Under the pieces are notes generated by a model that was not told the origin of the DNA, made no database searches, and saw nothing but the letters and a program-made list of their open reading frames with translations. From Patescibacteria group bacterium (lineage in GTDB: Bacteria > Patescibacteriota > Minisyncoccia > Phycocordibacterales > Phycocordibacteraceae), in NCBI GenBank assembly GCA_040388985.1, contig JAZKAU010000001.1, positions 1 through 57,358 of the forward strand: a stretch of 57,358 bases of DNA, read 5' to 3'. Each line of letters starts with the position of its first letter. Position 1 is the stretch's first letter. Below, piece after piece: positions 1 to 57,358 of the stretch. The position numbers were made by a program, and so were the translations under genes.

Positions 1-36
1 TAAGTCTAATCTCTTGCGGCCAAAGATTCTGTGAAG

Positions 37-223
37 GCGGGCCCAGTAGGAATCGGTCACAGTTTACTAAACTCGAAGACTCGTTAAGTATCTGCGACCC
101 CGCCTCGCTGTCCTCGCAAGGCCTCGGACATGCTCCGGCTTTCGATTCCTACACGCGAGCAAAGCAGTTTGCTCGCTTGGGCCCGCAAATAGAAGAAGCG
201 CTTCTAAAGCGCTTCTTCTATTT
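37..223 (-). repeat. tRNA-Trp-linked palindromic module: displaced direct copy of the tRNA 3' end, ~90-nt conserved core, inverted copy of the tRNA 3' end, and a 26-bp hairpin
   Basis: The 19-nt GCGGGCCCAGTAGGAATCG at 37-55 equals 224-242, the T-loop-to-discriminator part of tRNA-Trp. An inverted copy lies at 143-152 plus 177-186, split by hairpin 155-176. A perfect 26-bp hairpin is formed by 178-203 and 207-232. Core boxes 62-90 and 113-127 are shared with the other tRNA-linked modules and with the repeats at 14143 and 23058. Confidence 0.75.
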
Positions 224-224
224 G

Positions 225-295
225 CGGGCCCAGTAGGAATCGAACCTACACTATCGGTTTTGGAGACCGATGTTCTACCACTAAACTATAGGCCC
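225..295 (-). tRNA. tRNA-Trp: tRNA-Trp (anticodon CCA)
   Basis: Hand-folded cloverleaf. Acceptor GGGCCTA/TGGGCCC, D stem GTTT/GAAC, anticodon stem TCGGT/ACCGA with loop CTCCAAA, T arm GTAGG-TTCGATT-CCTAC, discriminator G. CCA is not encoded. Confidence 0.9.
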
Positions 296-457
296 GAACG
301 AGACAATGCGACTGAATATATTCAGACGAATTCGTCGAGAGAGGGTTCTATATCCGTGCAAGCAACGGATATAGGCCCGTAACTAGGAGAGTAGCAGATT
401 CAGAGACCAAAATACAGGTTCGGCTGCTTGGGGAATCACACTCTTTGGCGCTTATAG

Positions 458-1555
458 ATGCCGTACAATAGGAGTACCTTCATGCGGCTCTATACCATTG
501 TCAGATTCCTTCCCGCAGGTCTTGCGCTTATGGCACTCATAGCAGTGCCGCATATCGGACATGCCGCAGGCCTTGGGGGAGTTTTCGACCCCATCATTCC
601 GAAGGACGGTTCATGTACCTGTCCGGGCTCTGCGCCTTCCTGGGGTTGCGTGCTCCAGGTCCTTCAGAACGTCATCAACGTAGCTATCGGGGTCGGTATT
701 ATCATATGCGTCCTGTGGCTCGCGTGGGCGGGCGCGCTCTTCATGATGAGCGGCGCAAATCCGGGACTGCGCGAGCAGGGCAAGACACGCATCGCTAACG
801 GTGTCATCGGCCTGCTCGTCATCCTCTCGGCATGGCTGGTCGTCGACTTCGTGATGAAGACGCTGTATGACCCGAATACGGCCTTCTCTGGGAAGAACTT
901 CGGACCTTGGAATAGCATTCTCGCGAGCAAGGGGAATGACTTCTGTATCGTGGCACATGACCCGGTTTCTCTCGCCTACGGAACGGTCGATATTCTAAAG
1001 GGCGTGACAGCCGGAACAGCTACGGGCCCTGGCGGCTTCCTCAATGGCTCGGGCAGTTGCGTGATTCCAACGTCTGGGCCATGCAGCGTGGCAAACCTGA
1101 CACCCTATTTCGGTAGTCAGCAGTTGGCTACGCAGGCGTCACAAGTCTGCTTTGGAGAGAGCGCCGGCATCATAAATCCGAAAACCACTACGGACTATAT
1201 GTATAACGATCCTCAGAAGCGCCCGTTCTCTGTCGGACTGTTCGCAATAAACTTGACTCAGAATGATCTCCCGGGCCTCCCTTGCAGCTCAAAGGCATTC
1301 AACGGAAAGAACTATACCGCAACCGTCAAGGATGAGACGCTCTATGCCAAATGCGTCGCAGCTGCTAAGACAGAATCCATCAATATCCAGAAGGCAGTCT
1401 CTCTCTATAACAGCCGCATAGGTAAGCCCGGAGGCCCTTGGAAGCCTTGGTCCGCTGCAAAGAATTGCGGCTTGGCATACACCTATAAGGATACCCTGGC
1501 GTTTACGACCGGATTAGGCGACTTCAATTTACGAATAACGCTACCAAGACTATGA
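458..1555 (+). CDS. Signal peptide plus two-TM TrbC/VirB2-type (T4SS-pilin-like) module, fused to a C-terminal SLT-type lytic transglycosylase-like domain
   Basis: N-terminal hydrophobic leader. A Cys-containing segment (CVLQVLQNVINV) is followed by TM1, the loop GANPGLREQGKTRI, and TM2. The C-terminal part carries ES (FGESAG), GLxxI (VGLFAINL) and YNxxxG (SLYNSRIG) in the order of the SLT motifs. Confidence 0.7.
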   Translation: MPYNRSTFMRLYTIVRFLPAGLALMALIAVPHIGHAAGLGGVFDPIIPKDGSCTCPGSAPSWGCVLQVLQNVINVAIGVGIIICVLWLAWAGALFMMSGANPGLREQGKTRIANGVIGLLVILSAWLVVDFVMKTLYDPNTAFSGKNFGPWNSILASKGNDFCIVAHDPVSLAYGTVDILKGVTAGTATGPGGFLNGSGSCVIPTSGPCSVANLTPYFGSQQLATQASQVCFGESAGIINPKTTTDYMYNDPQKRPFSVGLFAINLTQNDLPGLPCSSKAFNGKNYTATVKDETLYAKCVAAAKTESINIQKAVSLYNSRIGKPGGPWKPWSAAKNCGLAYTYKDTLAFTTGLGDFNLRITLPRL

Positions 1556-2103
1556 ATAAGAAGCTGATCATAGCACTGCTATGCGCGTTAGGGATACTTC
1601 TGGTACTAGGAGTACTGTTTGCGCTGCGTACGTCTAACCGCAACCCTGCTACCCCTTCGGTCGGGAACCCGTTTTCCGGGAGCTTGTCTTCATCTACTGC
1701 GCCCGGAACCCAGCAAGGGGTGATTTCCTTGCGCGCGCGCGACGGTTCGGCTATCTCGGCCACTGACGTCACTGCAGGCAAGACACCGCTTCCGGCTAGT
1801 AGCGACACCTACTATGATCTGGTCCACAATGGCATGGATACGTATGGAAACGAAGATGATCCTTTTGCCATACAGTACGCTGCGAAGAGTTCTTCCTTCA
1901 TCGTCTCGCTCCAGGAGGAACCCCTCGGGAAGTCCCGCCTTTCGGCAGAGACATTCTTACGCTCAACGCTCAATCTTACTGACGCGCAACTCTGCGAGCT
2001 CGATATAACGGTAGCCGTGACGCAAGCAGTGAACGAACAATACGCGTCTATGGGTAACTTGGGACTGAGCTTCTGCCCAGGTGCCGTTACGCTGCCGGAA
2101 TAA
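1552..2103 (+). CDS. Hypothetical membrane-anchored protein
   Basis: Its start overlaps the upstream stop (ATGA), suggesting translational coupling. It has a single N-terminal TM segment (LIIALLCALGILLVLGVLFAL). I recognised no domain. Confidence 0.6.
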   Translation: MNKKLIIALLCALGILLVLGVLFALRTSNRNPATPSVGNPFSGSLSSSTAPGTQQGVISLRARDGSAISATDVTAGKTPLPASSDTYYDLVHNGMDTYGNEDDPFAIQYAAKSSSFIVSLQEEPLGKSRLSAETFLRSTLNLTDAQLCELDITVAVTQAVNEQYASMGNLGLSFCPGAVTLPE

Positions 2104-2117
2104 GGTACACTTCTGAT

Positions 2118-3089
2118 ATGAAATACGTCGTAGCATGTGCAAGCTTCGCGCTCCTACTCCAGCTTGCTCCTGTGCCTGTCTATGCCGCTACGACCGGCTT
2201 ATTCGGTCCCACGAACCCCATCGTTCCGGCTGAGTGCTCCTGCGAGAAACAGAAAGCACCGGACGGCAAATCACTCATCACTACCGCGCCCGCCTACGGG
2301 TGCGTGCTTCAGACGCTGCAGAATGTCGTGAATGACGGCATATCGATCGCCATAGTCATATGCGTTCTCTGGCTCGCCCTTGCGGGTGCGCTTTTCCTGA
2401 TGAGCGCGGGAAATCCCGGTATGCGCGAGCAAGGCAAGACCCGCATCATGAATGCAGTCATTGGGTTAGTAGTCATACTTGCTGCCTGGCTCATCGTCGA
2501 TTTCGTCATGAAGACGCTGTATAACGAGAAGAGCGACTTCGGACCTTGGAATTCCATACTTGCCAGTAAGTCTGATACTGATAAATGCGTCGTCGCGACG
2601 AATCCTACCTCTATCGCTTCAGGTACGCTTAGCATACTGCAGAGCGTGACCCCGGGTACGTCGAGCGGTCCCGCCGCCGGAGGAGGGGTGGGTTCAAGCG
2701 GCTTGAATATTGCTGCCGCAACACACTATGCCACTATTCATTATCCAAATACTACGAGCGACAAGCATGCGTGTCTTGCCGGAGTTCAGCTCGCGCTTCA
2801 TGAGGGAGGAAAGACTTTAGCGTGTCCTCCTGACGGCTATGCCGATCAATGTGACGCGCCATTACTAAGACTCGGCTTCGCATCGCTGGGGTCATCCGAT
2901 CCTAGTCCGCTTGCGGGCGATATCGTAGTCATTCAACCGTTCCCGGGCGAGAAGGGAATCGGAGGGAAGGCAGGACACATTGCGATGTATAGCGGTACCG
3001 CTTGGATCTCTGACTTCACCCAGATAGATTTCTGGGGAGGACCAGGCTATCGTGCGAATCAGCCTGCGCACACTTTCTATCGCCCTTAG
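2118..3089 (+). CDS. Paralogous T4SS-pilin-like two-TM module fused to a C-terminal papain-like (CHAP/NlpC-P60-type) cell-wall hydrolase domain
   Basis: About 150 aa are highly similar to the 458-1555 product (CVLQTLQNVVN..GNPGMREQGKTRI..VDFVMKTLY..FGPWNSILASK), after which the two diverge. The C-terminus has candidate catalytic Cys (DKHACLAGV) and His (GHIAMYSG) residues. Confidence 0.7.
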   Translation: MKYVVACASFALLLQLAPVPVYAATTGLFGPTNPIVPAECSCEKQKAPDGKSLITTAPAYGCVLQTLQNVVNDGISIAIVICVLWLALAGALFLMSAGNPGMREQGKTRIMNAVIGLVVILAAWLIVDFVMKTLYNEKSDFGPWNSILASKSDTDKCVVATNPTSIASGTLSILQSVTPGTSSGPAAGGGVGSSGLNIAAATHYATIHYPNTTSDKHACLAGVQLALHEGGKTLACPPDGYADQCDAPLLRLGFASLGSSDPSPLAGDIVVIQPFPGEKGIGGKAGHIAMYSGTAWISDFTQIDFWGGPGYRANQPAHTFYRP

Positions 3090-3091
3090 CT

Positions 3092-3607
3092 TTATTCAAT
3101 AACTGAGTCCACTTTCCAAGCCCCCGGACCTCCTACAAGGCGTACTGTAAGCGATTTATTCGGATTATACGGAGGATCTTGCCTCAAATGAATGGTCACG
3201 ACTGCTTCGGACGAAGACTGACTTACGAGATCCGCTTTCATATTCATGAGCCATGAAGGCAATATGCTTTGGGCGAGCAATATAGGATCAGCATCATTGG
3301 CTTCGCCGATCGAATCAAATTGACTGTAAAAATCAGGTGTAAGCCACTGGCTAAGTTCGGTCTTGTAGCCGGGTGTGCCAGCAGATGTAGAATCAGCTGA
3401 AATCGAAGTAAGGTACCAGGTATAAAAGTCAGTGGTAAACGTGGTAGGCGATCTCTCCTTCCAGGTACTATTTGAAGAGATGTTGCCAAATGGGTCCGTA
3501 ACCTTCGTTGGGGTAGGGGAAGAAGGATAAAATACTTTATACAGAATAGCTCCGAGAAGGCCGAAACCTATCACCACCACCAATAGCCCAACAAGTATTC
3601 TTTTCAT
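3092..3607 (-). CDS. Hypothetical membrane-anchored protein
   Basis: 171-aa ORF with an N-terminal TM segment (ILVGLLVVVIGFGLLGAILY). No domain recognised. Confidence 0.55.
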   Translation of the reverse strand: MKRILVGLLVVVIGFGLLGAILYKVFYPSSPTPTKVTDPFGNISSNSTWKERSPTTFTTDFYTWYLTSISADSTSAGTPGYKTELSQWLTPDFYSQFDSIGEANDADPILLAQSILPSWLMNMKADLVSQSSSEAVVTIHLRQDPPYNPNKSLTVRLVGGPGAWKVDSVIE

Positions 3608-3632
3608 ACATTTATGCTAGCACATCACCTAA

Positions 3633-4445
3633 CTATTGCTGTAGCTTGCGCAGCCAAGCCTTCTGATGCCGTGCATAGTGCCAGAGCTTAGTAGACAAGG
3701 AAGGCAGGAGCGAGGCTTCGCTGCGTTCCCCTCGCAGATATTCGCCTACGATCCGGTATTCAAGACCAAGCTCATTCAGTCGGATATCCCCGACCCGCTC
3801 GCGCACCGCACGCACTTCATCTATAAGACCGCGCGCGAGTGCCTGTTCCAGTCGCGCGTCTATGCGCGCGCGCAATTCCTCTTTCGGGGGATCTATAGTG
3901 ATCCATTCGATATCGTACGCCGGCACGCTTCGTACGCGCTCGGGCACGCTCCCGTGCTCTGCAACTATCTCGAGCGCCCGTATCAGCCTGCGGGGATTAT
4001 GCGCATCTATGCGTGAAGCGCGTCTGGGATCGACCGCCTGCAGCCGTGTGAATAGCTCTTCAGCTGATAGTTTTTCAAGCTCATGGCGAAGGACCGGGTC
4101 GACAGAAGACGGCGGAAGGGCGTAGAGGAGCGCGTCGAAGTAGAAATGCGTACCTCCCGCGAGGATAGGCACTTTTCCGCGTGCCTGGATATCTTTGATC
4201 AACTCCTTTGCGTCATGCACGAAATCTCCTGCGCTGTAGGCGTCCTCAGGTTCGCGGACGTCAATGAGGTAATGCGGAATGCCACCCATCTCCTTCGTAA
4301 TCGTCTTCTCCGTGCCGATATCAAGCGTCCGGTATACCTGGCGCGAGTCGACAGAGATGACCTCGCCATCCAACTCCTTGGCCAGCGCGACTGCTTTGGC
4401 GGACTTCCCGGAGGCTGTCGGGCCGATGACTCCTATGATGCGCAT
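3633..4445 (-). CDS. miaA: tRNA dimethylallyltransferase (isopentenyl transferase)
   Basis: P-loop IGVIGPTASGKS, then SVDSRQVYRTLDIGTEK and IPHYLIDV. The start is set at the ATG giving MRIIGV; the ORF extends to 4472. Confidence 0.9.
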   Translation of the reverse strand: MRIIGVIGPTASGKSAKAVALAKELDGEVISVDSRQVYRTLDIGTEKTITKEMGGIPHYLIDVREPEDAYSAGDFVHDAKELIKDIQARGKVPILAGGTHFYFDALLYALPPSSVDPVLRHELEKLSAEELFTRLQAVDPRRASRIDAHNPRRLIRALEIVAEHGSVPERVRSVPAYDIEWITIDPPKEELRARIDARLEQALARGLIDEVRAVRERVGDIRLNELGLEYRIVGEYLRGERSEASLLPSLSTKLWHYARHQKAWLRKLQQ

Positions 4446-4497
4446 TGAGCTCATGTGCGCGGATAGTAGCATAGTATTTCTCTCCCACGAACGCTTT

Positions 4498-4526
4498 TAT
4501 ATATGGACTTACGAAGTCCATATATA
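4498..4526. promoter_or_regulatory. 29-bp perfect palindrome in the divergent miaA/ndk-like intergenic region; candidate operator
   Basis: TATATATGGACTT-ACG-AAGTCCATATATA. A near-identical palindrome occurs at 44897-44925. Confidence 0.4.
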
Positions 4527-4615
4527 TCTTCTCAGCTTTTGATTAGAAGAAATTTAGATTTATTTGATATCTGCTCTTGTAACATCTCAGAGTTCTTATT
4601 AAGGGGAGACAGGCC

Positions 4616-5056
4616 GTGCTTATATGCTGCATTATCAAGCCGCCGAGCCTGGCATGGGACAGGTCCATCCAGTCATTCTTGAGACAAGCAGGAGTTCCGA
4701 TAGTCACGACTCGACCGCTTGTCTACACTGAGACTATGATCAAGACGCTCTATGATCATATGGACGTTGAAGCGCAATGGAACATCGCACAGAGATACGA
4801 GCACAAGCGCGGATGCGCGCTTCTGGCTGATTTTCCGAGTATCGATACCTGTATGAGACTTATCGGACGAGAGAGCGATCCGCGAGCATGCGCGCCGCAC
4901 ACTATACGCGCACGGTTCGGAAGTAAGACCGAGCCGGAGCACGTCGGAGAATGGCTGTGGTGGGAGAATGCTCTGCATCGCCCGGTCGATGAGCGGGAAC
5001 GGCTGCGCGATCTTGCGCTTATCTTTCCTGAATGCGCACGGGGCGCGGACGAATAG
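4616..5056 (+). CDS. Divergent nucleoside-diphosphate-kinase-like protein
   Basis: GTG start, 146 aa. Matches the NDK layout: CIIKP (cf. IIKP), LIGRESDPRACAPHTIRARFG (cf. LLGATNP..GTIRGDF), and NALHRPVD in place of NxxHGSD. Confidence 0.55.
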   Translation: MLICCIIKPPSLAWDRSIQSFLRQAGVPIVTTRPLVYTETMIKTLYDHMDVEAQWNIAQRYEHKRGCALLADFPSIDTCMRLIGRESDPRACAPHTIRARFGSKTEPEHVGEWLWWENALHRPVDERERLRDLALIFPECARGADE

Positions 5057-5145
5057 TCCGCGCCCTTCTTGGTATCTAAGTATAAGACATGGTCACGAGT
5101 TGCGGATATATTGCTCCAAGTATTCGTTAACTTGCACTAGACTAG

Positions 5146-5307
5146 ATTGGACTTGGCACCCGTCACTAAGCTCGAGGACTCGCTAAGTCCGCCAGCCCGA
5201 GCTCGCGACGCTCGCAAAGCCTCGCATAACGCTCCGCTTTTCAAGTCCCACACAAAGAGCGCGCAGGCGCTCTTCTCTCCAGCCCCTCGCTCACTGCGTT
5301 CGTTCGG
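5146..5307 (-). repeat. tRNA-Leu-linked palindromic module
   Basis: TTCAAGTCCCAC (5240-5251) and CTCCAGC (5277-5283) are reverse complements of the tRNA-Leu T-arm and acceptor 3' strand (5316-5327, 5309-5315). They are split by hairpin 5255-5274. The outer stem pairs 5146-5155 with 5242-5251. Core boxes 5167-5189 and 5211-5225 match the Trp module. Confidence 0.65.
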
Positions 5308-5387
5308 TGCTGGAGGTGGGACTTGAACCCACAACCCGAGGGAGCGGGTTTTGAATCCGCCGCGTATACCGATTCCGCCACTCCAGC
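5308..5387 (-). tRNA. tRNA-Leu: tRNA-Leu (anticodon CAA), long variable arm
   Basis: Acceptor GCTGGAG/CTCCAGC, anticodon loop TTCAAAA, variable arm about TCCCTCGGGTTG, T arm GTGGG-TTCAAGT-CCCAC, discriminator A. There is one A-C mismatch at the base of the anticodon stem. Confidence 0.85.
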
Positions 5388-5493
5388 TTTACGTAGAAGC
5401 ACTCCCAGTAAATAAGCAGGCTCTACCTTCTGCACATCCTACTCTAGAGAATTACTACGCGCAAAAGGAAGACGGGTGCTAGAATGCATAGTA

Positions 5494-6522
5494 ATGAAGG
5501 AAGAGAATTATCTGCCGACGAAATACGACTCGGTATTCTGGGTCGAAGTCGATCGCATCCAGCCCAATCCCTATCAGCCGCGCATAGAATTCAACGAGGA
5601 GAATCTCAAGAGCATGGCTGAGTCCATACGCCAGTACGGCGTGCTCATGCCGCTTGTCGTGACGCGCAAGGACATCGAGAAGCCCGACGGAGGGCTCCAG
5701 ACAGCCTATGAGCTCATCGCCGGGGAACGTAGGCTCCGGGCGAGCAAGCTCATCGGTCTCAAGGAAGTTCCTGTAGTGATTCGCGCAGGCGAGCAGACTG
5801 ACCGCATGAAGCTCGAACTTGCCATCATCGAGAACCTGCAGCGCGAGGATCTGAATTCCATCGATAGGGCTAAAGCTTTGGCGCAGCTCGCGGAGACCTT
5901 CGGCATATCCCATGCAGAAATAGGCGCAAAGATAGGTCGCAGCCGAGAGTATGTATCGAACTCGATCAGGCTTCTCCAGCTTCCGGAAGCAGTACAGTCA
6001 GCGGTCGTGAATAAAGAGATCACCGAGGGCCACGCGCGGGCGCTCCTCATGCTCACTGACCGTCCGGAAGAGCGCGATACCTTATTCCGCGAGATAGTAC
6101 TCAAAAAGACATCGGTACGCGTCGTAGAGCAGATGGCTCGCCGGCTCGCCCAGGATAAGATCCGTAAGCACGATAAGACGCCCGAGGTCATGGAGCTTGA
6201 GCGCAGCCTTACAGAGACGCTCGGCACGCGCGTCTTGATAGAGAACCGCCCGAAGGGCGGCCGGGTGCTCATCGAGTTCTTCTCGCCTGAGGACCTTTCC
6301 CATATCGCTGCCATCCTCGCTGAACGCAGGGAAGTCGAGGCGAGCATGTCTCCTGAGGCGCATGCATCTGTGGCTGAGACAATTGGAGCTGAGCCCAGTG
6401 CGGCTGCGACGCCAGACGTGCCCGTTCATCCGAACACCTCGCTTATCGAAGCTGTGCCGCCTCCGCTACCTGTGGTTGAACCTGACGAGGATCTTTACTC
6501 CGTCCACAACTTCACCGTCTAG
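5494..6522 (+). CDS. parB: ParB/Spo0J chromosome partitioning protein
   Basis: PNPYQPRIEFNEENLKSMAESIRQYGVLMPLVV and LIAGERRLRASKL, followed by an HTH region. The ATG at 5494 is preferred over the GTG at 5476. Confidence 0.9.
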   Translation: MKEENYLPTKYDSVFWVEVDRIQPNPYQPRIEFNEENLKSMAESIRQYGVLMPLVVTRKDIEKPDGGLQTAYELIAGERRLRASKLIGLKEVPVVIRAGEQTDRMKLELAIIENLQREDLNSIDRAKALAQLAETFGISHAEIGAKIGRSREYVSNSIRLLQLPEAVQSAVVNKEITEGHARALLMLTDRPEERDTLFREIVLKKTSVRVVEQMARRLAQDKIRKHDKTPEVMELERSLTETLGTRVLIENRPKGGRVLIEFFSPEDLSHIAAILAERREVEASMSPEAHASVAETIGAEPSAAATPDVPVHPNTSLIEAVPPPLPVVEPDEDLYSVHNFTV

Positions 6523-8171
6523 TGCGGCTTCTCCTTTTTCGTTGACTTCTTCTTTCGCGCCTTCACCGGCTTCAGCTCGCCCTTCGGCGATATGGTACCG
6601 CGCTCCGCGTGATCAAGCTTGAGCCGTATATGTCGACGGGCCATGCTGGTGCGCGCATACTCTATCCATTTGGCCGTCGGGTGAGCAGAGGGACGCTCGA
6701 GGATCTCCACGACGTCGCCATTGCGGAGCTGCGTATCGAAGGAGACCATCTTCCCGTTCACTTTCGCGCCGTTCATGTGATGACCCAATTCGCTGTGTAT
6801 AGCGTACGCGAAGTCCACGGGCGTCGAGCTTACCGGCAGGTCGATGACGTCACCCCGCGGCGTGAAGACGAAGACGCGATGCGAGAAGAAGTCTTGGCGC
6901 AGCCCTTCGACGAAATCAGTTGAACCGGCAGTCGGTGCATGCGCGTCAGCAAGCTCTGAAAGCCACGGCGGCGCGACCCGCTGCTTGCTCTTGACCTTCT
7001 TCACTTTTTCTACGGGAGCCGGTGCAGCGTCCCTTGAGCGCAGATGCAGGAGGGTCGGCACGAGTCCGCGCATCCACGAGAAGGAAAGACGCTCGAAGGC
7101 CTGCTTCTGAGCCACTTTTTCGAGCTTCTGCGTCTCTTGTCGCAGCTGCTTGTATGACATGTGCGAGGCGATACCGTATTGCGCTTCCTGATGCATCTCT
7201 TCGGTGCGTACCTGCATCTCGACGATGCCTGCGTCCGGAGTTATCACGGTCGTATGCAGCGACTGATAGCCGTTGGGCTTAGGGAAGGAGATATAGTCCT
7301 TGAATTCGCCCGGAAGGGTCTTCCAGAGCGCGTGGATGACACCGAGCGTCGTATAGCAGTCGTCGATGGTGGGCACGATGACGCGTAACGCAGCTATGTC
7401 ATGTATACGCGTGATGTCGTCGTTCTTGCGCTTGAGTTTCTGATGCAGGCTCCAAAGACCTTTCATGCGGATATCAGTTCGAAAGCCGGTCATGTTGCGG
7501 CGCGCGAGCGCATGCTGCAGATCCCTCTGTACCCGTACGAGCCCGGCCTCGGTCTCCTTAGATTTGAGCTTCCTGACTTCAAGCGCGTGCTGGTAGGCGT
7601 CAGGATCGATGTTAGGAAATGCCAAGTCCTCAAGCTCGCGCTTCATCGCGCCCATTCCGAGTCGGTCAGCGAGCGGCGCGTATATCTCGAGCGTCTCAAG
7701 CGCGATGCGGCGGCGCTTGGCTTCCGGCACATGCTCGAGCGTCGTCATGTTGTGGTAGCGGTCGCAGAGCTTGATGATGAGTACGCGCACATCGGCAGAG
7801 GTAGCGACTAGCAGGCGTCGCAGTGACTCAGCATGACGCTCCGCGCCCTGATACTTGTGCTTGCCGAGCTTGGTCACGCCCTCGACGAGGAAGCGGACAT
7901 CAGGACCGAATTCAGCTTCGATCGTTTCCTCCGAGACCCCGGTGTCCTCGACGCAGTCGTGCAGAAGACCTGCGGCAATGGTATCCGCGTCCATGCCGAG
8001 CTCCGCCAGATGGAGGGCGACTGCTGCAGGATGGAGGAAGTATGCTTCGCCCGAGTAGCGTTTATGGTCCTTATGAGCATTCTCCGAGAAGGCATACGCC
8101 TTCTCGATAAGCGTGATATCCTCCGGATCCGGATCGCGCATGGCCGCCACGATCTGCTTGACGGTAGTCAT
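6519..8171 (-). CDS. Bifunctional (p)ppGpp synthetase/hydrolase, RelA/SpoT family; TGS domain present, no ACT domain
   Basis: HD domain (YFLHPAAVALHL..LLHDCVEDT), synthetase core (YQSLHTTV), and TGS (VFVFTPRGDVIDLP..AYAIHSELG). The start is set at MTTVKQ (8171); the ORF extends to 8276. Confidence 0.9.
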   Translation of the reverse strand: MTTVKQIVAAMRDPDPEDITLIEKAYAFSENAHKDHKRYSGEAYFLHPAAVALHLAELGMDADTIAAGLLHDCVEDTGVSEETIEAEFGPDVRFLVEGVTKLGKHKYQGAERHAESLRRLLVATSADVRVLIIKLCDRYHNMTTLEHVPEAKRRRIALETLEIYAPLADRLGMGAMKRELEDLAFPNIDPDAYQHALEVRKLKSKETEAGLVRVQRDLQHALARRNMTGFRTDIRMKGLWSLHQKLKRKNDDITRIHDIAALRVIVPTIDDCYTTLGVIHALWKTLPGEFKDYISFPKPNGYQSLHTTVITPDAGIVEMQVRTEEMHQEAQYGIASHMSYKQLRQETQKLEKVAQKQAFERLSFSWMRGLVPTLLHLRSRDAAPAPVEKVKKVKSKQRVAPPWLSELADAHAPTAGSTDFVEGLRQDFFSHRVFVFTPRGDVIDLPVSSTPVDFAYAIHSELGHHMNGAKVNGKMVSFDTQLRNGDVVEILERPSAHPTAKWIEYARTSMARRHIRLKLDHAERGTISPKGELKPVKARKKKSTKKEKPH

Positions 8172-8398
8172 AGCTTCAAGAATACTGCTAAAGGGAGAAC
8201 CTGGAAAGAAAGGGGAAGAGATATGGCAACGATCTATCGCCATTACTGCCGTCGCTGCCCGCTGGAATACCCCCAAGACGGGGTGTTATATGTCGAGCGG
8301 CCCTGCCCGCTTCACATGCCCGTCTACGTGGTGGACTCATTCCAGCGTATCATCGGACCGGCTCTGGGCTGCGTTTAACGCGGCCCTTTGCCTTTTAT

Positions 8399-10846
8399 TT
8401 ATGATAGATAGCTTGCTGCCTCAAGCGGCGTAAGTTCATTTGCATCCTGACTCTCGGGAAGATATATACGCCGTAATCCTTTCTTAAGGAAGAGTCCTTG
8501 CTTCGATTTATATAAGGTGATCATCTTTCCGGTCTTCGGATGCGCTCCGACATCTCGCACGATCTCGACGCCGCGCGGCGGTTGCTTCGGAGTGTTAATG
8601 AGCGTGACTGCTTCCTCAAGCGTGATGGTATACGGGTCCTGTTTCTTTATCGAACGGAATTCGCCATCGTGGGCGACATAGGGGCCGAACCGCCCCGTGT
8701 TGGCCATGACAGGCTTTCCAGATGTCGGATGAAGTCCGAGCTCGCGGGGAAGCGAAAGATAGCGTACGGCGTCCGTAAGCGTCACGGTCGAAAGATCAGT
8801 ACCGGGCGGGATGCTCGCACGCTTTGCGTTGACTTTCGGTTTTTTGGGTTTCTTCGCCACTTTCTTCCGCGCAGTCTTTGCAGTCTTTTTCTTAATCGTG
8901 CCTTCCTCGGCTGTAGCTTCAGAGACTGGCTCTTCCTGTGCCGCTTCCTCCGGAAGCGGCATCTCTACGTATGGTCCGAAGCGCCCGGTGCGTATGAATA
9001 TGGGATACCCCGTGTCAGGATGCATGCCGAGCGGCTCGTCGCTCTTAAGCTCCGTACCGTCTTCCTGGCGCGCGCCTTCGCAGTCCGGGTAGCGCGTACA
9101 GCTCATAAAGATACCCGCGCGCCCGAGCTTGAATTCCATGGGCGCGCCGCATAGAGGGCATGGAAATTCCTCAGGCACGCTGCCGAGCGCCGTCGCCTTC
9201 GGAAGGGAGTCCTTGCTCGCGACTGCCTTCTCGAACGGTCCGTAAAAATCCTTCATGGTCGCGAGGTAGCCGCGCTCGCCTCGCGCTATCTCATCGAGCT
9301 CGTCCTCCATCTCAGCAGTAAAGGCATCCGAGATGTAGTCAGCGAAGTGTTCCTCAAGCCAGCCGGATACAACCATGCCGGTAGCGGTGGGCTTGAGGGT
9401 GCGCCCGTCCTTTACCGCGTATTCGCGGTCTTGGATGGTCTTCATGATGCTCGCGTACGTGGAAGGGCGCCCGATGCCGCGCTTCTCGAGTTCCTTGATG
9501 AGACCAGCTTCCGTGTAGCGGTTGGGCGGTTCGGTCTGCTTCTCGAGGCTTTCTAATTTCAGAAGGTCGAGCGGCTCGCCTAAAGCCAACTTCGGAAGCT
9601 CGACGTCCTCGCCTCGTGCGCGCGTGTCGCAGGCAAGCCAGCCTAGGAAAAGGACCCGAGAGCCAGTCGTACTGAAGACAGGGATATCCGCATCAGCCTG
9701 AGACTTGACGGTCGTACGTTCGACTTTTGCAGCTGCCATCTGGCTTGCAAGCGTACGGGTACGGATAAGCTCATAGAGCTGCGTCTCGTCCGGAGTTGCG
9801 CCCGCGCGCGCCTTTGCCGGATCGGTAGGGCGTACGGCTTCGTGAGCCTCCTGTGCGTTCTTGCTCTTGGTCGTATATGCGCGAACATGCGTATAGTCTT
9901 TGCCGAATTCCTTTTCGACAGTCTGCGCGATCTTCGCGATAGCTTCCTTAGCCAGGTTCACCGAGTCAGTACGCATGTAGGTGATGTGACCGGCTTCGTA
10001 CAGCTTCTGTGCCGCGCGCATGGTGCGGCTCGGAGAGAAGCCAAGTCTGGTGGAGCCTGCCTGTTGAAGGGTCGATGTCGTGAATGGAGGTTTCGGGTTG
10101 CGCTCTTCGCTGCGCGTCGCGACGTCTGCCACCTTCCAGGAAGCCTCGCGCCCGAGCGTGACGATACGCTCTGCTTCTGCAGGCGTCGCCGGCTGCTCGA
10201 CGCAGGTAGCAGGGAATTCTCCGCTAGCTGACACTCCTTTAGTTTTGAGGAGTGCGTCTAGCACGTAGTAGGTGACGGGAATGAACGCCTTAATCTCGCG
10301 TTCGCGCTCTGCGAGGATGCGCAGCGCCGGCGACTGCACGCGACCGGCTGAAAGCCCGTACCGCACCTTCTTCCAGATAAGTCCTGAAAGATCATATCCC
10401 ACAATGCGATCGAGCACGCGCCGAGCCTCCTGAGCCTGACGCAAGTCCTGATCGATGACACGCGGATGGGCGAGTGCTTCTTCCACCGCTGCCTTGGTGA
10501 TCTCATGGAAGACCACGCGTTTCGGCGCTTTGAGTCCCACAGCTTGCTGGATATGCCAGGCGATAGCTTCTCCTTCACGGTCGGGGTCGGTCGCAAGGAA
10601 TACCTCGGAGGCTTTCTCACTTGCGCGCTGTATCTTCTCGATGACGTCGCGCTTGTCGGGGCTTACGACGTAGCGGGGTACGAAGCCTTCTTCGATATCA
10701 ACCGCGTCCTTGTTCGACTTCGGAAGATCGCGCACGTGTCCCACGGAGGCAAGAACCTCGTAGCCCTCGCCGAGATATTGCTGAATGGTCCTCGCCTTTG
10801 CGGGCGACTCGACTATGAGCAGTTTCTTTCCTTTGGTGGATGCCAT
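8399..10846 (-). CDS. topA: DNA topoisomerase I
   Basis: Toprim N-terminus LLIVESPAKARTIQQYLG, then DPDREGEAIAWH, and C-terminal Cys4 zinc-ribbon repeats. ATG at 10846; the TTG-started ORF extends to 10858. Confidence 0.95.
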   Translation of the reverse strand: MASTKGKKLLIVESPAKARTIQQYLGEGYEVLASVGHVRDLPKSNKDAVDIEEGFVPRYVVSPDKRDVIEKIQRASEKASEVFLATDPDREGEAIAWHIQQAVGLKAPKRVVFHEITKAAVEEALAHPRVIDQDLRQAQEARRVLDRIVGYDLSGLIWKKVRYGLSAGRVQSPALRILAEREREIKAFIPVTYYVLDALLKTKGVSASGEFPATCVEQPATPAEAERIVTLGREASWKVADVATRSEERNPKPPFTTSTLQQAGSTRLGFSPSRTMRAAQKLYEAGHITYMRTDSVNLAKEAIAKIAQTVEKEFGKDYTHVRAYTTKSKNAQEAHEAVRPTDPAKARAGATPDETQLYELIRTRTLASQMAAAKVERTTVKSQADADIPVFSTTGSRVLFLGWLACDTRARGEDVELPKLALGEPLDLLKLESLEKQTEPPNRYTEAGLIKELEKRGIGRPSTYASIMKTIQDREYAVKDGRTLKPTATGMVVSGWLEEHFADYISDAFTAEMEDELDEIARGERGYLATMKDFYGPFEKAVASKDSLPKATALGSVPEEFPCPLCGAPMEFKLGRAGIFMSCTRYPDCEGARQEDGTELKSDEPLGMHPDTGYPIFIRTGRFGPYVEMPLPEEAAQEEPVSEATAEEGTIKKKTAKTARKKVAKKPKKPKVNAKRASIPPGTDLSTVTLTDAVRYLSLPRELGLHPTSGKPVMANTGRFGPYVAHDGEFRSIKKQDPYTITLEEAVTLINTPKQPPRGVEIVRDVGAHPKTGKMITLYKSKQGLFLKKGLRRIYLPESQDANELTPLEAASYLS

Positions 10847-10898
10847 GAGCTTAAGCAATAACCTACATACCTATATATGGTCAAGGGAGAGCCTACGT

Positions 10899-11753
10899 TC
10901 ATACTCTTCTCCATGATCCGAATTCTTCTTTGAGAATGCCCTTCAGCTCGAGAATGCCGAGAAGCGGAAGCGCCTCGTGAGGAGGTATAGCGCATGCCCG
11001 CAGGACTTCATCGCGCGACAGGGGTTCTTCAAGCATGTCGTATAGCCTTCGTTCCGCATCTGACAGTTGAAGATGGCGTTGCTCCGTACCTGTCTCCATC
11101 GGCGTAATACCGAGCGCCTCCAGGATGTGTGAGAATTCGCTTACCATAGTCGCGCCTAGACGCAGGAAGAGATGCGAACCGAATCCATGCACGTCCCCGA
11201 TGCGATGCGGTATGCACAGAAGCTCGCGGTTATACTCGGCGGCCAGGCGCGCGGTTATGAGCGTCCCGGACTTTTGCCCAGCTTCTATCATGAGCACCGC
11301 ATGGGAGAGACCGACCATGATGCGATTGCGGCTGGGGAAGTCGTAGGGAGTGGCGATATGGCTCGGCTCTTGTTCGCTCAGAAGCGCGCCGCCCTCGCGT
11401 AGGATCTCGTGCGCAAGTCCCAGATTCGTGCGAGGACCGATGGCCTTGTCTGAGAGTCCGGAACCCGGCACCGCTATCGTATGCAGTCCCGCTCTGAGGG
11501 CCGCCCTATGGGCGGCCGCATCAGCTCCGAGGGCGAGTCCCGATACGATAGATATAGGATATCCAGCGAGCCCCGCAATAAGCGATTCGCATGCCTGTCG
11601 TCCGTAGCTCGTAAGCGCTCGTGAGCCCACGACTGCAAGCAGTCTCGTTCCGTCAGCAGGCATAGAGCCTCGCAGCCAGAGCTTTGCCGGCGGCTGGGGA
11701 ATCTCGCGCAATTGCGCCGGATAGTCGGGCGGTGTGAGTTCATGGATATCCAT
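10899..11753 (-). CDS. dprA: DNA processing protein DprA (Smf)
   Basis: LLAVVGSRALTSYGRQ..IVSGLALGADAAAHRAAL. The start is set at the MDIHELTPP ATG (11753). The longer ORF to 12239 overlaps serS on the opposite strand. Confidence 0.85.
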   Translation of the reverse strand: MDIHELTPPDYPAQLREIPQPPAKLWLRGSMPADGTRLLAVVGSRALTSYGRQACESLIAGLAGYPISIVSGLALGADAAAHRAALRAGLHTIAVPGSGLSDKAIGPRTNLGLAHEILREGGALLSEQEPSHIATPYDFPSRNRIMVGLSHAVLMIEAGQKSGTLITARLAAEYNRELLCIPHRIGDVHGFGSHLFLRLGATMVSEFSHILEALGITPMETGTEQRHLQLSDAERRLYDMLEEPLSRDEVLRACAIPPHEALPLLGILELKGILKEEFGSWRRV

Positions 11754-11852
11754 CCGTCGAGTATCGCAGGAGGCGCTTGAACAAAAGCTCCAAGAAATAT
11801 AAAATCCGCCTCCTTTTATAGTGAACAGCTCTGTCGTACAATAAGCCCTACA

Positions 11853-13169
11853 ATGCTTGATATTCATTTTATCCGCGAGAACGCCGACCTGGTGAAGGCC
11901 GGAGCTGCCAAGAAGAAAGCCAATGTCGATATTGATCGGCTGCTCGCGGTCGATGAGGAGCGAAAGAGCTTGCGCCAGCAGATGGACGAGCGCAAGGCTG
12001 AGCAGAATCGCATGAGCACTCGCATACAGCTTGCAAGCGGTGAGGAGAAGGAGAAACTCATCGAGAGCATGCGCTTCGTAAAGGAAGGATTCAACGAGCT
12101 TGAAGAGAAGTTCAACGCGCTTACCGAAGAGTGGACGAAGCTCATGCTTGCGGTCCCGAATCTCCCGTCGCCAGATACTCCTGAAGGACCTGATGAGAGT
12201 GGAAACGTCATGGTTCGTGAATGGGGAGAGAAGCCGCAATTTTCATTTACTCCTAAGCCTCACTGGGATATTGGTGAGGCGCTCGGCATCATCGACTCGC
12301 AGAAGGCTGCCGAGGTCTCAGGCGCCCGCTTCACGTATATAAAAGGTGATTTGGCACTCATGCAATTTGCGCTCATCGATCTTGTCTTCAAGACCCTCAC
12401 TTCACGCGAAACTCTAGAAGCAATCGCAAGAGCTGCGAATCTTGATATTGATACGAAGCCATTCATTCCGGTCGTGCCACCGGTCATGATGCGTGCCGAT
12501 GTCATGGGCCGCATGGGCCGCCTGCATCCTATCGATGACCGCTATTACTTCGAGAAGGACGACCTCATTCTCATAGGCAGTGCAGAGCACACCCTCGGCC
12601 CGCTTCATATGAACGAGACTCTCGACGAAGCATCTCTTCCTATTCGTTACGTCGGCTACTCGACATCATTCCGCCGCGAAGCGGGAGCTGCGGGTAAGGA
12701 TACGCGCGGAATCTTGCGGCTTCATCAATTCGACAAGCTCGAGATGGAAAGCTTCGCGCGTCCTGAGGACGGGTATCGCGAACAGGATCTCTTCGTTGCC
12801 GTTCAGGAGCATCTCATGAGAGCTCTAAAGATTCCGTATCAGGTGATATCGGTATGCACCGGAGATATGGGCATGCCTGTTCATCGCCAATATGACATTA
12901 ACTCCTGGATGCCGGGACAGGATACGTATCGCGAAACGCATACGTCCGACTACGTCGGAGGCTTTCAGGCTCGCCGTTTGAATACGCGGGTGAAAGGAAC
13001 AGACGGTACCACGTCGCATGTGCATATGAATGATGCCACTGCATTTGCCATAGGACGCACGCTCATAGCTATCATGGAGAATTATCAGCAGGAGGACGGT
13101 ACCGTGCGCGTGCCAGAAGCACTCATTCCATATGTCGGCAAAGAAGTCCTGGGACGTACAGCCGGTTAG
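11853..13169 (+). CDS. serS: Seryl-tRNA synthetase
   Basis: An N-terminal coiled-coil arm (MLDIHFIRENADLV..) is followed by class II aaRS core motifs (FRREAGAAGKDTRGILRLHQF, GRTLIAIMENYQ). Confidence 0.95.
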   Translation: MLDIHFIRENADLVKAGAAKKKANVDIDRLLAVDEERKSLRQQMDERKAEQNRMSTRIQLASGEEKEKLIESMRFVKEGFNELEEKFNALTEEWTKLMLAVPNLPSPDTPEGPDESGNVMVREWGEKPQFSFTPKPHWDIGEALGIIDSQKAAEVSGARFTYIKGDLALMQFALIDLVFKTLTSRETLEAIARAANLDIDTKPFIPVVPPVMMRADVMGRMGRLHPIDDRYYFEKDDLILIGSAEHTLGPLHMNETLDEASLPIRYVGYSTSFRREAGAAGKDTRGILRLHQFDKLEMESFARPEDGYREQDLFVAVQEHLMRALKIPYQVISVCTGDMGMPVHRQYDINSWMPGQDTYRETHTSDYVGGFQARRLNTRVKGTDGTTSHVHMNDATAFAIGRTLIAIMENYQQEDGTVRVPEALIPYVGKEVLGRTAG

Positions 13170-14142
13170 ACGAGTGGTCCGTACGCCTGCGCCTGAACAG
13201 TCTCGGGTGCAGGCTCCGCGTCGGCCGGCTGCGCCTGCGCCCTCCACTCCAAGACCGTCTCGCACGCCCGCTCCCGCAAGTTCGAATTCCGTACGAGCGC
13301 CTCTGCGCCCGCAGCCGCTCCCGAAGGGAAGCCTCAAGCAGCGCCGCAAACAGAAGCGCCGCTACGCGGGATACGTAGCCCTTTTTGTCCTTCTGATACT
13401 CATTGCAGGATTCTTTTACGCTTTATGGCGGCCCGCGCTACGCGTGCAGAGCGTGAGCGTGCATGGTCCTGATAGCGAGACCGTACAGCAGATAGCACGG
13501 AGCAAGCTTTCGGGAACGTATTTCTATCTCATCCCGCGTAATTCGATATTCTTCCTGCCGACCTCGAAGGTGCGAGCTGCTGTCCTTGATGCGAGTCCGG
13601 ATGTCGCCGCCGTATCGTTCGCGCGCACGTCATTCTCATCGCTTGAAGTGACTACGACGTCACGCGCGACGGCTTTCGTCTGGTGCGGAACAAGCATCGA
13701 TACGCCATATCCGAATGGCGGTTGTTTTGACGCGGATATCGAAGGGTTCCTCTTCAAAGCTTCCGATCCAGTTTCTGTGGGCACGGCATCGACCACGGGA
13801 ACTCAGACGCGTGTCTTCGACACGCTCGACCGCGACATCGTAGAAGGACAGCCGCCGCTGCGGGCGCATATCTCGTACGCTTCGGCGCTTCCTGACGCTC
13901 TCAGATTCGTAAAGGCTATACGCGATTTGAACGTCCCGGTATCGGCGCTCGCTCTGCGCGGTGACGAAGCGGATCTCTGGGTAGGCGGACCGACTCGTAT
14001 CACCTACGTGCTCGGCCACGAAGAAGACGCCATACAGCTAGCCGCGTCCTCGCTTGCGAACCTGACGCTTACGAACGGCACCATCCAATACGTTGATCTG
14101 CGTTTCCCGGGCAAGGTCTATATTAAAAAATACGGGGAATAA
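13132..14142 (+). CDS. FtsQ/DivIB-like cell division protein with a Pro-rich N-terminus, one TM segment and a POTRA-like region
   Basis: TM segment YVALFVLLILIAGFFYALW, followed by LRVQSVSVHGPDSETVQQIARS, which looks like an FtsQ POTRA start. It overlaps the serS 3' end by 38 nt, so the true start is uncertain. Confidence 0.6.
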   Translation: MSAKKSWDVQPVRRVVRTPAPEQSRVQAPRRPAAPAPSTPRPSRTPAPASSNSVRAPLRPQPLPKGSLKQRRKQKRRYAGYVALFVLLILIAGFFYALWRPALRVQSVSVHGPDSETVQQIARSKLSGTYFYLIPRNSIFFLPTSKVRAAVLDASPDVAAVSFARTSFSSLEVTTTSRATAFVWCGTSIDTPYPNGGCFDADIEGFLFKASDPVSVGTASTTGTQTRVFDTLDRDIVEGQPPLRAHISYASALPDALRFVKAIRDLNVPVSALALRGDEADLWVGGPTRITYVLGHEEDAIQLAASSLANLTLTNGTIQYVDLRFPGKVYIKKYGE

Positions 14143-14325
14143 GTGAATCCCCTGAAATTCCCCGATCTGCTGCGTTGCTCTCGTCGTTCAAGACCGAACG
14201 GTACGCCCCTGTTTACTTACGAGTCATCGAGTTAGTAAACAGGAAGTGCCCTTGGGGTGCGCCTGAGTACGACTCGGTCTTTCACTTCTCAGCGCCTTGC
14301 ATATCGGGTTTTTCAAGGGACTCAC
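14143..14325 (+). repeat. Long imperfect-palindrome element (long variant) immediately after the ftsQ-like stop codon
   Basis: Outer arms 14143-14170 and 14299-14325 pair at about 22 of 28 positions. A central 10-bp-stem hairpin is formed by CCTGTTTACT (14208-14217) and AGTAAACAGG (14234-14243). Homologous to 23058-23237, and to the short variants at 46113 and 46648. Confidence 0.8.
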
Positions 14326-14356
14326 AAGAATTCTGTGTGATACACTCCGACTGCTC

Positions 14357-15346
14357 ATGGAATCCTTCTGGAAAAGCTTACCGAAGCCGTTCTTCGTTCT
14401 TGCGCCTATGGCGGACGTGACGGACCCTGCCTATCGCGCGCTTATCGCGCAGATGGGGAAGCCGGACGTCACCTGGACGGAATTCGTCTCAGCTGACGGG
14501 CTGTATCACACACGCGAACCGCGCAAGGACGGCACTCGGGTATATGAGCATGATGCCGACAATCCGCTCATGCGCGATCTGCTTTTCACGGAAGCAGAGC
14601 GGCCTATCGTGGCGCAGCTATTCTCAAGCAAGCCAGAGATGATGGCCTATGCCGCGAAGCTATGCGCCTCGCTCGGCTTCGACGGCATCGATATCAATAT
14701 GGGCTGTCCTGTCGGCACTATCGTAAACCAAGGATGCGGTGCGGCGATGATCCAGCATCCGGATGTTGCCAAAGCGGTTATCGCCGCTGCGCGCGCGAGC
14801 GGGTTACCCGTTTCCGTAAAGACTCGCATCGGCTATAACGCGGAGGAGATAGATACCTGGCTCGCTACGCTTCTTGAACAGAAACTCGATGCGCTCACGG
14901 TCCACCTACGTACTCGAAAAGAGATGTCCAAGGTCGCCGCCCATTGGGAACTCATGCCGCGCATCCTCGCGCTCCGTGATCGCATCTGCCCCGATACGCT
15001 TATTCTCGGCAATGGCGACGTGGATAGTCTTGAGGATGCGCGACAGAAGGTTGCAGAGAGCGGATGCGATGGCATCATGCTGGGCCGAGCTATCTTCGGG
15101 AATCCCTGGCTATTCGACGAGGAGCGTTCGACGGAGAATATCGCGCCCGGCGAGCGCATAGAAGCGCTCGCGGCTTTGGCCCGCAGCTTCGATGAACTGC
15201 GTCCGCGCAAGTCTTTCCATATACTCAAGAAGCATATCAAGGCCTTTATCACCGGATGGGACGGTGCGTCCGGACTACGCACTCGTCTCATGGAAGCTAC
15301 CACGCTCGAGGACTTCCAGCGTGCACTTAGGGAGAGTGGGGTATAA
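14357..15346 (+). CDS. tRNA-dihydrouridine synthase
   Basis: FVLAPMADVTDPAYRAL, GIDINMGCP, and a TIM-barrel layout. The start is set at MESFWK; the ORF-track TTG start at 14297 lies inside the repeat. Confidence 0.85.
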   Translation: MESFWKSLPKPFFVLAPMADVTDPAYRALIAQMGKPDVTWTEFVSADGLYHTREPRKDGTRVYEHDADNPLMRDLLFTEAERPIVAQLFSSKPEMMAYAAKLCASLGFDGIDINMGCPVGTIVNQGCGAAMIQHPDVAKAVIAAARASGLPVSVKTRIGYNAEEIDTWLATLLEQKLDALTVHLRTRKEMSKVAAHWELMPRILALRDRICPDTLILGNGDVDSLEDARQKVAESGCDGIMLGRAIFGNPWLFDEERSTENIAPGERIEALAALARSFDELRPRKSFHILKKHIKAFITGWDGASGLRTRLMEATTLEDFQRALRESGV

Positions 15347-15383
15347 TTCTTTCGTATTGTAACTGCCTACAGTCCACTTTTTT

Positions 15384-16415
15384 ATGGCTCATCAATCCTT
15401 ATATCGCACCTATCGCCCAGCAACCTTTGCGGACGTTGCAGGTCAAGAGCAGGTCACGGGACCTTTACGCGAGCAGATAGCAAGCAAGACCGTGGGTCAT
15501 GCGTACCTCTTCGCCGGCTCACGCGGGCTTGGGAAGACCTCCGTAGCGCGCATCTTTGCGCGCGAGCTCGGCGCGTCGAGCAAGGATCTCTATGAGATAG
15601 ATGCCGCATCGAACAACACCGTGGACGACATTCGCGCGCTTACCGAGAACGTCTACACGCTTCCGTTCGAGTCGCCGTATAAGGTCTATATCCTCGACGA
15701 GGCGCACATGCTCTCGAAGTCAGCCTGGAATGCCTTCCTGAAGACGCTCGAGGAGCCGCCCGCACACGCCATCTTCATACTCGCTACGACCGAGCTTGAG
15801 AAGGTGCCCGAGACCGTCCAGTCGCGCTGCCAGGTATTTACATTCAAGAAGCCGTCGCGCGAAGGACTCTCGAAGTTAGTGGCAAGCGTAGCCAAAAAAG
15901 AAGGCTATTCAATCGAGCCCGCAGCAGCCGATCTCATCACGCTCCTAGCCGAAGGCTCGTATCGCGATGCTCTCTCGATACTCGAAAAAGTATGTGCTTC
16001 GTCTCCTGATAAGAAGATTACCCTTGCGGAAACAGAGCAGGCGACAGAAGCGCCACGTCATGCGCTTGTCGAATCCTTTGTTCAGGCGCTTTCGGAAGGT
16101 AGCCAGGAGAACGCGCTTGTCGTTTTGCACACGGTGGGGAGTGAAGACGTCGACGCTGTCCTCTATCTCTCGCTCGTACTCGAATATCTGCGCACCGTGC
16201 TTCTGACGCGTCATGCGTCTGAACTTCGTAAGGAACTTGAGAAAGAGGTAGGACCTGAAGAGTATGGCGCCATACGTGCGCTTGCTGAAGCCAAGGAATC
16301 AAAGATCACGCACCAGACGTTAAAAGTCTTTCTCGATGCCTCTTCACGCATCCGGTTCTCGCCCGTGCCGATGCTTCCGCTCGAGCTCGCCGTATATGAG
16401 CTTTTCGGTGCCTAG
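15384..16415 (+). CDS. dnaX: DNA polymerase III subunit gamma/tau (short form)
   Basis: YRTYRPATFADVAGQE, HAYLFAGSRGLGKTS, and the DEAHML Walker B motif. Confidence 0.9.
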   Translation: MAHQSLYRTYRPATFADVAGQEQVTGPLREQIASKTVGHAYLFAGSRGLGKTSVARIFARELGASSKDLYEIDAASNNTVDDIRALTENVYTLPFESPYKVYILDEAHMLSKSAWNAFLKTLEEPPAHAIFILATTELEKVPETVQSRCQVFTFKKPSREGLSKLVASVAKKEGYSIEPAAADLITLLAEGSYRDALSILEKVCASSPDKKITLAETEQATEAPRHALVESFVQALSEGSQENALVVLHTVGSEDVDAVLYLSLVLEYLRTVLLTRHASELRKELEKEVGPEEYGAIRALAEAKESKITHQTLKVFLDASSRIRFSPVPMLPLELAVYELFGA

Positions 16416-16417
16416 TC

Positions 16418-16735
16418 TTACCTAAGCAGTAGATTCCCGGACGGATTGATAGTTTCGATATCGCCGAGGTCACGGGGAAGTATCTGGTAATTCGCTTGGA
16501 CGTAGCGCAGGTCGTGCCGAAGCTCGCGCGCGATATCTCTACGCTTTTCTTCACCCGCAGCGTTCGAAGCGTCAGTAGCGGTATCTTCCAGAAAGCCCAT
16601 TACGGTCGCGAGGAAGGCGAAGTAGTCGCCGGACCTGATATGAAAGTCGATATTCTTTGGCGAGTCCATCAACAAGCCTACCCTTTCAGTAATCAAATAC
16701 GTACGTGCCATATAAGTACATTGTAAGCGCTCCAC
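16418..16735 (-). CDS. Hypothetical protein
   Basis: Only an ORF, convergent with dnaX. No recognisable motif. An internal ATG at 16711 is an alternative start. Confidence 0.3.
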   Translation of the reverse strand: MERLQCTYMARTYLITERVGLLMDSPKNIDFHIRSGDYFAFLATVMGFLEDTATDASNAAGEEKRRDIARELRHDLRYVQANYQILPRDLGDIETINPSGNLLLR

Positions 16736-16836
16736 ATGTCCATGTCCTTAGCGTCGCATGGGGACAGGGTTGCAACGGGTTTTATAAAGATTTCATCTCC
16801 TTGCCGATTAGCGTGTTTCCCTGCAAGATTACGATA

Positions 16837-16903
16837 TTGGGAGACCATCAATGGTATATCAGCTGCTTCGCAGCAGGAAAGCGACCTTTGAAGTAATCCT
16901 AGA
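16837..16903 (+). pseudogene. Degenerate partial copy of the tRNA-Gln 5' two-thirds, abutting the true gene
   Basis: 16837-16856 matches 16905-16924 at 17 of 20 positions (acceptor 5' strand plus D arm). GCGACCTTTGAAG (16881-16893) matches GCGGCCTTTGAAG (16931-16943), the anticodon arm. A 24-nt hairpin-containing insert lies between them. There is no T-arm 3' half or acceptor 3' strand. Confidence 0.6.
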
Positions 16904-16905
16904 AT

Positions 16906-16976
16906 TGGGAGATCGTCTAATGGTAGGACAGCGGCCTTTGAAGCCGTGAATCTAGGTTCGATCCCTAGTCTCCCAG
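16906..16976 (+). tRNA. tRNA-Gln: tRNA-Gln (anticodon UUG)
   Basis: Acceptor TGGGAGA/TCTCCCA with a U1-A72 pair, anticodon stem GCGGC/GCCGT with loop CTTTGAA, T arm CTAGG-TTCGATC-CCTAG, discriminator G. Confidence 0.9.
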
Positions 16977-17140
16977 CAAATAAAGTGCGTGAGCAATTTT
17001 TTGCTGGGAGAAGTAAGCGTGGGGCGCTTACGGCTAGGGATCGAAGACCTTGTGAGCATTTTCTGAGTCCTCAAAGAAAATACACAAGGTGTACTGATCC
17101 TGTAAGGATCGAAGCGTAGTCGCGGCCCTAGTCTCCCAGC
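16977..17140 (+). repeat. tRNA-Gln-linked palindromic module
   Basis: A 12-bp hairpin pairs 16969-16980 with 17000-17011 and uses the acceptor 3' strand. A second hairpin is at 17013-17031. CTAGGGATCGAA (17034-17045) is the reverse complement of the tRNA T-loop and stem (16957-16968). An ~80-nt core follows. The 15-nt direct repeat CCCTAGTCTCCCAGC occurs at 16963-16977 and 17126-17140. Confidence 0.7.
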
Positions 17141-17193
17141 TAACAATAGTATGCAAACAGAAAGCCCACCGGAGCGGGATTTCCGCCGATGGG

Positions 17194-17499
17194 CTAGATC
17201 GGTACTTCCGGCTCGTTATCGAAGAGCTGAACCCAGCCGAAGAATGCGCGTTTTTCGAAACGATTATTCTTGGTCGTGCCGGACTTGACCCTAAGGTCGA
17301 GTGCATTGGGAATAATGCGCGCAGAATCGAGCGATACGAAATCGTCGCCGAATTGCCTTTGCGCCATCGCCCTGATTCGCGGAAGGAGCTCCTGAATCCG
17401 CTGATTGTCTGCTGGTGGGCTATCCCATGTCTCCGTCCTGATGAGATATCCAGAAGAACCGTCCTTCCGATTGCCATCGTACTCAACAACGATTTTCAT
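17194..17499 (-). CDS. Hypothetical protein (101 aa)
   Basis: The ATG at 17499 is preceded by GGAAGG. No recognisable domain. This is the first gene of the A+T-richer island. Confidence 0.5.
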   Translation of the reverse strand: MKIVVEYDGNRKDGSSGYLIRTETWDSPPADNQRIQELLPRIRAMAQRQFGDDFVSLDSARIIPNALDLRVKSGTTKNNRFEKRAFFGWVQLFDNEPEVPI

Positions 17500-17688
17500 G
17501 AGAACCCTTCCGATTTGAGAAACTAAGGATTCGAGCGAACCCAAGGACATAATACACTTTTGCTACTGCTTAGAAAGGTTCCAATATCGTCCCAGTACGG
17601 GTAGCCGTAGTTGAGATAACTACGGACATATAGGTTCCAACGTTGTCCCACACTGCCAGGCGGAATCGGAAATGGTACTGTAGACATA

Positions 17689-18366
17689 ATGAATACCCCA
17701 TCGATAGTTCCCTATACTGAACGGCTTACCTTGCTCGAATGCCGTCATGAATACGATGAGGTCTTTACCTATATATTCAAGCCAATGAATCCAGTCTCAT
17801 TCACGGCCGGAGAATACGCGCATGTCCGCCTGCTGAACCTTTCCGAAGACATACGGCGCGTACGCGAGTTCTCATTCGCATCTTCTCCGCAGGAATCGGA
17901 GGTCTGGTTTGCTGTCGATGGGAGATCGAAGAGCGAATATCAGCAGGCGTTGCGATCGCTTGCTCCTGGAGATGAGATCGAGATATTCAAGATAAAAGGG
18001 CACATGACCTGGCCGCCTCCCTCTCGTGATGTCGTGATGATCGCAAACGGAGTGGGTGCAGCACCATTCCGCTCGATGCTCCTGGACAAAGTTGAAAGGA
18101 ATCTCTCACTCACAACTACTCTTATAAGCGTGGCGCGGGAATCATTCCTGTATATGGATGAGTTCAGGAATCTTGCCGGAACGTATCTCCCGATACGGCG
18201 CGACCAGCTGGCCGAAACGCTTGAGGAGATTACGGACGAGCATCCGGGTGCTCACTACTGTGTCGCCGGTTCGAGCGATTTCGTACTAGACGTCGTACAG
18301 ACACTTTCAGACAAAGGCATCGTCCGAGTCGAGAGCGATGAATTCAAGGGTCTGCTTAGGGAATAA
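17689..18366 (+). CDS. FNR-like FAD/NAD(P)-binding oxidoreductase
   Basis: RxFS-type FAD motif (VREFSFASSP) and an NAD-binding glycine motif (MIANGVGAAPFRSML). Confidence 0.65.
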   Translation: MNTPSIVPYTERLTLLECRHEYDEVFTYIFKPMNPVSFTAGEYAHVRLLNLSEDIRRVREFSFASSPQESEVWFAVDGRSKSEYQQALRSLAPGDEIEIFKIKGHMTWPPPSRDVVMIANGVGAAPFRSMLLDKVERNLSLTTTLISVARESFLYMDEFRNLAGTYLPIRRDQLAETLEEITDEHPGAHYCVAGSSDFVLDVVQTLSDKGIVRVESDEFKGLLRE

Positions 18367-18458
18367 TAAATAGTGACTTACTCCGTTTCCGTAGAAAAGT
18401 TCCAACCTTGTCCCACACAGTCAGCGGGTCTTCAGTCGAATTAACTATACTTAAAAGT

Positions 18459-18797
18459 ATGATCTTTTCTTACTTCTTGGTCACGTATTCGCTTACCATT
18501 GTTCTTTCTAGAGTCTGGCTGTGGTTCGTGCCTCGACACGCACCACAGATCGGAAACTTTCAGTGGCACCACTGGATGACAGGCGTCCTCCTGATTGTCG
18601 TGTATCTTATATATCCAAATCTATTCTTACTTGCTATTGGTGCCGCATTGATTGTTGATCAGATTCCTCTGTTCTTTATCTTCAAAGGACTTAATTGGCC
18701 CGATGATTGTTGGAAAGAGTATCAATCAGTGTCTTCTACGATAGGGACTTTCCTCGTGTCTCTGATTGTTATGGTTGTATATTTATCAATAGCATAG
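18459..18797 (+). CDS. Hypothetical integral membrane protein (about 4 TM segments)
   Basis: Strongly hydrophobic 112-aa product. The ATG at 18459 is preferred, because the TTG at 18408 lies inside the intergenic motif. Confidence 0.55.
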   Translation: MIFSYFLVTYSLTIVLSRVWLWFVPRHAPQIGNFQWHHWMTGVLLIVVYLIYPNLFLLAIGAALIVDQIPLFFIFKGLNWPDDCWKEYQSVSSTIGTFLVSLIVMVVYLSIA

Positions 18798-18859
18798 CGA
18801 AGGAGAGTTCCAACCTTGTCCCACACTGCCAGCAAGTTAAATTTGATATACTTCTCAAC

Positions 18860-19405
18860 ATGAAAGTAATCCTGTTTGGTGACAGTATGCTTGCCCGATT
18901 CGGTAAAGAGCGTCTCCAAAAACTAGAATCAATGGTGCCGGAAGGTGATTTCTACAACTGTGCTACAGGCGGTTGGGATAGTAATGACTGCGCTATGAAG
19001 GCCCCATATATTGCATCCCTTAAGCCAGACGCGGTCGTCATCTCCGTAGGCACGAATGATGCCTCGCCTTGGAAACAAGTCCCGCTAGAGATTTTTAGAA
19101 ACAACCTATTGAACATTCGCGATAGCTTTAAGGATTCGAAAGTCATTTTCTTTCCACCACCTCCTGTCAACGAAGATAAACAAGCAGGTGAGTTGATAAG
19201 GAGCAACGAATTGATGCAGCAGTATTCCTCCGCTGTAAAAGATGTGTCTTCAAGTGCGGCTGTCGCGTGTATCGACTCGTGGGCAATATTTAGCTCACTT
19301 CTTGAACAAGGTCAGGACTACCATGTTGAGGATGGAGTACATCTCAACGATAATGGGAATGACCTGCTGACTGATCAGCTAGCGGAGGCGCTGAGTTCGA
19401 AATAG
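18860..19405 (+). CDS. SGNH/GDSL-family hydrolase
   Basis: Block I FGDSM, block III GTNDAS, block V DGVHLN. The ATG at 18860 is preferred over the ORF-track start at 18707. Confidence 0.8.
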   Translation: MKVILFGDSMLARFGKERLQKLESMVPEGDFYNCATGGWDSNDCAMKAPYIASLKPDAVVISVGTNDASPWKQVPLEIFRNNLLNIRDSFKDSKVIFFPPPPVNEDKQAGELIRSNELMQQYSSAVKDVSSSAAVACIDSWAIFSSLLEQGQDYHVEDGVHLNDNGNDLLTDQLAEALSSK

Positions 19406-19487
19406 GGTCCCACGTTGTCCCATACGGTAAGCAAACTGAATGTGCGTAAAATATTATTGAGCTTTAGGAAGTTGTATAATCGTACAT

Positions 19488-19916
19488 ATGACGACCCTAA
19501 ACCCTTGGATTAATTTTAATGGCAATGCTGAAGAAGCTTTTAATTTTTACAAGTCAGTCTTTGGCGGCGATTTCAAGAAGATAATCCGCCTCAAAGATCT
19601 TGCCAGTTCTGAGTTCCCGGTTTCGGAAGAAGACGCAAATAAGATACTGCAGATCGTCTTGCCCATAGGTGACTCGAATACATTAATCGGAAATGACGTA
19701 CCCAACTTCATGGGAAAGGTGAGTGAGAATGAGAACAGGAGTAAGGTCCACGTTGCGACCAGCAGCAAAGAAGAAGCTGAGAGGATATTCAACGGTCTTT
19801 CCGTGGGAGCAGATGTAGAGATGCCGATCGGTGAGAGTGCGTGGGGAACCTACTTCGCTATGTTCAGGGACGTGTACGGTATTGAATGGGTCATAGAATT
19901 TGATCCAAGTAACTAA
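19488..19916 (+). CDS. VOC (glyoxalase/PhnB-like) family protein
   Basis: The N-terminus NPWINFNGNAEEAFNFYKSVFGG and the C-terminal WGTYFAMFRDVYGIEW are typical of PhnB-like VOC proteins. Confidence 0.7.
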   Translation: MTTLNPWINFNGNAEEAFNFYKSVFGGDFKKIIRLKDLASSEFPVSEEDANKILQIVLPIGDSNTLIGNDVPNFMGKVSENENRSKVHVATSSKEEAERIFNGLSVGADVEMPIGESAWGTYFAMFRDVYGIEWVIEFDPSN

Positions 19917-19975
19917 GGTCACGCTTATTCCAATATCCTCCCGTGCTGCCGGCCAAGGATGCTAGGATAGGCGTA

Positions 19976-20800
19976 ATGATTGAAGCAATCCCACAGCCTC
20001 AGAAGGAAGAGAACGCTTCTCTGCCGTCTCTGGGAACGGTCGAGCAACTCCTCTCCGAGGAGTTGCGTGGAGCAGAACAAGATCTGGCAATAATAGGCGA
20101 ATCTTTGCGAGCATTTGCGAGGCTCGTAGAAGCAGAGCGTCCTGATGTTCTTGTCTTTCTTGACGTCAGTGTCCGTATCTTCGGTACTCCCTACCTGAAA
20201 TACTTTTCTGAGAGAATGGGAAGAGGTGCTCCCTCGATCCGCTTTTACAATGATCATAATTTGAAGGGCGCCTTTCTGGGATATACGCCTCTAGATCCTA
20301 TAGTTCAGAATGACTTCGAATCACTGAAGGGCAAGAAGGTATTCTTTGTTGACGAGACCTTTTCCGAAGGAAAAGGCGCGCTAGCACTGCTTGAAGCTTC
20401 GTCACGGGCTGGAATCGCGGCTCGCTATATTGCTCTTACTAAAGATCCTGAGCCTCCTTCAAGTAAGATCCTAAATGAGGAGGATGAGATTCTTGTTGAA
20501 CAAGATATAGAGGACGGGAATATTATTATTTACGATCATCCTATTCATAATCTTTTCTCTCGATACGGCAGCAGACTCTACGTTAAAGAGGAAGTGGAAG
20601 GCAAGACTCGTCCCATGCAGGTTTCTCGAGAGAAGGCGACGGCCGCTAGTAGTATCCCTCATGCAGATAGCTATAGTGTGCCCCCAGAAGGCATGTCGAG
20701 TGAAGAGTACCAATTAGCTGTTTCAGCGAAATTCGATGCTAGCGTTAGGGATTTGAAAGAAAAGATCTATCAAACACTTAAGGCTGAAGAGGGCGTATAA
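19976..20800 (+). CDS. Phosphoribosyltransferase-like protein
   Basis: PRPP-loop-like KKVFFVDETFSEGKG, preceded by VLVFLDVSVRIFGTPY. The call is weak. The ATG at 19976 is preferred, because the GTG at 19943 lies inside the intergenic motif. Confidence 0.45.
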   Translation: MIEAIPQPQKEENASLPSLGTVEQLLSEELRGAEQDLAIIGESLRAFARLVEAERPDVLVFLDVSVRIFGTPYLKYFSERMGRGAPSIRFYNDHNLKGAFLGYTPLDPIVQNDFESLKGKKVFFVDETFSEGKGALALLEASSRAGIAARYIALTKDPEPPSSKILNEEDEILVEQDIEDGNIIIYDHPIHNLFSRYGSRLYVKEEVEGKTRPMQVSREKATAASSIPHADSYSVPPEGMSSEEYQLAVSAKFDASVRDLKEKIYQTLKAEEGV

Positions 20801-20901
20801 CGGCTCCAGTATCGCCTGCACCCTAATTTGTCGAGGATAAACAGATCCGGCAATTCCGGACTACGAATGTACAGGGACAAGAATAGTGCTATCGTTTAGG
20901 C

Positions 20902-21648
20902 ATGGCTGAACCTCTTCCAGCGAACGCATTCTTTGATATAAATAAGCTTCCTTCTGAAAAAGGACTGCTTTTGTTCGGTCTTTCGATGAATAAGCTTTTC
21001 TTACGCCAGAGCCCCGAACACTGTGTAGAGGACATTCGACACTTTCACACAGCAAAAGTATCCAAGCCGCTTATCGGCCTGAATTTTATCTACAGTGAAT
21101 TCCTATATCTATACAGCGACAAGCCGGCCCCGGAGTTGAAAGACTCCTTTATGAACCAGATCATTAGTCACAAGAATGGCCTGCAGAATATTCTCGGAAA
21201 GAACAACCTGGATTTCCAGATTCAGCATGCCTTTAACTATATGGCGTGGGCCCAGCTATATGTCGGGACCAAAGACTTTAATCAGCTATTTGCGTCTTTG
21301 AAAAAAATATACGCCACAGACGAACTATTTCAGAGATACATCAAGGAAGACAGTGAGGCATACGGCAGAGAGATGGGAGACAATCAAGTGAATTTCTTTT
21401 TGGAAGAGATTCTCATGTTTCACCTGCTTACCAAGAACCAGGTGAAGCTTCCGAACGAATATATCGAAGGCCAGCAGAAGTGGATACTATACTGCTATCC
21501 TGGCCGTCCGCTCAAGAGTACCGTCTATATGTATCAACTGAATCCCTTTAAGCTCGATTGGAAGGATAACCCGTATCAGAACGCTCACTTTGATCTGGAA
21601 GCCAAGCAACTCATTGAATTTGATAGGGTAGATTTAGAGACCTACTAG
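20902..21648 (+). CDS. Hypothetical protein (248 aa); weak motif-level resemblance to cyclodipeptide synthases
   Basis: LLLFGLSMNKLF (aa 22-33), NFFLEEILMF (aa 164-173) and ILYCYPGRP (aa 195-203) fall at spacings reminiscent of the CDPS Ser / Tyr-x3-Glu / Tyr motifs. See the findings. Confidence 0.6.
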   Translation: MAEPLPANAFFDINKLPSEKGLLLFGLSMNKLFLRQSPEHCVEDIRHFHTAKVSKPLIGLNFIYSEFLYLYSDKPAPELKDSFMNQIISHKNGLQNILGKNNLDFQIQHAFNYMAWAQLYVGTKDFNQLFASLKKIYATDELFQRYIKEDSEAYGREMGDNQVNFFLEEILMFHLLTKNQVKLPNEYIEGQQKWILYCYPGRPLKSTVYMYQLNPFKLDWKDNPYQNAHFDLEAKQLIEFDRVDLETY

Positions 21649-21670
21649 CGCCAATAGCTATATTGAAAGC

Positions 21671-22513
21671 ATGAAGAACTGGCTGGTAACCGGAGGAGAG
21701 GGATTCATCGGAGGAAGGATCGCTAGGGCGACGGGTGCGACGTTATACGACCTGAAATCGGCTAAGGATATTCTCGATACTCAGGAGCTGCTTCAGGCCT
21801 GTGGAGATGTCGACGGGATATTCCACTGCGCGGCCAAGATAAGCGTTCCTGAGAGCTTCCGAGAACCGGAGGAATATCACCTCCATAACGTTCAAGGTAC
21901 GGCGAGCGTTACCCGGGCCGCAAAAGCTAGGAATGCCAAGGTAGTCTTCTCTAGCAGCGCTGCGGTATATGGCGAATCTGATACGCCGGTCCGAGAAACA
22001 GATGCGCTTCACCCGATGTCGCCCTATGCGCAGAATAAGAAGGATGGTGAAGCGCTATTGAAGGAATCAGGAATTCCGTACGCTGTTCTGCGGTATTTCA
22101 ATGTGTACGGCCCTGGCCAATCTGCGGCCTATGCGGGAGTCATTACCATGTTCATTCATAGCGCGCTCAGGAATGAAGATCTTGTCATCTATGGCGACGG
22201 CACCCAGGTGCGCGACTTCGTATATGTCGACGACGTGGTCGCGGCTAATATAAGAGCGATGGAATCAGAGGGCATCTCAGGAGAGACCTTCAATATCGGA
22301 AGCGGAACGATGACTTCTATAGGGCAGCTCGCCGAAGAGATCATCAGGCTTACCGGTTCAGGATCCAGGATTACCTACAAGTCTGCGCGTGAAGGAGATA
22401 TCGTGTACTCCCAGGCTGACGTTTCAATGGCTACGAATATCCTGAATTGGAAGGCATCGGTATCGCTTACGGAAGGGTTGGAGCGAACGATCGAGTCATA
22501 TAGAGATGTGTAA
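21671..22513 (+). CDS. NAD-dependent epimerase/dehydratase (SDR family)
   Basis: VTGGEGFIGGRI Rossmann motif and a YxxxK motif (SPYAQNKKD). Confidence 0.85.
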   Translation: MKNWLVTGGEGFIGGRIARATGATLYDLKSAKDILDTQELLQACGDVDGIFHCAAKISVPESFREPEEYHLHNVQGTASVTRAAKARNAKVVFSSSAAVYGESDTPVRETDALHPMSPYAQNKKDGEALLKESGIPYAVLRYFNVYGPGQSAAYAGVITMFIHSALRNEDLVIYGDGTQVRDFVYVDDVVAANIRAMESEGISGETFNIGSGTMTSIGQLAEEIIRLTGSGSRITYKSAREGDIVYSQADVSMATNILNWKASVSLTEGLERTIESYRDV

Positions 22514-22609
22514 GGCTCGGGCTGATAGAAATACAGAGTGTTCGGCATAGCCGGCCGTTATCACCTACGACCGCTTGGTCTTTAGTGCTGACTAGGTCAT
22601 GCTATAGCT

Positions 22610-23059
22610 ATGAATAGGACCACCATATTCGTCATTCTTGTTCTGGTAGTCGTGCTGGCCTTTCTAGCCGTTTTCTATCTCAAACCATTATCCATCGCGG
22701 CGGGTACGGCCACGAGCACGGCGCCTGCAGCTCTACCTATCAAGACGACTACGGCAACGACTGCTACGACTTCGAGCGCCAATCTCGGCACGTATGCATA
22801 CGAATGCGACGAGCACGTGATATTCCTCATGACTCCGGCAGCTGATATGAGCACCCTGAAGATCGCGCCGCTTACAGGCGCCTATCCTCCTTCCAGCACG
22901 CTTATACGCAAGACATCTTCAAGCGGCGTGAGATATGAAGGTAAAGGAGTAATCTTTACGGCTCATGGCGAAACGGTGACGCTTGGTGAGGGTGACTCAG
23001 CTATCAATTGTTCTCCGGTGGGGAATCCAGATTCTGCTCCTTTCAACTTTGGCGACTAA
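22610..23059 (+). CDS. Membrane-anchored MliC-like (C-type lysozyme inhibitor-like) protein
   Basis: N-terminal TM segment, Thr/Ala-rich linker, then YECDEH..SGVRYEG..TLGEGDSAINCSP, which fits the MliC pattern of two Cys residues flanking SG-x-RY. Confidence 0.5.
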   Translation: MNRTTIFVILVLVVVLAFLAVFYLKPLSIAAGTATSTAPAALPIKTTTATTATTSSANLGTYAYECDEHVIFLMTPAADMSTLKIAPLTGAYPPSSTLIRKTSSSGVRYEGKGVIFTAHGETVTLGEGDSAINCSPVGNPDSAPFNFGD

Positions 23060-23237
23060 AGACCTCTGAAATTCCTCGATCTACCGCGTTGCTTTCGTCG
23101 TTCAAGACCTCACGTACGCCCCTATTTACTTACGAGTCATCGAGTTAGTAAATAGGAAGTGCCCTCGGGGTTCGACTGAGTACGACTCGGTCTCTCGCTC
23201 CTCAGCGCTTTGTATATCGAGTTTTTCAAAGGTCTTT
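23058..23237 (+). repeat. Long imperfect-palindrome element (long variant) overlapping the stop of the MliC-like gene
   Basis: Outer arms 23058-23084 and 23212-23237. Central hairpin CCTATTTACT (23121-23130) with AGTAAATAGG (23147-23156). There are three compensatory base-pair changes relative to copy 14143-14325. Confidence 0.8.
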
Positions 23238-23436
23238 CCGGAGAGCTTTCTCGAAGTGATATTCCAAAGCGCGCGCAGGCAAGGTAGTATCTGCATATGC
23301 CCAGTAGGATAACTTCGAATCGATTTCTTTTTGCGCCATATTTTTATGGTGAGATATATTCTGTTATTTTAGCGCGACATAATTTAGCAGCCTGCCTCGA
23401 GAAATCAGGCGCAATTTGAAGTTATACTAACCGGGT

Positions 23437-24333
23437 ATGAATGCTGAGTCAGAGTTCCAAGTGCTTCTTTTCTATAAGTACGTGACGGTGGAAGACCCGG
23501 AAGCGCTTGCGGCGTGGGTCCGCACACGCGCGACAGGGCTCGGCCTTACCGGCCGGGTAATCATCGCCGAGGAGGGCGTAAATGCTACGCTTGAGGGAAC
23601 GGTTGAGGATACAGAATCTTTCATACAGGAATTTAAGAACGACGAGCGCTTCAGCGACATGTCAGTGAAGCGCAGTGGCGGTACCGGTACCTCATTCCCG
23701 AAGCTTTCAGTAAAGGTGCGTCCTGAGATAGTCGGTACGCGCTTCCCGAAGGAAACGGCAGACCCGCGCGTACGCACAGCGCCTCGTATCACAGCCGGGG
23801 AGCTACGGGCCAAGTACGAGAATCAGGAAGACTTCGTGGTCGTCGATATGCGTAACGACTACGAATACCGTTCGGGGCATTTCAAGGGCGCGATAAATCC
23901 GGAACTTGAAGCCTCGCGCGATCTTCCGCAGGCTCTGCCTAAGCTTGAACCATATAAGCACAAGAAGGTGATTACGGTGTGCACCGGCGGCATCCGCTGC
24001 GAGAAGATGTCGGCGTTCTTGCTGAGTCATGGGTTCGAGGACGTGGAGCAGCTGGAAGACGGCATACACGGCTATATGGAGAAATATCCGGGGCAAGATT
24101 TCGTCGGCACGCTCTATACCTTTGACCAACGACTTACGATGGACTTCGGCGGCGCGCGCGTAGTGGTGGGGCGTTGCTATCTCTGTGAGAATCCGACCGA
24201 GCTCTATGTGAACTGCGCAAACGACGCGTGTCACCTTCATTTCCTTGCCTGCGACGCGTGCCAGGAGGACACGGGTACGTTCTGTGGAGAGGCGTGCCGA
24301 AAGACAGCTCAAGCTATTCTTACCTATGGATAG
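23437..24333 (+). CDS. trhO: Rhodanese-domain tRNA uridine(34) hydroxylase (UPF0176/YceA family)
   Basis: LLFYKY..GRVIIAEEGVNATLEG, the rhodanese active-site loop CTGGIRCEK, and a C-terminal Cys cluster. Confidence 0.8.
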   Translation: MNAESEFQVLLFYKYVTVEDPEALAAWVRTRATGLGLTGRVIIAEEGVNATLEGTVEDTESFIQEFKNDERFSDMSVKRSGGTGTSFPKLSVKVRPEIVGTRFPKETADPRVRTAPRITAGELRAKYENQEDFVVVDMRNDYEYRSGHFKGAINPELEASRDLPQALPKLEPYKHKKVITVCTGGIRCEKMSAFLLSHGFEDVEQLEDGIHGYMEKYPGQDFVGTLYTFDQRLTMDFGGARVVVGRCYLCENPTELYVNCANDACHLHFLACDACQEDTGTFCGEACRKTAQAILTYG

Positions 24334-24925
24334 GCCGATCGCGCTTGGTAGGCTCCGAGAGTTCATGCGCTTTATTACAGCCTTCGGCAAGGTCGAGCGC
24401 GCGTACTATATTCCAGCAACTGACCGAAAGGAGAATGACCTGGAGCATACTTGCAGTCTTGCGCTCATGGCGTGGTTCATACTTTCTGGCAACAACTCGT
24501 CGCTTGATACCGGACGGGTACTGAAATATGCGCTTGCGCACGACCTGGTAGAAGTGTTTGCCGGAGATACCTATATCTATACTACCGACAAAGAGCATCT
24601 GGACGGTAAGCCAGGTAGGGAATTAGCTGCAGCAGAACAGATCGCCCGTGACTTCCCGGAATTTGCCGACCTACATCCGTACGTGCTGGGCTACATGAAG
24701 CGCGAGGACGCTGAAAGTCGTTTCGTCTACGCCCTTGATAAGATACTTCCGATATTCTCGATCCATGATGACGAGGGAAGGATGTGGAAGGAGAATAAGG
24801 TCAAGCTACAGATGCTCATCGATAATAAGGCGTCAAAGGTCGCTCTGTCTCCGGAAATCGAACCGTACTTCGCTGAGCTGGTGGAGCTCCTTACCTTGGA
24901 AGAGGAGAAGATGTTCGGTGCATAG
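24326..24925 (+). CDS. HD-domain phosphohydrolase (YfbR-like 5'-deoxynucleotidase type)
   Basis: ENDLEHTCSLAL and AHDLVEVFAGDT (H..HD..D pattern). The ATG overlaps the trhO stop by 8 nt. Confidence 0.6.
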   Translation: MDRPIALGRLREFMRFITAFGKVERAYYIPATDRKENDLEHTCSLALMAWFILSGNNSSLDTGRVLKYALAHDLVEVFAGDTYIYTTDKEHLDGKPGRELAAAEQIARDFPEFADLHPYVLGYMKREDAESRFVYALDKILPIFSIHDDEGRMWKENKVKLQMLIDNKASKVALSPEIEPYFAELVELLTLEEEKMFGA

Positions 24926-24995
24926 CTTCTAATTACGAACGGCCTCCCCGGGGGGAGGCCGCCTCGCACGGTTGTTGTACTAGTCATATAGCCTG

Positions 24996-25490
24996 CTAGG
25001 CGCTGTCCAGGACCTCGATCGAGAGGAACTCACCGTCGGGCGATCGATAGTAGAGGTTCGCGTCGAACCACTTGCCTCGCACCATCGGATCGACCCAGGT
25101 GTGATACCCGGCCTGCATCTGCTCGAACGGCAGTATGTCCCTGAGGGCATGGCGCGCGTACGTTAGCGTAGTGTCTCCCGGGGGGTTGTTCCCGCGATTG
25201 TTCTTCACCTGGGTCGTCCGGAAGACCTCGATGGTCTTATACGGCACGTCTTCGGCGTAGAAGGTGAGGGTGCCACGCGGCATAAGATCCTCGTAGCCGA
25301 GTTCGGCATTCACCATCTCCCTCGCGCAGCGCACCGCACACATCTCCGGGCTTTCGCCAGGCTGGATGACGCCGCCCGGTATATAGGCGATGCCATGGCC
25401 GATAGAGCCACGGCTGATGAACCTATTCTTGTCCATCGCCATGAGCACAAACGTGCTTCCGACGATAAGGACCCTTGCTTCGCGAATCAT
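24996..25490 (-). CDS. Nudix-family hydrolase (divergent Nudix box)
   Basis: GGVIQPGESPEMCAVRCAREMVNAELG approximates GX5EX7REUXEEXGU with a 3-residue insertion. Confidence 0.5.
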   Translation of the reverse strand: MIREARVLIVGSTFVLMAMDKNRFISRGSIGHGIAYIPGGVIQPGESPEMCAVRCAREMVNAELGYEDLMPRGTLTFYAEDVPYKTIEVFRTTQVKNNRGNNPPGDTTLTYARHALRDILPFEQMQAGYHTWVDPMVRGKWFDANLYYRSPDGEFLSIEVLDSA

Positions 25491-25548
25491 CGGTCTCTCC
25501 TGCTTGGAATCCTGTCAGCGTCGAGGCTGACCCGGCATCACGATACAT

Positions 25549-26304
25549 TCAAAGACCGAGCAGGTCAAGAAATGTCGCGAGTTCAGCGCCTTCTATAGAT
25601 CGGAGCTCGCTGGCTTTCAGACTACCCAGCTTGATATTCAGGATGCGCGTGCGCTTCAAGTCCACGACTTCGTTATGCATGGCGACGACCATGCGGCGGA
25701 TCTGATGCTTCTTGCCCTCGGTAAGGGTTATGGAAAAGCTGTTTTCACCACGGACTTCAACCTTTGCTGGCCTCGTGATGTAGCCCTCTATATCAACGCC
25801 TGCCTCCATGTGCTTTGCGAAGCTGTCGCGCAGCGGCAGCTTGGTGCGCACCAGATATTCCTTATCGTGCGCCTTATCAGGATTAAGAAGGCGATCGGTT
25901 ATGCGGCCATCGTTCGTAAGAATCATCAGGCCGTGCGAGCCTTTGTCGAGACGTCCCACCGGAAAGAGTCCCTCACCAGCCACTTCTTGCGGAAGATCGG
26001 GTCCTGCATCTGAATCGTCATCCTCAGAACCCTGGCGTTGCATCGTGATAGCGCCACGAGGCTTGTTGTACGCGTAGTACTTGTTCTGCTTCGGAGCATG
26101 CTTGCTCCCGCGTGCGCTTGCGCGCACCTCGACAATATCGCTTTCGAGTACCTTATCGCCGAGCCCTGCTACCCGGCCGTTAACTAACACACGCTCGCGC
26201 GCGATGAGCTCGTCAGCGTCGCGTCTCGTTGCGATACCTTTGCGCGCAAGATACTTATTGATGCGCATCGGATATTCGCTTTCTGGAGCAGTGCGTTCCT
26301 TCAT
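25549..26304 (-). CDS. Pseudouridine synthase, RsuA/RluB/RluE family, with an S4 domain
   Basis: The S4 domain begins MRINKYLARKGIATRRDADELI. The catalytic motif is FPVGRLDKGSHGLMILTNDG. An alternative start is the ATG at 26268. Confidence 0.85.
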   Translation of the reverse strand: MKERTAPESEYPMRINKYLARKGIATRRDADELIARERVLVNGRVAGLGDKVLESDIVEVRASARGSKHAPKQNKYYAYNKPRGAITMQRQGSEDDDSDAGPDLPQEVAGEGLFPVGRLDKGSHGLMILTNDGRITDRLLNPDKAHDKEYLVRTKLPLRDSFAKHMEAGVDIEGYITRPAKVEVRGENSFSITLTEGKKHQIRRMVVAMHNEVVDLKRTRILNIKLGSLKASELRSIEGAELATFLDLLGL

Positions 26305-26523
26305 CTGCGTAGTATAGCAGCGTGCTCACGAATTATTCATTTCGCGTTCGGTAGATTTTCAGAGTCAAGTGATAAGTATGTGCTGCGGCCTTCTTACCAA
26401 CTAGCATTCACCCCTATGTTGAAGAGCATCAAGTATGACCTCGTAATAGCCCTCCCGGCGCTCATGCTCGCGAGCATGGTCGGAGCGTTTACGGTAGCGC
26501 ATTCGTGATTCTATTAAGGCAGG

Positions 26524-26566
26524 AAGAACGGCAGAGCGCGGCCTATGGCCGCGCTCTGCCGTTCTT
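26524..26566 (+). terminator. Strong hairpin: perfect 20-bp stem with a 3-nt loop
   Basis: AAGAACGGCAGAGCGCGGCC-TAT-GGCCGCGCTCTGCCGTTCTT. It sits between a possible 30-codon ORF and the ECF sigma gene. There is no long T-run. Confidence 0.5.
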
Positions 26567-26638
26567 ATCCGTCTGCTATACTCTTCATATACGCCGCGTT
26601 TGGGCTGTAAGGTCCTGCGTCAGCCTACGTCTCTATAT

Positions 26639-27139
26639 ATGGACCAAGACCGGATAAAAGCCGAATTCCTTGAAGCGTATGACCAGTACGCAGACGAGCT
26701 CTACCGTTTCTGTCTATTCAAGGTCTCAGACTCGGAACGAGCGCAGGACCTTACCCAGGACACCTTTACGCGCTTCTGGCAGACGCTGCGCAAAGACACG
26801 GTCGTCGAGAATCCTCGCGCCTTGCTCTTCATGATCGCGCGCAATCGCATCATCGACTGGTACCGCAAGAAGAAGGAGCAATCGCTCGACGTGCTCCAGG
26901 AAGCGGGACTCGATGTCACGGGAGAGGGCGCTGCTGATGTGGAGCAGCCGGCGCAAATGCGCGAAGCACTTGCCGCTATCGAATCGCTCGACGAGCCGTC
27001 CCGTGAAGTCCTCACCTTACGCTATGTAGAAGGATGGACGCCGGTCGAGATAGCGGCACTGCGTGGCGAATCAGCGAATGCCGTCTCCGTGCGCCTCAAC
27101 CGCGCCATCAAGAAGGTTCAAGACAAGATGCATATATGA
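26639..27139 (+). CDS. ECF-type RNA polymerase sigma-70 family factor
   Basis: Region 2 (DELYRFCLFKV..AQDLTQDTFTRFW) and region 4 (LTLRYVEGWTPVEIAALRGESANAVSVRLNRA). The start is set at MDQDRI. Confidence 0.85.
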   Translation: MDQDRIKAEFLEAYDQYADELYRFCLFKVSDSERAQDLTQDTFTRFWQTLRKDTVVENPRALLFMIARNRIIDWYRKKKEQSLDVLQEAGLDVTGEGAADVEQPAQMREALAAIESLDEPSREVLTLRYVEGWTPVEIAALRGESANAVSVRLNRAIKKVQDKMHI

Positions 27140-28185
27140 CCAAAACTCTGACTAAAACCGAACAAGAACTAGCCTACCTCCGCACCCTGCGTCTCCCTTC
27201 CGCCGCGCGTCTTCGCATGCGCGAAGAGTTATCCGCTTATGCTGACCTGCATGCGCGTCACGTAGGCGCGGAGCCCGCATACCGCAATTCGAAATACCTT
27301 TCATACTTCCCGGCAGGCTTCTGGCGCGTGTCAGCTGCCTTACTCATCCTCGTAGCCTCTCTCGGCGGTACGGCCTATGCCGCGAACGGTTCGCTTCCGG
27401 GGCAGCCGCTCTATCCGATTAAGATAAACGTTACGGAGCCGGTTGAGACCGCGCTTATCCCGAGCGCGTCCGGCAAAGCCGCCTGGCATGCCATCCTTGC
27501 AGAGCGGAGGCTCGACGAGGCGACGCAGCTTGCGGTAAAAGGAAGTCTTGACTCAGCAACGCAGCAATCGCTGAGTGATAATTTCAGCACGCACGTGCGC
27601 GACTCTATCGCCGCCGCTGACGAGCTACAGAAGGAAGGTGACGTAAACGGTGCACTCGCCGTCCGCTCAGACCTTGAAGCGCGTATCACCGCGCACGAGG
27701 ACATACTCGGCCTCGTTGCCGATCATCTTGCCGCCTCCGGCGCCGCGGACGCAACCTCGACTGAAGCCGTGCGCACCTTACTCACCGTCGTACACGATCG
27801 GCAGGATACCGTCGAGGGCGCGCGTCTGGCGCTCGAAGACTCGGAAGATGCAGCCAGCTCAAGGACTCCCGTATTTGCAAAGACAACTAGTGCTATGAAG
27901 GCTGACGATACGTCCGCGAAGCCGGCAATCATGCATTCCCCGCGAGAGATCACAAGAGAAGCGCGCACGCTCGAGATTGCGAGCATCCTGCGCAAGAACA
28001 GCGCGCTTATAAGCTTACTCGGCCCCGTCGGCACGAGCACGACAGCTACGTCGACCGCAACCTCCACTATTGAGACTGCTTCGAGCACCGTAGAGTCAGA
28101 TCAAGATATCGATGAGAACGCCGCACCTGATGGTGAGAATCTCAGGCAATCCTGGCCTACTTCTCAAGAAAACATAAAGAACTGA
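27136..28185 (+). CDS. Membrane-anchored anti-sigma-like protein
   Basis: ATGA overlap with the sigma gene stop. One TM segment (FWRVSAALLILVASLGGTAYAA), followed by a helical extracytoplasmic region. The role is inferred from position. Confidence 0.55.
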   Translation: MTKTLTKTEQELAYLRTLRLPSAARLRMREELSAYADLHARHVGAEPAYRNSKYLSYFPAGFWRVSAALLILVASLGGTAYAANGSLPGQPLYPIKINVTEPVETALIPSASGKAAWHAILAERRLDEATQLAVKGSLDSATQQSLSDNFSTHVRDSIAAADELQKEGDVNGALAVRSDLEARITAHEDILGLVADHLAASGAADATSTEAVRTLLTVVHDRQDTVEGARLALEDSEDAASSRTPVFAKTTSAMKADDTSAKPAIMHSPREITREARTLEIASILRKNSALISLLGPVGTSTTATSTATSTIETASSTVESDQDIDENAAPDGENLRQSWPTSQENIKN

Positions 28186-28244
28186 ATAGGTTTGTAAGAG
28201 TACTGCAAAGTACGTCTCAAAGCGCTTCCTGATACAATGACCCT

Positions 28245-29984
28245 ATGACGCAAGCGCACGCTCTTTCCATACTCGCGACCGGCGTGAATGTGTTCCTGAC
28301 CGGCGAGCCGGGAAGCGGCAAGACGCATACGGTAAATAGCTATGTCGCTTGGCTGCGCGCGCGTGGCATCGAGCCTGCCATTACCGCCTCCACCGGCATC
28401 GCCGCAACTCATATCCACGGCATGACCATCCATTCCTGGAGCGGCATCGGCATACGTGATTCGCTTTCTGAAGCGGATATCGATGCTATCGCGAGTAAGG
28501 AGCATGTCGCTCGCCGCATCCAGAAGACTACGACCCTTATCATCGACGAAGTCTCCATGCTCTCAGGCAGCGTCCTTGCCATGGTCGACGCGGTCTGCAG
28601 GGAGATCAAGCGCGTGGACGCAGCCTTCGGCGGCATCCAGATAGTGCTGGTGGGCGACTTCTTCCAGCTTCCGCCTATCGGCGCACGCGGCGGCGCGAAC
28701 GCCGCCTTCGCCTTCGAATCATCCGTCTGGGAAGACCTGCATCCGATCGTCTGCTATCTGACCGAGCAGCACCGTCAGGAGGATAGGCGATTCAGTTCCG
28801 TGCTCTCGAGCATACGCGCTGCGGACGCTGATCCCACGACCGTCTCTATCATCATGGGACGCGAGGCAGACATCGAAGGATTCGACGAGGACATTCCGCG
28901 ACTCTTTACGCATAACGCCGATGTCGATCGGTTGAATCAGGAGAAGTTAGAGAAATTAACGAGCGCAACAAAATCGTATCGTATGAGCGGAACGGGTGCA
29001 CCGCCTATGATAGAAGCGCTCAAGCGCGGCTGTCTTTCGCCCGAGGTGCTCGTCCTCAAGGAAGGGGCAGTGGTCATGGGTACGAAGAATATCCCAGCGC
29101 TGGGGCTTGCCAACGGTACGCTCGGCACGGTCATAGGCTTCGAGCGCGGTACGAACTATCCGATGATAGAGACGGCCGATGGGCGCACCATCACCGTGCC
29201 TGAAGCTGAGTGGGCAGTTGAGGAAGGTGGGAAGGCACGCGCCAAGATAGCTCAGATACCGCTTCGCCTAGCCTGGGCCATCACCGTGCATAAGAGCCAA
29301 GGCATGAGCATGGACGCGGCAGCCATCGATTTGTCCCGCGCTTTCGAATATGGACAGGGATACGTCGCGCTTTCGCGCGTACGCACGCTTGCAGGACTCC
29401 ACGTGCTCGGCTGGAGCGAGCACGCGCTTATCGTCCATCCGCTCGTCGCAAGCCGTGACGAGGGATTCCGAGAACTATCGGAAGAGGCGGAGAAAGGATT
29501 TGCAGCGCTTGAAGAGTCTGGAGAGCGATTGCAGCTTGAGAAAAATTTCGTACGTGCGTCCGGCGGGGAGTGGGAGGTGAGCAAGGCCACGGAAGGCAAG
29601 GCCGTACGGCCGCTTAAGAAAAAAGCAGTCGGAAGCACCTATGACGCGACGCTCGCACTTTTGAAGGAAGGAAAGTCTCTGAAAGAGGCCGCGCTTGCGC
29701 GCGGCCTCACCTTCGGCACCATCTGTACGCATGCAGAAAAGCTCGCGCAGGCAGGCACTGTCGGGCGCGATGTGCTCGAAGCCGCTATAGATGCACCGCT
29801 GCGCGCGAAGCTGCCCCAGATTCATGCGGCATTCAGCAAGCGGGGTGCCGCTGCGCTCACGCCAGTCTTCGAGATGCTTAACGGAGCCTTCACGTACGAC
29901 GAGCTCCGTCTCGCGCGTCTTGTCTATAGAGAAAAAGAATCATCCGCAGGGAAGCTCACGCAACCTTCAGCAGGAACACGGTAA
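28245..29984 (+). CDS. Pif1/RecD-like SF1 DNA helicase
   Basis: Walker A TGEPGSGKTH, then LIIDEVSML, VLVGDFFQLPPI, AITVHKSQG and YVALSRV. Confidence 0.85.
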   Translation: MTQAHALSILATGVNVFLTGEPGSGKTHTVNSYVAWLRARGIEPAITASTGIAATHIHGMTIHSWSGIGIRDSLSEADIDAIASKEHVARRIQKTTTLIIDEVSMLSGSVLAMVDAVCREIKRVDAAFGGIQIVLVGDFFQLPPIGARGGANAAFAFESSVWEDLHPIVCYLTEQHRQEDRRFSSVLSSIRAADADPTTVSIIMGREADIEGFDEDIPRLFTHNADVDRLNQEKLEKLTSATKSYRMSGTGAPPMIEALKRGCLSPEVLVLKEGAVVMGTKNIPALGLANGTLGTVIGFERGTNYPMIETADGRTITVPEAEWAVEEGGKARAKIAQIPLRLAWAITVHKSQGMSMDAAAIDLSRAFEYGQGYVALSRVRTLAGLHVLGWSEHALIVHPLVASRDEGFRELSEEAEKGFAALEESGERLQLEKNFVRASGGEWEVSKATEGKAVRPLKKKAVGSTYDATLALLKEGKSLKEAALARGLTFGTICTHAEKLAQAGTVGRDVLEAAIDAPLRAKLPQIHAAFSKRGAAALTPVFEMLNGAFTYDELRLARLVYREKESSAGKLTQPSAGTR

Positions 29985-29995
29985 GGTTCGGTGCT

Positions 29996-30439
29996 ATGGG
30001 AATGCTCGGGAAGATACTAGCCGTGTTCATCGTCGTATGTGCGGCAAGCGTATGGTTAGGCGCGCTGTATAAGCACTCATCCGATACGCTTACTGCTGCG
30101 GTGGTCGTACCGCATATATCGGCAAGCGTATCAACAGCCGTACGCGCAAGCCAGACCGACGGATATGTGGAAGTGCAAGGTACGGCGCTTATGGATACGT
30201 CGAGCGGCCTGCCTGCAGTGCCTTTCATTCAGTATATAAATACGGCTCATGGAGTCGCGACCAAGCAGCTTATATTCGCGGATAGCCGCGGCTGCGCTCC
30301 GAGCGCTGGCGATATTCCCTGCGTTTCAACTCCTACGATGAGTGCGTATCCGAGCCTTACAACCGGACAACGAATCGCCGTAAAAGGATATGTAAAGGAA
30401 GATCGGCTGCTGGTATACGATATTCAAGTCCTGCCCTGA
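29996..30439 (+). CDS. Hypothetical membrane-anchored or secreted protein
   Basis: N-terminal TM or signal segment (ILAVFIVVCAASVWLGAL). No domain recognised. Confidence 0.55.
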   Translation: MGMLGKILAVFIVVCAASVWLGALYKHSSDTLTAAVVVPHISASVSTAVRASQTDGYVEVQGTALMDTSSGLPAVPFIQYINTAHGVATKQLIFADSRGCAPSAGDIPCVSTPTMSAYPSLTTGQRIAVKGYVKEDRLLVYDIQVLP

Positions 30440-30515
30440 ACGCTTTCTTGAACAAGCGTACTGAGCTTGAGATGCCCAGCAAGCAAGTAGCGTTGCAGTG
30501 TTATACTGTCTTTAT

Positions 30516-31112
30516 ATGACTCGCTTCGGCTGGCTGGTAGGATTGGGAATCGTTCTCTGCATAGCCATAATTGCAGCGGTGACATTCTATGTGCACGCTC
30601 AGCATGCTGCATCCGTGCCGGTATCAGTCGAAGCTGCGCCAGCAGTCGTCGATCCGTCGAGCCTTGCCATCTATACGAGCGGTACCTATGGCTTCAGCTT
30701 CTTCTACCCCGCCTCCGCTACGCTCACCGATGTATTTGCGAGCAGCGGACCGAGCAGTATCGCATGGCGAGAGAATACGACCGCGACCGGCACACTCCTT
30801 GCGCGCGTCGAGACTATGAGCGGCGAGGCGCGCGTGGGAGAGAGCACCGCATCCAAAGGGATCTCAGAATGCACCAAACCGTCTCCTGCTGAGCACGCGC
30901 TCGGAACTGCAGTCATGGGCAGTACGACATGGAGCACGTTCTCCTTCGATAGACTCGGCACCGACGATCCGACTCGCGTGAAGAGCTATCGCGCCGTGCA
31001 TGATGGAACGTGCATCGCGCTTGAAACCTTCGAACCGCTTTCGGCGGCCTCTACAAGCGCCGCAGGCCCCGAGACGGTCGTTAAAAGCTTCACGTTCGCG
31101 CCTGCACAGTAG
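30516..31112 (+). CDS. Hypothetical membrane-anchored or secreted protein
   Basis: The ATG at 30516 is preferred over the GTG at 30498. N-terminal TM segment (WLVGLGIVLCIAIIAAVTFY). Confidence 0.55.
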   Translation: MTRFGWLVGLGIVLCIAIIAAVTFYVHAQHAASVPVSVEAAPAVVDPSSLAIYTSGTYGFSFFYPASATLTDVFASSGPSSIAWRENTTATGTLLARVETMSGEARVGESTASKGISECTKPSPAEHALGTAVMGSTTWSTFSFDRLGTDDPTRVKSYRAVHDGTCIALETFEPLSAASTSAAGPETVVKSFTFAPAQ

Positions 31113-31185
31113 ACCCCCCATGACGCACTCCTCGAAGGGAGGTATTATTTCATAGTAGTATTTCCAGCCCATAATCTGCATTCTT

Positions 31186-31524
31186 ATGAAAATCTTCTAT
31201 CACTGGCTCGTATCGGCAATCGCTATCGGTATCGCCGCTTACATCCTTCCGGGCGTCACAATTACCATAGCCGGCGCGCTCGTGCTTGCGGTCGTGCTCG
31301 GCATCATCAACATCTTCATAAAGCCGATAGTGAAGCTGCTTACCCTGCCGCTGACCATAATTACGCTCGGCCTCTTCTCGCTCGTCATAAACGCGCTGCT
31401 CATCCTGCTTGCAGGAGCTGTCGTGCCGGGCTTCGTCGTCGCGGGCTTCTGGTCGGCCTTCCTCTTCGCCATCATCCTCTCGCTCATTAACGCCTTCTTC
31501 AACGCTATAGACGGGAAGGACTAG
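31186..31524 (+). CDS. Small 4-TM membrane protein of the holin-IV/DUF360-like type
   Basis: The sequence LVSAIAIGIAAYILPGV..FIKPIVKLLTLPLTIITLGLFSLVINALLI resembles the YvlD/holin family 4 pattern. Confidence 0.5.
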   Translation: MKIFYHWLVSAIAIGIAAYILPGVTITIAGALVLAVVLGIINIFIKPIVKLLTLPLTIITLGLFSLVINALLILLAGAVVPGFVVAGFWSAFLFAIILSLINAFFNAIDGKD

Positions 31525-31607
31525 TAGGGTATAGGTCCATCCCGGAAAGCCGTAGCTTAGTCAGGAGTTTTGCATGGGGACTATGCGTACGGCATACTAT
31601 ATAGGTT

Positions 31608-32726
31608 ATGGACGAAAGAACTCCCAGAATTCACAGCAGCGCTGCTGATAGCGGCTACGACAAGCAGGAAACTGCTGGAGCAGTTTCTGAAAGAAGCGCC
31701 AACCAGCTCAGGCATGCCCACGAACAGCTGGCACAGAAATTAGCCCGAGAGTTCCTGGACGCAGGCAACCCTGCCCAAGCCCTCGCGCTCTTGAGGAATT
31801 CAAGCAGGACTACGACAACGAACCTGACGATGCTCATAGGAATCTGGGCTGCAGATCCGGAAAACTCCGGAGACGAGGCACAGCAGCTTTTCGCATCATA
31901 TGCCGGACGAGCCGACAGCTTTAACCTGTTGATGGATACGCTCCGGTATATACGGAGCCCAAAGAGAGGTCCTCTGCCCGCCTCTTTTGCAGGGATTACG
32001 GAATCTCGTATGCGAGAACTGAATCCCGAATGGGACGGTACGCCCGATACGCGCCATCAGGAACATGATGCCGAAAGGATCAGGCTTTCGAACTCTCCGC
32101 CAGAACAGATCAGCGATCCGACGCTCTGCTTGGAACTTGCATTTGTCGCAAGCGCTACGACGGCAGCGGCAGCATTCCTCAATCGCTACGTTGAACTTGG
32201 AGGAAGTCCTGATGACGAGAAGTATTTGAGGACAGTACTGAATCTGATCCAGAGAGGACGGTGGCCTGTGAAAGATGCTGCTGAATTGATCGAGAAGCTC
32301 GCGCAACGAATTCCTCCGGAGTCCTTTAGGAGGTGGGCGAGGAAACATAGCATCGATTCACCGAAGGATGGTTATTTCCAAGTACCTTCAGCTTTTTCTC
32401 GGCTAGTGCTAGCGAATTATATACAGGTAGATCCGAGTCATCTTGATGAAGCCGATTGGCTCTACATCAGCACGCGCTCCCTCGAGATTGGAGAGAGAGC
32501 GCTCATGGAGGCTTGCTTCGAACATCTTAAGGGGATAGTCCGTACGGAAGAGTCTCAAAGAGTCTTTGAAGACTTGTTCCGTAAGGTTTCCAAGACTCCT
32601 GAAGATGGCATGTCTGAAGCCGATAGGCAGCTAGGAAATAAAATATATAATCAATTATCGACGCGAACTGCAGTGAACAGGGATGCGGCCATAGTCGCGT
32701 GGGCGCACGAAGTGATACGTAATTAG
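31608..32726 (+). CDS. Hypothetical soluble protein (372 aa)
   Basis: Long ORF with no TM segment and no recognisable motif. It lies immediately upstream of the ATPase operon. Confidence 0.55.
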   Translation: MDERTPRIHSSAADSGYDKQETAGAVSERSANQLRHAHEQLAQKLAREFLDAGNPAQALALLRNSSRTTTTNLTMLIGIWAADPENSGDEAQQLFASYAGRADSFNLLMDTLRYIRSPKRGPLPASFAGITESRMRELNPEWDGTPDTRHQEHDAERIRLSNSPPEQISDPTLCLELAFVASATTAAAAFLNRYVELGGSPDDEKYLRTVLNLIQRGRWPVKDAAELIEKLAQRIPPESFRRWARKHSIDSPKDGYFQVPSAFSRLVLANYIQVDPSHLDEADWLYISTRSLEIGERALMEACFEHLKGIVRTEESQRVFEDLFRKVSKTPEDGMSEADRQLGNKIYNQLSTRTAVNRDAAIVAWAHEVIRN

Positions 32727-32780
32727 TATCACTCAGCATCTCGCGATTGCGGTTTCAGACAATTTGGTTAATTCATAGTC

Positions 32781-32829
32781 GTATATACCCACGGCTATGT
32801 TCTGAGTGAAGCCAGTACTGGGTATATAC
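32781..32829. promoter_or_regulatory. 11-bp inverted repeat 9 nt upstream of the ATPase start codon
   Basis: GTATATACCCA (32781-32791) pairs with TGGGTATATAC (32819-32829), with a 27-nt spacer. Confidence 0.35.
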
Positions 32830-32837
32830 TGTATCCA

Positions 32838-35588
32838 ATGGCATTCGAAGGACCCGTACAACCGATAGCGACACCCGAGGACGAGCTTGCGTACCTGCGC
32901 GCTCAGATCGCAGCGAAGGAGGCGGAACTTGCAACTCTCAAGGAATCACGTCCGCGTGAAGAGATAGTGCACGAACGTCTCCTGCATCACCGCGAAGCTG
33001 CCCCTGAAGCGGTGCTTGCGCCGAGCTATCAGCTCACGAGCGAAGCGGCAAGCGCGCTCGCGCTCAACCTTGATCCTGAGAGCGATGACGATACGATGAG
33101 CGAGCTCAAGGGCATCATGGAGACCAAAGGCATCAAGAATGCCTTTGCAGTACTTGAGAAGCTGAACTCACCGCATCTCGAGGACGACTTCCATCGCTTT
33201 CTCGTCCAATATCTCTTAAAAGGTCAGCCCATAAACGGACTTGGTGAAAAGCAGCCGGCATGGAAGTCGCTTCACATGACCCTCTACGAGATAGCGCTTC
33301 CAGAAGTAAGCGCGGGAGAAGGGCAGGCCAAACCGCTCAAGGAGCTCATCTCCGCGATGGAGCAGTTCTACTCAGGCATGCTCGCCGTCGAGAAAGCATA
33401 TGCGAATGAGCCGGCATATTTCTCGCTCGAGCTTGCCGTGCCGGTCGATAGCGCGCATCTCATGTTCTATGCTGCAGTCCCCAATTCACGGCGCGATCTT
33501 TTCGAGAAGCAGATACTTGCCATTTTCCCGAATGCGAACATCGCGGCACAGCCGAACGACTACAACGTCTTCGTACAGGACGGCGTATCACTCGCGTCCA
33601 TAGCTTCATTCGCGAAGCCAGCCGCGCTGCCGCTCAAGGACTACGCTGATTTCGATTACGATCCGCTCAACTCGCTCCTGAATGCCTTCGCAAAGATTGC
33701 CCCAGAGAACGAGGGTGCATCGCTCCAGATTCTCATCCATCCCGAGAACGATCGACACGCCGATCACTATCGTCGCATCCTCGACCTTCTGCGCAAAGGT
33801 GATAATCGCGATTCAGCATTGCGCCACCCAGAATCGTTCTTCGGTGACGCGATGAAGGATCTTGGCTCGACATTCTTCGGGAACGCGAAGCATGAGGCGG
33901 AAGAACGCGAGCGCAGGCGCAGCATCAATGCCAATCAGTCGGACATCGAGCAGGTAGAGAAGAAGATGGCTGCTCCGCTCGTCTCGGTCAATATGCGCCT
34001 CGCCGTGTCATCCCAGGACGCCGGGCGTGCCGAACAGATACTCGGAGAGCTTGAAGCAGCGTTCCATCAATTCGAGAATCCGCTAGGGAACCGCCTCCAC
34101 TGGACCCGCATAGCGCGAGGCGCCCTTCGCCGCTTATTCCATGACTTTACGTTCAGGCTTTACGAGAGGAGTTCGGAGCTCGCCATGTCGCTTCGCGAGC
34201 TCACGACCCTCTATCACTTCCCGCCGAGCGGCATCGAATCCTCGCCGCACTTGAAGCAGTCGCGCGCCAAAGGTGCGGCAGCTCCTGCGGAGTTGCCGCG
34301 AGAGGGTCTTGTTCTTGGAACTAATACCTTCGGCGGGAAAGTCACCGAAGTACGTCTCGGCGATCAGGATCGCCTGCGCCATCTCTATGTTATCGGTCAG
34401 ACCGGTGCCGGAAAGTCCGGTCTGTTGCGCACGCTCCTTGATCAGGACATCAAGGCCGGTAAGGGCGTCTGCTTCATCGATCCGCACGGCAACGACATCC
34501 TCGACGTGCTCGCCGGCGTGCCGCCCGAGCGGTATGAGGATGTCATCTATTTCGATCCGGCTAATATAGACCGGCCGTTCGGCATCAATATGCTTGAGTA
34601 TGATCCGTCGCATCCCGAACAGAAGTCCTTCATCGTGAATGAGCTTCTTATGATCTTCCGCCAGCTGTATGGCGACGTGCCTGAATCCATGGGCCCGGCC
34701 TTCGAGCAGTATTTCCGCAACGCGACCCAGCTCGTCATGGAAGACCCGAGTTCCGGCTCGACCCTCATGGACATCGGTCGAGTACTCTCTAACAAGGCAT
34801 TCCGCGACCTCAAGCTTTCCCGTTCCATGAATCCTATCGTAAACCAATTCTGGACCGAGATAGCGACGAAGGCCGGAGGCGACGCGTCCCTCGAGAATAT
34901 CGTGCCGTACATCACGAACAAGTTCGACGAGTTCACTGCCAACGATTTCATGCGACCGATAATCGGCCAGCAGAATTCGTCGTTCAATTTCCGCGACGTG
35001 ATCGACTCCAAGAAGATATTGCTCGTGAACCTTTCCAAGGGTCGCTTAGGCGAGCGCAACGCCAACCTGCTCGGCCTCATCATCGTGGGCAAGCTGTTCA
35101 TGGCGGCGCTTTCGCGCGCCGACAATCCGCGCGCTGACTTCCCGCCGTTCTATCTCTATATCGACGAGTTCCAGAACATCACGACATCCTCGATTCCGGG
35201 CATTCTCTCTGAGGCCCGCAAATACAAGCTTTCGCTTACCATAGCGCACCAGTACCTGGCGCAGATCGATGAGAAGATACGGGACGCCGTCTTTGGAAAC
35301 GTGGGCTCAATGTCTATCTTCCGCGTGGGCCAGGAGGACGGGGAATTCTTTGGGAAGCTCTTCGAACCGACTTTCAGTGCAAGCGACTTCACCAATATTG
35401 AGAACAGGAACGCGTATGTGCGTATCCTTGCGAATGGCGTGCCACAGAAGCCGTTCAACATCCGCACGCTCGACTTGGCGCCTGGAAATCTCGACCAAGT
35501 GGACGACTTGCGCGAGCTTTCATACCTGACATACGGTCGGGACCGTGGTACCGTTGAAGCATCGATTAGAGAGCGCTATCTTTCCTAA
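32838..35588 (+). CDS. VirD4/TraD-family (type IV coupling protein-like) P-loop ATPase without an N-terminal TM anchor
   Basis: Walker A YVIGQTGAGKSG, then CFIDPHGND, Walker B FYLYIDEFQN, and LTIAHQYLAQI. The ~480-aa N-terminal region has no hydrophobic segment. Confidence 0.75.
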   Translation: MAFEGPVQPIATPEDELAYLRAQIAAKEAELATLKESRPREEIVHERLLHHREAAPEAVLAPSYQLTSEAASALALNLDPESDDDTMSELKGIMETKGIKNAFAVLEKLNSPHLEDDFHRFLVQYLLKGQPINGLGEKQPAWKSLHMTLYEIALPEVSAGEGQAKPLKELISAMEQFYSGMLAVEKAYANEPAYFSLELAVPVDSAHLMFYAAVPNSRRDLFEKQILAIFPNANIAAQPNDYNVFVQDGVSLASIASFAKPAALPLKDYADFDYDPLNSLLNAFAKIAPENEGASLQILIHPENDRHADHYRRILDLLRKGDNRDSALRHPESFFGDAMKDLGSTFFGNAKHEAEERERRRSINANQSDIEQVEKKMAAPLVSVNMRLAVSSQDAGRAEQILGELEAAFHQFENPLGNRLHWTRIARGALRRLFHDFTFRLYERSSELAMSLRELTTLYHFPPSGIESSPHLKQSRAKGAAAPAELPREGLVLGTNTFGGKVTEVRLGDQDRLRHLYVIGQTGAGKSGLLRTLLDQDIKAGKGVCFIDPHGNDILDVLAGVPPERYEDVIYFDPANIDRPFGINMLEYDPSHPEQKSFIVNELLMIFRQLYGDVPESMGPAFEQYFRNATQLVMEDPSSGSTLMDIGRVLSNKAFRDLKLSRSMNPIVNQFWTEIATKAGGDASLENIVPYITNKFDEFTANDFMRPIIGQQNSSFNFRDVIDSKKILLVNLSKGRLGERNANLLGLIIVGKLFMAALSRADNPRADFPPFYLYIDEFQNITTSSIPGILSEARKYKLSLTIAHQYLAQIDEKIRDAVFGNVGSMSIFRVGQEDGEFFGKLFEPTFSASDFTNIENRNAYVRILANGVPQKPFNIRTLDLAPGNLDQVDDLRELSYLTYGRDRGTVEASIRERYLS

Positions 35589-35592
35589 ATCT

Positions 35593-38500
35593 ATGTCTAA
35601 GAATGGAGAACCAGGATTTCCGCCGCCAGGAATAAGCGCATCCGGGAACGAGGGAGAGCCCAAAGAACTTCGGCGCGGAGCGCTCTATGAACGCGACGGT
35701 GACGTATATCTTGTCGTCCAAAGGCTGCCGGACGGTGAAGTGAGGATTCTGAAGGAGAAAGACGTTATAGGACAACATGAGTATGATGGCCCTAGTACGC
35801 TTAAGGAATTTCGGGAAGATGACATTCACAAGTTTGCTATGGCCTATAGGCCGGGCGCAAGCTATTCCGGAGAAACGCTCTCTATGGATTACTTTACGAA
35901 AGGCGCGAGCTATATTGGCTCACTTCCCGATCCCGCGATCAATTCCAGAGCTGAATTCCCAGATTATCCTTCAGGCACTACCGGAATTCTGAGTGAAGGC
36001 GGCGAACGGATCATGCTTCTTGGTTCTCCATACTTTGATACTAGTTACGATAAATGGATGGCCAGTGTCAAGAATTCTGATGAATCCAGACAACATAGGT
36101 TTATAGAAGATTTCAAACCTGATTCGGAAAAGCCACTTATTGTCGAGAAGCCACTTGTTTTACCGAAAATTCCCAAAGTTGCTGAAGAGATACCTCTCAT
36201 TGTCGAGAAGCCGATCATAGCTGAGGAGGTGCCTCTCATTCTTTCGACCACTCCTGAAGCGGTTGACACATCCGTAGAGAAAGAGCCGAAGCCGATCGGA
36301 TTCATCGATGAAGACAGGATTTACCGACTCGCGGATCCAAGCGAGCTTCCAAAAAAATTGGGATTCATGACCTACAATACGGAAAAGGGGAAAGGAGATA
36401 TATTAATGATCCGTGCACAGACTGATCCTGCAGATTCAGGAACGCCTGATTGGGTTGCCCTCGATGCGATCGTCTTCGTTGACGAGACGGAGCGCGCGAA
36501 ATACGAGAAATACAGAGGCTTGGGATACGTAAAAGTTAACGACAACAATGACATAATCTCTGATGATGAGGCAAATCAGCGTATGGGGCCTATCGTGCTG
36601 TCTCCCGAGGCTCTAGCCGCAGCCGAGGCATATAAGAAGGAAGTCGAGGAAGCCGATGCTCTGCGCACAAGGCTGCTTGATGTGAAAGGAAATGATGAAT
36701 CACGTGAAATTGATACAGCTGGTTACTACAAGCGTACCACCACCCAGATGATTATCTCGGCTAAGGGGAGGATGGAACATATGAAAACCCAAAGCGCGAC
36801 TTTGCCACCCTCGCTGAAAGCCGAATTTAACGGCGAGTTTGTGCAAATGCAAACAGGATTATCCCGAATCATAGCCTTGGACGCGGAACTGCAGAGACTG
36901 ATTGATTCGAAGGGAGCCAATACCGAAATCAATCACGATGCTTATCTAAATGAAATCGAGCTTTTTGTACTCAGCGAAGATAGATTGATAGGCATTCTCA
37001 AGAAAGGAACTGTTGATTCAGACTTGAATACGGATAGTACACCGCCGCTTCCTGAGTCCATTCCCCAGCCGCCCGTTGACCCTCTATGGCATCACGGGCC
37101 GCCGGGGCTGCACGATGATCCGACGTTTGACTCCTTGAAAGAGACCAAGGAGGGATTGAACCGGAGCGTGGAAGAACTGCAAGCGCTCCGCATAGATCAG
37201 CGGGAGGCAAACGTAGAAGAGTTCGCTGCTAAATACAACATCACTTTACAATATGTAGAGTTGCGTGCAATAGAACGTCAGGTCGCTGACGTGATACGAA
37301 AGCGAGGTACTAATGTCGTTCGCGTTCCTTTTAATACATTCAAATTACCGAAGGAGCTCCAAGAGGATTACACGGCAGCGCAGGCGGCATGGATCGCCGC
37401 GCTTGATGGAGCGGTGCCGAAATTCGATACGCCCACTAAAGAGCTGACGAAGGAGCAATATCAGGCATTGAGTCCCGAAGAGCGAGCACAGCGTCAGGAT
37501 CGTATTAAGGCAGAAATGATCGCTAAGCGCGATACGGTCATCCGTCCAGGTAAGCTGAAGACAGAGGCCTTGCGCGCGGGCCTCGATGAGCGTAGCCAGA
37601 AGCTCGCGGTACGGTTGATGCAATGGGCAAGCTTCGGAGCGACTGAACTTCTCCGGGAGGACGCGGCAGTATTCAAGGCAGGCTTCAAAGGGTACTCGAA
37701 ACTAGCTGAGAAGGTCGGAGGTCTTGGCGAAGGCGCTGCGCGAGGAGCGATGGCGGGTTATGAGTTGTTTGGGGGACAGGAGATAAGCGAAGAGCGAAAA
37801 GCTGCGGTCTCCTTGCGCGCGCGCCGTATCGTCGGCTCGGCTGCCATATGGAGCCTTTTGGTGCCGGTCGGCGTCGCCGCGGCAGGTACTGCGGGTATAG
37901 CCGCAGCCGCCGGTCTCGGTACCCTTTCTCTAACGGGTATGAGCGCGGCTGCGTTCGCTCGCATACTGCGCGGTGGTATCGGCATAGCGACCGGCGGCGT
38001 GGCAGGCGTAGGAGCAGGAAAGGCATACGAACGCACTATCGGGACGTATGCGCAGAAGAAGAACGAGACCTCTAGGCAGAATCTCACAGAGCTTTATAAG
38101 AAAGGTTCGCTTACGGACTTATTAGAAACCGCAAAGCGCACGGAAGCTGAAAAAATATATCAGAGAGGAAATACGGAAGCTCGAGAAGCGCGCACGCAGA
38201 GAGCCGCGAGCGGCCGGTCTCTCTTCGAGATGGGAGTGGCAGGAATAGTCGGAGGACTGGCGGCTTACGAATCGAGCGGCGTCATCAACAAGGATATGTT
38301 CGGCAGTCATTCCGCAGTGGATAAAGCCGTGGGAGACATACGGCGAACAGAAACCGGCAGCGCTACCGCATCGAGCGAAGCGGCTCCTGCTCCTAAGCCT
38401 ACGACAGATTCCCTCGTACGACCGCGAACAGAGGCCGTTTCTTCCTCTGCGAATCCGCCTGAACAGGCCGCTACGAGTGCTGCTCCGACCCCTGCTGCGC

Positions 38501-39627
38501 CGGAAGGGGTGACCAGCAATGTCTCGATAGAAAACGCTTCAGGAGAAGGCACGGATCAGCTCTTCAGAGAACTTAAGGCGGTAGCCGGAAAGCCAGGATT
38601 CGGAGGCGGTACGCATTCCGCTGCACTGAATCACCTCTTAGGAACGAATTCGAATGCGCTTTCCCGAGAAATGGGCGAGGCTTACGGCACGCGCGGAATG
38701 GTGACTCACGTTGGGGACAAGTTCATCATCGACAGCAAGCAGAATGTCTACTTCCAGGCGGCAGGCGGAGAGCCGCAGCTTTTCTTAGAGAATAACGATG
38801 CTAGCCCGAAGGGCTTCACCGTACATGAGATAGACGCGAAGCCGCTGCCTCCTATCGAACAGCAACAAGCGGCGCGAACTACACCAGCCAGAGCTCCGCA
38901 GCCTATAGAACGGCCCGCAGCACCCGCCGAAACGCAGCAGTCCCCATCTACAACTGCTCCGCAGGAAATCTCGAATGCTCCCGCGCCATCCCCAGAGGCG
39001 GTGGTACAAGATAGTGTGACCCCAGCGGCTTCTGTCGATGCCGTGAATGCAGTACCTGATCAACACGCAGATACCTCCGTGGTTGACGCTACGACTCCTG
39101 CGGATGCTATTGACGCGAGCAATGCCAGTACCGCGCCCGCCATTTCTCCTGACCAGGCACCTGCTGCGACGGAGCCGCTAGCAGCCGAACGTCCGGCAGT
39201 ACCTGCATCTTCAGAAGCGGTCACGACTCCTGCGGCAGATCACTCCGCTCCAGAGGCTCCAGCAAGCACGAGCAGTGCGCTTGAGCCGTATACCAATCCG
39301 CATGGAGAATTCATAGACCCGAGCAAGCCGGGCATGCATCCATGGAGGGTGCCGGGTACCAAGCTGACGTACCCGGTCATCTACGGAGGAGATGACGCTA
39401 CGAGGGCAGCGTGGGCCGATCAGTATCTCAAAGATAACCCTGGCACAGAGCAAGTTCTGACTACGTATACTGATCCATTAACGCATCAGACGTACCTGCA
39501 GCTGCATAAGCTAGGGCCTACCGGGCAGCCGCAACCGCCGATAGGAATGGTCTATTTCCCGGACACGGAGGAGGCTCTTCCGATTCCTGACCCGAAGGAC
39601 TTTCTAAAGATGAGATATAATATATGA
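35593..39627 (+). CDS. Giant hypothetical membrane protein (1344 aa)
   Basis: The ATG is 5 nt after the ATPase stop. It contains a PLIVEKP-type short repeat, coiled-coil-like regions, a central Gly/Ala-rich cluster of TM segments (IVGSAAIWSLLVPVGVAAAGTAGIAAAAGLG.., GGIGIATGGVAGVGAG, MGVAGIVGGLAAY), a long Pro/Ala/Thr-rich linker, and a C-terminal globular part. Confidence 0.75.
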   Translation: MSKNGEPGFPPPGISASGNEGEPKELRRGALYERDGDVYLVVQRLPDGEVRILKEKDVIGQHEYDGPSTLKEFREDDIHKFAMAYRPGASYSGETLSMDYFTKGASYIGSLPDPAINSRAEFPDYPSGTTGILSEGGERIMLLGSPYFDTSYDKWMASVKNSDESRQHRFIEDFKPDSEKPLIVEKPLVLPKIPKVAEEIPLIVEKPIIAEEVPLILSTTPEAVDTSVEKEPKPIGFIDEDRIYRLADPSELPKKLGFMTYNTEKGKGDILMIRAQTDPADSGTPDWVALDAIVFVDETERAKYEKYRGLGYVKVNDNNDIISDDEANQRMGPIVLSPEALAAAEAYKKEVEEADALRTRLLDVKGNDESREIDTAGYYKRTTTQMIISAKGRMEHMKTQSATLPPSLKAEFNGEFVQMQTGLSRIIALDAELQRLIDSKGANTEINHDAYLNEIELFVLSEDRLIGILKKGTVDSDLNTDSTPPLPESIPQPPVDPLWHHGPPGLHDDPTFDSLKETKEGLNRSVEELQALRIDQREANVEEFAAKYNITLQYVELRAIERQVADVIRKRGTNVVRVPFNTFKLPKELQEDYTAAQAAWIAALDGAVPKFDTPTKELTKEQYQALSPEERAQRQDRIKAEMIAKRDTVIRPGKLKTEALRAGLDERSQKLAVRLMQWASFGATELLREDAAVFKAGFKGYSKLAEKVGGLGEGAARGAMAGYELFGGQEISEERKAAVSLRARRIVGSAAIWSLLVPVGVAAAGTAGIAAAAGLGTLSLTGMSAAAFARILRGGIGIATGGVAGVGAGKAYERTIGTYAQKKNETSRQNLTELYKKGSLTDLLETAKRTEAEKIYQRGNTEAREARTQRAASGRSLFEMGVAGIVGGLAAYESSGVINKDMFGSHSAVDKAVGDIRRTETGSATASSEAAPAPKPTTDSLVRPRTEAVSSSANPPEQAATSAAPTPAAPEGVTSNVSIENASGEGTDQLFRELKAVAGKPGFGGGTHSAALNHLLGTNSNALSREMGEAYGTRGMVTHVGDKFIIDSKQNVYFQAAGGEPQLFLENNDASPKGFTVHEIDAKPLPPIEQQQAARTTPARAPQPIERPAAPAETQQSPSTTAPQEISNAPAPSPEAVVQDSVTPAASVDAVNAVPDQHADTSVVDATTPADAIDASNASTAPAISPDQAPAATEPLAAERPAVPASSEAVTTPAADHSAPEAPASTSSALEPYTNPHGEFIDPSKPGMHPWRVPGTKLTYPVIYGGDDATRAAWADQYLKDNPGTEQVLTTYTDPLTHQTYLQLHKLGPTGQPQPPIGMVYFPDTEEALPIPDPKDFLKMRYNI

Positions 39628-39947
39628 CCATGACGCAACCGACGAAACAGGAATCTGAGACTCTTCTGAAGGCCCTTGATCTGACCGAGCTCCCGGTAGA
39701 GGAACAGGAGGAGTTATTGCTTGAGTTCAACTCGCTCGTCTTCGAAGGCACGATGCTGCGCCTCATAGACCGGATGGACGAGCCTACGCGGGAGGCCTTT
39801 GAAGCGCTCCTGGAAACCGACCCCTCGGACGACCAGGTCGAGGCATTCTTGGCTCTAAAAGTGCCTGATGTCGATTCTATAGTAGAAGAAACCCTTGCCG
39901 ACATCCGCAATGATATACTTTCCGTAACCGGCGAAGGCAGGGATTAA
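39624..39947 (+). CDS. Small acidic hypothetical protein (107 aa)
   Basis: ATGA overlap with the giant gene's stop. The product is highly acidic and looks helical. Confidence 0.6.
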   Translation: MTMTQPTKQESETLLKALDLTELPVEEQEELLLEFNSLVFEGTMLRLIDRMDEPTREAFEALLETDPSDDQVEAFLALKVPDVDSIVEETLADIRNDILSVTGEGRD

Positions 39948-39949
39948 CA

Positions 39950-40510
39950 TTGAATATCGCATTTCCTATGAATACTATGCAGATTACGTCTACCGGCATT
40001 GCCGTAGCTCTGGCGGTCGTGGTCGCGCTCGGCCTCTTGTTCTTCGGCCCGCGCGTACTCGCGCCGTTCTCGCCCGCGGCAAGCTCCCAGAGCCAGACGG
40101 CAGCAGCTACTGATATACAAACCTCAACCACTACCACTACCACTATGACCACGTCCGCACCTATACCATCTCCGCTTCCGACTGAATTAACGAAGATCGA
40201 CGAAGTCGTAGGTACCGGAGCTGTCGCTGCCGCAGGTACGCAGGTGACCGTGAATTACGTCGGCATGCTTCCTGACGGCACCGTCTTCGATGCCTCAGCA
40301 AAGCATCCTGAGACACAGGCAGGCTTCTCGTTCCCGCTCGGCGGAGGAAAAGTTATCCAGGGATGGGACCAAGGAGTCGTCGGTATGAAGGTGGGCGGTA
40401 AGCGCCGACTGATCGTACCTCCCGGCATGGGATACGGCGCGAACGACTACGGACCGATTCCAGGGAATTCCACGCTTATCTTCGACATCGAACTCCTGAA
40501 GGTTCAATAG
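39950..40510 (+). CDS. Membrane-anchored FKBP-type peptidyl-prolyl isomerase
   Basis: VTVNYVGMLPDGTVFDAS, GKVIQGWDQGVVGMKVGGKRRLIVPPGMGYG and LIFDIELL. TTG start at 39950; alternative ATGs at 39968 and 39977. Confidence 0.85.
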   Translation: MNIAFPMNTMQITSTGIAVALAVVVALGLLFFGPRVLAPFSPAASSQSQTAAATDIQTSTTTTTTMTTSAPIPSPLPTELTKIDEVVGTGAVAAAGTQVTVNYVGMLPDGTVFDASAKHPETQAGFSFPLGGGKVIQGWDQGVVGMKVGGKRRLIVPPGMGYGANDYGPIPGNSTLIFDIELLKVQ

Positions 40511-40550
40511 CCCCGGGCCCTTGGTACTCCTGCTGAGTATATAAAAAGAG

Positions 40551-40592
40551 CCGCCGGCGAGAACAACTAGTGTTCCGCCGGCGGTATGTTTT
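40551..40592. terminator. Bidirectional hairpin terminator between the FKBP gene and the lipoprotein gene
   Basis: CCGCCGGCG(A)GAACA-ACTAG-TGTTCCGCCGGCGG, followed by TATGTTTTTT. Confidence 0.6.
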
Positions 40593-40614
40593 TTCCCTGT
40601 CGGGAAGAGGGAGG

Positions 40615-41232
40615 TCAGTCCCCCTTGTGGTGACGCCGGCGCCGCTGCGGGCGCGGTTCGTCACCGCGGGGTTCGGAATTGCCCCAGGCCTTGCCGGCGG
40701 TCACGACTTCGACGAACGTACCGATGTACTTGTCGTCCTTGAAGTCGACCGACGGGTCGCCCGAGAGTCCTTCCTTCTTGGACTCGTCCCAGAAGTCGCG
40801 CGTGCACATGCCGATGGCACTTGCCGCGCTCGAGGCACCGACGGTGGCGTTATTGATGCCGCCGCCGACCGCGCCCGGGATCGCGCCGTACCCCGCGTAC
40901 TGGAGGGTCTTGGCAGCCGCGCCGAAGGCCGTGTGGGCCGCGGGGCCCACGCTGCCGCCGCTGATTGCGCCGGGGAGCACGCCATTCACGAACGACTGTC
41001 CGGGACCGGCCACCTGGTGGTGGACCTGCCCCTGGCAGCTGGTCGAGAGGAACGTGATCTCCTTCACTGCTTCCAGCGGCGGAACGCCGCCGTTGACCCG
41101 GGGATGCTGGACGATCGCAACCTGCGCGAGCGGCGCGCTGCTGAAGCCCGCGAACTGCGTGCTAGCGCAGCCCGAGAGCATCGGCCCCATTGCGAATGCC
41201 ATGAACATGGCGAGGATCCTGAAAAGACGCAT
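40615..41232 (-). CDS. Glycine-zipper-rich lipoprotein in a visibly G+C-rich insert
   Basis: Signal peptide plus the lipobox MLSGC. Gly/Ala-rich segments follow (GAISGGSVGPAA.., GYGAIPGAVGGGINNATVGASSAA). Third codon positions are strongly G/C, unlike the neighbouring genes. Confidence 0.7.
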   Translation of the reverse strand: MRLFRILAMFMAFAMGPMLSGCASTQFAGFSSAPLAQVAIVQHPRVNGGVPPLEAVKEITFLSTSCQGQVHHQVAGPGQSFVNGVLPGAISGGSVGPAAHTAFGAAAKTLQYAGYGAIPGAVGGGINNATVGASSAASAIGMCTRDFWDESKKEGLSGDPSVDFKDDKYIGTFVEVVTAGKAWGNSEPRGDEPRPQRRRRHHKGD

Positions 41233-41412
41233 GACGATCTCCTACCACTGAACCCCGTGGTGCGGGCGGGATAATCCCGAGTATTGAGAGCAGGTGACAA
41301 GCCGTTAGAACCATGCCACACCCTACCTTTATAGCATATTAACAGGCACTGTCAAGCTTTACAGAGCACAGGTTAGCTTGCGTAGAATATGGCCTGGATA
41401 TAGGCTAAATCA

Positions 41413-42696
41413 ATGGCTGCTCTGACATTCTCCATAACTGCTCGTGATGCGGCCTCGAAAGCTCGTACGGGCGTGCTCACAACCGCTCACGGGGCTATCC
41501 AGACCCCAGCCTTCGTCCCGGTCGGGACGAAGGCTGGGGTCAAGGGCGTGCTGCCGAGCGCTCTGCGAGCGCTCGGCGCGCAGGTGGTACTCGCCAACAC
41601 CTATCACCTCTATCTCCAGCCAGGTGCGCAGGTAGTACAAGACGCGGGCGGACTAGGTGCCTTCATGGGTTGGCAGAACGAGGACACGACTACCGGGCCC
41701 ACCATAACGGACTCCGGCGGCTTCCAGGTCTTTTCTTTGGGCGCTGGCTTTGATCGCAAGGTCGTACGCGTTACAGAAGAGGAGAAAGACACCTCGACTG
41801 AAGGTGTATCGATGTATGACGAGGACGTGCAGAGCCAGCACGGGCAGCTCGCAATCATCGATGAAGAAGGCGTCTCTTTCACGTCGCATCTCGATGGTAC
41901 GCTTCATCGCTTTACGCCTGAGCGCTCGGTAGAGCTGCAGCATCAGCTTGGCGCTGACATCTTCTTTGCCTTCGACGAATGCACGTCGCAGACCGAGCCG
42001 TATGAGTATCAGAAGGAGGCTATGTACCGGACCCATCGTTGGGCCGATCGTTCCCTTAAAGCGCATCGACAGAATATCGATGCCTCTCGTACGCAAGCCA
42101 TATATGGTATCGGTCAGGGCGGACAGTTCCCGGACCTGCGTCGTGAGAGCACGCGCGCTATAGCCGAGATGGGATTCGATGGCTTCGGATTGGGAGGCTC
42201 CTTCACGAAGACGAACGGAGAGAGCATGCTTCCGCTCGCGCTCTCAGTACTCGACGAGCTTCCGGAGACCATGCCCGTGCACGGTCTTGGTGTCGGAGAG
42301 CCGGGCGACTTGCTTGAGGCTATCGCTGCCGGAGTCGACACCTTCGACTGCGTCGCGCCCACGCGCCTGGGCCGTCACGGCACCGTCTATACCCGGCGCG
42401 GGCCCGTGCACCTCAAGAAGGAGCAATATTGCAACGACTTCACCCCGCTTTCCATATATGGATTTACGAAATCCATATATTCTGATGCGGCGGGTAGCGC
42501 TAGCGGAGTTGAAGGGTTCACGCTCGCGTATGTCTCGCATCTCTTGCGAGCGAACGAGATGCTCGGGCAAATTATCGCCTCGACTCATAACCTTGGCTTT
42601 ATCATAGGGCTCGTCGACGGCGCACGCTCAGCGATCGAGAAGGGTACTTTCGCTTCCTATCGCGAGGATTTCGTACGCGAATACTATCGTTCATAA
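41413..42696 (+). CDS. tgt: tRNA-guanine transglycosylase (queuine tRNA-ribosyltransferase) homologue
   Basis: GAIQTPAFVPVGT, TDSGGFQVFS, FAFDECT, GLGVGEP, DTFDCVAPTR and THNLGF. Confidence 0.85.
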   Translation: MAALTFSITARDAASKARTGVLTTAHGAIQTPAFVPVGTKAGVKGVLPSALRALGAQVVLANTYHLYLQPGAQVVQDAGGLGAFMGWQNEDTTTGPTITDSGGFQVFSLGAGFDRKVVRVTEEEKDTSTEGVSMYDEDVQSQHGQLAIIDEEGVSFTSHLDGTLHRFTPERSVELQHQLGADIFFAFDECTSQTEPYEYQKEAMYRTHRWADRSLKAHRQNIDASRTQAIYGIGQGGQFPDLRRESTRAIAEMGFDGFGLGGSFTKTNGESMLPLALSVLDELPETMPVHGLGVGEPGDLLEAIAAGVDTFDCVAPTRLGRHGTVYTRRGPVHLKKEQYCNDFTPLSIYGFTKSIYSDAAGSASGVEGFTLAYVSHLLRANEMLGQIIASTHNLGFIIGLVDGARSAIEKGTFASYREDFVREYYRS

Positions 42697-42739
42697 TCAA
42701 AACCTCACGTGAAGCCATATATGGTATCGTTTACCTACT

Positions 42740-44851
42740 ATGGCAGGATTCAAGATGCACATCCCGTTCCCGCCCGCAGGCGACCAACCTAAGGCTATAG
42801 AGAAACTCACCAAAGGCGTGAAGGATGGCTTGCGTTATCAGACGTTGGTCGGCGTCACCGGTTCCGGCAAGACGTATACGGCAGCGAACGTCATCAATAA
42901 CATCCAGAAGCCGACGCTAGTCATGGCGCACAATAAGACGCTGGCCGCTCAGCTTGCGCAGGAGTATCGCGAATTCTTCCCGGAGAACGCCGTGCATTAC
43001 TTCGTCTCTTACTACGACTACTATCAGCCGGAAGCATACCTGGCGCATTCTGATACTTACATAGAGAAGGAAGCGCAGATAAACGCGGAAATAGACCGGC
43101 TGCGCCACGCAGCGACGCAGGCGCTTCTTACGCGCAAAGATGTCATTATCGTCGCATCCGTTTCCGCTATCTATGGCCTCGGTTCTCCTGAGAACTACGA
43201 GAAGGTGCATGTGAAGCTTGCGGTGGGGGAGAAGGAGAATCGCGCGGCGCTCATTCGCAAGCTCATCCGCATCTACTTCGAGCGCACAACGGCTGATCTC
43301 GAGCCCGGAAAGATTCGCGCGGTCGGGAATTCGCTTGAGCTTATGCCGGTCAACGAGCGCGCCATCTATCGCATCGCCTTTGATGAGGATTCGATCACCC
43401 GCATCGAATGCCTTGACCCGGTATCGCGCGCGCTTACGGGCGAGCCTGACAATCTCTTCGTCTTTCCAGCAAAGCACTTCGTATCAAGCGACGAGGATCG
43501 CGAGCGCGCGATGGAGGACATCCGCGCTGAGCTCGATGAGCGTCTTGAAGTATTCAAGCGTGAAGAGAAGCTGCTCGAGGCAGAGCGCATCAAGCGTCGC
43601 ACGCTCCATGATCTGGCGCTCATCCGGGAGATCGGCTACACCAACGGCATCGAGAACTACTCGCGGCATTTCGACGGCCGCGCTCCGGGCGAGGCTCCGC
43701 ATACGCTTCTTTCATATTTCCCGCATAAGAAGGATGGTAGCGCAGACTTCCTCACCATCATCGACGAGTCTCACGTCACGGTCTCTCAGATCGGCGGCAT
43801 GTATGCGGGCGATAAGTCGCGCAAGGACATCCTCGTAGAACACGGTTTTCGCCTGCCGAGCGCCCGCGATAACCGTCCGCTCAAGTTCGAAGAATTCGAG
43901 GAGCGTATCGGCCAGGTCATCTTCACGACAGCAACGCCCGGAAACTATGAGAAAGAACATAGTGTCCTGCCGGAGGGTCAATTAGTCGAGCAGATCATCC
44001 GACCGACCGGTCTCATCGATCCTGAACTCGTCGTGCGTCCTATAGCCGAGGGTGCGGGCGTCGGCGGAGACGTCGAGGGAGAAGGCAATTACCGCGGCCA
44101 GGTCGCGGACTTCATCGCGGAAGCGGAATTTGTCATCGCACGCGGAGGCCGCGCGCTCGCGACTACCCTTACCAAGCAGATGGCCGAAGATCTCGCGACC
44201 TTCCTCAAGGAACGCGGCATCAAGTCCGAATACCTACATAGCGACGTGAAGACCATCGATCGTATCGATATCCTTACCGCCTTCCGCAGGGGAACGTTCG
44301 ATATCTTAGTTGGCGTGAACCTGCTGCGCGAAGGTCTGGATCTGCCGGAAGTGGAGCTTGTCGGCATCCTTGACGCGGATAAGGAGGGATTCCTGCGCTC
44401 AGAGACCTCGCTCATTCAGACCATCGGACGTGCAGCGCGCAATGTGCTCGGTCGGGTCATCCTCTATGCCGACGTCATGACCGGAAGCCTTGAGCGCGCC
44501 ATCGGCGAGACCAATCGCCGCCGCGCCATACAGGTAGCGTACAACACCGAGCACGGTATCACGCCCGAGACTATCAAGAAGGAGATCAGGGATATCGCAG
44601 AAAGCATGCGCAGCGAGCACGATAAGACCGTGCATAGTCTTCTGTCCCTTGACTCCAAGCTCTACGATGAAGATCCTACAGCCTTCCTGAAGGACAAGCG
44701 CCGTCAGATGGGCGAAGCCGTAGAGGCCCTCGACTTCGAAACGGCAGCGATACTGCGCGATGAGATATACATACTCGAAGGCCGGGAAGTCCCACCGAAG
44801 CCTGCCACAACCCAGAAAAAAAGCTCTTCATCATCACGCAAGCGTCGATAA
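42740..44851 (+). CDS. uvrB: Excinuclease ABC subunit B
   Basis: GDQPKAIEKL, GVTGSGKT, the beta-hairpin region YYDYYQPEAY, and a C-terminal UVR motif (FETAAILRDEI). Confidence 0.95.
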   Translation: MAGFKMHIPFPPAGDQPKAIEKLTKGVKDGLRYQTLVGVTGSGKTYTAANVINNIQKPTLVMAHNKTLAAQLAQEYREFFPENAVHYFVSYYDYYQPEAYLAHSDTYIEKEAQINAEIDRLRHAATQALLTRKDVIIVASVSAIYGLGSPENYEKVHVKLAVGEKENRAALIRKLIRIYFERTTADLEPGKIRAVGNSLELMPVNERAIYRIAFDEDSITRIECLDPVSRALTGEPDNLFVFPAKHFVSSDEDRERAMEDIRAELDERLEVFKREEKLLEAERIKRRTLHDLALIREIGYTNGIENYSRHFDGRAPGEAPHTLLSYFPHKKDGSADFLTIIDESHVTVSQIGGMYAGDKSRKDILVEHGFRLPSARDNRPLKFEEFEERIGQVIFTTATPGNYEKEHSVLPEGQLVEQIIRPTGLIDPELVVRPIAEGAGVGGDVEGEGNYRGQVADFIAEAEFVIARGGRALATTLTKQMAEDLATFLKERGIKSEYLHSDVKTIDRIDILTAFRRGTFDILVGVNLLREGLDLPEVELVGILDADKEGFLRSETSLIQTIGRAARNVLGRVILYADVMTGSLERAIGETNRRRAIQVAYNTEHGITPETIKKEIRDIAESMRSEHDKTVHSLLSLDSKLYDEDPTAFLKDKRRQMGEAVEALDFETAAILRDEIYILEGREVPPKPATTQKKSSSSSRKRR

Positions 44852-44896
44852 TATATTCTCTCGCCTTATTAACTCATCAATATAAGTCCCTGAATC

Positions 44897-44925
44897 AATA
44901 TATGGACTTACGTTGTCCATATATT
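44897..44925. promoter_or_regulatory. Second copy of the ATATATGGAC..GTCCATATAT palindrome, upstream of the histidine kinase gene
   Basis: AATATATGGAC-TTACGTT-GTCCATATATT. It shares ATATATGGACTTACG and GTCCATATAT with 4498-4526. Confidence 0.4.
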
Positions 44926-45005
44926 TTATTTCATATATTCTCCACAAAGTCTTTATCTTGAGCTGCCCCTCATGGCGTTAAGTTCAAGCGTGGTACGATA
45001 GCTTC

Positions 45006-46103
45006 ATGAAGCTGCATACGCTTATCGCGCTTTTGCTCTTGCCGTCGCTCGCGGTACTTCTGGGTTTTATCGGACTCGTGACCTATCAGACATGGGGATC
45101 GCTCGGTCCCATCGCCCATGCCGTGCTCACGATAGACGTGACGGCTTTGGCGGCATACGGCGGTGGCATCTGGTACATCATTGGCATCTCTGTATTGAAC
45201 GTCCTTGTCTTCCTGCTCCTATATTTGCTCCTGAATCGTCTCATCGCGCGACCAATACGCGTCATCACGGATTCGATGAGGGATTTCGCGAAGACGCAGA
45301 CGCTCGAGACGATGCCATCATTTTCTCGTAGTTCTAAGGAGGTAGCCGAGTTCACGACCGCCTTCATCGAATTCGCGGGCAGCGTGCAAGAGGTGCACGC
45401 GCATGATCTCGAAATATCGCGAGTCAAATCAGATTTCATATCGACGGCTGCTCACCAGCTGCGCACGCCGCTTACCGGCATACGGTGGGCACTCGAGGCC
45501 CTTGAGAAAGAGCCGCTCAGCGAGAGCCAGAAAGCGCTTGTCGAAAGTGCGACCGCGAAGAGCCACGACTTGGTAGCAATCGTAGGCACACTGCTCGATA
45601 TCTCGAGTATCGAGTCAGGCAAGCATAAGTACGTATTCGCGGATACCGACCTGGGACAGGTCGCGTCGGAAGTGGCGAAAGACTTCTTGCCGCTGGCCGC
45701 AGAAGGCAAGGTCACCCTCTACGTCGAGGCTGCACCCGGATCATGTCCGAAGGTTCGTGCCGATGGCCAGCAGATAAAGTGGGTGCTCAATAATCTCATC
45801 GAGAACGCTATTCGCTATACGCCTGAGGGAGGTAGTGTCCGCGTGTCCATGGCTACCGTACCGGGCCGTGTCCAGGTACTGGTGCGCGATAGCGGCATCG
45901 GCATCGCGCCACGCGATCGCAACAACATCTTCGAGCGCTTCTATCGGGCAGAGAATGCCGTAGCGAAACAGAACAAGGGCAACGGCCTGGGCCTGTATAT
46001 CGCGCGCACCATCGCGACCGATCATGGCGGGGACCTCGATTTCGCCAGCAATACCGACGGGCCGGGCACTACGTTTACACTCTCTATTCCCACCGCTGGA
46101 TAG
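45006..46103 (+). CDS. Sensor histidine kinase
   Basis: Two N-terminal TM segments, the HisKA H-box SDFISTAAHQLRTPLTGI, and HATPase N/G boxes (NLIENAIRYTP, DSGIGI, GNGLGLYIAR). Confidence 0.9.
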   Translation: MKLHTLIALLLLPSLAVLLGFIGLVTYQTWGSLGPIAHAVLTIDVTALAAYGGGIWYIIGISVLNVLVFLLLYLLLNRLIARPIRVITDSMRDFAKTQTLETMPSFSRSSKEVAEFTTAFIEFAGSVQEVHAHDLEISRVKSDFISTAAHQLRTPLTGIRWALEALEKEPLSESQKALVESATAKSHDLVAIVGTLLDISSIESGKHKYVFADTDLGQVASEVAKDFLPLAAEGKVTLYVEAAPGSCPKVRADGQQIKWVLNNLIENAIRYTPEGGSVRVSMATVPGRVQVLVRDSGIGIAPRDRNNIFERFYRAENAVAKQNKGNGLGLYIARTIATDHGGDLDFASNTDGPGTTFTLSIPTAG

Positions 46104-46112
46104 AGAAGCTTC

Positions 46113-46220
46113 CTGAAATTCCCCGATCTGCTGTGTTGTCGCTCTCACTTGGACTTTCACCGTACAGCCCAGTACGACTCAAGTCCTCGCTCTGCTCCGC
46201 CTTGCATATCGGGTTTTCAG
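46113..46220 (+). repeat. Imperfect-palindrome element, short variant, 9 nt after the kinase stop
   Basis: Terminal arms CTGAAATTCCCCGATCTGC and GCATATCGGGTTTTCAG. It lacks the ~57-bp central hairpin segment of the long variant. The flanking AGCTTC and AAACCT are shared with copy 46648. Confidence 0.8.
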
Positions 46221-46242
46221 AAACCTTGGACCTGCTGCATAA

Positions 46243-46641
46243 ATGTCCTATACTTTGATCATGAGCGACACAACCTTCATCCTGGTAGTCGAGGACGACC
46301 CCGTCCTTAAGAATCTCCTGGGACACACCTTTGCGGGCAAATATCAGACCCTCTACGCGGCTGACGGAACGGAAGCCCTGGCTCTCTATGACAAGTTCAA
46401 GCCCGCACTCATACTCCTTGATCTCACGCTTCCCGGCAGCATCGACGGCTTCGGCGTTCTTGAAACGCTGCGAAAACGAGCAGACGAGGGGAAAACCGTG
46501 CCGGTCGTCGTCGTTTCGAACCTTGGTGAGCAATCGGCCAAGGATCGCGTCATGGCGCTCGGCGCGAATGCATACATGGTAAAGGCGGAAGTCGATATCG
46601 ATGAGATCGTCGCCAAGATCGGTGAATTCCTTCCTGCGTAG
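46243..46641 (+). CDS. Single-domain response regulator (receiver only)
   Basis: ILVVEDDP, LILLDLTLPG and VVVSNLG..K receiver motifs. There is no output domain. Confidence 0.9.
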   Translation: MSYTLIMSDTTFILVVEDDPVLKNLLGHTFAGKYQTLYAADGTEALALYDKFKPALILLDLTLPGSIDGFGVLETLRKRADEGKTVPVVVVSNLGEQSAKDRVMALGANAYMVKAEVDIDEIVAKIGEFLPA

Positions 46642-46647
46642 AGCTTC

Positions 46648-46756
46648 CTGAAATTCCCCGATCTGCTGCGTTGCTCTCGTCGCTCAAGACCTCACCGTAC
46701 GCCCGAGTACGACTCGGCCTTTCGCTCCTCAGCGCCTTGCATATCGGGTTTTTCAG
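46648..46756 (+). repeat. Imperfect-palindrome element, short variant, 6 nt after the response-regulator stop
   Basis: It has the same arms as 46113-46220 and the internal hairpin CCGAGT-ACG-ACTCGG. It is in direct orientation with the upstream copy. Confidence 0.8.
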
Positions 46757-46856
46757 AAACCTCTTAAAGCTTTCGTGATTTTGCAGATATACGTGTCGCT
46801 AGGTATACTGAATACGTACCTGTCCCGCCACGGACAGGAACTTTACATACGAACTT

Positions 46857-49538
46857 ATGGCACATACGCCCAAAAAGAAAGAATCAAGTGCAATGGCGCA
46901 CGAGCAGCATACCGGCGAGGACTGGATACGCGTCAAAGGCGCTCGCACGCATAACCTCAAGAACCTATCGGTAGATATCCCGAGAGGCGTGATGACCGTG
47001 ATCACCGGCCTTTCTGGCTCCGGTAAGTCATCGCTCGCCTTCGATACGATATTCGCCGAAGGACAGCGCCGCTACGTAGAATCCCTGTCAGCGTACGCGC
47101 GCCAGTTCCTGAACCAGATGCAGAAGCCGGACGTAGACGAGATTACCGGCCTCTCTCCTGCCATTTCCATAGACCAGAAGAGCCGTTCGAATAACCCGCG
47201 CTCAACGGTCGCGACCGTGACCGAGATTTACGACTATCTCCGCGTGCTCTATGCGCGCGTGGGCCAGCCGTACTGTATCAATCACGACGTGCCTATCATC
47301 CGCTTGTCCAAGGAGGAGATGATCAGGCTCATCAAGCAGCGAATAGACGCAAAGACCGGCGGTAATGACGCTGAGAAAGTCATGGGTATAGAATTCGACC
47401 GCAGTACCGTTACCGTGTACGCCCCGGTCGTCGTCGGCCGTAAGGGCGAGTACTATCAGCTGCTCTATGACCTGCTCGGCAAGGGTTTCGAGAAGGTACT
47501 TATCGACGGCGCGCAGCATTCGCTACGCGAGAAGATAACGCTCGACCGCAATAAGCGGCATGATATCGATGCCGTTGTCGACTCCATATTCGTCTCTGAA
47601 TTCCTGCGCAGTCCTGACGCAGCACGCGAGCGCCTCTCGGAAGCTCTTGAGCTCGCGCTGAAGGAAAGCGACGGATTAGTTAAGATTCAACATGCCGACG
47701 GCACGCTCGAGACTCTATCAAGCAAGTTCATCTGTCCTGACGACGGAATGTCCTTCCCCGAAGTGGAGCCTCGCCTATTCTCCTTCAACAGTCCGTATGG
47801 CGCATGCCCGAACTGTAACGGCCTGGGCACGAAGTCCCTGTTCTCGGACGAAGTCTGTCCGGTCTGTGAAGGGAAGCGACTGCGTCCTGAAGCGCTGCGC
47901 GTATACCTCTCGGGAAAGAAGAATCCGAAGATAAACAACGGACTCGGCATCAACATCGTCGACTTCGTGAACTTCTCTATACGCGAAGCCAAGGAATTCA
48001 TGGATCATCTTGAGCTCTCCGAGATGCGCGAGGAGATAGCGCAGCCTATCATTCGCGAAATTACCGCGCGTCTCGACTTCATGCTGAACGTGGGTCTCGA
48101 TTACCTGACGCTTAACCGCTCAGCCGCGACGCTTTCAGGCGGGGAAGCGCAGCGCATCCGTCTGGCTTCGCAGCTTGGTACCGGGCTCGTAGGTGCGCTT
48201 TACGTGCTCGATGAGCCGACCATTGGTCTGCATCAGCGCGATAATGACCGGCTCATTTCGACACTCCTAACCCTCAAGGAGCTCGGCAATACCATCCTCG
48301 TGGTCGAGCACGACGAGGATACTATCTATTCGGCTGACTATCTGGTCGATATAGGTCCAGGGGCTGGCACGCATGGCGGGCAAGTGGTAGCTGCCGGCTG
48401 GCTCGATGAGCTGCTGACAGCCCCTACTAACGAAAGCGGCTCGCTTACGCTCTCATACCTGCGCGAGGAGACCGAGATAGAGATGCCCGAGGAGCGCCGT
48501 ACAAGCGAGAAAGGTTCGATAAAGGTAAAGGGGGCTGCGCTGCATAACCTTAAGAACCTGAATGTAGACGTGCCGCTCGGAAAGCTGGTGTGCATCACCG
48601 GCGTATCAGGATCAGGGAAGTCGACCTTCCTGTACGACATCCTGCATAAGAACATCGCTGCGAGACTCAGCAAACGCGAGTCCCCTATTGCAAACTGCGC
48701 GAGCATGACCGGTACCGAATACGTGGGCCGCGTCGTGCTTATTGATCAGTCGGCCATCGGCCGCACGCCGCGCAGTAACCCCGCTACCTATACGGGCGCG
48801 TTCACCCATATCCGCGACCTGTTCGCAGCTGCGACCGAGTCGCGTGCGCGCGGCTGGAAGCCGGGACGCTTCTCCTTCAACGTTCCTGGGGGCCGCTGCG
48901 AAGCGTGCCAAGGCAACGGCGTCATCGCCGTGGAGATGCACTTCCTCCCGACCGTCTATGTCACCTGCGATGTCTGCAACGGCACCCGCTTCATGCGCGA
49001 GACGCTTGAAGTAACCTATCGCGGCAAAAACATTTATGACGTGCTCCAGATGACTATCGAGGAGGCGGAAGCTTTCTTCAAGGATATTCCGTCTATCAAT
49101 GACCGTCTCGAGACCCTGAACTCGACCGGCCTCCAATACCTCACGCTCGGCCAGTCCGCAACTACGTTATCCGGCGGGGAAGCGCAGCGCGTGAAGATCG
49201 CATCTGAGCTCTACCGGCCTATCACGATGAAGACGATCTATCTTCTCGACGAGCCTACCGTAGGACTTCACTACGAAGACGTCCGCAAGCTCATCGAAAT
49301 ACTCCAGGAGTTGGTGCGCCGCGGCAATACCGTGGTCGTCATCGAGCACAATCTTGATCTCATCAAGTCTTCCGACTATCTCATTGATTTCGGTCCTGAA
49401 GGAGGAATCGGAGGAGGCAAAGTCGTTGCTAAGGGTACGCCCGAAGAAGTAGCTGAGACCGAGGGCTCTCACACGGGCGAATATCTTGCGAAGATGTTCA
49501 CGAAGGCGAGGAAGAGAAGGGCAAAAGCAAAGAAATAA
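46857..49538 (+). CDS. uvrA: Excinuclease ABC subunit A
   Basis: Two ABC ATPase modules ([24 protein letters not shown]; LSGGEAQR twice) and zinc-finger Cys clusters. Confidence 0.95.
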
Positions 49539-49544
49539 AATACG

Positions 49545-49576
49545 CGTGCCGTCCCTTATCGCTAAGGGACGGCACG
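49545..49576. terminator. Hairpin between the convergent uvrA gene and the G+C-rich membrane-protein gene
   Basis: CGTGCCGTCCCTTA-TCGC-TAAGGGACGGCACG, a 14-bp perfect stem. Confidence 0.55.
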
Positions 49577-49602
49577 AGATTCGTAGCGCAACGCGAAGTC
49601 GA

Positions 49603-50052
49603 TTACGTCGCGGCGGCGGTTGCCTCCTGTCTCTCGAGACGGAGTCGGTTCTCCCGCGGGAGACGGCGAAGGTGCGAGGCGAGCGCGATCGCCGGGTGCA
49701 CAGCCGCCATGAGCGCGAACAGCTGCAGGAGCGTGAACTGCTCAGGGGTGAGCATTCTCGTCCCCAGCATGAACGTGACCGCACCGAGCCAGACGAGCAC
49801 GGCGGAGTGCAGGATTGCCCGCCGCCAGTGGAAGGGCGCTTCCCGCGTGCGCTCCTTCTCGCCGATGGCAAGGATGACGAACCATCCCGCTGCGGCGATG
49901 CCCGCGACGAGAATGAACATGCGCTGTGCGTCGGGAATTCCCAGGGTTGCGGGCACGACGGCCGCGATGAGGAAGACCCCGACGGCCTTCCAGGCGAAGT
50001 GACGCACGCGATGTTGCGGGCCACCGTAATGCAAGTGTGACATAAAGACCAT
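49603..50052 (-). CDS. Hypothetical 4-TM membrane protein in a visibly G+C-rich insert
   Basis: Four hydrophobic segments. The alternative frames give Arg-rich nonsense. A likely start is the ATG at 50043, which is preceded by GAGGA. Confidence 0.5.
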   Translation of the reverse strand: MVFMSHLHYGGPQHRVRHFAWKAVGVFLIAAVVPATLGIPDAQRMFILVAGIAAAGWFVILAIGEKERTREAPFHWRRAILHSAVLVWLGAVTFMLGTRMLTPEQFTLLQLFALMAAVHPAIALASHLRRLPRENRLRLERQEATAAAT

Positions 50053-50124
50053 CCTCTGCTTCCTAGTACTGAATGAGTTATATATAATAGAACCTAGCTA
50101 GTCAATGACCGGCATCTGATATCT

Positions 50125-51444
50125 ATGGAACGAGCCGATCTCAAGAAATTCGACTTGCCTGACTCCCCTGGCGTATATCTTTTTACGAAGGGCAAGGGAC
50201 GGTCGAAGAAGATACTGTATGTAGGGAAGGCGACATCGCTGCGCGACCGCGTGCGCTCTTATTTCGATATCGAACTTATTGCGACCCGCGGCCCGCGCAT
50301 CGTCGATATGGTGACGCAGGCTGACGGGCTCATGCATGAGCCCGTGCCTACGGTACTCGAAGCGCTAGTTCGTGAAGCAGCGCTCATCCGCGAACATAAT
50401 CCGCCCGCAAACGCGATGGGCAAGGATGACAAGACCTTCCTTTACGCGGTCATCACTGACGAAGAGATTCCGCGCGTACTTGCCATACGGGGTAAGGAGC
50501 TTAATTTCAAGGGATGCGTCACGCTTGAGGCGCCGCCCGTGCCTTTTAAGGCCGCCTATGGGCCATTTCCTTCGGGGTACCAGCTGCGCGAGGCGCTTCG
50601 ACTCATTCGTCGTATTTTCCCGTTCTATGACACCGCAAAGCCCATAGTGCGGGACCCTGCGCGCGTCGGGCGCGTGCTGAGTACTGGCAACAAGCACCTG
50701 CAGGCTAACGTCGAGTTCAATCGTCAGATAGGGCAATATCCGCGCAATATGGATAGGAAGGATTATATGCGTTCCATACGCAACGTCAGCCTGTTCCTGT
50801 CCGGCCGCGTAAAGACATTACGCACGACGCTTGCGCGCGAGATGAAGCAGGCCGCTAAAGAAGAACGATTCGAGGACGCAGATATCGTAAAGCGTCAGCT
50901 CTTCGCTCTCGATCACGTCCAGGATGTATCGCTCATCCGCGAGGATCGTGGGCAGGAACAGGTGGGTCCGCGGATAGAGGCCTATGACACCGCGCATATC
51001 GGCGGTACGAACGCCATCGGCGTCATGGTCGTCGTCGAGAACAGCATGCCGATTAAAAAAGACTACAGGACTTTTCGTATCCAGGGCCGCGGTGGCAAGT
51101 CTACGAATGACGACATCGCTTCGCTGCGGGAGATACTCTCACGAAGATTAGGACACCCTGAATGGCCGCTCCCCAAGGCCTTCGTCATCGATGGCGGCAA
51201 GACACATAAAAAAGCAGCGGAGGAACTCTTGAAGGAGGTCGGCATCGGCATCCCAGTAGTCGCCGTCGTGAAGGACGAACGTCATCGCCCGAGGGAAGTG
51301 ATCGGGGGACTGCGAGCTGGCATTACGGACGCTGATGCAGTACTTGCGAACTCGGAAGCTCATCGTTTCTCTCTTTCCCGTCATCGTCATGCTCGTAAGA
51401 TGCAGATGGAGGGACGTGTTCATAAGGGGATTGCAAAGAAATGA
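50125..51444 (+). CDS. uvrC: Excinuclease ABC subunit C, short form (no C-terminal HhH region)
   Basis: GIY-YIG motif (PGVYLF..ILYVGKATSLRDRV), UVR motif (FEDADIVKRQLFAL), and the RNase H-like endonuclease region (IEAYDTAHIGG). It ends at 439 aa. Confidence 0.85.
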   Translation: MERADLKKFDLPDSPGVYLFTKGKGRSKKILYVGKATSLRDRVRSYFDIELIATRGPRIVDMVTQADGLMHEPVPTVLEALVREAALIREHNPPANAMGKDDKTFLYAVITDEEIPRVLAIRGKELNFKGCVTLEAPPVPFKAAYGPFPSGYQLREALRLIRRIFPFYDTAKPIVRDPARVGRVLSTGNKHLQANVEFNRQIGQYPRNMDRKDYMRSIRNVSLFLSGRVKTLRTTLAREMKQAAKEERFEDADIVKRQLFALDHVQDVSLIREDRGQEQVGPRIEAYDTAHIGGTNAIGVMVVVENSMPIKKDYRTFRIQGRGGKSTNDDIASLREILSRRLGHPEWPLPKAFVIDGGKTHKKAAEELLKEVGIGIPVVAVVKDERHRPREVIGGLRAGITDADAVLANSEAHRFSLSRHRHARKMQMEGRVHKGIAKK

Positions 51445-51629
51445 CAGTAGGAGTAGTATCGCTAATACCGAGTCGTCTGCGAAGACACTCGTTGTTAGGG
51501 GAGAGGTCCATGCGTTAGCGAGGATTTGAACATTCGGGGCAAACCCAACTAAGCGGCAGCTATATGGTGAGGATCAAGAGGCAGTCTAAACAAGCTGCTT
51601 GCACAGGTTATCCGAAACCATTGCCAACG

Positions 51630-51653
51630 GGGGCGGAGAGAAATCTCCGCCCC
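51630..51653 (+). terminator. 10-bp GC-rich hairpin 30 nt upstream of the aminopeptidase start
   Basis: GGGGCGGAGA-GAAA-TCTCCGCCCC followed by ACAGCTTTTA. It could terminate uvrC or act as a leader structure. Confidence 0.3.
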
Positions 51654-51682
51654 ACAGCTTTTATAGGGTAGACTTATTTACA

Positions 51683-53431
51683 ATGAAAAAGGATCCTCAT
51701 TCATACTACGAGCCGGGCCAGCCTAAGACTGAGAATCTGTCGTGGACTATTCTTTCCTTCGACTTTGAAAAGAAAAGCCTTCACGGTAAAGCACTCTATG
51801 CTTTTGATGGTTCTGGCGAGACCAATTTCGATACTAGGGAACTTGAGATCATTCGCGTAGGAGACTCAGAAGGTGAAGCGATTCCGTTCGAGCTTGCAGA
51901 ACATCACGCCGTAAAGGGAAGCCGTCTCACGTTCACCGTTCCTGCGAACAGAGAAGTCGAGATAGAGTACCGAACCACTCCGCCTGCAAGCGGTCTCCAG
52001 TGGATGAGCGCGGAGCTCGCCGGAGGACATCCCTTCGTCTATACCCAGGGGCAGACGACAAACGCGCGCTCATACATTCCATGCCAGGATACGCCGAGCA
52101 TCAAGTTCCCTTTCGAGGCCTCGCTGACTGTCCCAGCCGAGCTTCGAGGCCTTGTAGCTGCCGCCGAACATGTGGGCCGCGTGGAGAATCAGGACGGCAG
52201 TGCTACCGAGTCCTGGAATATGCCGTATCCTATAGCCTCCTATCTTCTCGCCTTTGCCGTAGGGGATTTGGTGAGCGAAGACATATCAGATCGCAGTCGC
52301 GTATGGGCTCAGCCGCCTATGATCCAGGCAGCCGCGCAAGAGTTCAAGGACATTCCACTCCTGATGGAAGCCGGAGAAAAGCTTTTCGGGCCGTATCCTT
52401 TCGGTCGCTATGACGTATTGGTTATGCCTTCCGCATTCCCGTACGGCGGCATGGAAAATCCCTGCCTTACCTTCGTAACTCCTGCACTCGTCGCAGGCGA
52501 CGGCTCCGGCATCGGCGTTATCGCGCACGAGCTTGCGCACAGCTGGACCGGGAACTTGGTAACTAATTCTGACTGGGATGGCTTCTGGCTGAACGAAGGC
52601 TGGACCACATGGGCAGAAGGCAGGATCCTTGAAGTGGTGTACGGCAAGGATCACGCCATGCTCCACCAGAAGCTTCTTGAGAGCGAGTTCCTTATCGACT
52701 GCGCGCACTTTGCAGCAGAGGGGAATCCGCATTACATGAAACTCACTCCGGGCGCTCACGACGTTGACCCTGACGAGATCTTCTCCCGAGTCCCCTATTT
52801 CAAAGGTTCGCAGTTCGTACGGCTTCTGGAAGAGACCGTGGGCAGAGAACGCTTCGACGCCTTCGTAGGAAGCTACATAGATGCCCACAAGTATCAGTCT
52901 ATCGATACCGACACGCTCCTAGCCTTCATCGAAACCGAGCTCGGTAAGGAGGTACTCGATACCGTCCGCGCGCACGACTGGGTGCATGGGCACGGCATTC
53001 CTGACAATCAGCCGCCTATAGAGACCGCACTTATAGACCAGGTGAGGGAACTCGCGCAGGTGACAGAACTGCCGGGAGAAGACGCAGCGTGGAGCAATCC
53101 CCAGTGGCAGCTCTATCTCGAGCTCCTGCCTCGTCCCTTGTCGCCAGAATTCGTCGCAGACCTGGAACGCCGCTTCAGTCTTTCCCAGATACCAAATGTA
53201 GAGGTCAAATGGTCATTCCTGGTGGCAAGCGCGCAAGCTGGACACGTTGACCTCTATCCCGCCGTAGAGAGCTTCCTGCGCACCCAAGGGCGTATCAAAT
53301 ACCTTAAGCCGCTCTATGAAGCATTAGCCAGCACCGAGCAGGGCAGCGAGCACGCAACCCGCATCTTCAGTGATGCCAAAGGGAACTATCATCCGGCTGC
53401 CATAAGCGCCGTCGAACGCACGTTGAAATAA
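51683..53431 (+). CDS. M1-family zinc aminopeptidase (leukotriene A4 hydrolase-like)
   Basis: GGMENP, then HELAHSWTGN followed by WLNEGWTTW (HEXXH-18-E). The ATG at 51683 is preferred over the TTG at 51599. Confidence 0.85.
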   Translation: MKKDPHSYYEPGQPKTENLSWTILSFDFEKKSLHGKALYAFDGSGETNFDTRELEIIRVGDSEGEAIPFELAEHHAVKGSRLTFTVPANREVEIEYRTTPPASGLQWMSAELAGGHPFVYTQGQTTNARSYIPCQDTPSIKFPFEASLTVPAELRGLVAAAEHVGRVENQDGSATESWNMPYPIASYLLAFAVGDLVSEDISDRSRVWAQPPMIQAAAQEFKDIPLLMEAGEKLFGPYPFGRYDVLVMPSAFPYGGMENPCLTFVTPALVAGDGSGIGVIAHELAHSWTGNLVTNSDWDGFWLNEGWTTWAEGRILEVVYGKDHAMLHQKLLESEFLIDCAHFAAEGNPHYMKLTPGAHDVDPDEIFSRVPYFKGSQFVRLLEETVGRERFDAFVGSYIDAHKYQSIDTDTLLAFIETELGKEVLDTVRAHDWVHGHGIPDNQPPIETALIDQVRELAQVTELPGEDAAWSNPQWQLYLELLPRPLSPEFVADLERRFSLSQIPNVEVKWSFLVASAQAGHVDLYPAVESFLRTQGRIKYLKPLYEALASTEQGSEHATRIFSDAKGNYHPAAISAVERTLK

Positions 53432-53473
53432 TTCATTCTGATACCTTCGGCCTATTGAGTGCTGTTATACTAG

Positions 53474-54454
53474 GTGCATATGCGAGGTACTGTCGTCGGC
53501 GTGTTGCGTGGAGGACCCTCAAGCGAGCATGACGTCTCGCTCAAGTCAGGTCACGCAATACTGAAGCACCTTCCGGAAGATCGCTTCACTGCCCGCGATA
53601 TCTACATCGACCGTGCAGGCGTCTGGCACGAACGCGGGATTCCGACGAGCCCTGATAAGGTGCTGCCGGGGGTTGATATCGTCGTCATCGCGCTTCATGG
53701 CGCCTATGGCGAGGACGGGGAGGTTCAGAAGCTGCTTGAGCGCTTCGGAGTCCCCTACACCGGATCGGATTCTTTCTCATCCTTCGTTGCCATGCACAAG
53801 GTCATGGCAAAGGAGAAGGCGAAGGAAGTCGGACTCCTTACGCCCAAGTATCGGTTCATAGAGCGTCTTGAAGACGTGGATGATACCGTCCATGACGTCA
53901 TCCGTACCTTCACGCAGCCGGTTATCGTGAAGCCTGCACGCGGCGGCTCGTCGGTAGGCACGACCATGGAGGCCGGGTATCAGCCGGTGCATCAGGCAGT
54001 CACCGGACTGCTCAAGCAAGACGAAGGCGGTGTGCTCGTCGAGGAGGTGATACGCGGCACCGAAGCAACCGCAGGCGTGGTCGAAGGCCTGCGCGGGGAA
54101 GTCCTCTATCAGCTCCCACCTATCGAAATTGTCCCGCCCGAAGATTCAGCCTTCTTTACGTACGACGCCAAATACTCAGGAGCTACCCGCGAGATCTGCC
54201 CTGGGCGCTTCAATAAGCAGGTGAGTCAGGAGCTTATGGACAAGGCCAGGCTTATGCACGATGCTCTAGGTCTGCGCCATTACTCACGCTCCGACTTCAT
54301 CATCTCACCGCGCGGAATCTATTACCTTGAGACCAATAGTCTGCCAGACTTGATCGAGGACTCAGGTTTCTCCGATGCATTCAAAGCAGTAGGCGTAGGC
54401 TATCCCGAATTCCTTTCCCATATAATCGAGCTTGCTTTGCAGAAAAAGAAATAA
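53474..54454 (+). CDS. ddl: D-alanine--D-alanine ligase
   Basis: GGPSSEHDVSLKSG, ALHGAYGEDGEVQKLLE, VKPARGGSSVG and ETNSLP in an ATP-grasp layout. Confidence 0.85.
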   Translation: MHMRGTVVGVLRGGPSSEHDVSLKSGHAILKHLPEDRFTARDIYIDRAGVWHERGIPTSPDKVLPGVDIVVIALHGAYGEDGEVQKLLERFGVPYTGSDSFSSFVAMHKVMAKEKAKEVGLLTPKYRFIERLEDVDDTVHDVIRTFTQPVIVKPARGGSSVGTTMEAGYQPVHQAVTGLLKQDEGGVLVEEVIRGTEATAGVVEGLRGEVLYQLPPIEIVPPEDSAFFTYDAKYSGATREICPGRFNKQVSQELMDKARLMHDALGLRHYSRSDFIISPRGIYYLETNSLPDLIEDSGFSDAFKAVGVGYPEFLSHIIELALQKKK

Positions 54455-54459
54455 TCTTT

Positions 54460-55008
54460 ATGTTTAAAGGTCTTGCATCTAGTCTCTTTTCAAAGAAAAT
54501 AACAGTTGTATATCCGCTTGCTGAAACGGATGCGACGTCGGGAGAAAACTTGATTCCCTTTGTTCCGATTGAACAACGCAGGCGAATCGGGCCTTTCTAC
54601 AGCGATCTTAGTCCTAATTCTCACTACGGGCCATACGAGCATGCCGTGGATTTTCTCGTAAAGGACGGTACGCTCGTGTATGCCGTGAAAAGCGGTACGG
54701 TGGTTGAGATTGTGGAGTCAAATGACGTCTACGGTCCAGGCCCCGACTATGCTCAGTATCTGAATTTTGTAACTATTGATCATGTGAACTGTTATAGCCA
54801 ATATGCTCACCTGAAGAAGGGCTCGCCGACCAGTTACGGCCTATATGTAGGAAAGAAAGTCGTGACTGGCCAGGTCATAGGAATTGTCGGAAAGTCAGGA
54901 TGGGTAGACTATGGAGAGAACGGAGATCACCTACACTTTATGGTCTTCCGGAACGTCAGTGATGGTTTTATAAGCTTACCAGTAGAATTTAAGACGCGTG
55001 TCGTATGA
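54460..55008 (+). CDS. M23 (LytM/lysostaphin-type) metallopeptidase-like protein without an obvious signal peptide
   Basis: HxxxD (HAVDFLV), then QYAHL, then HxH (HLHFMVF). The N-terminus is not clearly hydrophobic. Confidence 0.65.
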   Translation: MFKGLASSLFSKKITVVYPLAETDATSGENLIPFVPIEQRRRIGPFYSDLSPNSHYGPYEHAVDFLVKDGTLVYAVKSGTVVEIVESNDVYGPGPDYAQYLNFVTIDHVNCYSQYAHLKKGSPTSYGLYVGKKVVTGQVIGIVGKSGWVDYGENGDHLHFMVFRNVSDGFISLPVEFKTRVV

Positions 55009-56198
55009 ACGACTTTGAAGGAAAAATAGTAGGTGTTTTCTTTGGCGGAAAGAGTCCGGAGCATGATATTTCGATCATAACGGGCTTGCTTGTGGTTGAA
55101 GAGCTAACGAAGATGGGAATCCGTTGTGAACCTGTTTATATCACGACGGATGGCTCGTGGTGCCTCGGCCATGAGTTACGGGGTAGAGATTTTATGCAAA
55201 GTGTACACTCGAGAGATTTATATGCGTTACAACGTTGGTCTCTCGATACTCGCCATAGGTCGCCCCGTCTTATCTTTACGCGTAGACCCAATTTCTTCTC
55301 GAGGCGTGAGCAGAAAGTCATAGACATCGTCTTCCCAGCATTCCATGGCGCGTATGGAGAAGACGGTGCATTCCAAGGACTTTGCGAAGTCCTTGGCGTG
55401 CCGTATGTCGGGAGCAGTATTGAAGGATGCAGCATGGCAATGAATAAAGCTCTGACCAAAGAGTCTTTTGTTAGCAATCACATACCAACGACCGCGTTTG
55501 TATCTTTTTCAACGCGCGATTGGGAGCATGAGCGTAAGGATGTGCTTAGTACTATCCAAGCTACGCTCACGTACCCTCTCTTTATTAAGCCGGTGCACGC
55601 CGGTTCCTCCATAGGCATCACACGGGTCAAGAATGCTGAAGAGCTTACAGACGCCATTGATCTTGCCTTTAGCTTTGATACTCAAGTCATCGCCGAGAAC
55701 GGAATAGCCGCGGTACGGGATTTGACCTGCTGCGTAAGGGAACTTGCAGACGGGTCGTTGCAAGCCTCAGAAGTGCAAGAGTCCCGCTTCGAAGGAAGCG
55801 ACTTCTTCTCCTACGAAGAGAAATATCTTAAGGGCGGGGGAGCTCAGCTTGGAAACGCAAGACAGCAGATAATTATTCCGGCTGATATATCGAAAGAAGT
55901 AGCAGGTCAGGTAAAGAACTATTCGATACGAGTCTTTAAACGCCTGGGGTTGTCAGGCATAGGACGTGTAGATTTCCTCCTTAATCCGGAAACTTCAGAA
56001 TTGTTTGCAAATGAGGTCAATCCCATGCCTGGAACTCTGTATCAGCATCTTTGGAAAGAAACTGGGGTTGATTCCCCTACCTTGCTTGGTAACTTGCTAT
56101 CAGCCGCAATGACAAAATATACCCAGACTCGCAAGAAAAATACGTATTTCCAGTCCTCACTGCTGCAAGATTTGAAGGGATCGAAGATGGCCAAATAA
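55005..56198 (+). CDS. Second, longer D-Ala-D-X ligase family ATP-grasp enzyme
   Basis: ATGA overlap with the M23 gene's stop. GGKSPEHDISIITG, AFHGAYGEDGAFQGLCEVLGVPYVG, IKPVHAGSSIG and RVDFLL..ANEVNPMPG. It is about 70 aa longer than the first ddl. Confidence 0.75.
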   Translation: MNDFEGKIVGVFFGGKSPEHDISIITGLLVVEELTKMGIRCEPVYITTDGSWCLGHELRGRDFMQSVHSRDLYALQRWSLDTRHRSPRLIFTRRPNFFSRREQKVIDIVFPAFHGAYGEDGAFQGLCEVLGVPYVGSSIEGCSMAMNKALTKESFVSNHIPTTAFVSFSTRDWEHERKDVLSTIQATLTYPLFIKPVHAGSSIGITRVKNAEELTDAIDLAFSFDTQVIAENGIAAVRDLTCCVRELADGSLQASEVQESRFEGSDFFSYEEKYLKGGGAQLGNARQQIIIPADISKEVAGQVKNYSIRVFKRLGLSGIGRVDFLLNPETSELFANEVNPMPGTLYQHLWKETGVDSPTLLGNLLSAAMTKYTQTRKKNTYFQSSLLQDLKGSKMAK

Positions 56199-56241
56199 CC
56201 CCTTCCCATAATTTGGAAGGATATGATATGCTGGCTTCTAC

Positions 56242-56314
56242 GGGCCGTTAGCTCAGTTGGTAGAGCATCTCATTTGCAATGAGAGGGTCGCAGGTTCGAA
56301 TCCTGTACGGTCCA
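56242..56314 (+). tRNA. tRNA-Ala: tRNA-Ala (anticodon UGC)
   Basis: Acceptor GGGCCGT/ACGGTCC with the G3-U70 wobble pair, D arm GCTC-AGTTGGTA-GAGC, anticodon stem TCTCA/TGAGA with loop TTTGCAA, T arm GCAGG-TTCGAAT-CCTGT, discriminator A. Confidence 0.9.
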
Positions 56315-56491
56315 CAAACGCAACCGCCGAAAGGCGGCTTTTGCGTTTGTGGACCGTAGCATAGTGTCTGCACACTCTGCGGCAGGATTCGAAAGTGGTT
56401 GAGTATGTCGCAGCGAGCCCGAGGCTTTGCGAGAACGAAGCGAGACACGAAACCCATACTGTCCCCGTAAGGGACGAATCCTGTACGGTCA
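56315..56491 (+). repeat. tRNA-Ala-linked palindromic module
   Basis: A 17-bp perfect hairpin pairs 56307-56323 with 56341-56357 and uses the acceptor 3' strand. A second hairpin is at 56363-56376. GCAGGATTCG (56382-56391) is an inverted T-arm copy. The core contains the box CCCGAGGCTTTGCGAG (56418-56433). The 16-nt direct repeat CGAATCCTGTACGGTC occurs at 56297-56312 and 56475-56490. Confidence 0.75.
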
Positions 56492-56553
56492 TTGAAGCGG
56501 TGGCTGACCCTATTTTTGTATGCTAGTCTCCATGACAGAGGAGGAGCATTGCC

Positions 56554-56790
56554 ATGACTGACAAAGGCACCATCACGAACCAGCACTGCGGATGCGGATT
56601 GGTATTGTATATCCGCGCCGCAAGAGAGCCTCTACGGGGCATACACGGCCGCTATGAGATCGGCGAAGGACGCACCATGTTTGCCGCCGTGAACTGCACG
56701 CGATGCGGTCGCGTCTATGACCCTGACGCCGATGTCTACGCGAGCTACTTCAATATGGTCGCAGAAAGGCTGTTTCAAGGGAGCGGCTGA
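56554..56790 (+). CDS. Small hypothetical Cys-pair (zinc-ribbon-like) protein
   Basis: 78-aa ORF with HCGCG and NCTRCG Cys pairs. The upstream GAGGAGGAG could serve as a ribosome-binding site. Confidence 0.35.
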   Translation: MTDKGTITNQHCGCGLVLYIRAAREPLRGIHGRYEIGEGRTMFAAVNCTRCGRVYDPDADVYASYFNMVAERLFQGSG

Positions 56791-56893
56791 TCCGTGGAGA
56801 GGTACGCTCCGCGGATCTCTTCATTTACGAGCCAAGCGAGCTTTTCATCCTAAGCTAAATCACTAGCTTCATTCTGTGCGCTATACTTTTTTT

Positions 56894-57358
56894 ATGACTG
56901 AATTTCCTCCGAAGACTCCCCTCGTACAAGATGAGGATGCGCAGCAGCCAGAGGCTGCAGTAGAAGAACCTTCCCTTGAGAAAAGCGCCGAGGAGCGCGA
57001 AAGGGATATACTTCATGAATATTGGCAGAATCGAGCTACAAAAGAAGCGGCATTAGCTGCTTTGAGGAGAAAACGTCTCGAAGCAGGAAAATTGGCACGC
57101 GTGCACGCATCCCTAGGCATGGAATCCAACACGCCGATTTCAGAGCCAGAAAGTGATCAGCTCGAAACGGCAGAAACAGAACTTATAGCTGCGGAAGCAA
57201 ATTATCCAGGTCACTGGACCTTGTTATTAGAGGATAGGTTACGAGATCCCGAAACGAAAAGAAAGTTTGTTCAGGTCAGAACAGAAGCGTTGCCGTCACT
57301 TCGGCAAGGCGAGCCTGGCCAGTTTGATAAGGAGAAGCAATTTCAAAGCCACTACGAA
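56894..57358 (+). CDS. Hypothetical protein, 5' partial (runs off the window end)
   Basis: I translated it by hand from the ATG at 56894. The frame stays open for 155 codons to the end of the window. The N-terminus is acidic and looks helical. Confidence 0.5.
   Translation, partial: MTEFPPKTPLVQDEDAQQPEAAVEEPSLEKSAEERERDILHEYWQNRATKEAALAALRRKRLEAGKLARVHASLGMESNTPISEPESDQLETAETELIAAEANYPGHWTLLLEDRLRDPETKRKFVQVRTEALPSLRQGEPGQFDKEKQFQSHYE

Follow-up and report, generated by a model that had tools for sequence, protein, structure and literature searches.

A candidate family of non-coding insertion elements at tRNA-gene 3' ends in Patescibacteria, examined at a tRNA-Ala locus

Introduction

The 3' end of a patescibacterial tRNA-Ala gene is repeated downstream of the gene, once directly and once as an inverted copy that is itself split by a hairpin. 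The question raised by this locus is what kind of genetic structure carries the end of a tRNA in both senses, and whether it is peculiar to this gene. A sequence-only reading had pointed out the arrangement at several tRNA genes and regarded it as hard to explain by simple copying. We followed it up across the window, by which we mean the whole stretch of 57,358 nucleotides analysed, and at related loci in other genomes. In our estimate, there is an even chance that the Ala structure is a member of a family of insertion elements, non-coding and non-autonomous, which Patescibacteria (CPR) carry at tRNA-gene 3' ends. No description of this element was found in the literature, which was also searched with the motif as a text string.

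Results

The same module stands behind each of the four tRNA genes of the window (Trp, Leu, Gln and Ala). In the tRNA sense it consists of the tRNA 3' end itself (DR1), then a terminator or a spacer, a stretch complementary to the acceptor 3' strand (IR-acc), a conserved hairpin with the loop CUGC that interrupts the antisense arm (hp2), the complement of the T-loop and T-stem (IR-T), a structured core, and finally the tRNA 3' end once more in direct orientation, beginning at T-loop C56 (DR2). The split inverted copy had been noted at Ala, Trp and Leu and is present at Gln too, so one architecture with tRNA-specific flanks is common to the four loci, as had been proposed. It was also correctly noted that none of the four genes encodes CCA.

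The tRNA-Ala (UGC) gene occupies 56242-56315 on the forward strand (ARAGORN; 72.9 bits to the Rfam tRNA model), with the discriminator A at 56314 followed by CAAA. All of the coordinates reported earlier for this locus were reproduced on re-checking. DR1, CGAATCCTGTACGGTC, extends from tRNA C56 to about position 71 as the left direct repeat (56297-56312, forward), and the same sequence returns outside the tRNA as DR2 (56475-56490, forward), the right boundary of the insertion. A palindromic terminator-like hairpin, CAAACGCAA-CCGCC-GAAA-GGCGG-CTTTTGCGTTTG, lies at 56315-56349 (forward); the hairpin enclosing the nested CCGCC-GAAA-GGCGG was recovered with arms at 56306-56329 and 56335-56358 that are 92% complementary over 24 nt. 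Its GC-rich part (56324-56337) is followed by the T tract CTTTTGCGTT, and this first hairpin alone has the make-up of an intrinsic terminator. The stem is lengthened outward by pairing of the acceptor 3' strand with IR-acc.

IR-acc of the Ala copy, TGGACCGTA (56350-56358, forward), is the complement of the acceptor 3' strand plus the discriminator and has A opposite U70, where tRNA-Ala itself has G3. It is followed by hp2 (56359-56380, forward; 9-bp stem, loop CTGC at 56368-56371), whose fold is shared by nine copies, and by IR-T, GCAGGATTCGAA (56382-56393, forward), the complement of the T-loop and T-stem 3' strand (tRNA 54-65). Taken together, IR-acc, hp2 and IR-T represent the reverse complement of tRNA positions 54-73 or thereabouts, and hp2 splits this antisense arm exactly at the boundary of T-stem and acceptor. 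The Ala core (56394-56474, forward) is a long irregular stem of the Ala/Gln variant and matches R1, our covariance model of the element, weakly (15.4 bits). It contains the motif CGAGGCTTTGCGAG at 56420-56433. The exact 14-mer CGAGGCYTTGCGAG occurs in the window only in the Trp, Leu and Ala modules; the agreement of the Ala 16-mer with the Trp box, previously given as 15 of 16 positions, is in fact 14 of 16. After the motif, a 5-bp hairpin with a YGUAA loop (56461-56475) is common to the Gln module and to locus L124. By analogy with the Trp locus, the sequence after the Ala DR2 would be the ancestral tRNA flank.

The other three window copies are built alike. The Trp copy (37-242, reverse strand; 92.8 bits to R1) comprises DR1 at 224-242, the terminator hairpin at 186-223, IR-acc at 178-185, hp2 at 154-177, IR-T at 141-153, the core at 56-140 (motif 113-126, P_c 55-99) and DR2 at 37-55, after which comes the ancestral flank CCTTCAC. 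The Leu copy (5140-5325, reverse; 79.8 bits to R1) has DR1 at 5309-5325, a terminator-free spacer of 20 nt, IR-acc at 5277-5286, hp2 at 5253-5276, IR-T at 5240-5252, the core motif at 5211-5224 and a decayed DR2 at 5140-5155. The Gln copy (16963-17140, forward), which has a variant core, is made up of DR1 (16963-16977), IR-acc (17004-17010), hp2 (17011-17033), IR-T (17034-17045), the YGUAA hairpin (17096-17110) and DR2 (17126-17140). The Trp and Leu copies are 68% identical. The window copies are old and diverged, and no recent burst is seen.

The repeat arrangement greatly exceeds what chance would give. Of the 50 tRNAs, drawn from all loci compared, that have 250 nt or more of sequence downstream, nine are followed by an inverted copy of their own 3' end (at least 9 nt), and seven of these nine by a direct copy (at least 12 nt) as well. 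All nine bear the module, while the remaining 41 have neither copy. Elements of the family are non-coding and measure about 160-190 bp, typically about 170 bp. They lie on the tRNA strand in all 12 copies examined and leave the adjacent tRNA intact. The direct repeat is 14-21 nt long, its limits being C56 and the end of the tRNA gene (discriminator or CCA); the start is at C56 in the Trp and Ala copies and in L057, L087, L121 and L133. DR2 is mutated or deleted in the window Leu copy, L057, L087, L004 and L124, in which DR1 is intact. This pattern led us to reject a T-loop intron with DR2 as the true tRNA 3' end. CCA or a sequence one mismatch away from it follows DR2 in several copies (Trp CCT, Gln CTA, L121 CCA, L133 CCA).

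Comparison with relatives indicates how the module arose. Five syntenic relatives (L142-L146), which share the gene order of the window and have ParB proteins 80-84% identical, carry module-free tRNA-Trp and tRNA-Leu genes. L143 reads tRNA-Trp|CCTTCACGGATT, where the window reads DR2|CCTTCACAGAAT, and the flank CCTTCAC of the L143 gene is the sequence that stands after DR2 at the window Trp locus. Since the relatives' sites are empty and the L143 flank matches the post-DR2 sequence, the module is an insertion of about 187 bp; gain as opposed to loss is argued by parsimony only, because a precise deletion from DR1 to DR2 would also give 'empty' sites. On this reading, the element has altered the 3' flank of tRNA-Trp from CCT to CAAA plus the terminator. 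The ancestral terminator of the Leu locus, GGGCGCGG..., has been displaced, with a degraded second copy (5085-5142, reverse) between it and the Leu copy; this remnant comes from an older, L057-type element (P_c domain). Its local alignment to that type scores 45, against a mean of 18 (sd 3.3, maximum 30) for shuffled sequences. Copies accumulate in tandem at this locus. No empty site for the Ala locus was found among the relatives, since the synteny around ddl is not conserved in them. Absence of the module from orthologous sites was a point missing from the sequence-only reading. Strong palindromes are added by the element. As a separate observation, contig breaks of short-read CPR assemblies coincide with the element edges.

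Saccharibacteria, Uhrbacteria and other Patescibacteria MAGs have homologues of the module, located behind other tRNAs. The distribution is patchy, and in these MAGs the module follows some tRNAs only (for example L133). With R1, a copy is detected after each of 11 genes for tRNAs or tRNA-like RNAs from at least nine genomes, a set in which the Ala match is counted with 15.4 bits and an E value of 0.12. One scaffold is found behind at least seven tRNA species, with arms that match each of them. Core identity between copies is 63-83% and does not follow tRNA identity: the cores of L004-Gly and L057-Leu are 83% identical, whereas those of the two Leu-CAA copies share only 64%. The divergence among copies of one genome is as great as their divergence from copies in other phyla-level lineages. 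The doubt about simple copying was thus fair, in that core similarity is independent of tRNA identity and each arm corresponds to its own tRNA.

Parts of the arm are missing in L130, L132 and L133; the antisense arm is thus not indispensable for persistence. A genome-wide pattern scan returned L004, L057 and L087 as the only true homologues. A match in Eremiobacterota was unrelated, its region being conserved over more than 500 nt, one in Lloydbacteria was an unrelated repeat, and the other pattern-scan matches were due to chance. Viral contigs scanned with two patterns contained no family member and no full-length parent carrying the core.

The fold of the core is supported by covariation. 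Changes on both sides occur in 8 of the 22 pairs, and 89.9% of the alignment cells are paired, compared with 24-49% when the partners are slid; at most 1 in 500 shuffles reached the observed pairing. A G·U pair on the sense strand is retained in six of seven copies, in nine of ten the sense strand gives the better fold of the two strands, and the loops are of the GNRA or YGUAA type. CGAG motifs at a spacing of about 10 bp can be seen directly in the core sequence. The hp2 hairpin folds perfectly in all nine copies in spite of unrelated stem sequences: the stem differs in every copy, and the loop and the AGC..GCG closure are conserved. The sequence-only reading was to be abandoned if the arrangement proved private to this assembly or if covariation supported no conserved structure. 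It passed on both counts, because the architecture recurs in other genomes and the core structure is supported by covariation.

Searches for a known RNA were negative. At the gathering threshold of Rfam 15, only the tRNAs themselves score in the window and related loci. A relaxed search of the window and 10 related loci gave sub-threshold generic hairpins (miRNA precursors, snoRNAs), and no mobile-element RNA or ribozyme family was matched in the same sequences. A known RNA family was rejected on this basis. Other candidates were rejected by eye: a hammerhead (no CUGAUGA...GAAA core), a K-turn (tandem G·A in GGAGCC...GGCGAG and CGAG...CGAG without a 3-nt bulge), an H/ACA RNA (the omega-like topology leaves no target nucleotides unpaired) and group II domain V (the AGC at the hp2 base is not domain V).

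The arms are specific for the neighbouring tRNA. In every copy the longest pairing of IR-T (9-13 nt) is with its own tRNA, although two copies tie with one other tRNA, and the terminus of IR-T is TYGAA in all copies. For IR-acc, too, the best partner is the tRNA of the same locus, the window Leu and L121 Thr copies being the exceptions. Pairing of IR-T with DR1 is never worse than with DR2; for IR-acc, DR2 is the better partner in the Leu copy only, by 1 nt. At all three acceptor wobbles (Ala G3·U70, Trp U6·G67 and L057 G7·U66) the arm is in each case the Watson-Crick complement of the 3' strand and does not carry the tRNA's own 5'-strand base. A duplicated tRNA 5' half was rejected on account of these wobble sites and of hp2, which begins with AGC regardless of the D-arm. 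Past the discriminator the arm continues into the genomic sequence (CCG in L057, CAA in the window copies) and not into CCA, so it pairs with the gene or a precursor and not with the mature tRNA. A primer-binding site for mature tRNA was rejected for the same reason.

Discussion

Our preferred reading, a non-autonomous insertion element, implies a single-stranded structured form of the element, probably RNA. The active form would be the sense strand, most likely as RNA read through from the tRNA, because a terminator between tRNA and element is absent in the three Leu copies and the loops are of the GNRA or YGUAA type. Sense-strand ssDNA is the alternative. By pairing with a copy of the tRNA end, the antisense arm would close off the core in a compact fold of several helices. 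This arm may be what recognises the target; it would then act as a device that finds the tRNA-gene end by base pairing, comparable to the guide and target pairing of IS200/IS605 ends, IS110 bridge RNAs and the EBS/IBS of group II introns. Catalysis would be provided in trans, by a protein that comes from another part of the genome or from a different mobile element. Genes for transposases, integrases, reverse transcriptases or TnpB-like proteins were not found by Pfam scans of the 20 largest ORFs in the window, and none are evident beside most copies elsewhere. Mobility in trans is thus an assumption, since no mobility enzyme was found with the element. Retargeting to new tRNAs would have to occur, and templated correction of the quasi-palindrome formed by DR1 and the arm is a possible route.

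Against the preferred reading, we know of no element type that joins a landmark-bounded repeat of 16-21 nt with an internal antisense copy of the target. It is tempting to propose, tentatively, a new class of nucleic-acid-guided mobile elements, in which a scaffold of about 170 nt (RNA or ssDNA) carries a split guide of about 20 nt against the tRNA-gene 3' end, is moved by a trans-acting enzyme and has its guide rewritten for each new tRNA species; we regard this stronger proposal as rather doubtful. One scaffold with perfectly matched arms behind at least seven tRNA species implies that some process re-templates about 20 nt of target-matching sequence. If the proposal is true, that process and the moving enzyme could reveal a new mechanism of guide-dependent insertion. 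The element would then be a small mobile element of the Candidate Phyla Radiation not described before, and a naturally reprogrammable targeting module detached from its enzyme. It would unite features that do not otherwise occur together: insertion at tRNA ends with an att-like repeat, a structured conserved core and a target-complementary internal arm. R1 is now available for its annotation.

Several known systems share part of these features. Like MITEs and other miniature non-autonomous elements, the module is small, non-coding, structured, multi-copy and patchy, shows presence/absence polymorphism and is presumably mobilised in trans. Unlike theirs, its inverted arms are no conserved, family-wide terminal inverted repeats; they differ at each locus and match the local tRNA. 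Its repeat of 14-21 nt is bounded by C56 and the tRNA end and is not a short target-site duplication of fixed length.

Mobile elements that act by base pairing (IS200/IS605, TnpB omega-RNA, IS110/IS1111 and group II introns) likewise contain flank-complementary sequence arranged around a hairpin and implicate a structured single-stranded nucleic acid, but the module has no linked gene for a Y1 (HUH-type) transposase, DEDD recombinase, TnpB or reverse transcriptase. IS200/IS605 elements and their derivatives (palindrome-associated transposable elements, PATEs) insert 3' of a 4-5-nt target without duplication, and a DR2 borne by the element would fit the lack of duplication. The 20 ORFs tested in the 57-kb window include no gene for a Y1 (HUH-type) transposase or for TnpB, and the complementarity in IS608 is 4 nt, compared with about 20 nt to a single strand here. 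Bridge RNAs have two internal loops that pair with the target and donor ends, and their complementarity is split across both strands. Here both arm halves pair with one and the same strand (sense), and no adjacent DEDD recombinase ORF was found, so we do not class the module as an IS110 bridge or seek RNA. Stand-alone ncRNA modules of some IS110 members are described in one report (PMC12288879). The core, at about 80-110 nt, is far too small for a group II ribozyme, has no Rfam group II match and lacks the GUGYG...AY boundaries. In the folded ssDNA attP of CTX-phi and in integron attC sites, an internal inverted copy folds the single strand into a duplex that mimics the target. The module may be analogous, but it has no Xer or IntI context, its target is a tRNA end, and it has an extra structured core without counterpart.

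Integrative elements at tRNA genes provide an alternative that we consider unlikely. The module might be a miniature attL-attR remnant or a cis-mobilizable mini-element of classical integrase islands, in which an internal deletion left the att arms, integration was site-specific in the T-loop with replacement of the tRNA 3' end, and the hairpins are incidental or protein-binding DNA. Prophages, ICEs/IMEs, islands and CIMEs also insert at tRNA 3' ends, leave the tRNA intact, carry a repeat from the T-loop to the end, keep the displaced original end contiguous with the old flank and accrete in tandem at the same tRNA. The repeat from T-loop to 3' end, where integrases that target the T-loop classically have their identity block, the original flank after DR2 and the accretion at the Leu locus all agree with this account. 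The CGAG spacing also agrees with it, as do elements with large serine recombinases that abut tRNA 3' ends in related genomes (L142, 3531-4994; L130, 967-2700). However, the module measures about 170 bp, carries no cargo and is non-coding, and Pfam detects no recombinase gene among the 20 window ORFs tested. Covariation, the sense-strand G·U pairs and the GNRA/YGUAA loops point to selection on a single-strand fold and not on duplex arm sites. Integrase lineages normally keep to one tRNA, whereas this one scaffold, with its internal antisense copy of the target, serves many. Inverted core-site symmetry beside DR2 is absent, and no core-carrying full-length parent was found in viral contigs. A dyad-symmetric attP of a large serine recombinase was rejected, the arm being split and about 100 nt away from DR2.

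It is also unlikely, in our judgement, that the module is an RNA useful to the host. The earlier reading leaned in this direction. The RNA would be a 3' trailer or mimic of the tRNA top half, co-transcribed with the tRNA and processed by RNase P, RNase Z or the CCA-adding enzyme, and would serve tRNA maturation or quality control or persist as a stable small RNA. In shape it would have an acceptor-like stem (7-8 bp) stacked on a lengthened T-stem; hp2 would stand where a tRNA has its D and anticodon arms, and a 3' NCCA would be present in some cases. In their topology, IR-acc, hp2, IR-T and DR2 do mirror tRNA positions 1-7, 8-48, 49-53 and 61-73, and tRNA-like RNAs (viral, mascRNA, the YrlA domain) share the stacked acceptor/T helix, the side hairpin at 7/8-48/49 and in some cases the 3' NCCA. 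The remnants of CCA behind DR2, the common orientation with the tRNA without any promoter-like site of the element's own, the terminator-free Leu copies and the conservation of structure across distant CPR lineages are in favour of such a role. On the other hand, close relatives and most tRNAs do without the element, which is thus not needed for tRNA maturation. The mimic requires DR2, yet many copies lack it or have it in decayed form, and their arm nevertheless fits the real tRNA. Judged as a mimic of tRNA, the modelled downstream fold is imperfect: the T-loop equivalent is fully base-paired, no D-loop/T-loop interaction is present, the Ala G3·U70 identity pair is lost, the Rfam tRNA model scores nothing, and the sequence is copied from the 3' strand of the neighbouring tRNA. 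The tandem degraded copies resemble parasitic accretion.

It appears quite improbable that the module is a cassette spread passively, through natural transformation followed by homologous recombination, with the tRNA gene and DR2 as homology arms and no dedicated enzyme. In favour of this account, the right boundary of the repeat is the end of the sequence conserved between genomes (the tRNA end), DprA and type IV pilin-like genes are encoded in the window, no linked enzyme was found, and divergence within a genome equals that across phyla-level lineages. But the account leaves the antisense arm, hp2 and the conserved fold unexplained, predicts core lineages that follow tRNA identity, contrary to the Leu-CAA and Gly/Leu comparisons, and needs RecA-dependent exchange over a right arm of 16-21 nt, which is very short.

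Finally, an assembly artefact or chance repeat has already been refuted and has practically no likelihood: short-read contigs do break at the tRNA-Ala end (L001/L140, 30-nt overlap) and just past DR2 (L141), but covariation is present, none of the 41 background tRNAs has either repeat, homologues occur in unrelated assemblies from several sources, and L140, from an independent Logan assembly of SRR26324622, spans the whole Ala module and is identical base for base.

Organization of the module

The tRNA-Ala(UGC) gene, which ends with the discriminator A at 56314, is followed by the module. The description of this locus in the sequence-only reading was borne out by the sequence at 56242-56500, and the same arrangement is found at the tRNAs Trp, Leu and Gln of the window. 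The left direct copy (DR1, 56297-56312) is CGAATCCTGTACGGTC, the final nucleotides of tRNA-Ala, and the right copy (DR2, 56475-56490) is its second occurrence. Immediately 3' of the tRNA lies a terminator-like palindromic hairpin (56315-56349), the stem of which is lengthened by pairing of the acceptor 3' strand with the first part of an antisense arm, IR-acc (TGGACCGTA, 56350-56358). A 22-nt hairpin with the loop CTGC (hp2, 56359-56380) separates it from the second part, IR-T (GCAGGATTCGAA, 56382-56393). Together, IR-acc and IR-T are the reverse complement of tRNA positions ~54-73, with the split precisely where T-stem and acceptor meet. In the 81-nt core lies the motif CGAGGCTTTGCGAG (56420-56433); a 16-mer in this core had been said to match a box of the Trp locus at 15 of 16 positions, and the actual figure is 14. 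The arms of the Ala copy are clean and its core is atypical, scoring 15.4 bits against R1, the covariance model of the core.

In the tRNA sense, the parts follow the order DR1, terminator or spacer, IR-acc, hp2, IR-T, core and DR2, and DR1 belongs to the functional tRNA. A terminator hairpin follows DR1 in the Trp, Ala and Gln copies and in three loci from other genomes or contigs (L124, L132 and L133); the three Leu copies have instead a 17-24-nt spacer without a terminator. The hp2 stem is unrelated in sequence from copy to copy, yet always 8-10 bp long; its loop is CUGC in six of nine copies and its closure is mostly AGC...GCG. IR-T ends 3' in TYGAA. The direct repeat begins at T-loop C56 in every intact case and ends with the tRNA gene, at the discriminator (+1) if CCA is unencoded; in the CCA-encoding cases (L121 and L133) the repeat, 21 nt long, ends after CCA.

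The CCA-less tRNA genes of the window's clade very often carry CAA(A) directly after the discriminator (224-295, 5306-5387, 16906-16977 and 56242-56315; L142-L144 from related genomes). Since this flank is present at occupied and empty sites alike, it suggests a lineage-specific 3'-processing context.

Distribution and controls

With one genome per species, a pattern scan gave mostly unrelated matches and three true homologues, located behind tRNA-Gly(UCC) in 'bacterium SKS1.bin108' (L004), tRNA-Leu(CAA) in a Saccharibacteria MAG (L057) and tRNA-Leu(UAG) in a Patescibacteria MAG (L087). Further copies, behind tRNA-Thr (L121), tRNA-Glu (L130) and an unrecognised tRNA-like gene (L124), came from a metagenome scan. 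R1, which was built from seven cores, recovers all of these at 42-102 bits and detected two diverged members, behind tRNA-Ala (L132) and behind tRNA-Gly(CCC) in an Uhrbacteria genome (L133). By its ParB and Ddl homologues, the window belongs to Patescibacteria (Paceibacteria/Parcubacteria-like). In other MAGs, the module occupies only some tRNAs. No family of Rfam 15 matches the element, nor was it found in the literature searched, and two scans of viral contigs found no family member. The gene 5' of the module in L124 (~100-250) resembles a tRNA in its 5' acceptor strand (GCAGGTG); its T-arm is perfect, ...CACCTGTTCCA is present, and mid-gene there are ~70 extra nucleotides. ARAGORN found no tRNA there, even with introns allowed.

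The background control comprised 50 tRNAs with at least 250 nt downstream, taken among all loci that the analysis covered. Nine, all of them module-bearing, are followed by an inverted copy of their own 3' end that is 9 nt or longer, and in seven of these a direct copy of 12 nt or more is present as well; the other 41 have neither type of copy. In addition, the Ala module is identical in an independent Logan contig (L140, SRR26324622). The feature is real and conserved, and is the product of neither chance nor artefact.

In short-read assemblies of the same organism, contigs stop exactly where tRNA-Ala ends (~56286-56316), at the end of L001 and the start of L140. Two Logan contigs overlap there by 30 nt, and the NCBI contig L141 starts just past DR2 (~56495). 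These breaks could reflect graph branching caused by another, identical tRNA-Ala 3' end, or a mixture of filled and empty alleles.

Insertion at tRNA-Trp and tRNA-Leu

Five loci from related genomes (L142-L146), with ParB 80-84% identical to that of the window, have the gene order pilin-pilin-miaA-(NDK)-tRNA-Leu-ParB-RelA-TopA-DprA-SerS-Dus-DnaX in common with it, and their tRNA-Trp and tRNA-Leu are without the module. The tRNA-Trp gene of L143 has the 3' flank CCTTCACGGATT. The window has the same flank (CCTTCACAGAAT) after DR2 instead of after the tRNA, and thus holds ~187 extra bp, bracketed by the 19-nt repeat CGATTCCTACTGGGCCCGC.

At tRNA-Leu, the distance from DR2 to the ancestral terminator GGGCGCGG...CCGCGCCC is ~70 nt. 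Between them is a fragment (5085-5142, minus strand) that ends in CTCGTGACC and aligns with the domain of the core stem P_c of L057 type, with a local score of 45 against a mean of 18 (sd 3.3, maximum 30) for shuffles. It is an older decayed copy pushed downstream, which points to successive insertions at this one tRNA.

Evolution of arm and core

In every copy IR-T forms its longest pairing (9-13 nt) with the copy's own tRNA, tied with one other tRNA in two; IR-acc pairs better with another tRNA in the window Leu and L121 copies. IR-T also covers T54 and T55, the two nucleotides to the left of the repeat. With the exception of IR-acc in the window Leu copy, where the difference is 1 nt, each arm pairs with DR1 at least as well as with DR2, which is mutated, shortened or gone beside an intact arm in Leu, L087, L004 and L124. 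At the wobble pairs of the acceptor, three in all (Ala G3·U70, Trp U6·G67 and L057 G7·U66), the arm is the Watson-Crick complement of the 3' strand. The arm therefore copies the tRNA 3' end in antisense and is no duplicate of the tRNA 5' half. A primer-binding site for mature tRNA was also rejected: after the discriminator, the arm matches genomic sequence (CCG in L057) and no CCA.

Core identities (63-83%) track neither tRNA identity nor genome. They reach 83% between L004-Gly and L057-Leu and 79% between L087-Leu and L121-Thr, with 64% between the two Leu(CAA) copies and 68% between window Trp and Leu. A single scaffold lineage therefore comes to sit behind different tRNAs with correctly matched arms.

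Structure of the core

The commoner core type consists of the stems P_a and P_c. P_a comprises GGAGCC, a 2-nt bulge, three variable pairs, the 14-nt CGAGGCYUUGCGAG and then GGCGAG, with potential tandem G·A pairs on the flanks of G-C pairs. P_c is GGUCG-NNN-A-YACU ... AGUR-AA-NNN-UGACC with a variable apex. In the seven-sequence alignment, both-sided changes occur in 8 of 22 pairs and paired cells amount to 89.9%, against 24-49% when the partners are slid by 1-3 columns; no more than 1 of 500 shuffles attains the observed values. Six of seven copies retain one G·U pair. The sense strand folds more stably than the antisense strand in nine of ten copies, and the selected structure is therefore that of the tRNA-sense single strand.

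In the Ala and Gln copies the core is a variant one, with a long stem followed by a 5-bp hairpin with a YGUAA loop; by eye, the sequence of this hairpin stem differs between the two. The L124 core combines both types. All A-type cores carry four CGAG at ~9-11-nt spacing (e.g. 56412-56444, and 100-130 on the minus strand), in the contexts CGAGGCTTTG, CGAGGACGG, CGAGCCGGGGT and CGAGAGC, and CGAG:CGAG pairing is possible via tandem sheared G·A pairs. Some core apices are GCGAAGC/GCAAAGC mini-hairpins, and related GAG-rich motifs occur in spacer loops 5' of IR-acc.

Nature of the module

In our reading, the module is a non-autonomous insertion element specific to tRNA ends. It is polymorphic for insertion, its att-like repeat is delimited by tRNA landmarks, its copies accrete in tandem, are patchily distributed and strictly follow the orientation of the tRNA, and its single-strand fold is selected; together these traits fit a mobile element and not a housekeeping RNA. 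A tRNA-like trailer RNA useful to the host is an unlikely alternative.

The module might also be an attL-attR mini-scar left by a deleted integrase-type element. Large serine recombinase genes run into tRNA 3' ends in two related loci, at tRNA-Trp with a rolling-circle Rep and an Mrr-like nuclease (L142, 382-4994) and at tRNA-Ser/Glu (L130, 967-2700), so tRNA 3' ends also serve larger mobile elements as attachment sites in these lineages. Nothing connects these recombinases to the module, and we consider such a scar improbable. By Pfam, the 20 largest ORFs of the window are ordinary chromosomal genes (ParB, RelA/SpoT, TopA, DprA, Dus, TGT, UvrABC, peptidase M1 and pilins), with no integrase, transposase, reverse transcriptase or TnpB among them; the precomputed annotation includes two Ddl genes and an M23 peptidase. 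No common partner was found among ORFs adjoining copies elsewhere. Less probable still is a cassette spread via transformation and short-homology recombination.

As an insertion element, the module is best filed as a novel form of tRNA-targeting mobile DNA. Its active form would be single-stranded and of tRNA sense, probably an RNA made by read-through from the tRNA; there, the antisense arm would close the core by pairing with one copy of the tRNA end. By analogy to IS200/IS605, IS110 and group II systems, the arm may recognise its target by base pairing; to a new guide-bearing insertion mechanism we would tentatively give roughly a third of our confidence.

Other repeats and neighbouring DNA

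Shortly after the tRNA-Gln locus, at 18000-22000, the G+C content falls to 0.46-0.47, compared with 0.53-0.59 elsewhere, and this region may be foreign DNA. A second copy of the tRNA-Gln end was looked for across the window and not found. In 25 loci of Eremiobacterota, Cand. Cybelea and Vulcanimicrobiota (e.g. L047, L060, L065 and L069), CGAGGCYTTGCGAGGCGTTGCGAG lies in a region conserved over >500 nt, repeated within genomes and with no adjoining tRNA; this repeated gene or element probably has no relation to the module and contains the motif by coincidence. A Lloydbacteria MAG (L021, L058, L063, L078 and L101) contains a different repeat element of ~130-250 nt, multi-copy in the one genome, in which CGAGGCTTTGCGAG forms the loop on the stem GACTCGCG/CGCGAGTC and the arms are AAAAGGTTTAATACC.../...GGTTTAATACCTTTT. 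It may belong to a wider superfamily with a common protein-binding motif, and a repeat of this type lies between tRNA-Thr and the tRNA-end element in L121 (~200-330).
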